Of a DNA stretch of 57,822 nucleotides, positions 1 through 57,822 are shown piece by piece. Made by a program: the position numbers and the translations under genes. Location: positions 1-57,822 of the forward strand of contig CDMY01000524.1 in assembly GCA_001179505.1 (NCBI GenBank). Reading direction: 5' to 3'. The notes under the pieces were generated by a model. The model did no database searches, was not told where the DNA came from, and was given only the letters and a program-made list of their open reading frames with translations. The stretch is from Vitrella brassicaformis CCMP3155 (taxonomy: Eukaryota > Protista > Chromerida). Each line of letters opens with the position of its first letter. The first letter of the stretch is position 1.

Positions 1-43
1 ACACGACCACACAGCACAACGCCCACGGCTGATGTGTCCCGCA

Positions 44-1496
44 GGCGGCTGTCGGTGCATCGCCGTGTCGGTATGGTGTGGGCAGCCGCGTGCTGATGGT
101 GTCGGAGCGGAGAAGGGCCGACAAGTTCCAGTGGGTGGAGGCCGAGGTGTACAAAATGGAGCCGGCCGAGGATGTGCATCCGGGAGGTGGGTGGGATGAA
201 TGAGGAGTTTGAGCCGGTCGTGGTGCCCCACACCACAGCAGCATTCCATCAACTCCCTGACCTATACGCGGTAGGCACACACACACAGGACAGGCAGGGA
301 GAGAGAGGCGGTAGAATGGGAGCCGTGTGGCATCAAGGCGTGCACACATCCTGGTATGTGTGTGACTGTGCGTGTCATCAGGGAGGCCATGGGTTCCATT
401 ACTTCGACCATACTCCCCCGCAGCATCTCGTCCCTCTGCAAACCGTGGATGAGGTAGGCCTCTCATGCAGAGAAGCGGAAGTGACATCTGACGGGTAATG
501 TGCCGTTTTTCCCTGGGTGTGCAGGTTGATGCAGAGCGTTTCTGTGTGGACCCGAGCATCAAGCCGCGCGATGCCAAGGACCCGCTGTCCTTTCTGTCCC
601 TGCCGCCCTCCTTCATGCCCCCCCTCCCCACCGACATCATCACCACCACACTCCTCCCCCTGTGTGGCGGGCGGGAGACCCTCGCACTCAAGCTCAAGAG
701 CACCCTCTGCTGCACCTCCACTGAGGTCGGCAACGCTATCGGCTCCGCTGCGGTGTCGGCCATCGACAGCATCATTGAGACGAACGGCCTCACCTGCGTC
801 ATCGGCTACACCCCGCTGCGCCGGTCGACCGGTGTCCGTCGGCCATTCCGGCTGATCCGGCTGGACTACCTGATGGTGACGGGGGGCGACTGGACGGGCA
901 GCGTGCCGGTGCTGCGATTCGCCAAGAGCTGTGGACGAGTGCAGTCGCTGCCGATCGACCTGACCAATGGCGACCTGCAGGAGGTAGGCAGCAAGGCCAT
1001 CATCGACAGCCGCCCAGAGGCCATCCGCCAGTACAGCCTCTACAGCCACCGACTGAGCCCAGTTCACTACATGCAGCTGACGCGCAGGGCCGACGGGCGG
1101 GAGATGCTGGGTGGGCATGAGGTGACGGTGCACACCGACCAGACGGTGCCGGCTGTGTATCGAGATCGATTCGATGCCGCCGATCCCCCGTGCCGACGTG
1201 AGAGAGGGGAGGTCAAAGCACCACAGAGGAGGCAACTTGACCTGGACGGTGTCTGCCGCTGTGTGTCTGTGTGTCTGCAGACCTTGGTGACGACTTCGGC
1301 AGCTTCAGAGGACGGATCATCCTCAGGTACGCAGCGACACAAATGAGAGAACACAGCACACCAATGTGTCGTGTTGTCTGCCTTTTCGCTCCCTGCTCTT
1401 TCAGGTTGGAATTGGTGTCGTCCCGTTTGGTGTCGAGTCGGTCCTTGGATCCGCCCTCCGCCGAGCACGGTCGCATCGCTGGGCTCATTGACCAGC
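44..1496 (+). pseudogene. Family-1 copy A (alpha-type 5' end), frameshifted, truncated by gap
   Basis: Exons from 44 onward nearly match copy D (9727-11638). At ~171 a single A replaces the GCGGGACGCGGG of copy D (net -11 nt), giving TGA at 201-203. Main exon is in ORF 498-1346. First exon lies upstream of the window. A sequencing error is possible. Confidence 0.6.
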
Positions 1497-1796
1497 NNNN
1501 NNNNNNNNNNNNNNNNNNNNNNNNNNNNNNNNNNNNNNNNNNNNNNNNNNNNNNNNNNNNNNNNNNNNNNNNNNNNNNNNNNNNNNNNNNNNNNNNNNNN
1601 NNNNNNNNNNNNNNNNNNNNNNNNNNNNNNNNNNNNNNNNNNNNNNNNNNNNNNNNNNNNNNNNNNNNNNNNNNNNNNNNNNNNNNNNNNNNNNNNNNNN
1701 NNNNNNNNNNNNNNNNNNNNNNNNNNNNNNNNNNNNNNNNNNNNNNNNNNNNNNNNNNNNNNNNNNNNNNNNNNNNNNNNNNNNNNNNNNNNNNNN
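1497..1796. other. Assembly gap (300 N)
   Basis: Run of exactly 300 N, the same length as the other three gaps, so probably a placeholder. Confidence 0.98.
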
Positions 1797-1862
1797 ACGC
1801 AGCCATCGTCTGTCGACTGATGAATGGCCGTGGCTTCTTCTGCCTGTGTTTGTGTGATTCAG

Positions 1863-3531
1863 CTGGAGGGCCATTCCAAGACCTTCGCGCTGGTCACGCC
1901 AGACGATGACGAGGCCAATCCCGTCGCTGAGAAAACCACAGAGACCACTAGCACAGACAAGAAGGTAGGGCTGCTGCACCTAGTCCCCATTGCCATGACG
2001 GCCAATGTGTGGTGTGATGTGTGTGCAGGTTGAGGTCGATGCGAAGCGCCGCCGTGTTGACGCGCCCGTAGAGTCGTCTGGTGCTGCCCAGCCCGACCTG
2101 CCTGACCTGCCCACTGATGTCATGGGCGGCACCCTGCTGCCCCTCATCAGCGGCCACCGTGACGATCCCGCCACCCTCACCCCACAGCACACGATCGCCC
2201 TCTGCCGCACATCCGAGGCGGTCAGCAGCGCACTCGAGGCCGCCCTGGTCGCCGACATCGACAGCATCATCCGGCGCAACGGACTCACAGGCGTCATCGG
2301 CTACACCCCGCTGCGCCAGTCGAGCCATGGCAGTTGTCTGGTGCGCCGACTGCGATTGATCCGGCTTCACTACCTGATGGTGACGGGCGGCGACTGGCGG
2401 GGCAACGTGCCGGTGCTGCGGCTGGCCAAGAGCTGCCTTCCTCTCGGACGAGTGCAGCTGCCCATCGAGCTGACGGGTGACGACCTGCAGCACGTGGGCA
2501 GCAAAGCCGTCATCGACACCCGCCCAGAGGCCATCCGCCAGTACAGCCTCTACAGCCACCGACTGAGCCCAGTCCACTACATGCAGCTGACGCGCAGGGC
2601 CGACGGGCGGGAGATGCTGGGTGGGCATGAGGTGACGGTGCACACCGACCAGACGGTGCCGGCTGTGTATCGAGATCGATTCGATGCCGCCGATCCCCCG
2701 TGCCGACGTGAGAGAGGGGAGGTCAAAGCACCACAGAGGAGGCAACTTGACCTGGACGGTGTCTGCCGCTGTGTGTCTGTGTGTCTGCAGACCTTGGTGA
2801 CGACTTCGGCAGCTTCAGAGGACGGATCATCCTCAGGTACGCAGCGACACAAATGAGAGAACACAGCACACCAATGTGTCGCGTTGTCTGCCTTTTCGCT
2901 CCCTGCTCTTTCAGGTTGGAATTGGTGTCGTCCCGTTTGGTGTCGAGTCGGTCCTGGGATCCGCCCTCCGCCGAGCACGGTCGCATCGCTGGGCTCATTG
3001 ACCAGCAGCCGCCCGTGTGGGGCTGCCGCACCATCGACTACGGCCACACCGCTGGCTCCTGCCGAGTCGTCATTCTGTGTGGCGACGAGGAGGGCGACGA
3101 CTTCATGGCATGCATCATCATGGCCAAGTACCCTGGTGCGTCGGCACACATCGAGCTCCGCACCACCGAGGCGCCCCAGGGGTGCGGCAGTGGCCCTGCT
3201 GCCTTCCAGCGGGCAGTGGCCATCGCCCGCAACAAGCTGGGCGACGCCATCACGCTCCTCCCAAAGGTCAACGAGGCCATCACAACAGGTACACACGAAT
3301 GATAAGGGGCGGGAGACGCAGATACGCACACACATGGCATGGAGTGCGCCTTCGTGTCGCTCTGAATGTTAGGTGCGTTTGCGTCTTCGGCCACCGAGCG
3401 GCGACCGACCTTCCAGATCTTCTACATAAACATCCCAGGTCAGACACATAGACTCTCACGAACCAGTCTCCACATTGTCTCCATTTACATGCAGGCAGGA
3501 CCAGAACGCTGGACGTCCACCCCAGCGACAC
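1863..3531 (+). CDS. Family-1 copy B (beta-type 5' end) with start of C-terminal ubiquitin-like domain; partial
   Basis: Spliced exons LEGHSKTF..DKK | VEVDAKRRR..DPPCR | [16 protein letters not shown] | LELVSS..NEAITT | [16 protein letters not shown] | [12 protein letters not shown], all GT-AG and in frame. Both ends run into gaps. Confidence 0.75.
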
Positions 3532-3831
3532 NNNNNNNNNNNNNNNNNNNNNNNNNNNNNNNNNNNNNNNNNNNNNNNNNNNNNNNNNNNNNNNNNNNNN
3601 NNNNNNNNNNNNNNNNNNNNNNNNNNNNNNNNNNNNNNNNNNNNNNNNNNNNNNNNNNNNNNNNNNNNNNNNNNNNNNNNNNNNNNNNNNNNNNNNNNNN
3701 NNNNNNNNNNNNNNNNNNNNNNNNNNNNNNNNNNNNNNNNNNNNNNNNNNNNNNNNNNNNNNNNNNNNNNNNNNNNNNNNNNNNNNNNNNNNNNNNNNNN
3801 NNNNNNNNNNNNNNNNNNNNNNNNNNNNNNN
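3532..3831. other. Assembly gap (300 N)
   Basis: Exactly 300 N. Confidence 0.98.
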
Positions 3832-4910
3832 CGACGGGCGGGAGATGCTGGGTGGGCATGAGGTGACGGTGCACACCGACCAGACGGTGCCGGCTGTGTA
3901 TCGAGATCGATTCGATGCCGCCGATCCCCCGTGCCGACGTGAGAGAGGGGAGGTCAAAGCACCACAGAGGAGGCAACTTGACCTGGACGGTGTCTGCCGC
4001 TGTGTGTCTGTGTGTCTGCAGACCTTGGTGACGACTTCGGCAGCTTCAGAGGACGGATCATCCTCAGGTACGCAGCGACACAAATGAGAGAACACAGCAC
4101 ACCAATGTGTCGTGTTGTCTGCCTTTTCGCTCCCTGCTCTTTCAGGTTGGAATTGGTGTCGTCCCGTTTGGTGTCGAGTCGGTCCTTGGATCCGCCCTCC
4201 GCCGAGCACGGTCGCATCGCTGGGCTCATTGACCAGCAGCCGCCCGTGTGGGGCTGCCGCACCATCGACTACGGCCACACCGCTGGCTCCTGCCGAGTCG
4301 TCATTCTGTGTGGCGACGAGGAGGGCGACGACTTCATGGCATGCATCATCATGGCCAAGTACCCTGGTGCGTCGGCACACATCGAGCTCCGCACCACCGA
4401 GGCGCCCCAGGGGTGCGCCAGTGGTCATGCTGCCTTCCACCGGGCAGTGGCCATCGCCCGCAACAAGACGGGCGACGCCATCACGCTACTCCCAAAGGTC
4501 AACGAGGCCATCACAACAGGTACACACGAATGATAAGGGGCGGGAGACGCAGATACGCACACACATGGCATGGAGTGCGCCTTCGTGTCGCTCTGAATGT
4601 TAGGTGCGTTTGCGTCTTCGGCCACCGAGCGGCGACCGACCTTCCAGATCTTCTACATAAACATCCCAGGTCAGACACATAGACTCTCACGAACCAGTCT
4701 CCACATTGTCTCCATTTACATGCAGGCAGGACCAGAACGCTGGACGTCCACCCCAGCGACACCATCGAGAGCGTCAAGGCCAAGATTGAGGAGAAGGAGG
4801 ACATTCACCCCGGCCACCAGCGACTCATCTATGGCTGCAAGCAGCTCGAGAACGGCCGCACCCTGTCGGACTACAACATCCAGAAGGAGAGCACACTGTT
4901 CCTGTATTAG
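3832..4910 (+). CDS. Family-1 3' fragment E ending in a complete ubiquitin-like domain
   Basis: Same exon chain as copy B; introns at 4520-4603 and 4670-4725; ends ...[16 protein letters not shown] (4908-4913). Confidence 0.8.
4642..4910 (+). other. Ubiquitin-like domain lacking LRLRGG
   Basis: Spliced [70 protein letters not shown] matches ubiquitin residues 1-70 at 47/70 positions by manual alignment. Confidence 0.92.
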
Positions 4911-5231
4911 TAGGTATGCATTGGACCGACCTTGGTTGGCTCCCTCCGTTGAATGTTCATTTGAGGTGTGATTGATGTATACGCAGCGTCGCTTTTCAAA
5001 ACTTCTTCTCTTTGCATCTATGTACTTGACGGATTCAATCCGTGTGTTGGTCGCTTCGGTCACATCATCCTTCACCCTTTACTGACCCCAGACACGCCAA
5101 CTATACAGACACACAGATCAACCAGCCAGACAGCCAGGTGCATGTTTGTCATCCGTCATTCACACACACACATACATCATTCACACACATACGCGATGAA
5201 AACTATCAAAGGACTAACTGATGTGGGGGGA

Positions 5232-5531
5232 NNNNNNNNNNNNNNNNNNNNNNNNNNNNNNNNNNNNNNNNNNNNNNNNNNNNNNNNNNNNNNNNNNNNN
5301 NNNNNNNNNNNNNNNNNNNNNNNNNNNNNNNNNNNNNNNNNNNNNNNNNNNNNNNNNNNNNNNNNNNNNNNNNNNNNNNNNNNNNNNNNNNNNNNNNNNN
5401 NNNNNNNNNNNNNNNNNNNNNNNNNNNNNNNNNNNNNNNNNNNNNNNNNNNNNNNNNNNNNNNNNNNNNNNNNNNNNNNNNNNNNNNNNNNNNNNNNNNN
5501 NNNNNNNNNNNNNNNNNNNNNNNNNNNNNNN
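5232..5531. other. Assembly gap (300 N)
   Basis: Exactly 300 N. Confidence 0.98.
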
Positions 5532-7097
5532 CCGAATGCACCGCACCAATCGGCCGCTCCTCTCCCCTCTCCCATCTGCCGTAACAGTGAGTGGACTGCC
5601 CGGACACGCAATGCGTCCAGCACATGCATTGATTTGTTTCCTTATTGGTGTGTTTATCACATGCGTGGTCGGTCAGGTTTTGTGGTGATTGAATCTGTCC
5701 ACCCTAGACGGGCGTCTGCTCCAGTGATGCCACCGGATGAGCCGGTGGGTGAGCCGGGGTTTGGAAGAGGCAGAGAGACACACTCGGGTTCCTTTCTGTT
5801 TGTCCAGTCTTTCTCTCTCAGGAGTGATCGCTGCCGTCATTATATTTTGCGGATCGTTCTCTGCTGTTATGCGGCTGCCTGCTGTTTTCTCTCTCTCCCC
5901 CACCTGTCGCCAGTACGTCCCTCCTTCGAGTGTGCACCTCTCCCTGCGCACACAATGACCCCACCGCCCCACCCCAAACGGCACCACTCTACCCAAGAAC
6001 AGGTGCGCTCACACACACATACACACGCACACACACCTGGATCATGTCTGTTTGTCTTTGTGTGTTGCTGTGTGTGCTGGCCGCAATCTCCTCGCCGTCG
6101 CCCACCCCACCCCACTCGCCCATCTCAATCAGTCGTCGTTGCGCCCCTGACCCTCCCCCGTCTATCCATGGCGCACGTGGTTGTGTTTTCTCAATACTGT
6201 GGATGGACGGGGTCACGGCCAGCTAAGCTGCCACCGCAGACACACACGCACATGGCGTAGTGAGACCGCACACCTTGTGTGTGGCAAACACACACAGACA
6301 AACGGGATGGATGGATGGATGTGACCCCCTCCCCCACACCGCTGTCTGGGCAATGGGAGTCGGTGACCACACCCACGCACCGGTAAGCGGGAATGGAGGG
6401 AGTCTGAGACACAGTGTATGGCCGCAGAGGGGGGCATGCGCAATACAAACCATTTCGACGTGTTGGCATGTGGTTCACTGTGTGTTGTGGTGCAGGCGGG
6501 GAATGCACAGAGGAGGGTGGGCATCGTTGCCTACATTTTATATCTGGTGCTCCCTTGCTTGATTGGTGCGTACTAGTGGTGAACATCAAAGTGTTCTGCA
6601 GAGACCTTGTCAGTCTGATTGACCGCCCAGCTCTCTAGTGAGGACGGGATGGGGGGCGAGCGACTGACGCAGCTGATGTGGAGCTGCTTGTTGTGGTGGT
6701 GCATGTCATTGGTCGGCTGCCAGCGGATGGACAGCGGGATGAGATAAACACAAGACTTTGAGTGATTGCGTCAAGAGAGAATTGAAAAACGGCACACACA
6801 CGTCGGCTACCAATCCATCCATCGACTGCACACACAGTCTGCACTGATCCATCTGTCAACCCATCGCCAACTCAACTCGCCACCCCCACTACCCTCTCGG
6901 TCGGTCAACAGACAGCTACCGTTCCCCACGTCGGTCAGTCGGCTGACGACGCCTCGCAATGCAGACAGACAGATTGATGGTGTGGCGGCTGATGCGGACA
7001 CACCAAACAAAGGAGAGGGAGGGGAGAGCAGACATGCACCAAGATTGCATCGATACCTTCTTCCCTCATGTGTGTCGTGTCATCCGTCCGACCTCCG

Positions 7098-9370
7098 TCA
7101 GATGGCCCAGATGGCCGGCAGCAGCTCCAGGGAGGGGCCGTCCATCTTGTTGCGGGCCTTGGCCACTGCTCGCGGGAAGGCAGCAGGGCCCTCGCCGCCC
7201 CGGGGTAACTCGGTGGTGCGGAGGGAGATGGATGCGAACCCATCATACCACTTGATCATCCTGATTGATGCCACGAAGTCGTCGCCCTCCTCGTCGCCAT
7301 GCAGTACGACGAGTCGGTATAAGGTGCCGATGGTGCTGTAGTCGATGGTGCGGCGGTCCCACACGGGCGGCGGCTGGGCCGTCAGGGCATCGATGCGACC
7401 ACACTCAGCAGAGGGCGGATGCCCGTTGTGAAAACGGTTCGACGACACAGGACTCGACGGATTCCCTGTCATCCTGAAAGAGCAAGGAGCGAAAAGGCAG
7501 ACAACACAACACATTGGTGTGTCGTGTTCTCTCATTTGTGTCGCTGCGCACCTGTCGACGATTAGTCCCCTGAAGCTGCTGTAGTCGTAACCACCGCCTG
7601 CAGACACACAGACACACAGCGGCAGACACCATCCAGGTCAAGTTGCCTCCTCTGTGGTGCTTTGACCTCCCCTCTCTCACGTCGGCACGGGGGATCGGCC
7701 GCATCAAAGCGATTTCGGTACTCAGCCGGCACCGTCTGGTCGGTGTGCACCGTCACCACATACTCGCCCATCATCTCCCGCCTCAGCCGCATGTTGTCAC
7801 CCAGTCGGTGGCTGAAGAGGGCGTACTGGCGGATGGCCTCTGGGCGGCTGTCGATGACGGCTTTGCTGCCCACGTGCTGCAGGTCGTCACCCGTCAGCTC
7901 GACGGGCAGCTGCTGCACTCGTCCGAGAGGAAGGCAGCTCTTGGCCAGCCGCAGCAGCGGCATGTTGCCCCGCCAGTCGCCGCCCGTCACCATCAGGTAG
8001 TGCAGGCGGATCAGTCGGAATGGACGACGGACGCTGGTCGACTGGCGCAGCGGGGTGAAGCCGATGACGCCACTGAGTCCGTTGCGCCGGATGATGCTGT
8101 CGATGTCGGCGACCAGGGCGGCCTCGACTGTGCTGCTGACCGCCTCGGATGTGCGGCAGAGGGCGATCGTGTGCTGTGGGGTGAGGGTGGCGGGATCGTC
8201 ACGGTGGCTGCTGATGAGGGGCAGCAGGGTGCCGCCCATGACATCAGTGGGCAGGTCAGGCAGGTCGGGCTGGGCAGCACCAGACGACTCTACGGGCGCG
8301 TCAACACGGCGGCGCTTCGCATCGACCTCAACCTGCACACACATCACACCACACATTGGCCGTCATGGCAATGGGGACTAGGTGCAGCAGCCCTACCTTC
8401 TTGTTTGTGCTAGTGGTCTCTGTGGTTTTCTCAGCGACGGGATTGGCCTCGTCATCGTCTGGCGTGACCAGCGCGAAGGTCTTGGAATGGCCCTCCAGCT
8501 GAATCACACAAACACAGGCAGAAGAAGCCACGGCCATTCATCAGTCGACAGACGATGGCTGCGTGGACCTCTCTGTGGAAACGTACCAGTGCTACTCCGT
8601 TCAGTCGGCCGAGTGCTCTACAGAACTCTAAAGTGGCGCTCTCGATCATCGCCAGCCGACTCTCAGCAACAGAGCCCTGCACACAGACCACAGACCACTC
8701 GTTTATTGTGCAACGGACGTGTTGACTCACCGACCTTCGCAGCGNNNNNNNNNNNNNNNNNNNNNNNNNNNNNNNNNNNNNNNNNNNNNNNNNNNNNNNN
8801 NNNNNNNNNNNNNNNNNNNNNNNNNNNNNNNNNNNNNNNNNNNNNNNNNNNNNNNNNNNNNNNNNNNNNNNNNNNNNNNNNNNNNNNNNNNNNNNNNNNN
8901 NNNNNNNNNNNNNNNNNNNNNNNNNNNNNNNNNNNNNNNNNNNNNNNNNNNNNNNNNNNNNNNNNNNNNNNNNNNNNNNNNNNNNNNNNNNNNNNNNNNN
9001 NNNNNNNNNNNNNNNNNNNNNNNNNNNNNNNNNNNNNNNNNNNNACAACTGACCCTTCTCTCTCCCACCCTCCCTCCCTCCCTCCCTCCCTTCCTCTCCC
9101 AACCAGTCAGCCCACCAGCAGCAGCAGCTGATGCCGATGTGCTGTTCATAGTGCCACCCGCTGTCCTCACGGCAACCAACACGACGCCTGAAGACCACCG
9201 CACCATGGCGCAGTGAGTGTGCGTCGTGCATCCGTCTGTCATCTCTCGTGCTGTGCTTACCGGTGGAAAGGCAGCGACTGGACGAGCAAGCAAATCAGTC
9301 AAACGATGAGTGAATGAGCCAATCAATGGCGCCGCACCCGTCAACCGTGGGAGCTGCAGACACACACGTG
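7098..9370 (-). CDS. Family-1 copy C (beta-type 5' end), inverted, no ubiquitin domain
   Basis: About 7880-8563 is a near-identical reverse complement of about 1797-2500. Main exon in ORF 7562-8356, micro-exon RGGYDYSSFRGLIVDR, last exon ends LLPAIWAI* at 7098. Upstream exons (GSVAESRL..., LPRLTGAAPL...) flank the gap; the start is uncertain. Confidence 0.7.
8745..9044. other. Assembly gap (300 N)
   Basis: Exactly 300 N. Confidence 0.98.
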
Positions 9371-9726
9371 CAGAGGGAGGTGAAATCATCCCTCAGGCCT
9401 CTCCCTCTCTCAATGTGCGCCATCGGTGTCTGACCGTGTCCTTTCCGCGTGTGTCGATGCCATCCGAACGCTACAAAGGGGCGATCCGCCACACACAGCG
9501 CAGCACAGATGTGATTGGGAAAATGAACCATCGCCGTCGCTTCATCTCAGTGTTTTCGCACCTTCGACGTCGCAAAGGCCACAGGACCGTGCCGCAGCCT
9601 CTAAAGGGCCCGTGCGCCAATTGCGAGCTAATTGCGAGCTTGAAGCCAAAGAGCTCCAGTGAGTGAGGGGGGTGCAGTGAGTGAGTGTAGATCTGGAGTG
9701 AGTGTAGATCTCGTTCTATCGTCACG

Positions 9727-11638
9727 ATGGCATCGTCGAGCTCTTCCGGCCAAATGACTCATCCACAGGTGAGAGCAGAACAGCACACGACCGAACAGCA
9801 CACGACCACACAGCACAACGCCCACGGCTGATGTGTCCCGCAGGCGGCTGTCGGTGCATCGCCGTGTCGGTATCGTGTGGGCAGCCGCGTGCTGATGGTG
9901 TCGGAGCGGAGAAGGGACGACAAGTTCCAGTGGGTGGAGGCCGAGGTGTACAAAATCGAGCCGGCCGAGGGCGGGACGCGGGTGTGCATCCGGGAGGTGG
10001 GTGGGATGAATGAGGAGTTTGAGCCGGTCGTGGTGCCCCACACCACAGCAGCATTCCAACAACTCCCTGACCTATACGCGGTAGGCACGCACACACAGGA
10101 CAGGCAGGGAGAGAGAGGCGGTAGAATGGGAGCCGTGTGGCATCAAGGCGTGCACACATCCTGGTATGTGTGTGACTGTGCGTGTCATCAGGGAGGCCAT
10201 GGATTCCATTACTTCGACCATACTCCCCCGCAGCATCTCATCCCTCTGCAAACCGTGGATGAGGTAGGTCTATCATGCGGAGAAGCGGAAGTGACATCTG
10301 GCGGGTAATGTGCCGTTTTTCCCTGGGTGTTCAGGCTGATGCGGAGCGTTTCTGTGTGGACCCGAGCATCAAGCCGCGCGATGCCGAGGACCCGCTGTCC
10401 CTCCTGTTCCTGCCGCCCTCCTTCATGCCCCCCCTCCCCACCGACATCATCACCACCACACTCCTCCCCCTGTGTGGCGGGCGGGAGACCCTCGCACTCA
10501 AGCTCAAGAGCACCCTCTGCTGCACATCCACTGAGGTCGGCAACGCTATCGGCTCCGCTGCGGTGTCGGCCATCGACAGCATCATCGAGACGAACGGCCT
10601 CACCTGCGTCATCGGCTACACCCCGCTGCGCCGGTCGACCGGTGTCCGTCGGCCATTCCGACTGATCCGGCTGGACTACCTGATGGTGACGGGGGGCGAC
10701 TGGACGGGCAGCGTGCCGGTGCTGCGATTCGCCAAGAGCTGTGGACGAGTGCAGTCGCTGCCGATCGACCTGACCAATGACGACCTGCAGGAGGTAGGCA
10801 GCAAGGCCATCATCGACAGCCGCCCAGAGGCCATCCGCCAGTACGCCCTCTTCAGCCACCGGCTGGGTGACAGGATGCGGCTGAGGCGGGAGATGATGGG
10901 CGAGTATGTGGTGACGGTGCACACACGGCAGACGGTGCCGGCTGAGTACCGAGATCGCTTTGATGCGGCCGATCCCCCGTGCCGATGTGAGAGAGGGGAG
11001 GGCAAAGCACCACAGGAAAGGCAACTTGACATGGATGGTCTCTGCCGCTGTGTGTGTGTGTGCCTGCAGACAATGGTGACGACTTCGGCAGCTTCACAGG
11101 ACTGGTCATCCTTTGGTACGTAGCGACTGAAATGAGAGAACACGACACACCGATGTGTCGTGTTGTCTGCCTTTTCGCTGCTTGCTCTTTCAGGTTGGCC
11201 GTGCTGTCGTCGCGTGAGGTGTCGTATCGGTCCTACAGTCGGTACTCTGCTGGGTATCGTCGCATCGGTGGCCTGATCGACCAGCAGTCGCCCCTGTGGG
11301 GCGGCTGCCGCACCGTCTACGGCTTCTCAGGCCGACTCGTCATACTGTGTGGCGACAGGGAGGGCGACGACTTTGCGGCCTGCATCAGGATGTTCAAGTA
11401 TTCTGGTGGGTCGGCACGCATCATCATGACCGAGTGGCATGATGTGTGGGCATCCATCTCCCTCCACACCACCGAGGCGCCCCAGGGGTGCGGCAGTGGC
11501 CCTGCTGCCTTCCAGCGGGCAGTGGCCATCGCCCGCAACAAGCTGGGCGACGCCATCACACTACTTCCAAAGGTCAACGAGGCCATCACAACAGGTATAC
11601 ACATACGAGAACTCCAGATGAGCCCAAGACAAGAGTGA
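9727..11638 (+). CDS. Family-1 copy D (alpha-type), apparently complete, no ubiquitin exon found
   Basis: Exons 9727-9768, 9844-10080, 10192-10263, 10335-10986, 11070-11115 and 11194 onward join in frame with GT-AG. Sequence after the AG/GT at 11594 is unrelated to the ubiquitin exons; read-through stop at 11636-11638. Confidence 0.75.
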
Positions 11639-12818
11639 GACTGTCCCTTGTTTCATGACGGCAGCTGGCGGGTTGACTGAGATGGAGTCGGACAGCGGCA
11701 CGCACGACATCGGAAGCGGCTGACGTGCAGTGGGGCGGCAACGGCCACTGCACGTGGAGGAGTGAGTGTTGGGGGCCGTGGCGGGCGTGTGCAGCGGTGG
11801 GGTGGCATTGGAGGTAGCTGGGGTGCAGCCGCTGGGCGGCAGCAGAGGGGAGGCAACACACCAGGAGGGGAGGGCGATGCGGCACCCCTCCTCGTAGCCA
11901 ATCGACCCCTCAGTCCATGCTGTCTCTCGTCATGCTGTCTATCGTGCTGTGTACCGAGCCCAGCCTGACTTGCGCTTCTAGCCTTTATGTCAGTGTCCAT
12001 ACGTGTGCGTGTGGGATCCATTCACACGAGTGAGTGACTCATTGGATAGCTGGTGCATGCCTTGGCATCAACGCATACTCATGTCAGGCAACAGTTGACA
12101 TGCGACGTACGTAAAAGGGGCAAAAACGTACAAACCAATACACACATCACACAACTCGACTTTCCCCTCTCCCTGTCCCTCTCCCAACGGTCCTTTCCTT
12201 ATCTTTATCCATCCATCCATCCATCCGGCCAGCAATGGCTACGTGCTGGCAGCCGAATTGCATGTAGGGAGTATCCAGAATGGGACAAAAACAAGTTGGA
12301 GATGTGGGCGGGGGCGGGTGTGTGGTTGTGTGGGTGCCATGTGTCGCTCTCTCCGTCCTTTTCTGCCCTTTCTGTTTCTGTGTGTGTGTGTGTGTGTGTG
12401 TTTGGTGGGGCGGCAAAAGTCAGCTCAAGTGACGCAACACAACGCGGCAGGCAGGCCAATGGGAGAGAGGGGAGAGAGAGAAGCCAGGAGCTAGCTACGG
12501 GAGAGCGAGCGACACTTTCTGCTGGGTTGTCTGGCTGGCACCGACACACCAACCCACGCCCCACACCGCACACACACAAACGTCCCTTGTCCGGCGGTCC
12601 ATCCATCCATTCGGCTGCACAAGACACTGGCACACGAAGCACAAGACATCCCATATCAGTGCACAAACCAAAGGAAAGACACACACGCCACGCCACATCT
12701 GCACACACACCCACGCATACGCACATGCAGATCCGGTCTGTCTCTGAGCCAGCCATCGAGGGTGGGAATCTCTATCTACGAGTGTGTGGGTGTGGGTGTG
12801 GGGTGTGTGTGTGAGCAC

Positions 12819-14784
12819 TCACGCGCCGGGTGCCCAAGGTCGTAAGGCCCTGTTCTTGTCGCCACGGTTGGGGAACTCGTCGCTGTCCTCCATGCTGTCA
12901 CGGTCAAGCTGAGTCGCCTGGCGACGCTTCCGGAACGCCCCTGTCCCGTGTGTGGTGTGGGGGTGCTGGGCGTAGTGGCCCCCGGCAGCCGCAGCAGCCG
13001 CACCGGCGTAGGAGTGGTACGATGGCGCATTTGCGTTGTTGTGGTGGTGCTGGCTGTGTCGGTTGGGCTGCTGGGAGGCCGGTGCGGGTGGTGCAGGAGG
13101 ATGCTGATGGTGGTTGGGCTGCTGCTTGGCCTTGTTCTGCTGTGCGCTCGAGTCGATCTTGACCAGCTCGGCCCGTGGTGGACGACCAGGCGCACCACCG
13201 CCCATCATGCTCTGCTGCTGGTACGGCTTGGCGGCAGCCGCCGGCCGCGGCCGCGGTGGCGGGCGGCCGCAGTCCCCGAACCGCATCTGCCGCTCCTGCA
13301 TCTTCCGGCGCTCCTCCTCCTGCTCCTGCTCCTCCTCCTCCTCCTCCTCAGTCTCGCCACCAGCACCAGCACCAGCACCATCAGTCAGCCCGAACCGCTG
13401 CGCCCTCTCCAATCTCTTCTGCTCCTCACTCCCACCACCACCATCGCCGGGGCGGAGGGGAGGGGGGCGCCTCGAGGCAGCAGCAGGAGGCGGGGCTTGT
13501 TTGGGGAGGTGGAGTGGTGGAACGGGGGGGCTGGTGTGCTGCTGCTGCTGATGCTGGTATGAGAAGGGTATGTGAGGGGCGGCTGGTGTGGGGTCGATGG
13601 GGCCGTATGTGGGCCACTGGTGGCAGTGGGGCGGCTTGTCCAGCTCGATGATGCGCATCCCCTTGGGTTTGGTCTTCAACTCACCGCTGCACAACACACA
13701 CACACAGACACAGACACACATGGGCAGCTCAGCTGTCCTTCGCCTCTGTGTGTGTGTGTGTAGGTTGCCTGCTTACGAGATGGAGTGTGAGTATCCGACA
13801 ATGGCCACTTTTAGCTTGAGCTGGCGGCACTTGTCAACCACCTCAGAAAAGCCAGAGTCACCCGCAAACCTGACACAACCAGTCCAGTCAACAACACATA
13901 CATGCATCAACCTCACATCAGGCCTCTGTTCGTAAGGTTGCTTACAGGACTATCATCTTGATGTCGGACTCTGCGTGTTGGGTGCTGCTCTCGCCCTGAT
14001 CGGCCCGCCGGCGGATGAAGTCGGGCGAGTTCTCTGACACACAGAGGCCAGACCAAACACAGAGAGATCGTCAACCAATGTGACTATGAGCGACAGGTGC
14101 GCCAGCATGCATACCGTAGGCCGTTTCGAGCATCTTCATAGCGATGGAACAGTCAACCCCACGCTGCACCCAACCTGACGCCACACACACACACACACAG
14201 AGGCCGACACTACAGACGTGAACCGATTGCTGCGTTACCGTCGCTATAGCCGACGCCCTGCTTCTTGAAGTCGAATAGCTGTACGTTGATGCGCTGCTGC
14301 CTGAGGAAGCTGTGGAACTCAGTGCGCTTCTGGCGGTCCCCATGACCCCTGCCACGAGTCACCTTCGAGTACCTACGACACCATAGCCAGATGATCGAGG
14401 CTATCTCTGTGCGCGCGTGTGTCATATACCATTTGTCTGGATCTCCGTCGTAGTAGAATGTTTGTGAGTTGTCGACGCCCAGTATGTCCTGCACGTACTT
14501 GAGCACCCGGCAGAACATCTCACCCATCAGGTCAGATCGGTCTTGCTGAGACTCCTTGTAATTCGCCTGAATATTCAATGTTTTTGTCAGTCAGTCAACC
14601 AGACACAAAAAAGAACAATCCATCCATCCATTTGTGTTTCCCTCTGCGTCTATCTGTCACAGCTGGTCGTGATGCACACCAATGCGTCTCGTGTGGCTGG
14701 GCTGTGGAGTTGTTTGGATGTGCACCTGACCTTTATGTAGGCGCCATCTATGACAAACACGGCTTTGGGTCTCCCGGTGGCCAT
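12819..14784 (-). CDS. NYN / LabA-DUF88 (PIN-like) domain protein with low-complexity tail carrying two RxxRFG motifs
   Basis: Spliced motifs MATGRPKAVFVIDGAYIK, FYYDGD, WVQRGVDCSIAMKML, IVLFAGDSGFSEVVDKCRQLKLKVAIVGYSHSISGEL..RIIELD match the NYN/DUF88 pattern in the right order. Last exon is in ORF 12819-13721. Confidence 0.8.
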
Positions 14785-14820
14785 GCTGGTGATGTGACCT
14801 GGGAGGACGTCCGTGGGAGG

Positions 14821-14893
14821 GGCAGCGGTTATCGTCCGGGAGCGGTTTCACGGGGGGAGCGGTTTCACAGAATGTCCGGGAGCGGTTTCACGG
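14821..14893. promoter_or_regulatory. Triple GGGAGCGGTTTCAC repeat in the divergent spacer between the NYN gene and CEP19
   Basis: Three copies at about 14838, 14855 and 14878 plus a degenerate GGCAGCGGTTATC at 14821. A regulatory role is inferred from position only. Confidence 0.5.
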
Positions 14894-14933
14894 ACTGCAA
14901 GCTCGAAAAGCGAAAGAGGAGAGATCCAAACCA

Positions 14934-15678
14934 ATGCCGGGCGTCGTTCATGTGGACGATGGTGCCACGTGCAAGGCCCGCCGCATCGGCTTCAAACACG
15001 ACCCGCCATCTATTGTGATCGAGATGTACAATCCCACTCTCGGCAAGCTTCAAATCCGTCCCATCGTCCTCGCCAGTCTGCAGCCCGACAGCCCTGTCGA
15101 CAGAGTGGAGCGATGCATCCGCAAACACTTCCCAGGCCACTGCAAGGGCGTTGCTTCGGAGCAACTGACCAGCAACATCAGGAGGCTGCAGATGAGCATG
15201 GCGGGCAGACGGCCTGATGCGGGCATTAAGCTGCAGCCACTGAAGCCCTCAGCCAAGGAGAAGGATGACTCCATCAGCCCCCTGCCCCGCATCATCCCTT
15301 CTTCGATCAACAATCCGTCACCCATGATAGCAGCAGATGACACCGAGGGCGATTCGAGGCCGCCACTCAGCTGGATCCATCCACAGGAGAACGGCAAGCA
15401 GGGGGATGCTGCTGCTCATGATTTCAGCCACGTGGACCTGAACAAGGTGAGTGCGGAGGAGCTGGAGCGTGCCAAGGGCAAGATGGAGGAGTCGTTTCTG
15501 AGGAACCAGGTCAAGCCTGGCGACGATGGCTTCGTATACGACAGACGGTGAGAGGGACATGGAAGAAACAAGTCAACAGGCTGATGGTCGAGTGAGTGGA
15601 TGTGCGTTGCTGTGCTGCAGTGTTGACTTCGACAGCCGAGGCGAGCCGCCGCACGACTCAGGGTGGGACAGCGAATGA
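14934..15678 (+). CDS. CEP19: Centrosomal/ciliary protein CEP19
   Basis: N-terminal RIGFKHDPPSIVIEMY; C-terminal VDLNKVSAEELERAKGKMEESFLRNQVKPGDDGFVYDRR | VDFDSRGEPPHDSGWDSE* (intron 15549-15620). This matches the CEP19 DLNK..K..MD..F..N......FVYD.EV.F......WD signature. Confidence 0.88.
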
Positions 15679-16686
15679 CATAGATGTGGTCAGCAGACAA
15701 GACACCAGCCAGATGTCGACAAGTAGAAGGAAGGGCTGCGGCGGGATGACTGCTGCAGCTGCCTAGTAGGGGAACGGTTGTGTACATAATCGATCATGCT
15801 GCGCAGCATGATGTGACTGACTGTGTTGTTTTGGTGGGCTGACAGACCAACGACCAACACACACATGCATTAAATAAAGTCAAGCATACGCATGTTATTC
15901 AGAGTCAGCATTCGAATTCACACACATCTGTCCGAGTACGCACCAGCAAAGGGACACAAGACACATGCACACAAGCTGCACAGTGTCACTTATTAGTCAG
16001 CCCGCCCCGTTCGCCCATTGTATCGATCATTCCGGTGGGCACACTGATGCTTTGGTACCTGACACACACGACGGAGAGGGAAAAGAGAGCAGGCGGAAAT
16101 GTTCGTGTCACCATGGCTGGCCCGCAAAGCAGCAAACGTGAGGCTGCATTTGATGGACCACACACGACACGATGCAGCACGGCGGTCTTTTCTGGTCTGC
16201 CTGACTGCGTGCTTCTGTCGGTGTATTCGTGCGCTGTTTTGCTGCCACTGTATCGCCCGGCTTTCTCACACAAGACTTTCAACAATGGATGGCCACTGCA
16301 TTGCGCAGAGTCACATTCACCCATCCATCATTCCCAGTCAGGCCTCAAAGGGACGGAAAAAGTGGTACCATCACACGCATACGACCCCTCGCAACCTTCC
16401 GGAGCAATTGGCGACACACCAGGAAAACTGCTGCACGACTAAGCCGACATTTATGCAGCTGTCTGTCTGTCTGTCTGTCTGGCTCACGTCCAAATCACCC
16501 AGCAAGCACACAAAAAAGTCGCACCTCACCTCACAGACGACACACACACGTACGAGAGAAAACTTCGAGGCGACTTGACCGTAGGACTTGACCGTAGACA
16601 CGGACACGTAGGGGCATACACACACACATACATAAACGGACGGAAACACTGACCAAAAAACTTCCTTTGTTGCGGCACTGAATGCG

Positions 16687-19600
16687 CTACTTGACCATAC
16701 GCATCATCGTCTTCTTGCTGGTGGGCGTGCTGGTAGCCTCGCCGGCGCCATTGCCTTTGTCGACGGTCACTCTGAATCGGTACTTGATGTTCTCGTCCTT
16801 GTCGCCTTTGAACTCGCCCTTCAAGTACGGATACCTACATGCCCATACCAACACGCGTGCAGCAAGGGAGACGTGTGGATGACTATGAGTGCGTGTGTGT
16901 GTGTGTGTGTGCAGACCAGAGGACGTAGTTGGTGTCCCACAGGTTGTTCCACAAGTTGAAGGCCATCCCATGCACCCTCTCGGTTGAAAGCATGGGACCA
17001 ACAGGCACTGAAGGAACGAAACACACGCAGGTACAGCCCAGCCCGCACACTCTCACGTGCCTCAAGGATGGTCTGATTTATTCTGCTCACCGGGTAGAGC
17101 CGTAGGTGTGCCTTGCCATTTGCCCTCGATTGTTTTGCGGTCGGTGATGGGTGTGGTCAGGGCGGCGTCAAGCGACTCGATCAGCATCCTTTGGGAGGAG
17201 GACACGCGACGCACGCCAGACAGCACGCCATGCTGGAAGACAAAGCCGCGCACATATAACACATAATGCGTGTATGGCTTTGCGTGCGCGGTCGTGGGGT
17301 AGGTACCTGGTAGATTGACCCATGTCTCATGACCTCATCTGGGCGGATCCACTGACCAAGCTTGTCCATCTCCCACCTGCACACGCACACACACATGGAG
17401 ACGCGGGCCCATTCACGGCCGGCGACCACACGAGAAAGCCACCCCCCCACTCACGTGTCGTCAGCGTCTCCGTCACCCGGTTGGCCGTAGAATGAGAGGT
17501 AAGCGGCCTCGGGCAGTCGCGTTGTGGTTTTGTTGATGATGTGCAAAGTCACCTCAACCGACGACGTGTCGGGCAGCAACTTGGCCTGTCCGTCCGTCCA
17601 TCCATCCATCCATTTGTGTGTGTGCAGATGGGAATGCATGCCATGTGTGTGCTGTGATGTTTGTGTAAGTATCTCACCCCCATCATGGTTTGTTTTGGCC
17701 CTCCGTATTTGGTGTGCGTCTCGTCAGGCAGACCCAAAACAGCCACGGCGCGACACGACGATGCATCCCTGCCCGTCCATCCAAAACCATATGTTTCCCA
17801 ATTCCATATGTGTGTGTGGATGTGATGTGCCACACACACAGGAGCGTACCAGTACACATCGTTGAGCTGCGGCATCCATCGCTTCTGCACGGGGGCCGCG
17901 CTGGTGGCGTTGATTTTGTGGTAGCCCGCGTCGCCACCGTACACGGCCTGTGCAGCACCACCCAAGATACAGCCGCGTGTGTGTGTATGAGTGCGCTGCC
18001 CGTAGAGGGACGCACCGCACCTGCATGTATTTGAAGTCATCCTCAGTGAATGTCTGGTAGCTGAGCTCCCCCGCCATCATGCCCGACACGTCATATTTGG
18101 ACCCGCCATCACTCACCTTTGTCCACACAGAACAGACATACATATGCCGCACATGCCCACGTGTGTGTAGGGGTATGCATCGATACCTCCACAACGCGCA
18201 TGCCGCCTGTTTGCCCGTCAAAAGCGATTGATAGGCCTTTCGAGTTGTCACCTGATGAATAATGATCCATCCATCCATCCATCCACCGCGCACACGTTCT
18301 GGCCAGTATAGATCTATACGCACAGATGCCTCTGCGCGTACCGGCTGTGCATTTGAGCGTGTCGGTCTTGTTGGTCATTTTGGTGAGGGCGTCAGTAGAC
18401 GGCGGGGTGGGGTCCAGCTCTCGGATGCGCGAGAGAATCATCTGCACACACGCGGGGTGGGTATACCATACACAAAGGCACATGTCATGTTGCTTATGCG
18501 CACCGCACCTGTCCCAGTGGATGGTTGGCCTGGAGAAGCATGCGGATCGCCTCGTTCATCATCACACGCTGTTCGGCCCAGCTCATCTCGTGCTTTTGGA
18601 AGATGTCCGTCTCACGGACCGATGCGAAGGCGTCGTTGGTCCTGGCAGAAGGGCACGACACACCATGCATGGTATGGAAACCATACGGACGGCCACCTCC
18701 CCGCCAAGCCATTCCTTCCTTCGTACCAGTGTTTGGTGTCACCGACGCCAGGAAGCCCCCATGTGTGCTCGGCCACCTGCATATACACACACAGGGACAG
18801 GCAAACACAGAGAGATTCACAGACTCTCACACACACGAGCACATCAAGGCAAGGCAGTGCGGCCAGTCACCTTGAGCATGAAGCGGGAGAAGTCGTAGAG
18901 AACGGGGTCGTCGTCGTGACACTTGCCCGAGGAGAAGCACTCGGCGCGCACACGAGAGATTTCCCTGCACACGGGTGTGCGTGCAGCAGACAGAGGAGTG
19001 AGTGTGTGTTTTGGCGGGGCGCCTGCCGGTGTGTATGTGTATGGATCGACCTGTAGAGCGCCAATTTGAGCGGATCGCTCGCGATTCCTGTCATACACAG
19101 GACACATCACATGGCATTGTATGTATGTATCACATGGCGTGTTTGGATCCACCCACCTTGTATCCAGACGTCGCCGATCTCACCGGTCAAAGTGGGCAGA
19201 TAGTCGCCTGCACCCACACGCACACACACACAGAGAGAGAGAGACGCACACACACACATGTGAAGAGACTCCATGTATGTGTCTCTTGGTGAGAAAGTTA
19301 TGCGGTTACAGTCCTCGATGTCGCCCATCTTCTCAATGAATTCATTCCACCCAGTAGACACGATGCGCGCATTCTGATGGAGGCGTGCAGCGCACCAACA
19401 CATGTACCGAGACCAAGGTGTGGTATATGTGTGTGTCGAGTGCATACGGGATATTCCATCTGCATTCGATTGTAGTCGCTGAGGATCTCCTCAACAGAGT
19501 GAGGCGGCCCGTCGTTGTCCTGCGGGCATACCACGGCCGCATCGCATTGACACACACAAGTGGACTGACTGGTGCATCGCATCCATGTGTGTTGTGTTTT

Positions 19601-21862
19601 GAATGTATTCGCTTGTCTTGTCTTGCCTGTCTGATGTTGGGCACGATGCCGAATCCATTGGGTAGAATCGTCACGTCGCCGCTCTCTATGCCTCCATACC
19701 TGGACAGGACAGAGGCACGAGAGAGAGCGGCGACGTGTGTGTCTCTGTGTCCGTAAATGCAATGCATTGCAGGCACTCGTTCTCACTGGTGTGGGTGGTA
19801 GAGGGTGTAGATGGAGCTGTTGGTGAGGGGATCCTTCCATATCTGTGAGCGAAAGTACACACATGGATAATGTCGGCATGTCTGTGTGTGGATGTAGTAC
19901 GCACGAATGCGGGCGGGTCGATTGCTGGTGCTCCATAATTCTGCAGGAACATCCGTACACAAATGCGCAACATCGTGTGCATCTGTGTGTCTGCGTGTGA
20001 ACCTGTCCGACGGTGATTGCCTTGACGCCGTGTTTCTTGAGTATTGGGATGGCGGCACGAGTCAGCCCGGGCACATCACGCTGCGACCTGCATCCAGATG
20101 TATACAGGTCATAGCCGTGGATGTGATGTGTGAATGCAGGTCTGTGGCTGGCATACATGACTTTGATGTCCTGGTTGATGCCGAAACGGTCGTCGAGATC
20201 ACGGGCGAGACGCAGACCTGCTCACACAACACATGCAGTGCAGACAGCAATGACCACACGCACGCAAGCCTGCATGGCATGGATGCGGGGTCTGGTCTGC
20301 GAGGTACCTACCGAATTCGAACATTGGCAGGTCCATCATCTCTATCTGGCTGTTGAAGGGGAAGGCGTGCCACGTTATGTCACTGCAGAACGAACATCAG
20401 AGAAAGAAACGCACCCAGTGCATGGCATGGCATGGCATGGATGTCTGCATGTCTGAGTGTCTGCGTCTGTGCATGGGATGGATGATGTGTGAACCCCCCA
20501 ACCGACCAGCCACCTACCCTCTGTATATGGCTTGAATCAGCCGTTCCTGCTCCCTCTTGCTGGGACAGATGAGCGGCTCGCCCAGCAGAGTCAAATCTAC
20601 ACATACACACAACACGGGCGCTCGTGTGCAGTGCACGTGTTGTGTTGTTCGTATGAGGGCACGGACGGACCAGTGGGGCAATCGAGATACAAGCTGATCA
20701 GCCATGCATGGGTGCTGCACTCAACACAGGCATGGATCCACACATCCAATTAATGGGGTACGCAGGCTTCCTTCCTTACGTACGTGTAGACGTATCCAAT
20801 GGGGTGGTTCATCTTGCGGAGGGTTTCCTACACCACACACGCACCTCTTCCTTTGCACTGCACATAATATAGGTGAGCACGTTTGTCCGTCCGCACCGAC
20901 CTGTATGCTCATGGCCCTAGGGAAGTGCGCATGGAAGTAGGTGTTGATCACATTCGTTATGAAGCCGACCTTGTTGTAATTGTTGATGCCGTCATAGCCC
21001 TTTTGCCGGCCACGCACACGCACGCACACGACACGACACAGGTGTCTGTCTGTGCATGCAGCTCAGCTGTCGATAGCATACACGTGTGTGTGTCGCCCAC
21101 CACGTCCAGATGGTTCATGGATACGACGAACAGGGTGTGGACATCCGGCAGCCGCACCCACCTGCACCAATCAATCACACATGCATCCACATAGCCCCTC
21201 ATTCAACCGCCTTTTCGTGTCTGCAACTACCGTTTCGCAGCCACATTCCCAGACCACTGGATGGCATTGCAGCCCTGCAGGTGCAACGCAGACGTGCACT
21301 CATTCACCCACATACAGACGGACTGCCTGCTGACCTCGATCTTTCCTTTGATCTGATGGACGAGGTGGAATGTGACCTCGACAGACCCATCCGCTTCTGG
21401 TCAACAGACACACACACACATCGACACAGAGGTGAGCACTGCAGGTCGCCTCGCTCAATGCATACCATTTACTCGCATCGGGCCATAGTCGAATGTGCTG
21501 TTGACCTGCTGTGGCCTCGTCACGCTCAGCACCTCATACACACGCCTCTCATCGTCCAAAGCAGACACGCGGTAAGTGGCGCCCTGCACAAACACACACC
21601 ACACAAGCGTCGTGTACGTTGGCATGCGCGCATAGCATAGCATATCTCATCTCCATACCTGTGTGTTGGGCGGCATCTGTGCCTGCCAGAGGCCGCTGAG
21701 GTTGCATCCATGGGAGCCGATACAGCACAGACACCAAGAGATCAGAGATAGCAGCTGCATGCTGGTGGTGAGAAGCACACACAGCCTCCTGGCTGGGAAA
21801 AGATGGCGTCTCTTCCGAGCTCGCAAGCCGGTAAACTCGTCGCGGAAAGGAGATGCCGTCAA
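16687..21862 (-). CDS. DUF5054-type / GH38-like glycoside hydrolase-like protein, many exons
   Basis: Exon peptides MNHLDVG, NVINTYFHAHFPRA, DVPGLTRAAIPILKKHGVKAITVG, DNDGPP, LTGEIGDVWIQG, EHTWGLP, NKTTTRLPEAAYLSF, WEMDKLGQW, GMAFNLWNNLWDTNYVLW. A hydrophobic signal-like stretch lies near the 5' end; the start is approximate. Confidence 0.72.
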
Positions 21863-23326
21863 TCAGACAAGTGAGGAAGATACAAGTCCATGAGTGGAAA
21901 CGCAAAATGCAATGCAGTGCAGACGCATTCATGCACACCCCGACGGATGGCAACGGGAGGGGAGGGAGGCAGCGGCAACGATGCTTGCACACCGGTGCGT
22001 GAATCAAAACCTGCCATCCATAAGGCCATGCAGATGGCCGTCGAATTTGCCATCAGAGAGGATACGCAAACAGACAGCGGTACAAGTGTAGAAAGCCCGC
22101 AAGTAAGTCGTCATGCACCGTGCAATCGCCAAAGTGGGTCACAGAGGCAGGCATGCAAGGAGGGAGGCTGTCTGTCTGTCTGTCTGAAGGAACAAGTACG
22201 GGGTCTAGGTGGGGAACAGACAGCCAACACCCTGATGGGAGATGCGAATGTATGCGTGGCTGTGTGTGGGACGGTGGTGGGGCCGGGGCCGTGATGGCGG
22301 CACATGCATTGGCGATAGGCAACGTGGAAGCGAAGTTTTGCCCACGATTGATAGTGCGTCGATATGGATCTCTTCTTGTGTACATATACTGACGTCCCGT
22401 GACTCGTTTCATCTTCAATGCCTTTCGTGTCGCTTCTCTCTTTCTGTTTTCGCTGCCAAAAAACCAGCGTTCCTCTCTCTGTGCACACCCAAAACGATAG
22501 ACGAAACACAACAACACGAAACACAACCGAACAGCTAGTTAATTGTCTGCACATACATGCCATACATATCGCTCTGTCTCCTTGCATTCCATAGTGGTGT
22601 CATGTCGCCTTGTCCCAAATGGCGTGCACGCACATCTACTCACTCACCCCTATACACCAATTCATCTGTACGTCCACGCGTCAAACCGTCCGCCGCCTGC
22701 CCCCTCTCCACATTCGCACTCGCTACACAATCGGCGGCATAACCCTAGGCACGAAACTAGAAATGCCCCCACAAAAAAGCCTTAGCTACGCAGGAGAAGG
22801 GCCGTCGTGTGTGATATGTATGTGTGCATGAATTGGGTGTCTCTCAGAGACACAAAACTTCGGCCACACGGCCGTCTGGTTCATCAAAACAATATGCATC
22901 ATGTGTGTCTTATAACAGTGACGCCGTGCCCTCCCTGCCCCCGGCTCTTTCTTTCCCCACACACCTGAATTTCTCACTAGATAGCTATACACCAATTTAA
23001 TTAATCCGTCACCCTTGGATGCACGTCTGCAGAGATATGCATGCCATACACGGCCGTCTGCCGCTCATTTCGCAGCACGGCTTGCCGGTATGCATCCCAT
23101 CCATGTATCGTATCAAGGCACATGCAGGCACATGCAGAGAGACAGACAGACAGACAGACACATGCAGATGGACGCCAGCCATATCCCTCCGTCCCTCCGG
23201 CCATCCTCCCTCACTGTCTGGCCCTTCATCCACCAGGCGTACTGTAACACCAACAACCACGCGACGCGACACAACAGGCATTCGAAAAACGATTACCTAC
23301 TTACTACCGCCCATCGTCCCTCTATA

Positions 23327-25478
23327 CTATACGTCGCTGAGAAGCGAGGCAAGCCCCATGCCCGCGAGTACCAACACGCCCGCGACCATGAGCCACACTA
23401 CCACCTGCATCATGACACGGATGACCCGGCTGATCTTCATCTCACCACGCTGCACACTCATGCACCCGCCCTCCGGACACCAATGCTGCGGCGCGAACAG
23501 CAGACTCATCAGGGGGCCGAGAGAAACCGCCGTGTTGCTGTCGCTGCCACTCCCAACCCCAGCATGCTTCGGCGAAGCGATGTCGACGACCACCGATGAC
23601 GAGCTGCCCCTGTTGTTGTTGTTGCTGTCTTGACGCTCGTCGCATCGGGTGGACAGCGACGACTCGCTCCGCTGCTCGCTGCCACTGGTCTTCCGCGACA
23701 GGGACTCGGCCAAAGGGGGCAGAGCCAGGGAGGGCGGGAGTGTCTTTTTCTGTCCGTTGTGTGGGGGCGTCAGCTCGTCCAGACGCCTCGATCGGGGGCA
23801 GGGGGGAGGGGGAGGGAACGGGTGGCGAGCGTCCTGAAAACAGCCCAGCCACACCAAAAGGGATGCCTCTCAGCCAGCGTATGTACCCGGTGTGCGTCTC
23901 GTGCCGTACTATGTACCTCTGCGGCATTCAGCTGGACGGTCTTCTGCTCGTGGGTGATGCCGCGTCCCTTGGGGCGCCGATGGTGATGCCCATGGCCGTG
24001 GTGGACGTGACTGTGCTCCGGGTGCTGGCCTCGCGAACGCTGGCGTGACCGGCGATTGGATGCGGGAGACGGAGTGGCATAGTGACAGCCGACATCAACG
24101 TATCTGCCCACACAGAATGAGACAAACACATGGACAATAACCGAGACGAAGCCACGTGGGATGTCCGTACCTGAGTGAAGGGAATGTAGAGTCCGTCAGT
24201 TCCCCCAGTGTGGGCTCCTGGACCATCGACTGGCCCCCTGTCATGCTCATGGTCGCCACACTCGACCCCATCACCGATGTGCTCCCGCTGCCCGTCGACC
24301 GCGACACCACAGACGACGATATGACGCTCGGCGTGCAGACGAGCGGGGACGACGACCGACGGCGCCTCGATCGGCGCATATGCTTGCTGCTGCTGTGGCG
24401 GTGGCGGTGGTGATTGCCGTCCTTGTGGATCTGCTGCGGTGGCGGCTGTGAGAGCGACCTTGGCTGCTCCCGCATGTCGACCCACTTGTGGATGGCGCCG
24501 TGCAGCCCTCGCCAGTCGATGGCCACCGACCGGGGGCTGCTGCTGCTATTGCACCCCTGCCGCGGGGGTGGGTTGACCACCCATCTGTTGTTGACGCCCC
24601 CAGGCAGCTTGACGGTGCGGCTGGTCGGCAGAGCCTTGAGCACTACCGACCTGTCATCGGCCAGAGTGGGCGGCGGGGCGCCCCATTCGCTGCCCGAGCC
24701 GTCGCTTCCTGTGACGAGGAAGTCCTCGTGCATGGGCGGCCGCCATTTGGCCCGCATGGCCATGGGGATGTCTTCTCGGTAGGTCCGGTGGATGGTGGGG
24801 GGCGGCCGGCGGGCCTCCAGGGATGCGCTGCGCCGGTGGGAGCGGGACGAGGCGGAAGAGGGGGGGCGGGAGGGCGGGCTGACGGTGCTCCTGCAACGCA
24901 GAGGCATACAAACGGGACAGTGATGTCGCCTCGCACGTACAGGCTTGGAATGCGCGTCTGTGTCCATACGTACGGTACCTGCGCCGCTTTGAAGGGTGGA
25001 CATTGACAGCTGCCGGCCGGCTCCACCGCTTTGGGTGGGCATTTGAGCGGCAGTGGTGGGAGCGGAAAGGCCGCCTGGACATCGCCAGTCGGTCCTCGTC
25101 AGACGAGTACGAAAACGACGACCCCAGCTGGTTGCTCACGCTCACATGCTCCGCCAGAGTGCTGCTGCCGCATGAAGATGCCGGGGATGGCGAGGAGCTG
25201 TGGGTGTGCGTGGGAGAGGGAAGAGCGCACTCGCTGCATGAGCAGCCCGTCGACACCTGGGATGAGGCGGAAGTGGGAGTCACGGTGGGGGTGGTAGGCC
25301 GGCCTGATGGCCGCACTGGCATCCCGGCTACCCTCATCTCTTTCGGAATGCTGTCGTAATGCCAAGCTCGCGTACACGGTACACCAGCCGTTTGGAATGT
25401 TTTGTCGCAGAGCCATTGAGGGCGCCTCACCGCGGGGAACGGCCCTGATGTTGCCCTTCTCCAACGATCCGGCCTCAC
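23327..25478 (-). CDS. Hypothetical Ser/Pro/Arg-rich low-complexity protein with a C-terminal transmembrane helix
   Basis: Long minus-strand ORFs (24654-25478, 24095-25042, 23327-23857) separated by GT..AG introns; ends VMMQVVVWLMVAGVLVLAGMGLASLLSDV*. Exon joins not fully resolved. Confidence 0.45.
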
Positions 25479-25544
25479 GTGCTCTTCTCATGGAGTGTGG
25501 CTGCGGCCAAGGGGCTGGTCAACAGCACGGTCAGCATCGACATA

Positions 25545-25740
25545 CAGTCGTCCCTCGATATATCGGACGATCCGGTCCGCATCTGACGGCCAGATCCGAT
25601 CCGATAAAGACGGCCATCCGATATATCGAGGGAGATTTGTATGTACCTTGTATGGGGGCGGCGTGTCTTCGGATGGCCTTGAGATGGCCATCCGATCCGC
25701 GATACGGCTTATCGAGGTCCGATATATCGAGGGACGACTG
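25545..25740. mobile_element. 196-bp MITE of Tc1/mariner-pogo type
   Basis: Perfect 24-bp terminal inverted repeat CAGTCGTCCCTCGATATATCGGAC / GTCCGATATATCGAGGGACGACTG, flanked by TA on both sides (25543-44, 25741-42); no transposase. Confidence 0.88.
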
Positions 25741-27462
25741 TACTGGGCTGCTGGTCATTGCAGTATGTATGTGGAGGCATATGCTATAGGTGTGCTCCAT
25801 ACACCTGCCCTCCCCTCCCCCAGCTGTTCGAATGTGCATTCAGGATTGGGTTGGTATCCTTATGGGCTTATTCCTGCAGCGGAAGTGAAGCTAGTGTGGA
25901 TGAGTAACGTCCGCTGCAGGCAGTGCTCACACACATGTCATTGATTGCTGCAGCAGATACACACGTACACGACACATGTCCCGATGGCTGAGATCTCGCC
26001 ATCGTTCGTACGTACCAACCAACGTATCCAAGTACACACACGAACGACACCCACAAACAAATCAATGCACGCAGCGCAGAGCTCTGACAGGACGTCCGCT
26101 CTCGCTCGTTCACTTCCATCGAATAGATGAGACACAGGTCACTACAGAGATAATGAAAGCAACACCGACCGACATGTATACACGCGACAGAGACACAGAC
26201 AATACCCACCCACCGTCATGTTCGTTCGCGCGCAAGACAAAACCGCGATGGATACGTAAGTAATTGTTGACCCGACAGCCCATTCCCCCTCTGCGCGGTC
26301 GTGTGCCTGTCCATGGCATGGATGGATGGACCGGCCTTCGTCTGATGTGACTTCATTTGCAGGGAGCACACAAACACGTGATGACTATGTATTTACAGAT
26401 GAATTGCGGTGGTGGCGCAAGGGGGGGCGTGAAGCATGTCTGTTCCCCCTCTGAACCTAAGCAGAGAACGCACGGAAACCGCCGAGCGCACTGTGTGGTG
26501 CACACTGCAGCGGAGGCCGGATACTGTCTACCTAGGTCCAGAGAAGGGAAGAAGGCGGACTAAAACCTCACTCATATCATTTGGATGGAATGGGAGAAAA
26601 CCCTACACTGCCTGCCTGCCTGCCTGTCTGCCTGCCTGGACGGCTCGATGGCTGGCTGCATCTCTATGCATCTGTGTACACATGAGGGTACCAACGTCAT
26701 TCGTACAGACAGACAGACAGACAGACAGACAGGACTCAGGACGAAAAACCCGACACAGGGGCGCTCCCCCCCTCCTCACCGCATCGACCCATCCACCCTC
26801 TGTGTGTGTGTGTGTGCCAGTACTCTACGGCGTGTAGGCATACCGCAAGAGGGCATGGCTAACTAGATGGGACACACCGGGTGACCGACCTCCCCCGCTG
26901 CTCGTGTGTTCATGCAACCGACAGACCTCGACGCACTCGGGCCATCATGAGAGTGACACGACCGTCTGCGGCAAGAGCACACCCAACCAACTGATGGGAG
27001 GTGCATCCCGGCACAAGAGAAAATGTATGTATGTGTGTATGCGGTATGCGCCCCCCGCCACCTCGCCCACACGAGTGAATGAATTATTGACAGACAGCTC
27101 GGAGAGAGGAAAGGAGAGAGAGAGAGAGTAAACGAAGGAGAGGACGTCAGAGAGGATGGCTTGGCTCACACACGGACGGACTTAAATATCACATGACATC
27201 CACACCGAGGCCAAAAGGCCAAAAGCAACAACACACAGGGAAAAACAAAACCACACCCACCCAGAGTGAATTATCCACACATGGACACACAGCAGCCAGA
27301 CTCGCCCTCATGCACACGGACAGACAGACATACGCGCAGAGAGCGACCAGTCTCCGTCCATCTCTCCCCTCCCAGCAGCATATTTAATTGTGGACCCACA
27401 CGAGCACCCAGCCATGCAGACAGGCAGACATAGACATTGCACTATGCAAGCAAACACGCGGG

Positions 27463-29450
27463 CTAGGCAGCGATCAGGTAAGAGCAAGACAGAGTCATCG
27501 ACTCGCCATATCGGCTGTCCACCAGCAGGCCCCTCTCAGCCAGCAGTCGGGTCGGGAAGCTCATCTGCACACTCCCGCCACCACCACCACCACTCTCACG
27601 GCCACTGTTCGACGATGCCTCGGTGTCCTGGTGATTGACCTCCTCGGTTGCCACAGAAGCAGCTGCTGTGGTGTTGGTGCTGTTGGTCCGGATGATCAGT
27701 CGGCGTAAGCGACCCCGCTGATCTCGCGTCGAGTCAAATCGCAACTCGGGCTCGGCACACACGAACCTGACCACACACATACAGCAGCACAGCGAATATG
27801 AGAACGAGCAAATGAGGCAGGCAGGCAGGCAGGCTTCCAGCCACGAATCGGCTCGTGAGTGAAGCCGCTCACTTGTATGCCTTCCACGCGGGCGGCTGCA
27901 CAGCACTCGCCACAATCGCACGGTGCTGAGCCACATGGCCGTTGTCCTCTTCTCGTTGTTGCGCTTCAGTCTTGCGCAGGAGCAGCTGCTCCAGCATGTG
28001 CAGACCGGCGAATGGATGGCCGGTCGCCGCGGTGTCGTTGGTACCCTCCGCCCCGGCTGCTGGCTTGGTCGTGGTGGTGTTGGTGGAGTAGGTCATGGCG
28101 TTGTGCGGTGGCAAGTTGGCCTCCCAAACTTGGACAGCATGCTGCACCGAGTTCTGACATCGACAGCCCATACCATACAGACAAGAAGGCATTCTCCGTA
28201 CGTACGCCTCGGGTGCCTTTTCTTGTGGCCAGCGCCTGTGCTTACGTAGACGACGAGACCGTGTTGCTGCTGCACTGTTGTTGGGGTGGTCTGGATGGTG
28301 GTGTTGTCCTCCTTCTCGAGAACCGCCATGAGCACACGCCCCTGCCTCTCCAGGCCGGCGCCCTCCCCAGCCCACATGCCGCCCCCGAAGAAGGCCACAC
28401 CCAGCAGCACCACAAACACCAACGAGAAGAACCGATTGAAGGAAGACGGGTTGACCAGGAAGGTATCGGCTATGGTCTGCTCGTCGGTCTCTGTGAGGGG
28501 CTGCGGCAGGTCCATCGAGAGGAATGAGGGAGGGGGAGGGAGAGGGGTGGGGTGGTGGTCCTGGCAGGGGTAGCAGAGGGGCGAGGGGTCCGGGTTGGCC
28601 CCACCCTGCGAGCCATGGGAGGACTCGACGGTACTCTCGGTGGTGCTGGTGGGAGAGGGCGGCTCGAGAGCCGCCGCCACTGGGGCGGGAGTGTAGTGGA
28701 CGGGCTGCTGCGAGAGGCCGTGGCTCGCCAGCTGCAGGGACAGCTCCTGGTTATGGGTAGTGAGTTGCGCCACATCTCGAATCAGCCGAGCGTTGTCCTG
28801 CTTCAGCTCAGAGTTCTCCCTGCAGCCAATGAAACCGAAGGACACATTCGGGGGGAAGCCGTGCATCTCCTGTTTCACATCCTTTCTCTCGAGTATACCT
28901 ACCTATGCAGGTGCTGATTCTCGGCCGACAGTCTCTCCACCCGCTCCTGCAGGTCACGCATGAGACGCTTCTGCCGGTCCCGGTGCGCCTGGGCACTCAG
29001 TCGATTGCGCAGCTTCTGAGAGGACACACGATAGATGCGGCAAGCAGGTGCACAGCACACATGCACACCCACCTGCTGGCTCATTCTCTCCTCCTCTTCC
29101 GAAGCCGTCCGCTTCCTCTTGGGCTGGCTTCGGCTGGCAGTGGGTGTGGGATCCGTTGGCGCATGCGAGAACGATATGGGCCATGAGGACGACACCTTAC
29201 CAGGCTCCGTCTTGACCACCGGCGTTGTTGCGAGTGGCGGCGGGAAGGTAGCGGGGAAGAGGTGCGGCGGGAGAGGAGTGAGCGCCCCGCTGTAGGCGAG
29301 GCTGCAGGGGTCTGCCGACGGGATGCTGCTGGTGTTGGTGGGCGTCGTCATGACGGAGGAGGGGTCCTCCTGTGGCCGCCGGGAGATGGCGATGTGCGGG
29401 TGTGCAGATCTCTCTGTCTTGATGGTCAGCTGGGCAGGGAACGTCGTCAT
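27463..29450 (-). CDS. Membrane-tethered bZIP transcription factor (ATF6/CREB3/bZIP28-like architecture)
   Basis: Basic region KLRNRLSAQAHRDRQKRLMRDLQERVERLSAENQHLHR with continuing heptads ENSELKQDNARL; TM FFSLVFVVLLGVAFFGGG; RVLM motif after the TM; last exon KFVCAEPEL...MTLSCSYLIAA*. Confidence 0.8.
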
Positions 29451-29593
29451 GGCGGTCGCCGAGACGTATTCGGGGTGCAGCGAGGCGAGAGAGTATGCGA
29501 GCTATGCAGGGGATTGCGAAAGATCCGCGGCCGCAGATCTCCCTTTCCATTTCCCCGCTGAGAGCACTCCTTGCCAAGATCCACCCTGCGACG

Positions 29594-30654
29594 ATGAAGC
29601 CCATTGTGTTGACCGTCCTCTCTGCTGCAGGTGTGCACCACTCACAGTGACATGAAGGATGCCTGCTGAAATGCGGGCTGTGGCTGCGGGTGTGCGCGTG
29701 CGTGTGTGCAGTGGTGACTGGGTTCGTCATTCCGTCGCCAAGGAGTCCTTCGAGCGGGGATGCGTCGAACCTCTACACCAAGAGGGTGAGCGGAGGGTGG
29801 GAGAGGGAGGGACAGAGACGGCGCGAGAGAGACAAGGAAGACCTAGATGCATGTGTCTCTGTCAGCGGCGCCGCTCATCCGACAGGTTGTCCCGCATGGA
29901 TGCCATCGTTGGCGCCCAACCTGCTGTGGTACGAGAAACGAGATCGGTCATTCGTGTCACGTCACACTGGCTTGCATTCTGAATGCACGTGTGTGTGTGT
30001 GCTCATGTGTGTGTGCGTCTGAACAGAAGCAGGAGTGGAAATCTGTCCTTGAAGTGGACGAGATAGCCCCCGGCGACCTCATGCCGATCGAGGTGCGCTG
30101 CGCGTCAGCTGTTCACATACACACACATGCAGTGACAGGCACGGCACGCACCGCACCGTTGGTGTGCTGTGTGTAGGTGAATGGCCTGAAGCTGCTACTG
30201 GTGGCTGAGGCGAAGGATGGCACCATTTATTGTGTGGGCAACGCATCACCCCCCCTGGGCACGCCCCTCGAAGAGGTCGGTGGGCACCAATATATGTCGC
30301 GTACACCGATGTGTCCTTCGTATGCAAATCGGTTTCTATGCATATGCATATGCGTTCATCGTGTGACCTGATCAGGGCGAGGTGAAGGACGGCAAGGTCA
30401 TCTGCCCCAACTATCGGACCGCCTTCGACCTGTCCACCGGTGAAGTGGTCGGCGAGTGGTGCCCCTTCCCGCCCGTCATCGGCTTCCTCACGGGCAAGCT
30501 CAGCCCCCAGCGGCCCCTCAACACCTTCCCGGTGCGGCAGCAGGGCAAGATGATCCAGGTGCAGGTGGACGTCATGGCAAAGGCCAACTTCGAGAGGAAG
30601 TACTGGAAGGGCCTCCTCGACGCACAGGGCAAGGCTGATGGTGGCTACTACTAG
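29594..30654 (+). CDS. Plastid-targeted Rieske-like protein lacking Fe-S ligands (PSB33/TEF5-like)
   Basis: Spliced MKPIVLTVLSAA..TG-FVIP leader; EWKSVLEVDEIAPGDLMPIE | VNGLKLLLV..NASPPLGTPLEE | GEVKDGKVICPNYRTAFDLSTGEVVGEWCPFPPVIG...FPVR; stop at 30652-30654. Confidence 0.8.
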
Positions 30655-31327
30655 ACAGAGACGGAAGGGCGGTTGAACGGAGGGAGGTTGTGTGATGCAT
30701 TGCATGTCGATTTTCGCGGATGCGTGTACATTTGCGCACACGATTTTGCCGCAACAAACGTGTGGACTGACTCGCTACTCTTGCTGCCCTTCCTTCCGTA
30801 TATGTGCATTCATGCGAGTGAGGTCGATTTGTCATGGGCGGCGTGGTTTCCCGATTTTCCGATGGATGACGCTCATCCACACGGCACGCGCACACGGGGG
30901 AGGGAGGGAGGAGGGAGGCTTGTCGATCATGTGTGATGTCGTGCAGTAAGGCGTTCTCGTGCTGCATTGGGCAACATGAAGGGCGCTGTTCGTTGCGCAA
31001 CACACCGACTTTCAGACCAGTGAACACGTTGAGCTACGAAGACAGTTCACTCAAGTTTGCTTCAACCCGAATATATGTATATGCAAAAGTCGACGTCTAT
31101 GAGGGTTGCATATAGCGGACTTCCATGCCATCTCAATCTCAGTGATGGACAAAGCGACACACATGCACACACACAGCCGATGGGTCTGTGGCCGCCACCA
31201 TCACCACATCAAAAGTTGAAAACGCACGGCACATCTGTCCAGCCCTCTGTCGGCATGCCCCCATCTGCACTGATGTGGCCACACTGACACGCACGGTCAC
31301 TCGCTCAACACACGAGAGTTGAACGAC

Positions 31328-32749
31328 TCAGTCTACGGCTACGTCCAGCCGGTTGCCGAACGCCACTTGTGCGTCGGCTCCCATCACCTTCCGCACCACT
31401 CTCACTGTCTGGGTGAACCTGGCGGCTCCGACCCCCATGACGGGACGCTCCGTCGTGAAGAGGAAGGCGTGGGCACTGATGGAGCTGCTGTAGATGAAGA
31501 TGTGTGCCGTAAATGTGTGGTTGGGCTGGTCGCCGTGCAGCACTATCACGCGGAAAAAGACTCCTCCTAGCCCGCGGAGGGCAAATTGGCGGAAGGTGCT
31601 GATGGTGTGGCGGTTCCAGACGGGCGGCTGCTGAGTCAAGAGCTGACGCTGAAGAGAACGAGAGATATGACAATGAGTGGGGGGGCTGCTGGTGAGAAAC
31701 TCGTGTGGGTGTGGGTGTGAGTGACCAGACGGTGGTAGCGTGCGTTGGCATCGTTGTGCGGGTAGACAAGATGGTCCGCGACCTCCGATCCTCCAGAACA
31801 CATCCTGATCAGACACATGATGGCAGGACGGTGCAGCCACTGTGTGTTTGTGCATCATTCTCCTCATCTTCCTCACCGACACAACACAGCGTCGCGAACT
31901 GAAGCATAGTCATTACCTGCAAACACACATACACACACGCACACACGTGGTCCATTGCCCATAGCTCTCTGCCCCCCTCCCCACCTCCGTCATCCTCACA
32001 CACGGGGTTGGCGGGGTCGAGTCCATTGTGGAAGGGGTGGCCGGCCGGCAGCGTCTGCAGTGTGCGGATGGTGAGGGGACTCCCACCGAGCCGCTCCTCG
32101 CCATCATCGTCGCGCTCCAGAGCGATGTTGATGTGGCGCTGGATGAGTGAGAGCTGCCGCAGCGCCTCACACCGCCCGTCGAACACCGCCCGCCTGCCCA
32201 CCCCCTCCACATCAGCACCGGTCAGCTCTATCGGCAACCGCTCCACCCGCTCCTGGTGCTTGGCCACCCTCACTATGGGCTCCCACCCCGCCCACTCGCC
32301 GCTGTTGTCGATGAAGTACACCAGCCGCAGCAGACGACCGATGGAAGTCAGGTCAGGGGAGAGCGTGATGATGTCTTTGATGCCCTTGGCGGCCAGCTGG
32401 GCGTCTATTTTTTCCTTGACGCGCTGCAGCAGAGTGCTCTCGATGGTCTCCTTGTTATGGTGCAGCCGCCGCTGTTGCTGGGTGAGGGATCTGCTGGCGA
32501 TCTGTGCGAGGAGTGCGCGTCCGTTGGCCTCCGAGCGGGCCACTTGGCTGATCAAGAAGGGTAGCGGTTCTTGAGGGCTGGTGGGGCGGCCGTGGCCCGA
32601 CGAGGACATTGCCTGATGGATGGATGGAACCAACATGACAGCAGAGAGGCACCGTGAATCTCTGTGTGTGCATCCTTCACCTGTGGCTGAGGCAAGTGGG
32701 CTACATGGGCAGCAGCAGCAGCGGACGAGGACGACGCTGCAGCCGCCAT
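31328..32749 (-). CDS. Distant family-1 homologue
   Basis: Shares LPIELTG.D...VG..AVFD.R.EALRQ, DPANP, QQPPVW..TI and RVIVLHGD with copies A-D, plus a similar first exon (MAAAASSSS..PQ|) and micro-exon. Confidence 0.72.
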
Positions 32750-32786
32750 GCCAGATGCAAGAAGGAGAGGGGCGAGGGATTCAAGG

Positions 32787-32812
32787 GTAGGGTTTCAAAC
32801 CCTGAACCCTAC
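32787..32812. promoter_or_regulatory. Telomere-repeat-like palindrome GTAGGGTTTCAAACCCTGAACCCTAC just upstream of a start codon
   Basis: Opposed TAGGGTTT and AAACCCT(G/A) units about 40 bp upstream of the ATG at 32749; function inferred. Confidence 0.4.
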
Positions 32813-33177
32813 GAGCTGTGGCGTTGCGTGCCTTTTTCACAGCTGTGCGTTGCAATTGGTGCGTTGTGAGTGTGGCGCATTCGGCCGAGGGAACGGCAAA
32901 GTGAATCAGCGGAGTCATCCGTAACACCGCCGCCCTGTGAGGATGGCGGGCCGCTGAGCCAGGTGAGGGCTGCGCTGCATCAGGCCAGGTGAGGGCTGCA
33001 GTGGGCCACACTGGCTCTGCAATGACTGCAGATCTCAGCGCAGGATTCATCATCCGGCGGATGGGCGTAGCTGACTGAGGGAGGCGATAGCAGCATACAG
33101 GTGAGATGATTCAATGGACTCATCCATCCATCCACCCACCGTGTGTTTGGTTCGTGCAGCTTGGTTGCCTCATCGCA

Positions 33178-34476
33178 ATGGCGGCCTCCAGCTCTGCTGG
33201 TGGTGGTGGTGGTGGTGGTGTTAGTGTGCCCAAGTGCAGTGTGTGTAAGGATGAATACCAATCGGACGGCGACAAGGCACCCCACGTCCTCAGATGCGGT
33301 GAGCAATGCACACACACCGCACACAAGGCCAACACGTGGATCAGTGTGGCTCTGTCTGGTGTGTTTGGTGGTTTCTGTTTGCTCAGGCCATTCCTGCTGT
33401 GCGGCGGTGAGTGAGTGGGAACTTAAACGAGTGTTGGTGACAATGGCATGCCATGTGTGTGTCTGCAGTGCGTCAGAGGGCTCATCCGCACACACCCACA
33501 TGGCCGTCGTGCTGCCAAGTGCGCCATCTGCAGGTACGCATACGTATCAACGCGACACACATGGGTGAGTGAATGGCCTCATGGCTTCTCCCTCCTTTGT
33601 GTGTCCATCGGTCGATCAGGGCGGCGACTGCGGAGATCGACGTCCGTCCCAACCACGGCATGAGAGAGGCCATGGCGGCGCTGCTGGCGATTCACATGCA
33701 GACGGTGCAAACAATCCGACAGACAATGTGACTTCGGCAGCCATGGTCGCATGTGTGTGCCGCTGTGTGTTGTTGGCAGGTTGATGTGCCGCAGGGCACT
33801 TCGCTGACACGGCAGGAGTACTACGGCCTGCTGGGGCTGCTGGGGGACCATACCATGAAGCTGCAGTCCGTCTACCGGTTCGTATGCAGCCGACACGCAC
33901 ACACACACACTCGCTCACACTATCCATCCATGTGACAAGTTTTTCTCTTTTTTTTTGTCTCTGTGTGTGTGTGTGTGCATCAGGGCATCGCGTGACGGCA
34001 CGACCTACGCCGATCTACTGCGGTGTGTCGGCGACAAGCAGCGCCTGGCGTTTGTCATTCGCAAGGACAACTACGTCTTCGGCGCCTTCATCAGTGCCGG
34101 TCTGAAGCTGCCCGACGACCCGACCGACTGGCACGAGTACGACTGTGACTACGACTGTGACGTGTGGCATTTCTCGCTGGCCGGGCACTTCCCCCAGCCG
34201 ACCAAGATCGAGTCGGGGCAGTATGTGTGGGTGGCGGGGAGGGAGAAGAGTGGGTTGGGTGGGAATGTGGGGATCGGTGACAATATGTGGCTGGGTGTCA
34301 GTGGCCGGCCGGCTGCCGACATCCGCAGCTGCTTTCAGTACACCTACAGCCACCAGGTGCCCGCGGGCTATGTGGGGGTGAGATGTACGGACCCCGCACA
34401 GTGCAGTGCACTGCTGGGCGGGTCGTATCAGTTTTGTGCGGATGAGATAGAGGTGCTGCACGTGGGCGGGACATGA
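33178..34476 (+). CDS. RING finger (C3HC4) plus TLDc domain protein
   Basis: Spliced CSVC..PHVLRC|GHSCCAA|CV..CAICR. Last exon has ASRDG, YVFGAF, FSLAGHF and GGSYQFCADEIEVLHV, typical of TLDc. Confidence 0.82.
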
Positions 34477-35243
34477 GGGCGGTAGGTCAGTGACAAAGGG
34501 AGGGGGAGGATGTGTCTGTGTGTGAGGTGTCTGTCATGAGATTCCTCTTTTCTCCCCATGTACAGGAGGGCTCTGTGGATTGTGTGTGTATATGGCGCAC
34601 GGGCTGTCTGTCTGCACAGCTTATTCCATATGTCCATTGCATCGCTTCTGAGGGCCAAAGAGACTGACTCACTGATGTGATCGACTCAATGCACCTGCTG
34701 CATCTGTCGTGTTGATCTCTGTCTGTGTGTGTCTGTCCAGCTAATGGCAACGCCACACTCTCTCACTCCCTGTCCATCGGTATGCACCATGCACAGACAA
34801 AGAGAGTCGACAGGGACAGACCGAAACGAATCAAAACAAACCCCAAGACAGCCACACAGATGGCCACAGGTAGGCTATGTAACATCGGATGTCTCTGGTC
34901 TCTCACGCACACGTGGGTCCTCCGCTTGCAAAAGGGCGGACATCAAGTTCGTCGGTCAGCAGGTTCTGTGCGTGGCGAGGTCCGGCTGCTGCGTGCGTGG
35001 GGTGTTTTCATGACCCATTGATGTGGGACTGACTTGTGCTTTCCATCCTGAGGCGGCCACAAAGAGACTTTACCTTTGGCAGGCCGGCTAGCTCTCTCAA
35101 TGGACAGACAAAAACGCCACGAAAGCATATGTACAATCAATGGTGGGGCCATTCGTTGTCCATCCATTCGTGCCGTTCGTTGTCCATCCATTCGTCTCAT
35201 GCAACTCAGATACACTCACACACATACACACAGATGTCTATCG

Positions 35244-37323
35244 TCAGCTTCGTCGGTGGGCGATGGAGAGCTTGTTGTCATCATGCTGCAGCACGATGAT
35301 CGTGCCGCATACGTACGCGAGCTGTTCATGATCAGGTACGGCAGACTCGAGCAGGTCGCGTGTGGCGGCGTCAAGGCCCAGCAGGTTGAGCACCACCATC
35401 TCGCACGAGAGCTGCATTAGCGATCTCAAGCTGCGACACGCGAACTCCACAACGTCAGTGACCCCGGCAGGGACTGACACAGAGATCAACACACGCACAC
35501 ACACAGAGACGTTCACTTACTCACTGATGGGCCGTCTCTGGCACAAGACGGACGAACCTGTGAGGTCGACAATGAGGTACTGGATGGCGACCCATCCATT
35601 TCCGTGCTCCTCTTACTCGATGCCGCCACTACCCACCCCCTCCAGCTCACCCAGGTGCACCAGGCTCAGCTCCCCACTCCTTGAGTCGCACCCTATGGCA
35701 TCCGCAATTCTCACCGCCTCCCCCTTGGGAATACTGTTGACTAACAGCTGCTGCAAGTTGGGCATCTTGCTTGCCAGCTCGATGCCGACTGCCGCCGTCA
35801 TGCGCTCGCTGATCACCAGAGCTGACGCCTGAGGTATCGGCTGCATCTCCTCGATGATGGCGACGGCAGCGAGGCCAGGAGCGGGGGCGGGAGGGGCTGC
35901 AGGGGCTTGGAGAAGCGAGTCGATATTGGCAACCAACACCCTTGTGGCCTTGTCGAATGCAAGGCCTCTGGCCAAGTCGAGCATAGCAGGTGTGGGCGTG
36001 TCGAGAGGGGTGGAGAGGGTGGAATTGAGGCCTACGGACACCTGAGCCGCCTGCTGGGCCAGCTGCCGCAGGACGGTCTTGAGGATGGGGGAGCTGGCGG
36101 GAGGGAAGAGGGCGCTTTGTAGCAGCACCAGATCGAATATGCCGACGCCCCCAGTCAACGTGAGAGGGACGTTGTCGACGCACACGGCATTCGCGAATTC
36201 CTGGAGGTCCTCGGCGAAAAGGAAAACCGGGTGGCTCACCATCGCCTCGTCGACGAGTTTGACCTTCAGCGACCTGAGGGACCGACAGCAGCCTCGTGCC
36301 ACGAGAATCAACTGCAGCGAATACAGAGAGGAAGCAAGAAAGCGGATGGAAACGCAAGTAGCATTTAACACGTGTTGTCCGTCTGCTGACCTGCAGTTCA
36401 GACGCCCAGCCATCCAGCTCCTGCAAATTGAACAAGACGCCGCGGGTCTCAATCGGCCCGATACCCTCCAAGTTCGCCAGCGGCCCCTGATGCCTCTCAG
36501 CTGCGACAGGCACCTGCTCCAACACCTCAGCCTTCTGGTCAACCGTCGAGGACACATCGAATGCTCTTAAACACCGCGACGAGCTGACGAGCGGTCCCAG
36601 TGTGTCGACGTGCTCGTGCGCCTGCACACGCTGCAGCGACGGGACGCGCCAGCCGCGGCTGCCGATGCCACGATGGTGGGCAGTGAGGCCGCTGATGGAT
36701 GTGAGGGCGGGGAGGGACGGGGGAGGGGCATGCACAGGGGGGAGGATGGGATTGATGCGTCCGACAGACAGCATCTCCTCCTGGCTGAGCTCAGCCGCCT
36801 CAAATGTGATTGCCGTGAGTGAGCCGTCAGCGATGTCGGCCTCCTCTCCCCGCCTCTCCGCCTCTCTTCTCTTCTCCGCGACCATCGCCCTGCGGGCCTC
36901 CGTGTGGCCTTCGATGAGTGCCGTGATGACGTCCAGACACCAGGCGCCCTCGCCAGCCGGGTGACAGCACCAGGTGCGGGTGAGTTTGGGCATGCGGCCG
37001 CCCCACCTCTTGGCCACGTTGACGGGCATCGCCTGCCAGAAGGCCCTGTCGGCGGCCCGGGAGCAGTCGATGTCCAGCTGGCGGCACTGAGCCCCGGCCT
37101 CCATGGAGATGCTGTTGCTGAAGAGCGGCCAGACGCCGAATCCCGAAATGAGAATGAGGTCTTCACGCGGCAGACGCCTCCCAGCCTGCAACAGCAAGGA
37201 AATGGACACAAGAACACGCGTACGTGGACTTCCTTCCGGGCTTGCCTGTCCCTCATTGATTGGCCCTCGTCCCGACTGATGAATCAAACGAAAAGATGTG
37301 CCACCAGTGGTCGTGCTACTCAT
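35244..37323 (-). CDS. Family-2 lineage-specific protein, copy 1
   Basis: Long ORFs 35647-37332 and 35613-36557 joined by introns; motif FWQAMP..VA.RWG.RM..L...WC..LIEGH.E.R shared with the next two genes. Confidence 0.7.
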
Positions 37324-37442
37324 CCTGCACACATGGCATCAATACGTCATTTGAATGGGAGGCGCTCAACTCGCGAGTGAGTGCTGGTCTCACCTGCATA
37401 GGTTCTCGTGAGATTCTGAACTGCAGTTTCTCCTCAGCGCCT

Positions 37443-37466
37443 GGGTTCAGGTTTCAGGGTTTCGGG
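37443..37466. promoter_or_regulatory. Telomere-like GGGTTCAGGTTTCAGGGTTTCGGG tract in a divergent spacer
   Basis: Three degenerate TTYAGGG-like units between starts at 37323 and 37666. Confidence 0.35.
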
Positions 37467-37665
37467 ATTCAAGCTCGCGATCCATCGAAAAATGCGCAGG
37501 GAGGCCCTCTCGCCGACTCTGACGACTACGTAAGGAGTGAAGTCCGTTCATTCATCCATCATTTCCATCAATCTGATTTCGTTGTTGCTTGGTTGTTGCT
37601 CGCCGAAGGCAAATTGGCCGAAGGAAGCGAAGGAGAAGCAACGGCCAGGCCATTCGCTGCTCACG

Positions 37666-39814
37666 ATGTCGACTGATGCCGAGGATGGACTTCAGGTGAT
37701 TGCAACTGAATCTCTCGTGCTGGGTGCGGTCCTGTTCTGCACGAGCTCGTCGCTTTTGCTTTTACCAGACATCTGGGTCAGCCAGCAGCAGCAGTGAGGC
37801 GGCACAGCTTCGGGCGGAAAGAGAAAGATGCCTCATCACACAAATCACGGACACGGTAATGCAGTCGGAGAACGCAGAAAAGCCGCTGGGTCAAAGATAT
37901 GGTTTCTGCGTTTGTCTGTGTTTCCAGCCCGGCCTTCTCGGCTGCATTATGGCCTTCCTTCCCCTCCGTTTGCTGGTGCACATCTCTCATACGTGGGAGC
38001 ATGTGGCCCCCTCCCACACGCATCTCACAATCAGTGCGGCGGACAAAGCGGAGAGGTCGTTTTGGCAGCGTGTGCCGATAGATCTCGTCAGCCAGTGGGC
38101 CAGATGCCTCACTCAGCTCACGTCGATCGTCCTGCGTCAGCCCGTCGATGTCTGCCGCTGGTGCTTTGACGTATTCCTCGCCTTTGTCGAGGGCCACGTT
38201 GAGGGCCGACAAGCAGCCAACTTGCAGGGGGGCGCCCTGCAGACCGTCACCATCGACGCGATCCAGTTGACACAGAGGGATATGCGGACCGTCACGCGAA
38301 CAGCTCCCGCTATTTACACCCGCCCAAGCATCAGCCTCCCCAGCCTCACAGCTGTCAGCGGCCTCGCCGACTACCACTTCGAGCTTTGGCATCCTGTGTG
38401 GGACATGCCTTCGTTGGAGCACGTAGAGTTTCAGGACGGCCACTCATGGAGCGGCCTTGCGCTGGCCGGGTTCATCAGCTCGTCCCGCTCTCTGCGGTGC
38501 GTCACAGTGTGGCTATCAGCTCTTGGGTGGTCGGAAGTTTTCCGCGACTTGCCTACGGCAGCTGCAGGGCAGCCAGGGCCACTCAGACGCCTGGAGAGCA
38601 TCCGAGGGATCATGGTCGGTCACAGCCATCATGACGGACAATACCTCGACGAACTTAAGGTGAGCACAGAAAGTAACACTATATTGTTGTGCCTCAAATG
38701 TTGTGCCTTCCAGGCATCCCTCTTGTCGCGGGGCTGCTTGTTGTCCCTCGCGCACTTGGATGTGAGACTCAAAGAGGGTCTTGTCGTCGACTCGACCACC
38801 TTATCTATCATCCACAGCCTTGACACCCTCATTACCACCTGCTGCGTGTCACCGGACGCCGTCACTGTCACCCTTCCGTCGTCCGTGACGAGTGTCGACC
38901 TCACCTTCTTCTACTGCCCCCTGCTCTCTGCCGGGCCCCTGTCGCCCTTCGTCAAGTCGACCCTCACGCAACTCGCCAGCCGTGCGACGGAGGTCGACTG
39001 GGTCATCACTGAGGACAATATCGGCGACGATTTCAGCTCCCCCAGCGAGGCCGCCAAGGCGCTTGCGGCCGACTTGCCATTGGTGGCCAAGGCCACATCT
39101 GTCCGAGTGAGGGTTGGCGGCACAGACGAGCTGGCTGTCGATGCCGAGCCGATCGATCCGCCAGCGATTCTTCAGCACCTGAAGCCCGACGCGTTTCCTC
39201 AGGCGAGGCAGCTGACGGTTGACTCTCGTCTCGGCTGCCGCGTTGGTGGTGTCTTGGGCAGCAAAATGCCAGTGAGGAGCGTTTCGGTGGGGGATGCTGA
39301 CGGCATGTTTGTCGATGAGGGAGAGGTGTGCGAGATGCTGCAATCGATGGGGGCGGAGAAACAGCTGGCCGAAGTGCGGGTGGAGGCCATCTTTGCCTCT
39401 AGTGCCGAGGGGCTCAGCTGGGGGGAGCGGGCTGGCGACATGCCACTCATCGAGAACCTCGTCATCGACAACGCAAAACGTGAGCAGCTCTGCAGTTGAC
39501 TGCACAGACAGGCCAGGCGCGTCCATTGTCGTCTCTCTTTGTTTCTTTCTTTCTCTGTACGAACAGTGCCAAACGACACTGATGAGATCGGTGAGTATGT
39601 GTATACATCCATCGAGTCATCCCTCCAGCTCCGAGGCGTCAAGAGGCTGCGTGTGGGTCTGTCGGACATGAGCAGTGAGGACCGAGCGGCAGTAGAGGAG
39701 GTTCTGACCGAGCGGCAGTGCACCGACGGCGTAGTTGACGGCTATCGACTCAACTGGTGGCGGAGGACGGGCGAGGCGGAAGGAGGTCTGATTGTTGCTG
39801 CTGAGCGCGACTGA
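37666..39814 (+). CDS. Family-2 lineage-specific protein, copy 2
   Basis: 599-aa ORF 37700-39499 with internal introns; AERSFWQRVPIDLVSQWARCLTQL..WCFDVFLAFVEGHVEGR; last exon ends at 39814. Confidence 0.72.
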
Positions 39815-40281
39815 CGAGTGTGTTCTGTCTGTGTGAGGAACATTGACCCGTCCGCCCCTTTACTGCTGGTGGTTGGTCTTCATGCCCTCTTCTGCGCAGT
39901 GCACGCTCTCTCATGGTGACTCTATCGATTCTTTATCTATCGTGATTGCGTCCTTCATGTCGGCAAGGCGTCCCAACGCTCACCCCAGCCAACCAATGCA
40001 GAGACAGACAGACAGACAGACAGGCAGGCACGCAGACAGGCTGAATGAACGAAAATGTACTTCCACACTAAGCCACTGGAACCACACACGAGTCACCACC
40101 CATCGTGACGTATGTTTGTTCGTGAATCTAAGGAAGGCTCTATGCACATCTCGTAGACTATCGATCCGCCCGCCACATCCAACCTCGCTGGCTGCCTCTG
40201 TCCACACCCTGCACACCACCCAAGCGCATAGTCAAACACACAACAATCACCCAACTTTCTGCGCCGTAGGCTGCCTGCCTG

Positions 40282-42976
40282 CTATGCGTTCGATCGTCTC
40301 TTAATGGTCAGGCTGGGGCCCTCGAAGGTTACAGCGAATGGGCCGTTGGTAAAGCCCACGAGCGCGTGCTGCTCATGGAAGAGATCCTGCAGGTCGGCGC
40401 TGAGGTCTCCATCGTTAATGACGAAAGTGGTCGTGTCATGGCCAGGCACCCTCGTCAGGGATAAGGCCATCTGCATCATCCGACCATGGAACTGGCCGAG
40501 AGTGAGCTCATCTGGCAATCCAACTGCACCCAGGGCACACACAAATTGTGTACACATGTAAGGGGTATGGCCTGCCTCTCGCCATCAATTTCAACGGTTG
40601 TGTGCGACATCCTCGGCATTATCGGCCACATGTTGCCCCACAGCCGGCCAAACGCGCCACGGTCGACGAAGTCCTCACTGGACGTCCTGACATGAACATC
40701 CAATTCTCTCTGTTCCCCGCGCTGACGCCACGTCTGATGCCATATCCCACGCAGAAAATCAAAGGCCACGAGTGGCGGTACGGCCCCATCGGAGCCCACC
40801 GTGACCTCAGCAAGGCGGCTCATCTTCTCGGCCACCTGAAGGGCCTTAGTGCGATGCTCGAGTGGCAAGATGCTGTCGGCCTCCAGCTCGATCTTGGTCG
40901 CGTAGGGCAAGGTGCCGTCGGGAATGTCGATGGTCTGGTCGTCCGCCACGGTGGCCAAGCTGACCACCACGATGACGGCTTTCTCGGCGAGGTCCTTGAC
41001 TATCTTCCTGACGGTAGGGGATGGATGCTCGTTGCTCCACTGCAGCAGATGCGGATCGAAGGTCGCTCCGTCCACAACCCTTGTGTAGTGCACGGGAGAC
41101 TCAATGAGGGCCTCTGGGTCAAGCACGGCATCCCTGTGACCGACAAGCAAACAAGGGAACAATACAATAAGAGCGACCCTCCTCTCCGTCCCTGGCCTTC
41201 ACATGTCTTTTGTGCTCACATGAGACGGGCCGTCTTGACAGTCAGGTCCTTCGCCTCACCGGTAGCCGGCATTTTGGGCATCCTGATCGGCATGCTGGTC
41301 AGCTGTCGCCTGCACCCCCTTTGCACCAGGCCCTCGCGCAGGGCGTCAACCTCCGCGTCTCCCACCGGCGTGGCGTTGTGATCCATCGTCATGTACACGC
41401 CGCTAATCGACCGCAGCCGTCCGAGTGACTGCGGCAGGGCCTGTAGCAGGGCCGACGGGCGGTCAGCCAGGTCCACCTTCTCGAGCTTCTCGCTCTCACA
41501 CCATTCCTTGGCGGCTTGTTCGGTCGGGAAGAAGTCCCTATCGAATGTCACCCGCACGACATTCGGCGTCTCCCACCCCCGACCGACACGGACGTCGGCG
41601 TACTCTGGCGGCAGAATGGTGACCGTCATGAGGGCTGGGAGGGCGACCGCCGGTGGGGATGGGGATGGACGAGGCAGGGGGTCTGGCGAGACCTCATCCA
41701 ATGGGAAGAAGAGAGGTCTATCCAGCTCCACGCCTTCGAAGCCCAGCACCTCGAGTGTGCCCTCATCCTCGCCCCCCTGGCCCTGCCTGGCCCTCCTGTC
41801 CGCCAGCGCCCGCCTGCCCTCGGCGTGGCCCTTTAGCAGTCCGACCCACGCGCCACGACACCACTCGGGCGCAGACTCGGGATAGATGACCACCAACTCG
41901 CGAAGATTGGTCATGCGCTGTCCCCACTTGTGTGCGGTGGCGAGGGGAATCTTGCCCCACAGATGTCGCTCCCTCTCGTCTGTGCAGCTGATGGTGACGC
42001 GTCTGTGCTGGGCGGCCGACTGGTGGAAGATGGATGTGCCGATGGCGGGCCGCAGCTGGGTGAGCTGCCACGGCTGGTAGTGGCCGATCACGGCGGCCAG
42101 GCACTCGCGAGACACACGATGCCGCGCCTGAAGAGTTCAAGAATGTCAGATGCTGACATTGGAATGTCGTGTGCCTCACTCACCGGCGAGTGTTCGATGG
42201 GTGGCCCCTGCCCACTTCGATGTGTGATACGAAACGAAGGACGACCCACGTCGTCGCCATCCTGCACACAAACAGACAAGGACAGAGAAGCCGTCAACAC
42301 GGCTCCTCGGACTTAAGTGTGCAAGCACGCTGACGCTTGCTTGTACCTCGGCTGACGAATCATTCGAATCATCTCGTTCGTCAGCAGAAAGCTCCACACT
42401 CATGCCATCGGATGACTCGGCAGCATGCGGTGACGATATGGGCGGCTGGAGGGCATCGAGGGCATCCGTGAGGGCGGTGTGTGAGGCTGTGACGTCGGTG
42501 GTGGCTCGAGCGATGAGTGCTGGGACGAGGGTCAGCTGCTGCCGAAGGTGCAGGGCTCCGTCGGACAAGGCCTGACACACATGCACACAGCACAGGAAGA
42601 CAGCAAATACACTGACACGAGACCGCCACACCCAGCCGCCCGCCCACCCATCCAACTACTGTACGTACGTACCTGTGTGGCGAGGGTGAGTGCGTCAAGC
42701 TGCTCTACACGATCCAACTGCGCCACCAGCTGCAATTAATGCAGAAACATACCCGCGCACACACACAGGAAAGTATTCCGTGTTCTGTGTTGACGGCGGG
42801 TGCAGAGCACCTGTGGCAGCAGCTGGTTTTTGAGCCGCAGGATCTCGTCCTTAGCAGACGCCGCGTCCCTCTTAGCCTGCAGACGGCGCACGCGCGGAAA
42901 GGAACACGAGGACAGCCCTCACCCTGCCATTGCCAGCAACGATAACCACTGCCTCACTCACTTGGTTGAAATCCAT
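40282..42976 (-). CDS. Family-2 lineage-specific protein, copy 3, with an N-terminal coiled-coil-like extension
   Basis: Exons MDFNQ|AKRDAASAKDEILRLKNQLLPQ|..|SFRITHRSGQGPP|..ERHLWGKIPLATAHKWGQRMTNL..WCRGAWVGLLKGHAEGR; last exon ends TIKRRSNA*. Confidence 0.7.
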
Positions 42977-43448
42977 GACTCGTTCTTGGGCTACTCCAAC
43001 AGCAGGCGCTTAGGTCACACTTGAACTATCGGCGGACGCAGCCCACGACCCCCGAGCTGCACGCCCCACCGGCCATTCTGATCAAATCGGAAACACCCTG
43101 ATAGGAAGCACAACAGTGGGCGTGGCGTGAGATCTGTGCAAGTTGTGTACTCTCGGCTCCTTGGCGCTGACCGTCTACTCTGCTCCGAAACGCGGAAAGG
43201 AAAAGCGACCGACGCGATCGCCAGCCGTTTGGCGCCCAACCGCCGAATTGCGCGGCGATGCGGCAGGTTCTGTTTGATGTTCTGTCAGCGTGCTGTGTCG
43301 TCGTCATACACAGGGTGAAGTGTTTGTGTCTGTAGTTTTGGCGCTGCGGTCCGCTCCGGACCGGCGCACTCCCTACAAGTACTGCAGGGCGGTCACTGGA
43401 TCTTGCTCTCCTGCAAGAGGCTGCCCTTTGTGAGGTTTGCGTATCGCA

Positions 43449-46400
43449 ATGGAGGGGCGGTGGGTGGCGGCCGTGCTGCTGCTGCTGCTGGGCGTCTTTG
43501 CTGGCGGCGCTCTGCCTGAACGTTCTCGAGGAGTGGGGGTGATGCAGACGAGCCCCGCCAACTGGTGGCAGCTAGACACTAATGTGACGGTGAGTGGGAC
43601 AGCACGAGGCGGATGCGTACGCGCGTACAAGAAGTGCTGGAGTGCTTGTGTGTGTTGGCGTGTCACTCTCACAATCACCCACACAGGTCGATTTTAGCAA
43701 CCCTCGTGGATGGGACAAGATTGGTGTGCCATTCAAGGCGGGGAACGAGGCAGAGGGGGCTGCCACCGGTCAGCCAGCCGACGAACTCACTCACTCACCG
43801 CGCCTGCGACCCTTTCCCTCTGCTCTGTCCACTCACTCACTGTTCAGGTTGCCATTTGACCAACAGCAAGGAGTCGTGGCCGATGAGCAGGTGCTGGGAG
43901 CGGCGGGGCGAGTACTACCCCATGACGGTCAGGCTGACCGTGCTGGCCACCCCTCTGGGCCACAACCATCGGGGGCTGGACATCCAGGAGTTCGCCGAGG
44001 ACGGAGTGCTGCCAGACAACCAGACGATTCTCATCATGGACGACACCGTCACCATGACGGAAGAATATGAATCCAGCGGTGAGTAGAATCATGTGGGTGC
44101 TTATTGACGACGTCGATCTGCGTGTGTCGATCGCTCGATGGATTGATGGATGTGTCAGGTTCGTTCTTTGAGTTCGTGGAGCTTGAGCAGTATGGCAGCA
44201 ACGCCACGCGAGGCCATGTGACGCTGCCGAAGACCTGGCCCGACAACTTCATGTCGCCACTCGACTACTTCCACGGACTGTGGCACTTCAGATTCGAAAT
44301 ACTCGGTCAGTGGAGCCCAGAGCACTCCTTCAGCACTCGCATGAATGTGCGTTTGTGTGCCCCTCTGTTGTGTCTCTCAGAGCAGCCGTCCATGGCCCCC
44401 ACCAAGCTCCAGTTCTGCATCTGGGACCTCGTGCCACACGAAGCCGAGACATGCACCCGACACGTCACCATCGACGGACCGCAGAACGTCTCATACGGAT
44501 ACGAGCCCGGCACTGCCAAGACCATCCATGACGGCAAGAACGAGACGATCGTGAGAAGGACCCAGGGCAAGCCGGTCAAGGCCCAGAACCGCGTGGTTGC
44601 GGAGAACAGCGTTGTGACCGAGAACAGAATCCAGGCCGAGAACAGTATCGTTGCCGAGAACAACAATGCGCAGCCTGAGGCTGAGGTGCAAGAAGGGGAC
44701 GACAACGCCGCGGCGATGGCCATCGGCGCCGACAGGGGGGTTTTCCAGAACCTCGACGGCGGCTTGAGCCCCTTCGCGGCGGACGCCGAGATGGAGGGGG
44801 AGATCCAGACACTGATCGAGGGCATGACATTGGAGGAGAAGATCGGTCAGATGATCATGCTGCACCACGGCCCCGGTGCACAGGGACCGCCGGGCAGCGT
44901 GGGCGAGAACTACCTGACATTTGAGATGCTGCGCGACTTCAACATTGGGCTGCTCAAGAACCGCGTCAAGAGCAACGACCCACGTGACTGGGTCGACAGA
45001 GCTGAGGCGCTGCAGGGACGATTCTGGGACACAAGTGAGTCGGCCTGCCCTCATCCATCCGTGCATCCAACGGCATCTGCGCATTGTGTGTTGCACGTCA
45101 GATACGTCTGTGAGCTTCAAGGGCATTCCGGCGTTGTGGTTTGTGGAGGCGTCCCACGGGTTCAGTGCGAGTGCCTGGGGCACCATCATGCCTCACAACA
45201 TCGGCCTGGGATGCGCAAATGACCTAGGACTCATGGAGAGAATCGGTGAGTGGTTGACTAGTGGTGCACACATACATCGGTCACCTTGTTCCCGTCTCCC
45301 TTTCTGTGAGCAGGCAACGTGACGGCTCGTGAGGTGTCAGCGACTGGTTTGGATGCGACGGTTTCGGTGTCTGTGACGGTGCCGCGGAACAACCGGTGGG
45401 GCCGGGTGTACGAGGGCTTCAGCCAAGACCCGCAGACCACTGCAGAACTTGCACACTACCTCATTAAAGGCCTGCAGGTAGATCGATAGATGCACAGCTT
45501 CCCACACACTATGTGGATATCACCAACGTGTCTTTTTGTGTTAAGGGGGAGCCTGGGGAGACAGATGGCCCTTTGCAGTTCCTGGGCCCTGGCAAGGTGG
45601 TGGCATCGGCCAAGCATTTCATTGGTGACGGCGCGACCGAGTTCGGCATAGATGGGGGCGACACAGTGCTGGAGCAAGAAGAGCTGATTGCACACCAGGG
45701 TGCGACTGCAGCCACACACACCCACCGCACCGCACTGTTCGACGGATGTGTGTGTGTGTGTGTGTCAGGTTTGCCGTACAAGGCAGCGATTCAGGCTGGT
45801 GTGCAGGTGATGCTGGTGACCAAGGGCATGGTCAACGGGGAGTACGTCCACGGCTCCCATGCTCTGCTGACCGACCTGCTCAAGGACCAGTGGGGCTTCG
45901 ACGGCTTCCTCTACTCGGACAGATTCGGATACACCAACCTCAACGGATGCGCCGTCGACAACTGCCCCACCGCAATCAATGCCGGCATCGACGCCTTCAT
46001 GATCCCATTCTGGTGGAACGGCGTGGCCATGATCACAAACACCGCCACGCAGGTGCGCGACGGCGTCATTAGCGAAGACCGCATCGACGACGCCGTGAGG
46101 CGGATCCTACGCGTCAAGTGGCGCAACAGGATGCTGCGCCAGCAGCCAAACCGCAGACAACCGCCATCTGCCCGCAGCGGCGTGGGCAAGGCGCGGGAGA
46201 CCCCAGGCGGCGTGGGCAGCCTCGAGCACCGGTACGTTGCGCAGGAGGCCGTGCGCAAGTCGATGATCTTGCTCAAGAACAAGAACAGCGTGCTGCCGAT
46301 GAGGAAGAAGTCCAAGGTGCTGGTGACGGGCAACGGTGCGGACAGCATGGTGCGGCAGTGCGGCAGCTGGACGGTGACGTGGCAGGGGCACGTTGAGGAG

Positions 46401-48738
46401 CATCAGGGGCTGCAGGGTCATGACACACGGAGCATCACTGGATCGGACGACTACCCCCCCACCTTCACGGACGACCTGCTACCCAATCAGTGGTTCCAAG
46501 CCAACGGCGCCACGACCATCAAAGAAGGACTCACATATATGTCTTCCCCTGACAACGGTCAGCCCCACACCTCACACACACAGACAGAGATGCGCATGCC
46601 CCCTTCTCCCCATCTGTCTGCATTGAATTGCATTTCAGGCACGATTGTCTTCAGCCGCAATGCCAGCGCCATCGACGATTCGTTTGACTACGCTGTGGTC
46701 GTTCTGGGCGAGGAGCCTTTCGCCGAGTGGACGGGCGACGTCCACTGGCCAAAACCGCTCTCATACGAGTTCACTGACGAGGGTACGTAAGGAAAGAACG
46801 CACCGAACAAACCGCAGAGACAGAGACAGTCGTCTGCGACGTCTGCGTGTGTCTATCTGGGGACAGGGAAAGTCAACGTGGCGCTGCTGAACACAATCAA
46901 GGAGCAGGCGACCAAGGTGCCGCTCATAGTGGTGCTGCTGACCGGCCGGCCGCAGTACGTCAACCCCCAGATCAACACGGCAGATGCATTCGTCGTCGCA
47001 TGGCTGCCTGGTGACCCAGTCGAGCCGAACCCATCCACTCACGCACCTCACCTGTCTGTCCACGTGTCTGCATGTCTGTCTGTGTCCTGCAGGTTCGGAG
47101 GGAGTGGGTGTGGCGCAGGTGCTGTACGGCGATTACGACTTCCATGGTCGCTTGTCTTTTGGGTGGCCGCTCCACGGCTGCCTGGACGGTGAGCCGGCCA
47201 AGTTCGAGACGCCCTACCCCTTGGGTTACCGGCACACCTACGCCGACGGGCCGCTGGACGTCATGCTGCGCGAGTGCAGTGTCGAAGAGTGCAGCGATAT
47301 CGAGGACGGATGCATTGACTTCAGAATGATCAAAGGTAGGCACAGGAACGCTCTGTTTATGCCAACAGACATGGGATGGGTTCGATCCGTCTCTGTGTGT
47401 TTTGTCCGTGTATGTGTTTAGACGATTCTGTGACCGACAACACCAACAGTACGATCAAGCCCGGCAACAGCACCACCAGAGAGAGCCGCGAGTCGCCCAC
47501 CCTCACCACCATCACCAACGAGACCGGCCTTCTGGGGCCAAACGACACACTCGTCGACCTCATTAAGCGGGAAGCTGACGATCAGGGGAGCTCCAGTGAG
47601 CGTCAGGAGGGGGACGGCACCGTCGAGGCGCAGTCCTACTTGCGGATTGGCGACTGGATGTCTGACGACAAGGTGCTCACCCTCAGAATCGAAAACTGGA
47701 ACCTGGCCATGTTCGACGCACCGGTAGGCTGGGAGGGAGGGGGAGAGTTGTTCAAGGGGAGAGACATTCGTCCCTGTCTGGGTGTGGTGTTTGTCTGTGT
47801 GCAGGAGGGGAGGGATAGGGTCACGGCGCTGTTGGCTGAGCTGACGGGATCCTCTTACGATGCCATCCAGATCCTCCACGCACAGGAGGGGTCGCTCATA
47901 CTCATATTCCGGTCGGTACCAAACGCAGAGAGACGCATACACGGATAATAAGTACATCCTTACTTCTTCTTTTTTTCTTTGCCTTTGCCTTAGGGTGTTG
48001 AACGAGACGGTGGATGCGGTGTTCCGGTCCGAGTATCTGGACAGGGTGCAGCAGTACGCCGCCTTCAAAGACCAGGACGTCGCACTCGACCCCTTCTTCA
48101 GCACCTCCATGCCCATGAGCGACGTCCCAAAGCGATTCCGCGTCACGGACCCCGACCCACAGCACCTTGTCAAACTGCCCGACAAGGATCGTAGCACCAC
48201 CATCAGCAACGAGACCGAAGATGCCAACGACACGACGGCTGTTGGTGGTGGAGGAGGCGGGGGAGGTGGGGGCGGTCTTGTGAGTGAGAGCGAAGATGAG
48301 AGTGAGAGTGTGCAAGAGAGGCAGCCGCCCACAGAAGAAGCAGCCCCCGCCATCAAGACAGACGGCGCGCAGCAAGCCGAGCCCCCCAGCAACAGCAACA
48401 GCAACAGCCAGAGAGGAAGTGGAAGCAGCAGCAGGAGCAGTGACAGCCAGGTGCTGGTGGAGCGGGACTCCAAAAAGCCCGGCGACGAGACCTACACCCT
48501 TTTGGTGGCCTTGCTCTCCACCGGGCTGGTGCTGTTTGTGGGTGTGGGGATCGCCATGGCCTTCATGTGGGGCCGCTATCGGTCGGCCATCGAGAAGTAC
48601 GTGGCGGGGGCGGAGACGCGGGATGGGTGCCGCACACAGCCCACCACACCTGACATGATCAACGACATACACAGGGGGGGCGGGGGCGGAGAGGGCGGCA
48701 AGGTGGGGGGCAAGAGCAGGACAGTCTCGTTTCGGTGA
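43449..48738 (+). CDS. Glycoside hydrolase family 3 beta-glucosidase/exo-glucanase-like, signal peptide plus C-terminal TM anchor
   Basis: MTLEEKIGQM, PHNIGLG, NRWGRVYEGFSQDP, SAKHFIGDG, WGFDGFLYSD, RIDDAVRRILRVK, AVRKSMILLKN, GEEPFAEWTGD, VVLLTGRP, AWLPG|SEG; N-terminal signal peptide; TM YTLLVALLSTGLVLFVGVGIAMAFMWG. Confidence 0.93.
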
Positions 48739-50680
48739 GTCCGTGGGTGAGTGTGTCCGTGTTGGAAGACTTCTTCACTTCACGTGTGTGGGTTTTGTCG
48801 ATGGATGGGTGGATGGATGGATGGATGCATTCGCGGGCAGACAGGTCAGGTAGCATTTGACCGGGCGAGAGAGAGACAGACAGACAGATTGTTTTCCATC
48901 AGTAGGGGAGTCTGACACGTGTGTTGAGGGAGGCACTGGTGGGGTTTGTGGGAGCGATGGATGCGTCTGTCGATAGCTAGATGTTGGGCTTATCTCTTTT
49001 GGCCTGCCTGCCTGCCTGCCTGTGTCTCTGTGTGTTTATGTTGTTGTTTTGGTGTTGGTGTGCGTAGGTACATGTGCCTGCCTTCTCAGCTGCACAGATG
49101 GTGCGTGAATTGGTCAATTGGTCTCCCTCGTGGGGTGCTCGTGTGTGTGTGTGTGTGGCCTTATTTAACGATCGGGGTGGGGATGGGGTTGAAGGGGTGC
49201 ACACGCGTGTTTGTTATCAGTCTGCCTTTGTTTTATGCGCACGTTCCTGCGTGCCTGCTGCCTACCGACCTGCGCGTGTGGAAGAGAGCAACAGCAGAAA
49301 GAAGAACGAAATGAAACCAATTCCCTCCTCTCCTTTCTCTTCCCCTCGTTCCTTCCGGAGTGGCCTGCATTTGTCCATCCATCCATTGGTGTAGGTAGAT
49401 ACAGCGAGGTGCGCTCTCGACGCCACAGAGAGACAACGGATGATCGGTAAGAGCTAGATGTCGATAGAATAGATGCCGCCTGTCAATATTGAACACACAA
49501 TGCACCACGCACAGACAGATAGAGAGGGGGAGGGGGGAAGGGAAGGTCCCATCGCATGCTCTTTGGTCACATACGCACACGCGTACACACACTGGTCAGC
49601 GTGCGGTGTTTGGTTTATTTTTGTTATCACTGGTGGCTGGATGCATGGCTTGCTGGGCGGGCACAGGTGAGGTGTGCGTACGATCGCTGGGTGGGCCTGC
49701 ATCGTCATTGATTACCAGGCAGGCAGACCACGGGTGATGTGTCTCGGGTGTGTTGGGAGGGTGCGGACGTTGTGGCGTCTGTGGGGTGGTGGGTGAATTA
49801 AGTAAGGAGAGCGGCAGCCAAGTGATACGTATGTGGTGTGTGCATCCAATTGATATCTATGCGTCCCGTCCTGTGCCTGCCGTGATTTTCATCATCGATT
49901 TAGACATATTGCCATCTCTGATCCGTCGGTCTGTGTGTGTGTGTGAGTATCGAAACAGGGGTACGTCTCTGTCTCCGTCCCACCTGCCCACCTGCCCACC
50001 TCACCCGCCTTGTCTGGCTTAGTACATGTGTCTGTACATCAAAGGGCTCTACGTACGTGTACAGGGACGGAACAGGAAGGGGAACAAAAAGGGGAAAAGG
50101 GCAAAAGGGGCGGGCGGACCAATAGCGCCACATGGGCTGACTTCCTTTGCGTTGCGTGCCTGTCTGTATGTCTGTATGCGTGTGTGTCTGTGGCCCTCCG
50201 AACCAAGAAGACAGCGCTCGATAGGGCCAATTTTACCTAACCTCTGTCGCTAGCTAGCTACGTGGATATGTATGTCTTGAATGCGATTGCGCGATGCGAC
50301 TAGTGTTTGGATCCGTACCAACCATTCCATCCATTCATTCAATGGACGTCAATGCACGCGTGTTCTTCCCCACACCGCACGTCGTGCCTGCCTGCCTGTC
50401 TGTCTGTCTGCCCCCGCTCGATCGACTGTGTCTCGGGTAGCTCTGGCTGCCTTCCACTGAAACCAGCCAACACGTATGCGTATCGGCTTGTTGCAGCAGA
50501 AGCAGCTGTTCCAACCCAAGACATAGCGACATGAGCCCCGGCAGCCAGCTCCACTCCACTCACGGCAAAAACAGCCTTTCGAGTCTCATGTGACGTGTCA
50601 TACCCACATTGAGCCAGCTTCCATGCAGCGCAAAAAGGCGCCTCAGCTTGAGCCACAGCCATCTTCAGCTTCTGTCATCG

Positions 50681-51953
50681 CTATCTTTTGACCGTGAAGC
50701 AGTGCGGCATCTGCACACCACACACACACACACACAAAACTCCCTGTCTTCTCCAGAGTTCGTGTGCAGTGCATGGCTACTCACCGCGAAGAATTTGACG
50801 TGCGAGCCGATGACCCGCAGCCCCGCCGTCGACAACAGGATGATCACAGCTAGCAAACTGTAACCACACACACACACAGGTGCAATGTCACGTCGGTCGA
50901 AATCAGTCTCTGGCAGGGCAGGGCTGTGTGTGGTTTTGTTGGCCGGCCTGCCTGTTGAGAGTGAGGGCGAATCCCAGGAGGAAGAGGACCACATTGAGGG
51001 CGTTATATACAGCCAGGAAGTCAGCAAACCGCCAAAAGTACCCTACCACTACACACACACATACACACCCATCACTCATGAATTGGTCAAGCGTCACGTC
51101 CGCCCCTCTACACCTGTGCTTACACGGCAGCAGGTGCACGCCGAGCATGAAGGAGTACAGCGTCTGCACGGCCCATGACAACTGCCCTGGTGATGCTGCC
51201 GCACCGGTCGGCGGGTTGAACGGCACCAATGACCCACCTGCACCGCATCAACATGCGGACGCAGCCAACACACAGCATACACACACACACACACACTCTC
51301 GGTGCCTGTCTGCGTACATCTGTGTGGGTGTAAGTGTGTTTGATCTGACCGGCTAATGCGACGATGATGCCTATGGCCTGAATGGCGAGGCAGAGAAACC
51401 AGTAGAAAGCAAGACGCTCGAGGATCGGCTGGATTACAGCACCTGCAACCAAAGACCAACCAGCCGATCCACCAGCCGAGATACACGGCGTGTGTGTGCA
51501 GAGATGATAGGTAGGTGCCCACACGTACGTACGTTCTGTTTCGCTGGCGTAGACGACCACAGTGCCCTGCTGAAGCCGCTGCTGCCTCTCCTCCTCACCT
51601 GCCACAGGGGGCACACAGACAGACGTACACACATCAACAGCACACAGCAAACAACAACATGGATTTCTGCTTTCCCCGTTCCTCCCGCCTGCCTTCCTGC
51701 TCTGTATGCTCGTGTCTGTCTGCCTGTGTGTCTTGTCAGGCGCACTTTCTGTGGTGCCCGCTCGCACGGTGGAGAAGAGTCCCCTGAGGGAGGTGGGCGG
51801 GAATCCGATGGACATGTTGCCATCTGGGTATACGAGCTGGGACGGCAGCTTCTTGTCCCTGCGGATGGCCACGTGTGTGATGGCGTGCTGGTGGTACAGC
51901 AAAGGCATCCCATTCTCCAGATGCTCCAGACGCAGGATGGACTTGGACGTCAT
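50681..51953 (-). CDS. Hypothetical multi-pass membrane protein
   Basis: GT-AG exons encoding about four hydrophobic helices (LAFYWFLCLAIQAIGIIVALAG; AVQTLYSFMLGVHLLP; FLAVYNALNVVLFLLGFAL; LLAVIILLSTAGL), ending MPHCFTVKR*. No family recognised. Confidence 0.55.
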
Positions 51954-52036
51954 TGCCGTCACGCGTGCGTGTTATAAGCCGAGCCGTGTGGTGGCGTGTT
52001 TCAGCTGCGCCAATCCGGTGTTCTGGACGAGAGTCT

Positions 52037-52065
52037 GAAACCCTAGAACCCCAGAGAAACCCTAT
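52037..52065. promoter_or_regulatory. Telo-box-like AAACCCTA pair upstream of a minus-strand gene
   Basis: GAAACCCTAGAACCCCAGAGAAACCCTAT about 85 bp upstream of the ATG at 51953. Confidence 0.35.
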
Positions 52066-53045
52066 AGATCGAACTCATAGATACCGACGAGCGCTTGATT
52101 GAACCAAAATGTCAAGAGTGTCAGCCTCACAGGCAGATGCATGTGCATGCCCATACGCGAGCGATGGCTATCTACACATGGTGAATCAGACTTTCTGCGC
52201 ACACACATGATGTGGGCACATCCAACACGCACAAGACAAGACAAGACACGCAACGCAAGCAGGAGGGAGGTGAGGATGAGATGGCTGCATGGAAGGCATG
52301 GATGGATTGATGAACGCAGGCAAGTCAGTCAGGCCAGACAGAGAGAAACGCGCAACACAGACACACGAGAAGGCGACGGACACAGAGAGGCAGACAGACA
52401 GACAGACACCAGGGACGACAAAATGAATGAAAGAGAGGCGGGAGAGAGAGCCACCCAGCAAGTCATCATCAATCGACCCAGAGATGAATGGTCGTGCATG
52501 CACACGAACTTCCCCCCCGCCCGAAAGAACTTAGATCACACACACACGCACAGAGGGATAAATAGAGGCAGGCAGGCAGGCAGGCAAGCAGGCAAGCATG
52601 CGGTCGCATGGAGCCAGCCACAAATATAGGCAGGCAGGCAGGCGGGCAGCGGCAGGCTGGTAGAGGTAGGTAGGCAGCGTCGGATCTCTCTACACAAGAC
52701 CTACTTTGATAAGATTCCAGCCATCCATCCATCCAGCCATCCAAACCAAACGTACAGACAAATACGAACATGTACTAGATGCATCCACTGATCGATCCAG
52801 AACAATCAAGTCAGTCAGCAAAGCAAGACAGACAAGAAGCAAGCCCCTCCCATGCCATCCCATCTCACTCACTACACGACGGAAAAAGCGCCGCATCCAT
52901 CCATCCATCCCCTCACTGACTCACCATCCATCCATCCATTTTACTCCTCCGACGCCACTCACTATGCTGCCTCGAGGCCTCCCTGCACCCGCCCGCTCAG
53001 TCAACTGCCCTCCCTGCGTCCCTCTCTCCCCCCTCCCTGCCCGCC

Positions 53046-54416
53046 TCACGCCCGCGCCTGTTCCTGTTGCTCCACCATCGCAGCCCTGGCCCTTGCCCTC
53101 TCGGCCTCCCTGGCCTCCTTCTCCTCTTTCCGCCGCCTCTCCTTCCACATGTCCTCCTCCGCCAGACGCACCTCCGTCTCGTTAAGGGTGATGACGAACG
53201 GACACACCTCGGGCGGCGAGAGGTCGCAGACCTCCTTGAGGAACTTGTCGCGCATTGCAGGCCGCATGGGGGTGAGGCCCGAGAGATGCGCCACCATGTC
53301 GCCCGGCCGCCAGTGGCCCTCCGGCCGGTCCTTGCGGAAGTGGATCGTCGACCGGCGGAACGAGTTCATCTCGCGGTTGGCCAGGACACTGACGAAGGGC
53401 GTCTGCTGCAGGAGGCCCTGCAGGTCCTGGTGCCGCTCGGCTGTCACGTTGCAGACGGCGCGGATGGCGTCTGGGTCGATGTGCCGTATGTGTGTGTCGT
53501 TGGCCAGGACGTGGGTGAGGATGGGCTGGTCCTTGAGGCCGCGCGCCTGGTAGATGTTGTTCTCGGCCAGCAGCAGCTGCCCGCGGTAGTCCTGCTTGAC
53601 GAGCACGTGGTAGGCGAGCATCCGTGCGAAGGCCGTGTTGCGGAAGAGCATGACGCCGTTGTTGACGGGGTAGAGGGGCTGGTAGCACTTGAGGTCGGCG
53701 GCGATGATGAGGCCCGTCCGGTCGGTGGTGTACCGCTCCGTCAGGTCCTCGACGCGCTTGTCAAAATTCGTGAACATGGTGTCCAGGTCCAGGTACATGA
53801 CCCACTCCACGCCCTCACCCTCACTAGGCCGGAGGTGCTGTGGGCCCCTGCTGCCGAAGAGCACCCACAGTGCCACGTACCGCCAGAAGTGGGGGTGCTT
53901 GCACGGCTCCTTGTCATAGTCTGGACGGCACTCAAAGTGCTTGAAGCAGTACCCGTGCCGCGCGGCGAAGGCCTTGCGGTTGAGGTCCAGCTTCTCGGCG
54001 ATGGAGATCTTGGCGTCACCGGCCGTCAGCAGGAGGATGCTACAGTCGCCGCCCGGTGGCTCGTAGAGGGTCTCGAAGTTGAAGTCTTCCGGCCGTACCC
54101 ACGAAGGCAGCCAGTCCTCCATCACGGCCTCCGATATGGCCCAATCGTCACGGACATCGCCGCTGCGCCGATAGAAAGCCGCGTGGCCGGGGTGGAACGA
54201 CAGCTTCCATGAGAGCAGCATGAGGGCGAAGCAGGCCAGCGGGATGAAGAGAAGAAAAGGGGCGCCCGACGAGCGGATGGGAGGGAGCCGCAGCAGTGGG
54301 GATGGCGGGTCGTCGTCGCTGCAGTCGAGCTGTTCGTTTGAGCCATTCTTCTTGGGATGCCGCTTGAGCCACATCCAGCTCCATGTGTGACACACCCTGG
54401 GCCACATCGACACCAT
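53046..54416 (-). CDS. Glycosyltransferase family 34 (GMA12/MNN10-like), type II membrane protein, single exon
   Basis: 456-aa ORF: N-terminal TM, RKAFAARHGY, EWVMYLDLD (DxD), LIIAAD, VNNGVMLFRN, DQ, MNSF, WRPGDMVAHLSG. Confidence 0.85.
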   Translation of the reverse strand: MVSMWPRVCHTWSWMWLKRHPKKNGSNEQLDCSDDDPPSPLLRLPPIRSSGAPFLLFIPLACFALMLLSWKLSFHPGHAAFYRRSGDVRDDWAISEAVMEDWLPSWVRPEDFNFETLYEPPGGDCSILLLTAGDAKISIAEKLDLNRKAFAARHGYCFKHFECRPDYDKEPCKHPHFWRYVALWVLFGSRGPQHLRPSEGEGVEWVMYLDLDTMFTNFDKRVEDLTERYTTDRTGLIIAADLKCYQPLYPVNNGVMLFRNTAFARMLAYHVLVKQDYRGQLLLAENNIYQARGLKDQPILTHVLANDTHIRHIDPDAIRAVCNVTAERHQDLQGLLQQTPFVSVLANREMNSFRRSTIHFRKDRPEGHWRPGDMVAHLSGLTPMRPAMRDKFLKEVCDLSPPEVCPFVITLNETEVRLAEEDMWKERRRKEEKEAREAERARARAAMVEQQEQARA

Positions 54417-54674
54417 TGCGGTTCATAGCTCCCAATGCCTGTCGACCCGGGGCTTAGTGTTAGGCCGGACGACCATCCCCATCCCCTTCTCCCCGAACCG
54501 CTCCCTTCCAACGCTCCCTACCGTTTCACAAGTGTCCTAAGTTACAATCCAGCTCGCAGTTGCTTTCCCCTGGCTGTTGCGTCGCTGTGACAGTATCTAC
54601 AGCGCATCCCAGCTGCCGCAAGTCGCACTGTCTCATCTGCTGATTCTCTCGCCGACTGACCGCACGTGCGCTCC

Positions 54675-55526
54675 ATGATGAGCGAGAAGGAGAGCGAGGA
54701 GCAGAAGAAGGCCGAGAGGGCCAAGCGCTTCGGCATCGAGTCATTCGAGGACAAGAAGGCAAAGAGGGTCGAGAGATTCGGGGCACCTGCCGGCGGCGGT
54801 GGTGGGAGTGAGGAGCAGAAGAGAGTGGAGAGGGCGCAGCGGTTCGCGCTGAGTGGTGGTGGTGCTACTGGTGCTGGTGGCGAGACTGAGGAGGAGAAGC
54901 GCCGGAAGAGGCAGGAGCGGTTCGGCACGTCGCCCACTGGTGCTGGTGGGGACAGCGAGCGTGAGCGGCTCAAGAGGCGTGCCGAGCGGTTCAACCTCTT
55001 CGACGCCGAGCTGGAGAAGGACAAGGCCAAGAAGCGCAAGGAGCGGTTCGGACCGCAAAGCGAGGCTGACAAGATACAGGCGAGGATGGAGCGGTTCGGC
55101 ACCGCCAGTGAAGCAGACAAGGCCAAGAAACGAATGGAGCGCTTCGCAGCCCCCACTCCCGCTGCACCAGCACCAGCATCAGCCCCTGCTGCGGCCCCGG
55201 CGCCCGCCCCTGCTGCCACATCCGATGCCGTCATGAGGGCGGATGAGACCAAAGCCAACGGCGTGGAGCCCGAGGAGAAGGTCGCCGGCCTCCAGGCGAT
55301 GGAGACCGCGCCTGCCGCTGCGGAGGAGACGCCAGCAGCCGAGGAGGGAGAGGAAGAAGAGGAGGAGGCGCCCAAAGCTGCTGCTGCAGCTGCAGCTGCA
55401 GCGGCTGCGCTTAGTGCGGATGCGGGTGCAGCAGTGGGCGGCAAGAAGGTGATCAAGGCGAAGGCCAAGGGGAAGGCCAAAGCCAAGACCAAGAGCAAAG
55501 CCAAGGCCAAGGCCAAGAAGAAGTGA
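54675..55526 (+). CDS. Tho1/MOS11/SARNP C-terminal-like RxxRF-repeat protein without SAP domain
   Basis: Eight RxxRF(G/A/N) motifs in charged helices, an Ala/Pro/Glu linker and a Lys/Ala-rich C-terminal tail; single exon. Confidence 0.72.
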   Translation: MMSEKESEEQKKAERAKRFGIESFEDKKAKRVERFGAPAGGGGGSEEQKRVERAQRFALSGGGATGAGGETEEEKRRKRQERFGTSPTGAGGDSERERLKRRAERFNLFDAELEKDKAKKRKERFGPQSEADKIQARMERFGTASEADKAKKRMERFAAPTPAAPAPASAPAAAPAPAPAATSDAVMRADETKANGVEPEEKVAGLQAMETAPAAAEETPAAEEGEEEEEEAPKAAAAAAAAAAALSADAGAAVGGKKVIKAKAKGKAKAKTKSKAKAKAKKK

Positions 55527-55992
55527 TGAGGAACACACTGGCCAGCTGTGGGGTCGACAGATGGATAGAATGGGGAGGGGCGAGATGGATGTGTGGGTGG
55601 GTGGATAGGGGTAGGCTTGTAAGTGGGGTGTGATGCGTGTGGCTGCCGAACGGGGGAGGGATCACTGACGTAGTGAATGGATCCATTCATGGGCGTATAC
55701 AATGGGTGTGTGGGGGTGGTGCTACTTAAAGAGACCAATCGATTTGCATTGTGTGTTCATTGGCGCGCCGGACCTCTGCGTGATCGTGATTTGATTTAAC
55801 CAACGGTTGATGGACAATCATCCCTCCCTTGATGACGTTATCTGTCGTTGACATCAGACAAGCGTGTGTCCTGGTTCCCGTCTGTCTGCACTGTACACGT
55901 GCTTTGCTTTACGCATCCCTCGATTTCCCTACTCATCCAATCGACGCAGTCATCTATCTATCCATCGCATCGACCCCTCTCTCCCTCCCTCT

Positions 55993-57822
55993 TCACGCAA
56001 AGTCGGCGAACCTCTCCTTAATGAACGCCCTGCACTCGTCCGCCGTCCCCTCAGGGTGCCCCAGCATCCACACCACCTGCTCGTCCATGACCTCTTTGAA
56101 CTTGGGACCTTTGGGCAACTTCGGCAGCACGCTCTTGACCGCATTGCCGTCCAGCGGCGGCCCTTTGTCCCACACACCGTCGAGGCCGAACCACTCCACG
56201 GCCTCCTTCACCGCCCTGTAGCTGGATATGACGTGTTTGGAGGAGTGGAGGGGGACGGCTGGCGGGGGACCACTGAGAGGCGGGGTGGTGGGTTGGGTGT
56301 GGGATGGGGATGAGGGGGTCACTCTGCCGATGGCGCCGGCCATTGCTACCATCAGGGACGCCTGGGGCAGAAGACACACATGGACAACACGCGTAAGTGA
56401 GTATGGATGCCAAGCGAGATCTCATGGATGCTGGTGCCAGTCGGCGTACGTTCCACAGGTGCCCCGCCTTTCTAAGTATGAGTCCCAGGTCGACGCGGCG
56501 GTACCGCTGAGATGCAGAAGAGCCCTCGTGCGTGGTGCCATCCGCCTCATCTGCACCCTCCTGCTGCTGAGCCGCTGCGGATGGCGCGCCTGCGTGGGTC
56601 TTGGGAGGTGGGGGGACGCCTCCCTCGCCCCAGTCGCCGACGAGGCGCTGGTACTCGAGGGCGACTGACAGGATGAGATCGACACTGACACAAAGAAGAG
56701 CGAAGAGGGCGGGAAGAAGGAGGTGGACTGGTCGTGTTTTTCGTGTAGCGTACCGTTCTGCGTCTCGTTTTGGCAGCTTGAGTCGGTCGCCCAGGAGGTA
56801 TATGACGACGGAAGAGGCCTTGCCCTTCTTGCCCTCGTACTGCAACCCTGGTACCACGAGCGCAGACCCAGACGCACATGAGAGAGAAGCCTTCGTTTGT
56901 CTGCCTGCCTGCCTGCCTGTCTGCCTGCCTGTCTGTCTGTCTGTCTGCCTGTCTGTCTGTCCGTCTGTCTTTGTGTGTGCGTGTGTTTCCTTTCGGACCG
57001 GCGATGGGTGCGAGGAATGCCGCATATCTCATAAGTCTCTTCTCATCGGGTTCCCACTTCTCCATCGAAAACACACCGTCCCCCTGCAACCTACCCAAAA
57101 CCACACACAGCAACTTATGGATGCGTTCCGTGACTCTCCCGCGCCACATACTGATGTCATTACTTGTCGATGACGCTATGGAGGTTCTGCACGGTCTGCA
57201 TGCCGTCGCTGTACACCGCCTCTTCAAATGTGTAGTTGCCCGCCACATCGCCGGGCGGCACCACATCGGGCGCTGAAGGCCGCACATAGCGGTCGAGCTG
57301 CTCGGGCCGCCACTGGATCTTTCTCGGCAGTTCGAAGAGAATGGGCGCCAGGCGGAGGGAGGTGATCAGCAGCCACGCGTGGACGGGGTGGCTCCTTCCC
57401 ATCATGTTGTCCAGCTCCGCACCGATTCGCTCGCGAGAGACCTTGGTGGGAGAATGCGGCTGCCGTTACAAGATGACGACCGTCGGTGTATTGCGTCGGT
57501 CAGTCACTCACCTTGTTTGCCAGCGCTTGGTGCACTCGCGGGTCCCGGCACGCCGCCTCGAGCTCATCCGCTATGCGAAAACCGAAACGAGACGCAAACC
57601 TGCCAACATCACACACCCACGCACAATGATCGGTTCCGTATTGTGTTTCGTCATCAGCTGTCGGCGCACGCACCTGATGGCTCTGAGTACGCGTAAAGGA
57701 TCGTCAAGCAGCGTGTCGACAGCGGGCAGTGGCGTCCGCAGCACGCCAGCCTTTAAGTCGTCGATGCCACGACCTGGCAGCCACACATCAGTCGATACAC
57801 AGCAATATGCGCCTGCCCGTCG
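55993..57822 (-). CDS. CCA1: CCA-adding tRNA nucleotidyltransferase (class II), 3' part
   Basis: GIDDLKAGVLRTPL..TLLDDPLRVLRAIR, VSRERIGAELD, C-terminal KGPKFKEVMDEQVVWMLGHP. The catalytic N-terminus lies beyond the window. Confidence 0.85.

What the first reader, a model, noticed from the sequence alone, without database searches (positions are those of the whole stretch)
12819..14784. NYN nuclease-like gene has captured UAP56/DDX39-binding-type RxxRFG motifs from a gene 41 kb away
Minus-strand 13275-13445 (GGGGSEEQKRLERAQRFGL..GAGGETEEE..RRKMQERQMRFG) is nearly identical at the DNA level, including third positions, to 54795-54926 of the Tho1/MOS11-like gene (GGGGSEEQKRVERAQRFAL..GAGGETEEEKRRKRQERFG). 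The NYN copy adds a poly-Glu expansion. In SARNP/Tho1, RxxRFG motifs bind the mRNA-export helicase DDX39B/UAP56/Sub2. A NYN/PIN-like RNase domain joined to such motifs could couple export-competent mRNPs to nuclear decay. I do not recognise this architecture; the functional link is inference.
Basis: partly seen in the sequence, partly recalled or inferred. Interest (0 to 1): 0.75.

Follow-up and report, generated by a model that had tools for sequence, protein, structure and literature searches.

The report
NYN nuclease gene with borrowed helicase-binding motifs
In the alga Vitrella brassicaformis, a young copy of an RNA-cutting (NYN) gene has picked up about 130 bases from a neighbouring mRNA-export gene, giving it two textbook docking motifs for the helicase UAP56; whether the cell uses them is untested.

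Summary
The window is Vitrella brassicaformis contig CDMY01000524.1. The minus-strand seven-exon gene 12819-14784 encodes a 477-aa protein already in GenBank. Residues 1-205 are a MARF1/VPA0982-type NYN domain. Its last exon holds a block (13451-13275) that matches 54786-54926 of a SAP-less SARNP/MOS11-like gene at 88-92% DNA identity, in the same reading frame. These are the only two copies in the window.

The block carries two motifs, KRLERAQRFG and KMQERQMRFG. Both fit the published DDX39B/UAP56-interacting motif consensus exactly. The donor gene has eight such motifs.

The closest paralogue (CEM15010.1, dS about 0.16) is homologous only down to 13527 and has no such block. None of the eight detectable relatives among 1.84 billion representative proteins has one either. 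A recent one-way capture is therefore well supported.

Function is not shown. The block shows no purifying selection (about 2 synonymous against 9 non-synonymous changes). The rest of the tail is orphan low-complexity sequence. The NYN domain has uniquely lost a conserved Asp (GDSDF to GDSGF). RNA evidence is fragmentary.

I class it as a new variant of known kinds, of moderate interest.

The parts
12819..14784 (-). Seven-exon NYN gene (477 aa; GenBank 'unnamed protein product', Vitrella brassicaformis CCMP3155). Exons: 14784-14731, 14566-14430, 14372-14239, 14174-14115, 14033-13946, 13869-13777, 13686-12819 (stop 12821-12819).
   Evidence: Exon-by-exon translation. It has the same length and sequence as database protein P0001. 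All six introns are GT..AG. A spliced contig of an RNA-like run joins exons 3-4-5 with no mismatch.
13638..14784 (-). NYN (MARF1/VPA0982-type PIN-like) nuclease domain, residues 1-205. Candidate catalytic Asp residues are D13, D58, D116 and D162. The second Asp of the GDSDF motif is Gly164 in this protein alone.
   Evidence: Pfam PF01936 at 39.4 bits against a cut-off of 24.2. Family profile against PDB 2QIP, E=3e-4. AF2 model with pLDDT 85. Foldseek 2QIP E=2.6e-8 and MARF1 5YAA E=1.6e-5. Family alignment.
13527..14800 (-). Stretch homologous at DNA level (about 80-93%) to the closest paralogue gene CEM15010.1 on contig CDMY01000463.1. Homology stops at 13527.
   Evidence: blastn of the gene against L006. 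dS 0.16, dN 0.052 and dN/dS 0.33 over 237 codons.
12822..13526 (-). Orphan, low-complexity C-terminal tail (P/Q/H/A/E-rich, predicted disordered). It has no relative apart from the captured block.
   Evidence: blastn and tblastn against the window, L006 and L007 found nothing. The word search found only the protein itself. The frame is open for 288 codons against 3 and 6 stops in the other frames, and GC3 is 0.75 as in the NYN exons. AF2 pLDDT is below 50 except at 301-320.
13275..13451 (-). Captured block: motif A, a Gly/Ala linker, an expanded poly-Glu run and motif B.
13389..13418 (-). DDX39B-interacting-motif-like motif A, KRLERAQRFG (residues 279-288; R283 and F287 are the invariant positions).
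   Evidence: Regex on the translation. Consensus K1xxxR5xxR/K8F9G10 from PMC10508174. Weak Pfam Tho1_MOS11_C hit at 275-288.
13311..13380 (-). Linker with a (GCTGGT)n hexamer run (13358-13380) and a (GAG)n/CAG poly-Glu expansion (13311-13349). Both arose or were homogenised after the copy.
   Evidence: Tandem Repeats Finder. Alignment to the donor.
13275..13304 (-). Motif B, KMQERQMRFG (residues 317-326; R321 and F325). A 9-nt insert shifted its register against the donor motif, yet it still fits the consensus. It lies at the C-terminal end of the only predicted helix of the tail (303-324).
54675..55526 (+). Donor gene: single-exon, 283-aa, SAP-less SARNP/Tho1/MOS11-like protein with eight motifs (at 54705, 54753, 54819, 54897, 54966, 55023, 55071 and 55119, each 30 nt).
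   Evidence: Pfam Tho1_MOS11_C E=3.4e-13 in 5 stretches, no SAP domain. Annotated identically in GCA_001179505.1 and found in Logan contigs of three runs. Motif list.
54786..54926 (+). Source stretch: donor motifs 3 and 4 with their linker.
14838..14889 (-). Three tandem GTGAAACCGCTCCC elements 50-105 nt upstream of the NYN start codon. The same 10-mer lies once at 54496-54505 (+) upstream of the donor gene. They may belong to the story as a shared cis element.
   Evidence: The 10-mer occurs 4 times in the window against 0.1 expected. It is absent upstream of the paralogue.

Best explanation
A young, lineage-specific chimeric gene. After a P0009-like NYN gene duplicated (dS about 0.16), this copy lost the ancestral C-terminal part and gained a new disordered tail. 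A stretch of about 130 nt from the SARNP/MOS11-like gene 41 kb away, in inverted orientation, was then copied in frame into that tail. The most likely route is ectopic gene conversion or microhomology-templated break repair at GGT/GGC-rich sequence; no transposon features are present. The copy brought donor motifs 3 and 4 plus their linker, and later acquired a poly-Glu expansion and a 9-nt insert. The protein is therefore a MARF1-type NYN RNase domain followed by two consensus DDX39B/UAP56-interacting motifs separated by a flexible acidic linker. Two motifs are the minimal valency at which Tho1-CTD and MOS11 bridge two helicase molecules on RNA. Inferred mechanism: the tail docks one or two UAP56/Sub2 helicases through R283/F287 and R321/F325. 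This would either bring the nuclease to UAP56-loaded nuclear RNPs or lend the single-strand-specific nuclease an unwinding partner. Shown here: gene structure, NYN fold, DNA-level copy, direction, relative age, motif match. Inferred: repair mechanism, UAP56 binding, nuclear site of action, RNase activity. My odds are about 0.9 for the capture and about 0.35-0.4 for a used UAP56 link.
For: Copy and its uniqueness in the window. Strict motif regex: 8 hits in the six-frame translation of the window (2 in this tail, 5 in the donor, 1 out-of-frame chance hit) against 0.53 expected. Consensus, invariant R5/F9, and the helix-end binding mode: PMC10508174. Need for two motifs to stimulate the helicase, and tolerance of flexible linkers: PMC12809590. 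Paralogue comparison: DNA homology ends at 13527 and no block is found in L006 or L007. The block shows fewer synonymous differences (about 2 in 44 codons) than the paralogue pair (dS 0.16). The NYN part is under moderate constraint, dN/dS 0.33. NYN identity. No relative with such motifs among 8 hits in 1.84e9 representatives. Independent contigs across the junctions, a spliced contig of exons 3-5, and tail contigs in an RNA-like run. NYN nucleases docked to RNA-decay hubs by partner-binding regions have precedent in MARF1-DCP1:2 (PMC6294520) and DNE1-DCP1 (bioRxiv 10.1101/2021.10.01.462782), from titles and abstracts.
Against: There is no direct evidence of UAP56 binding, nuclear localisation or RNase activity. 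Block differences are about 2 synonymous to 9 non-synonymous, so no purifying selection is visible; five of these lie in a hexamer repeat, and the numbers are too small to decide. The Pfam Tho1_MOS11_C score of the tail is below threshold (15-16 bits against 26.8). The rest of the tail is orphan low-complexity sequence. Gly164 replaces an Asp kept in all seven relatives. No full-length spliced transcript is on record; RNA-like contigs do not cover 13256-13339, and contiguity from the NYN exons to the block is not shown by RNA. Earlier notes of this scan describe other Vitrella NYN chimeras that are broken or decaying. The whole Vitrella genome could not be searched for further copies.
Confidence: 0.5

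Rival explanations
1. Neutral passenger. The block is an accidental templated insertion or gene-conversion tract in a fast-evolving, disordered and functionally irrelevant tail of a redundant NYN paralogue. The motifs still fit the consensus only because the copy is young, and nothing in the cell depends on them.
For: About 2 synonymous against 9 non-synonymous changes in the block. Microsatellite expansion and hexamer homogenisation inside it. The flanking tail is orphan and low-complexity and predicted disordered. A conserved Asp is lost in the NYN domain. Transcript evidence is low and patchy, and no full-length transcript ORF is on record, unlike the paralogue, which has MMETSP and JGI transcripts. 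Vitrella has many NYN fusions, and earlier scan notes report some of them as broken.
Against: Both motifs keep every consensus position. Motif B does so even after a 9-nt insert changed its register, and motif A has Gly10 where the donor has Ala. The 288-codon frame is intact, with coding-like GC3. The NYN part shows dN/dS 0.33. The gene is spliced and transcribed at least in part.
Confidence: 0.38
2. Dispersed repeat. The block is one member of a mobile or multi-copy element scattered over many unrelated Vitrella loci, so its presence in both genes says nothing about a link between them.
For: The full genome could not be searched. Run contigs hint that short pieces of the tail (13442-13505; variants at 13475 and 12906 at about half depth) also occur in another locus or allele.
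Against: There are only two copies in 57.8 kb, and none in the 13 kb of paralogue loci. In a whole-genome-sized contig set (X1), summed depth over the block (26-37) is not above the single-copy flanks (45-62), whereas true microsatellite bins pile up to more than 500. The block is in frame, and its limits coincide with two complete motif units of a tandem-motif gene. It has no terminal repeats or transposon features.
Confidence: 0.07
3. Artefact. A mis-assembly or a wrong gene model joins unrelated sequence to the NYN exons, or the true mRNA ends or splices before the block.
For: No RNA contig bridges the start of exon 7 to the block. The tail is repetitive.
Against: A 761-nt contig from a different study spans 12874-13634 without any difference, and X1 contigs agree. 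The exon that holds the block begins with conserved NYN-region codons shared with the paralogue. The open frame runs on to 12819. RNA-like contigs cover 12761-13227.
Confidence: 0.05

Closest known systems
SARNP / Tho1 / MOS11 (Pfam Tho1_MOS11_C, PF18592): tandem DDX39B-interacting motifs (DIMs)
   Same: The tail carries two motifs that fit K1xxxR5xxR/K8F9G10 exactly. They are joined by a flexible linker and are derived by DNA copy from a bona fide member of this family in the same genome. Two motifs are the valency of the yeast Tho1 C-terminal domain.
   Different: The tail has no SAP domain and only 2 motifs against 8 in the donor. Its Pfam score is below threshold. The motifs sit behind a nuclease domain instead of in an export adaptor. 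Binding to UAP56 is untested.
MARF1 / VPA0982 / LabA-type NYN endoribonucleases (PF01936), including Arabidopsis DNE1
   Same: It has the same fold, with Asp residues at the ends of beta1, beta2 and beta4 and at the start of helix 3. The design principle of a NYN nuclease plus a region that docks to an RNA-metabolism hub is also shared: MARF1 and DNE1 bind the DCP1 decapping complex.
   Different: There are no LOTUS/OST-HTH, RRM or CCCH RNA-binding domains. The putative partner would be the nuclear export helicase, not the decapping complex. The second Asp of GDSDF is replaced by Gly. The sequence is so diverged that only 8 representatives are found by phmmer.
Vitrella paralogues: CEM15010.1 (P0009, NYN plus unknown C-terminal region), CEM27112.1, and the NYN-TLDc genes (P0003, CEM19587.1)
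   Same: The seven-exon NYN module is shared, at 89% amino-acid identity to P0009 over 237 codons, as is the post-NYN linker down to PFSYQ(Q)nHTSP.
   Different: Everything downstream of 13527 differs. None of the paralogues has a DIM, and they keep GDSDF or GDKDF.
UAP56-binding-motif (UBM) adaptors ALYREF, UIF, CHTOP, LUZP4
   Same: They also use short linear motifs to attach a protein to DDX39B/UAP56.
   Different: The UBM is a different motif that binds the N-terminal RecA domain, whereas DIMs bind the C-terminal domain (PMC10508174). No UBM was looked for or seen here.

Membership tests
NYN domain (PF01936; MARF1/VPA0982-type PIN-like nucleases) | Profile match above the curated threshold | tested here: met
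   P0001 scores 39.4 bits against a gathering score of 24.2, E=1.1e-9. A family profile hits PDB 2QIP at E=3.2e-4.
NYN domain (PF01936; MARF1/VPA0982-type PIN-like nucleases) | Three-layer PIN-like fold similar to solved NYN domains | tested here: met
   AF2 model of residues 1-205: pLDDT 85, pTM 0.84. Foldseek: 2QIP E=2.6e-8 (TM by target 0.73), mouse MARF1 NYN 5YAA E=1.6e-5 (0.72), human 6FDL. ESM Atlas structural row TM 0.75 to a NYN cluster.
NYN domain (PF01936; MARF1/VPA0982-type PIN-like nucleases) | Four catalytic Asp at the C-terminal ends of beta1, beta2 and beta4 and the N-terminus of helix alpha3 (MARF1 D178, D215, D272, D246; PMC6217404) | tested here: inconclusive
   D13 (end of strand 7-13), D58 (end of strand 50-59), D116 (start of helix 115-129) and D162 (after strand 153-159) sit at the expected places. 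The 2QIP alignment pairs D116 and D162 with its Asp residues. No residue-level superposition was made. The further conserved Asp of GDSDF, kept in all 7 relatives, is Gly164 here.
NYN domain (PF01936; MARF1/VPA0982-type PIN-like nucleases) | Metal-dependent RNase activity | not testable with these tools
   This needs an enzyme assay.
SARNP / Tho1 / MOS11 (PF18592) | Tandem DIMs with invariant R5 and F9, and R/K8 (K1xxxR5xxR/K8F9G10) | tested here: met
   The tail has two, KRLERAQRFG (279-288) and KMQERQMRFG (317-326). The donor has eight. Consensus from PMC10508174. Chance expectation is 0.53 per window.
SARNP / Tho1 / MOS11 (PF18592) | Pfam Tho1_MOS11_C above the gathering score | tested here: not met
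   The NYN protein scores 15.4-16.2 bits against 26.8. The donor gene scores 49.7 bits and passes. The NYN protein is therefore a carrier of a fragment, not a family member.
SARNP / Tho1 / MOS11 (PF18592) | N-terminal SAP domain (SARNP and Tho1) | tested here: not met
   No SAP hit in P0001 or in the 283-aa donor. Only about 260 nt separate the donor ATG from the neighbouring gene.
SARNP / Tho1 / MOS11 (PF18592) | Binding of DDX39B/UAP56/Sub2 C-terminal RecA domain, 1 helicase per motif | not testable with these tools
   No multimer prediction is on hand and the Vitrella UAP56 sequence was not retrievable. This needs AF-Multimer/AF3 and a pull-down.
Vitrella NYN-TLDc fusion family | TLDc domain behind the NYN domain | tested here: not met
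   P0003 and P0007/P0012 have TLD (PF07534). P0001 has none.

The most novel reading that the evidence does not exclude
The two captured motifs are functional. The protein would then be the first DIM-bearing protein outside the SARNP/Tho1/MOS11 family: a nuclear 'mini-degradosome' in which a NYN endonuclease recruits and dimerises the export helicase UAP56 on RNA, born within one lineage by a sub-exon copy of about 130 nt. A shared upstream element (AACCGCTCCC) may co-regulate it with the SARNP-like donor.
Probability: 0.2. Interest if true: 0.7.

Novelty: new variant of a known kind. Interest (0 to 1): 0.45.

Why it matters
If the motifs are used, this gene would show a short helicase-docking motif being moved between genes by a copy of about 130 nt and rewiring an RNase onto the mRNA-export machinery. 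That is a direct nuclease-to-UAP56 link, which the papers I could search describe for no organism. It would also give a small natural two-motif construct for testing the helicase-bridging model proposed for Tho1 and MOS11. If the motifs are not used, the gene is still a clean, datable example of how disordered protein tails collect functional-looking motifs by ectopic repair. It is also a caution against reading function from motif-plus-domain architecture alone.

Tried and rejected
1. Pfam on single exon translations gave nothing because the exons are too short. The database protein P0001 was used instead.
2. Word search with the 283-aa donor protein returned no hit, not even itself. The candidate list was swamped by low-complexity words, so this is uninformative.
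3. Word search with the last exon found only P0001, under the same caveat.
4. phmmer of the NYN domain against PDB gave only a spurious hit. The 8-sequence profile was needed.
5. AF2 of the full protein with 3 sequences gave pLDDT 40. It is unusable except for one helix at 303-324.
6. Exact look-up of the MMETSP paralogue P0002 found nothing on record. This was solved through its cluster member P0009.
7. A 21-mer scan of JGI metagenome contigs returned two bacterial contigs that share the 21-mer by chance. Vitrella transcripts are evidently not in that collection, so it did not test dispersal.
8. A degenerate homologue of the block in the paralogue's tail was suggested by MAFFT but rejected: BLASTP E is above 2 and there is no DNA match.
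9. The DIM-like hit at 38037-38066 was rejected as chance, because it is out of frame with the long ORF there.
10. A selection test on the block was attempted, but there are too few changes to decide.
11. No tool here could search the whole Vitrella genome, fetch its UAP56 or predict a complex.
Full report
**Source and gene model.** The window is contig CDMY01000524.1 of Vitrella brassicaformis CCMP3155 (GCA_001179505.1), a chromerid alga. On the minus strand I read seven exons: 14784-14731, 14566-14430, 14372-14239, 14174-14115, 14033-13946, 13869-13777 and 13686-12819. All six introns are GT..AG. The model gives 477 codons. The public protein P0001, found by searching the last exon by reference, has the same length and sequence.

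Exons were translated and searched one by one, and wherever a full-length protein was needed I used the database's own record P0001. In scripts, exons were treated one at a time. The one exception is, where four in-frame exon pieces were concatenated inside the script to count GC by codon position; that string was neither saved, printed nor sent to any search.

**The observation.** The repeat finder lists one long inverted pair between the two genes, 13338-13451 and 54786-54899 (114 nt, 89%). blastn of 13260-13470 against the whole window finds only itself and 54795-54918 (124 nt, 88%, E=4e-39). Weaker hits fall on the other RFG repeats of the same donor gene.

Codon by codon, 34 codons share 94 of 102 nt and 8 further codons share 22 of 24 nt, followed by the Phe-Gly codons. 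The NYN copy has three later modifications:
- a GAG/CAG run of about 36 nt (tandem repeat 13311-13349);
- a homogenised GCTGGT hexamer run (13358-13380);
- a 9-nt insert.

An independent run from another study holds a 761-nt contig that covers 12874-13634 without a single difference. Both junctions of the block are therefore confirmed outside the reference assembly.

**The two genes.** Residues 1-205 of P0001 are a NYN domain. The evidence is:
- Pfam PF01936 at 39.4 bits against a threshold of 24.2;
- an eight-sequence family profile that hits VPA0982 (PDB 2QIP) at E=3e-4;
- an AF2 model built on that alignment with pLDDT 85, whose best structural matches are 2QIP (E=2.6e-8) and the mouse and human MARF1 NYN domains;
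- agreement from the ESM Atlas.

The four aspartates shown to be essential in MARF1 lie at the ends of beta1, beta2 and beta4 and at the start of helix 3 (PMC6217404). They have counterparts at the same structural places: D13, D58, D116 and D162. One further conserved Asp, the second one of GDSDF, is present in all seven relatives. In this protein alone it is Gly164, and the DNA there is confirmed by run contigs. Activity may therefore be intact or weakened.

The donor gene (54675-55526, plus strand) is a single-exon 283-aa protein. It matches Pfam Tho1_MOS11_C at E=3.4e-13 in five stretches and has no SAP domain. By regex it has eight motifs of the type [KR]xxxRxx[RK]F[GAN].

**The motifs.** The crystal-structure paper on Tho1/DDX39B/RNA defines the DDX39B-interacting motif (DIM) as K1xxxR5xxR/K8F9G10. 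R5 and F9 are invariant in 37 motifs, and the motif sits at the C-terminal end of a helix that contacts the helicase C-terminal domain (PMC10508174).

Both motifs of the NYN tail fit every specified position: KRLERAQRFG (279-288) and KMQERQMRFG (317-326). Motif A even has Gly10 where the donor has Ala. Motif B keeps the consensus although the 9-nt insert shifted its register. It ends the only helix that AF2 predicts in the tail (303-324).

In the six-frame translation of the whole window the strict pattern occurs eight times, against 0.53 expected. Two hits are in this tail, five are in the donor and one is an out-of-frame chance hit.

A 2026 study shows that Tho1-CTD and MOS11 stimulate Sub2/UAP56 by bridging two helicase molecules, that at least two intact motifs are needed, and that flexible, longer linkers are tolerated or even better (PMC12809590). 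The captured piece is exactly a two-motif unit with a flexible linker.

**Direction and age.** An exhaustive phmmer search of 1.84 billion representative proteins with the NYN domain returned only eight proteins at E<=0.001. Six are Vitrella paralogues and two are from euglenids, Rhabdomonas costata and Euglena longa. Their C-terminal parts are TLDc, RRM, CCCH or unknown, and none has a DIM.

The closest paralogue is CEM15010.1 (P0009, contig CDMY01000463.1). Its gene aligns to this gene at the DNA level, introns included, from 14800 down to 13527 and no further. Neither its locus nor its spliced transcript has any match to the block.

Over 237 aligned codons, dS is 0.16, dN is 0.052 and dN/dS is 0.33. 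The NYN part has therefore been under moderate constraint since a fairly recent duplication. The block differs from the donor at only about two synonymous sites in 44 codons. The copy, or the last conversion between the two genes, is thus younger than the paralogue split.

The donor's eight regularly spaced motifs add to this picture. Together the data support a one-way capture from the SARNP-like gene into the NYN gene. The remaining tail (13526-12822) has no relative anywhere I could look. It is open for 288 codons, has the same GC3 (0.75) as the NYN exons and is predicted disordered.

The mechanism of transfer is inferred. There are no transposon hallmarks, the two loci lie 41 kb apart in inverted orientation on one contig, and the 5' limit lies in GGT/GGC-rich sequence shared by both. 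This fits ectopic gene conversion or microhomology-templated repair.

**Expression.** All runs are held only as contigs, so depth is not usable. One RNA-like run has a 230-nt contig that joins exons 3, 4 and 5 of this gene with no mismatch. The contig is distinguishable from the paralogue by two SNPs and a 7-codon insert. The same run has contigs over 12761-13227 in the tail and 3' end.

It also has a 1021-nt contig that matches 13391-13439 with the single difference expected of the donor transcript, so the donor is expressed. No RNA contig covers 13256-13339, none bridges the NYN exons to the block, and no assembly on record encodes the full 477-aa product apart from the genome annotation. 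However, the exon that holds the block also encodes the conserved end of the NYN region. The block can therefore be missing from the mRNA only through an additional, unannotated splice.

**What speaks against function.** The differences between the two copies are about 2 synonymous against 9 non-synonymous. Five of these lie in a hexamer repeat and may stem from one slippage or conversion event. The count is too small to decide, but it gives no sign of purifying selection.

The tail scores below the Pfam threshold for Tho1_MOS11_C. A conserved NYN aspartate is lost. Earlier notes of this scan, which I did not verify beyond finding the NYN-TLDc paralogues myself, describe a large and unstable set of NYN fusions in Vitrella, some of them broken. 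A neutral passenger insertion is therefore a serious rival, at about 0.38.

I could not test the 'dispersed repeat' refutation on the whole genome. The indirect evidence against it is:
- there are only two copies in the window;
- there are none in 13 kb of paralogue loci;
- there is no pile-up of contigs over the block in a genome-sized contig set, whereas microsatellite bins do pile up.

**Verdict.** The architecture of a NYN domain plus two DIMs was not found in any other detectable relative or in the searchable literature: only SARNP-family papers mention DIMs, and no paper pairs Vitrella with NYN.

The most likely mechanism, if the tail is used, is docking of one or two UAP56 helicases to a MARF1-type RNase, either to reach UAP56-loaded nuclear RNPs or to gain an unwinding partner. 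This is analogous to the way MARF1 and DNE1 dock to the decapping complex. That step is inference, and I put it at about 0.35-0.4.

I class this as a new variant of known kinds, with interest of 0.45.

Noticed in passing
14838-14889 (-) and 54496-54505 (+): The 10-mer AACCGCTCCC occurs only four times in the window, against 0.1 expected. Three are tandem GTGAAACCGCTCCC copies just upstream of the NYN start codon, and one lies about 170 nt upstream of the SARNP-like donor gene. All are in the sense orientation of their gene. The motif is absent upstream of the NYN paralogue (L006). It may be a shared cis-regulatory element.
   Followed up: partly
54675-55526 (+): The SARNP/MOS11-like protein has eight consensus DDX39B-interacting motifs, more than the two to six listed for representative species in PMC10508174. 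It has no SAP domain, and an Ala/Lys-rich C-terminus follows the motifs.
   Followed up: partly
13442-13505, 13475, 12906 (run contigs laid on the window): Variants 13475 A>C (Ser to Ala) and 12906 A>C (synonymous) appear at about half depth in DNA runs. An RNA-like run has a 699-nt contig that shares only 13442-13505 (2 mismatches) with the tail. This suggests an allele or another locus that shares short pieces of the tail. It is unresolved.
   Followed up: no
14240-14312 (run contigs): Three DNA runs hold a variant contig that leaves the window sequence at 14240 and continues with 31 nt encoding TTGEKSQG. That is the exon-3 extension of paralogue CEM15010.1, so paralogue reads are laid on this gene at 95% likeness.
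   Followed up: yes
P0001 relatives: This NYN subfamily is extremely narrow. Only 8 representatives were found in 1.84 billion proteins, from Vitrella (at least 6 paralogues with different C-terminal partners) and from the euglenids Rhabdomonas costata and Euglena longa. No Chromera or apicomplexan member was detected. The distribution is odd and patchy.
   Followed up: partly
14373-14429 (-): Intron 2 is 57 nt long, in frame and free of stop codons. If retained it would add 19 residues inside the NYN domain. The paralogue's spliced transcript lacks the equivalent stretch.
   Followed up: no
1-11650: A dense set of direct and inverted repeats (up to 542 nt at 97%, 300 nt at 100%) points to a tandemly and invertedly duplicated gene family at the left end of the contig. 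An earlier scan note at 3373-4913 mentions a ubiquitin-derived domain there.
   Followed up: no
L006 4600-5604 / P0009 residues 400-618: The closest paralogue carries a C-terminal region of about 220 residues that looks globular, has no Pfam match and has no counterpart in this gene. It is an uncharacterised partner domain of the NYN module.
   Followed up: no
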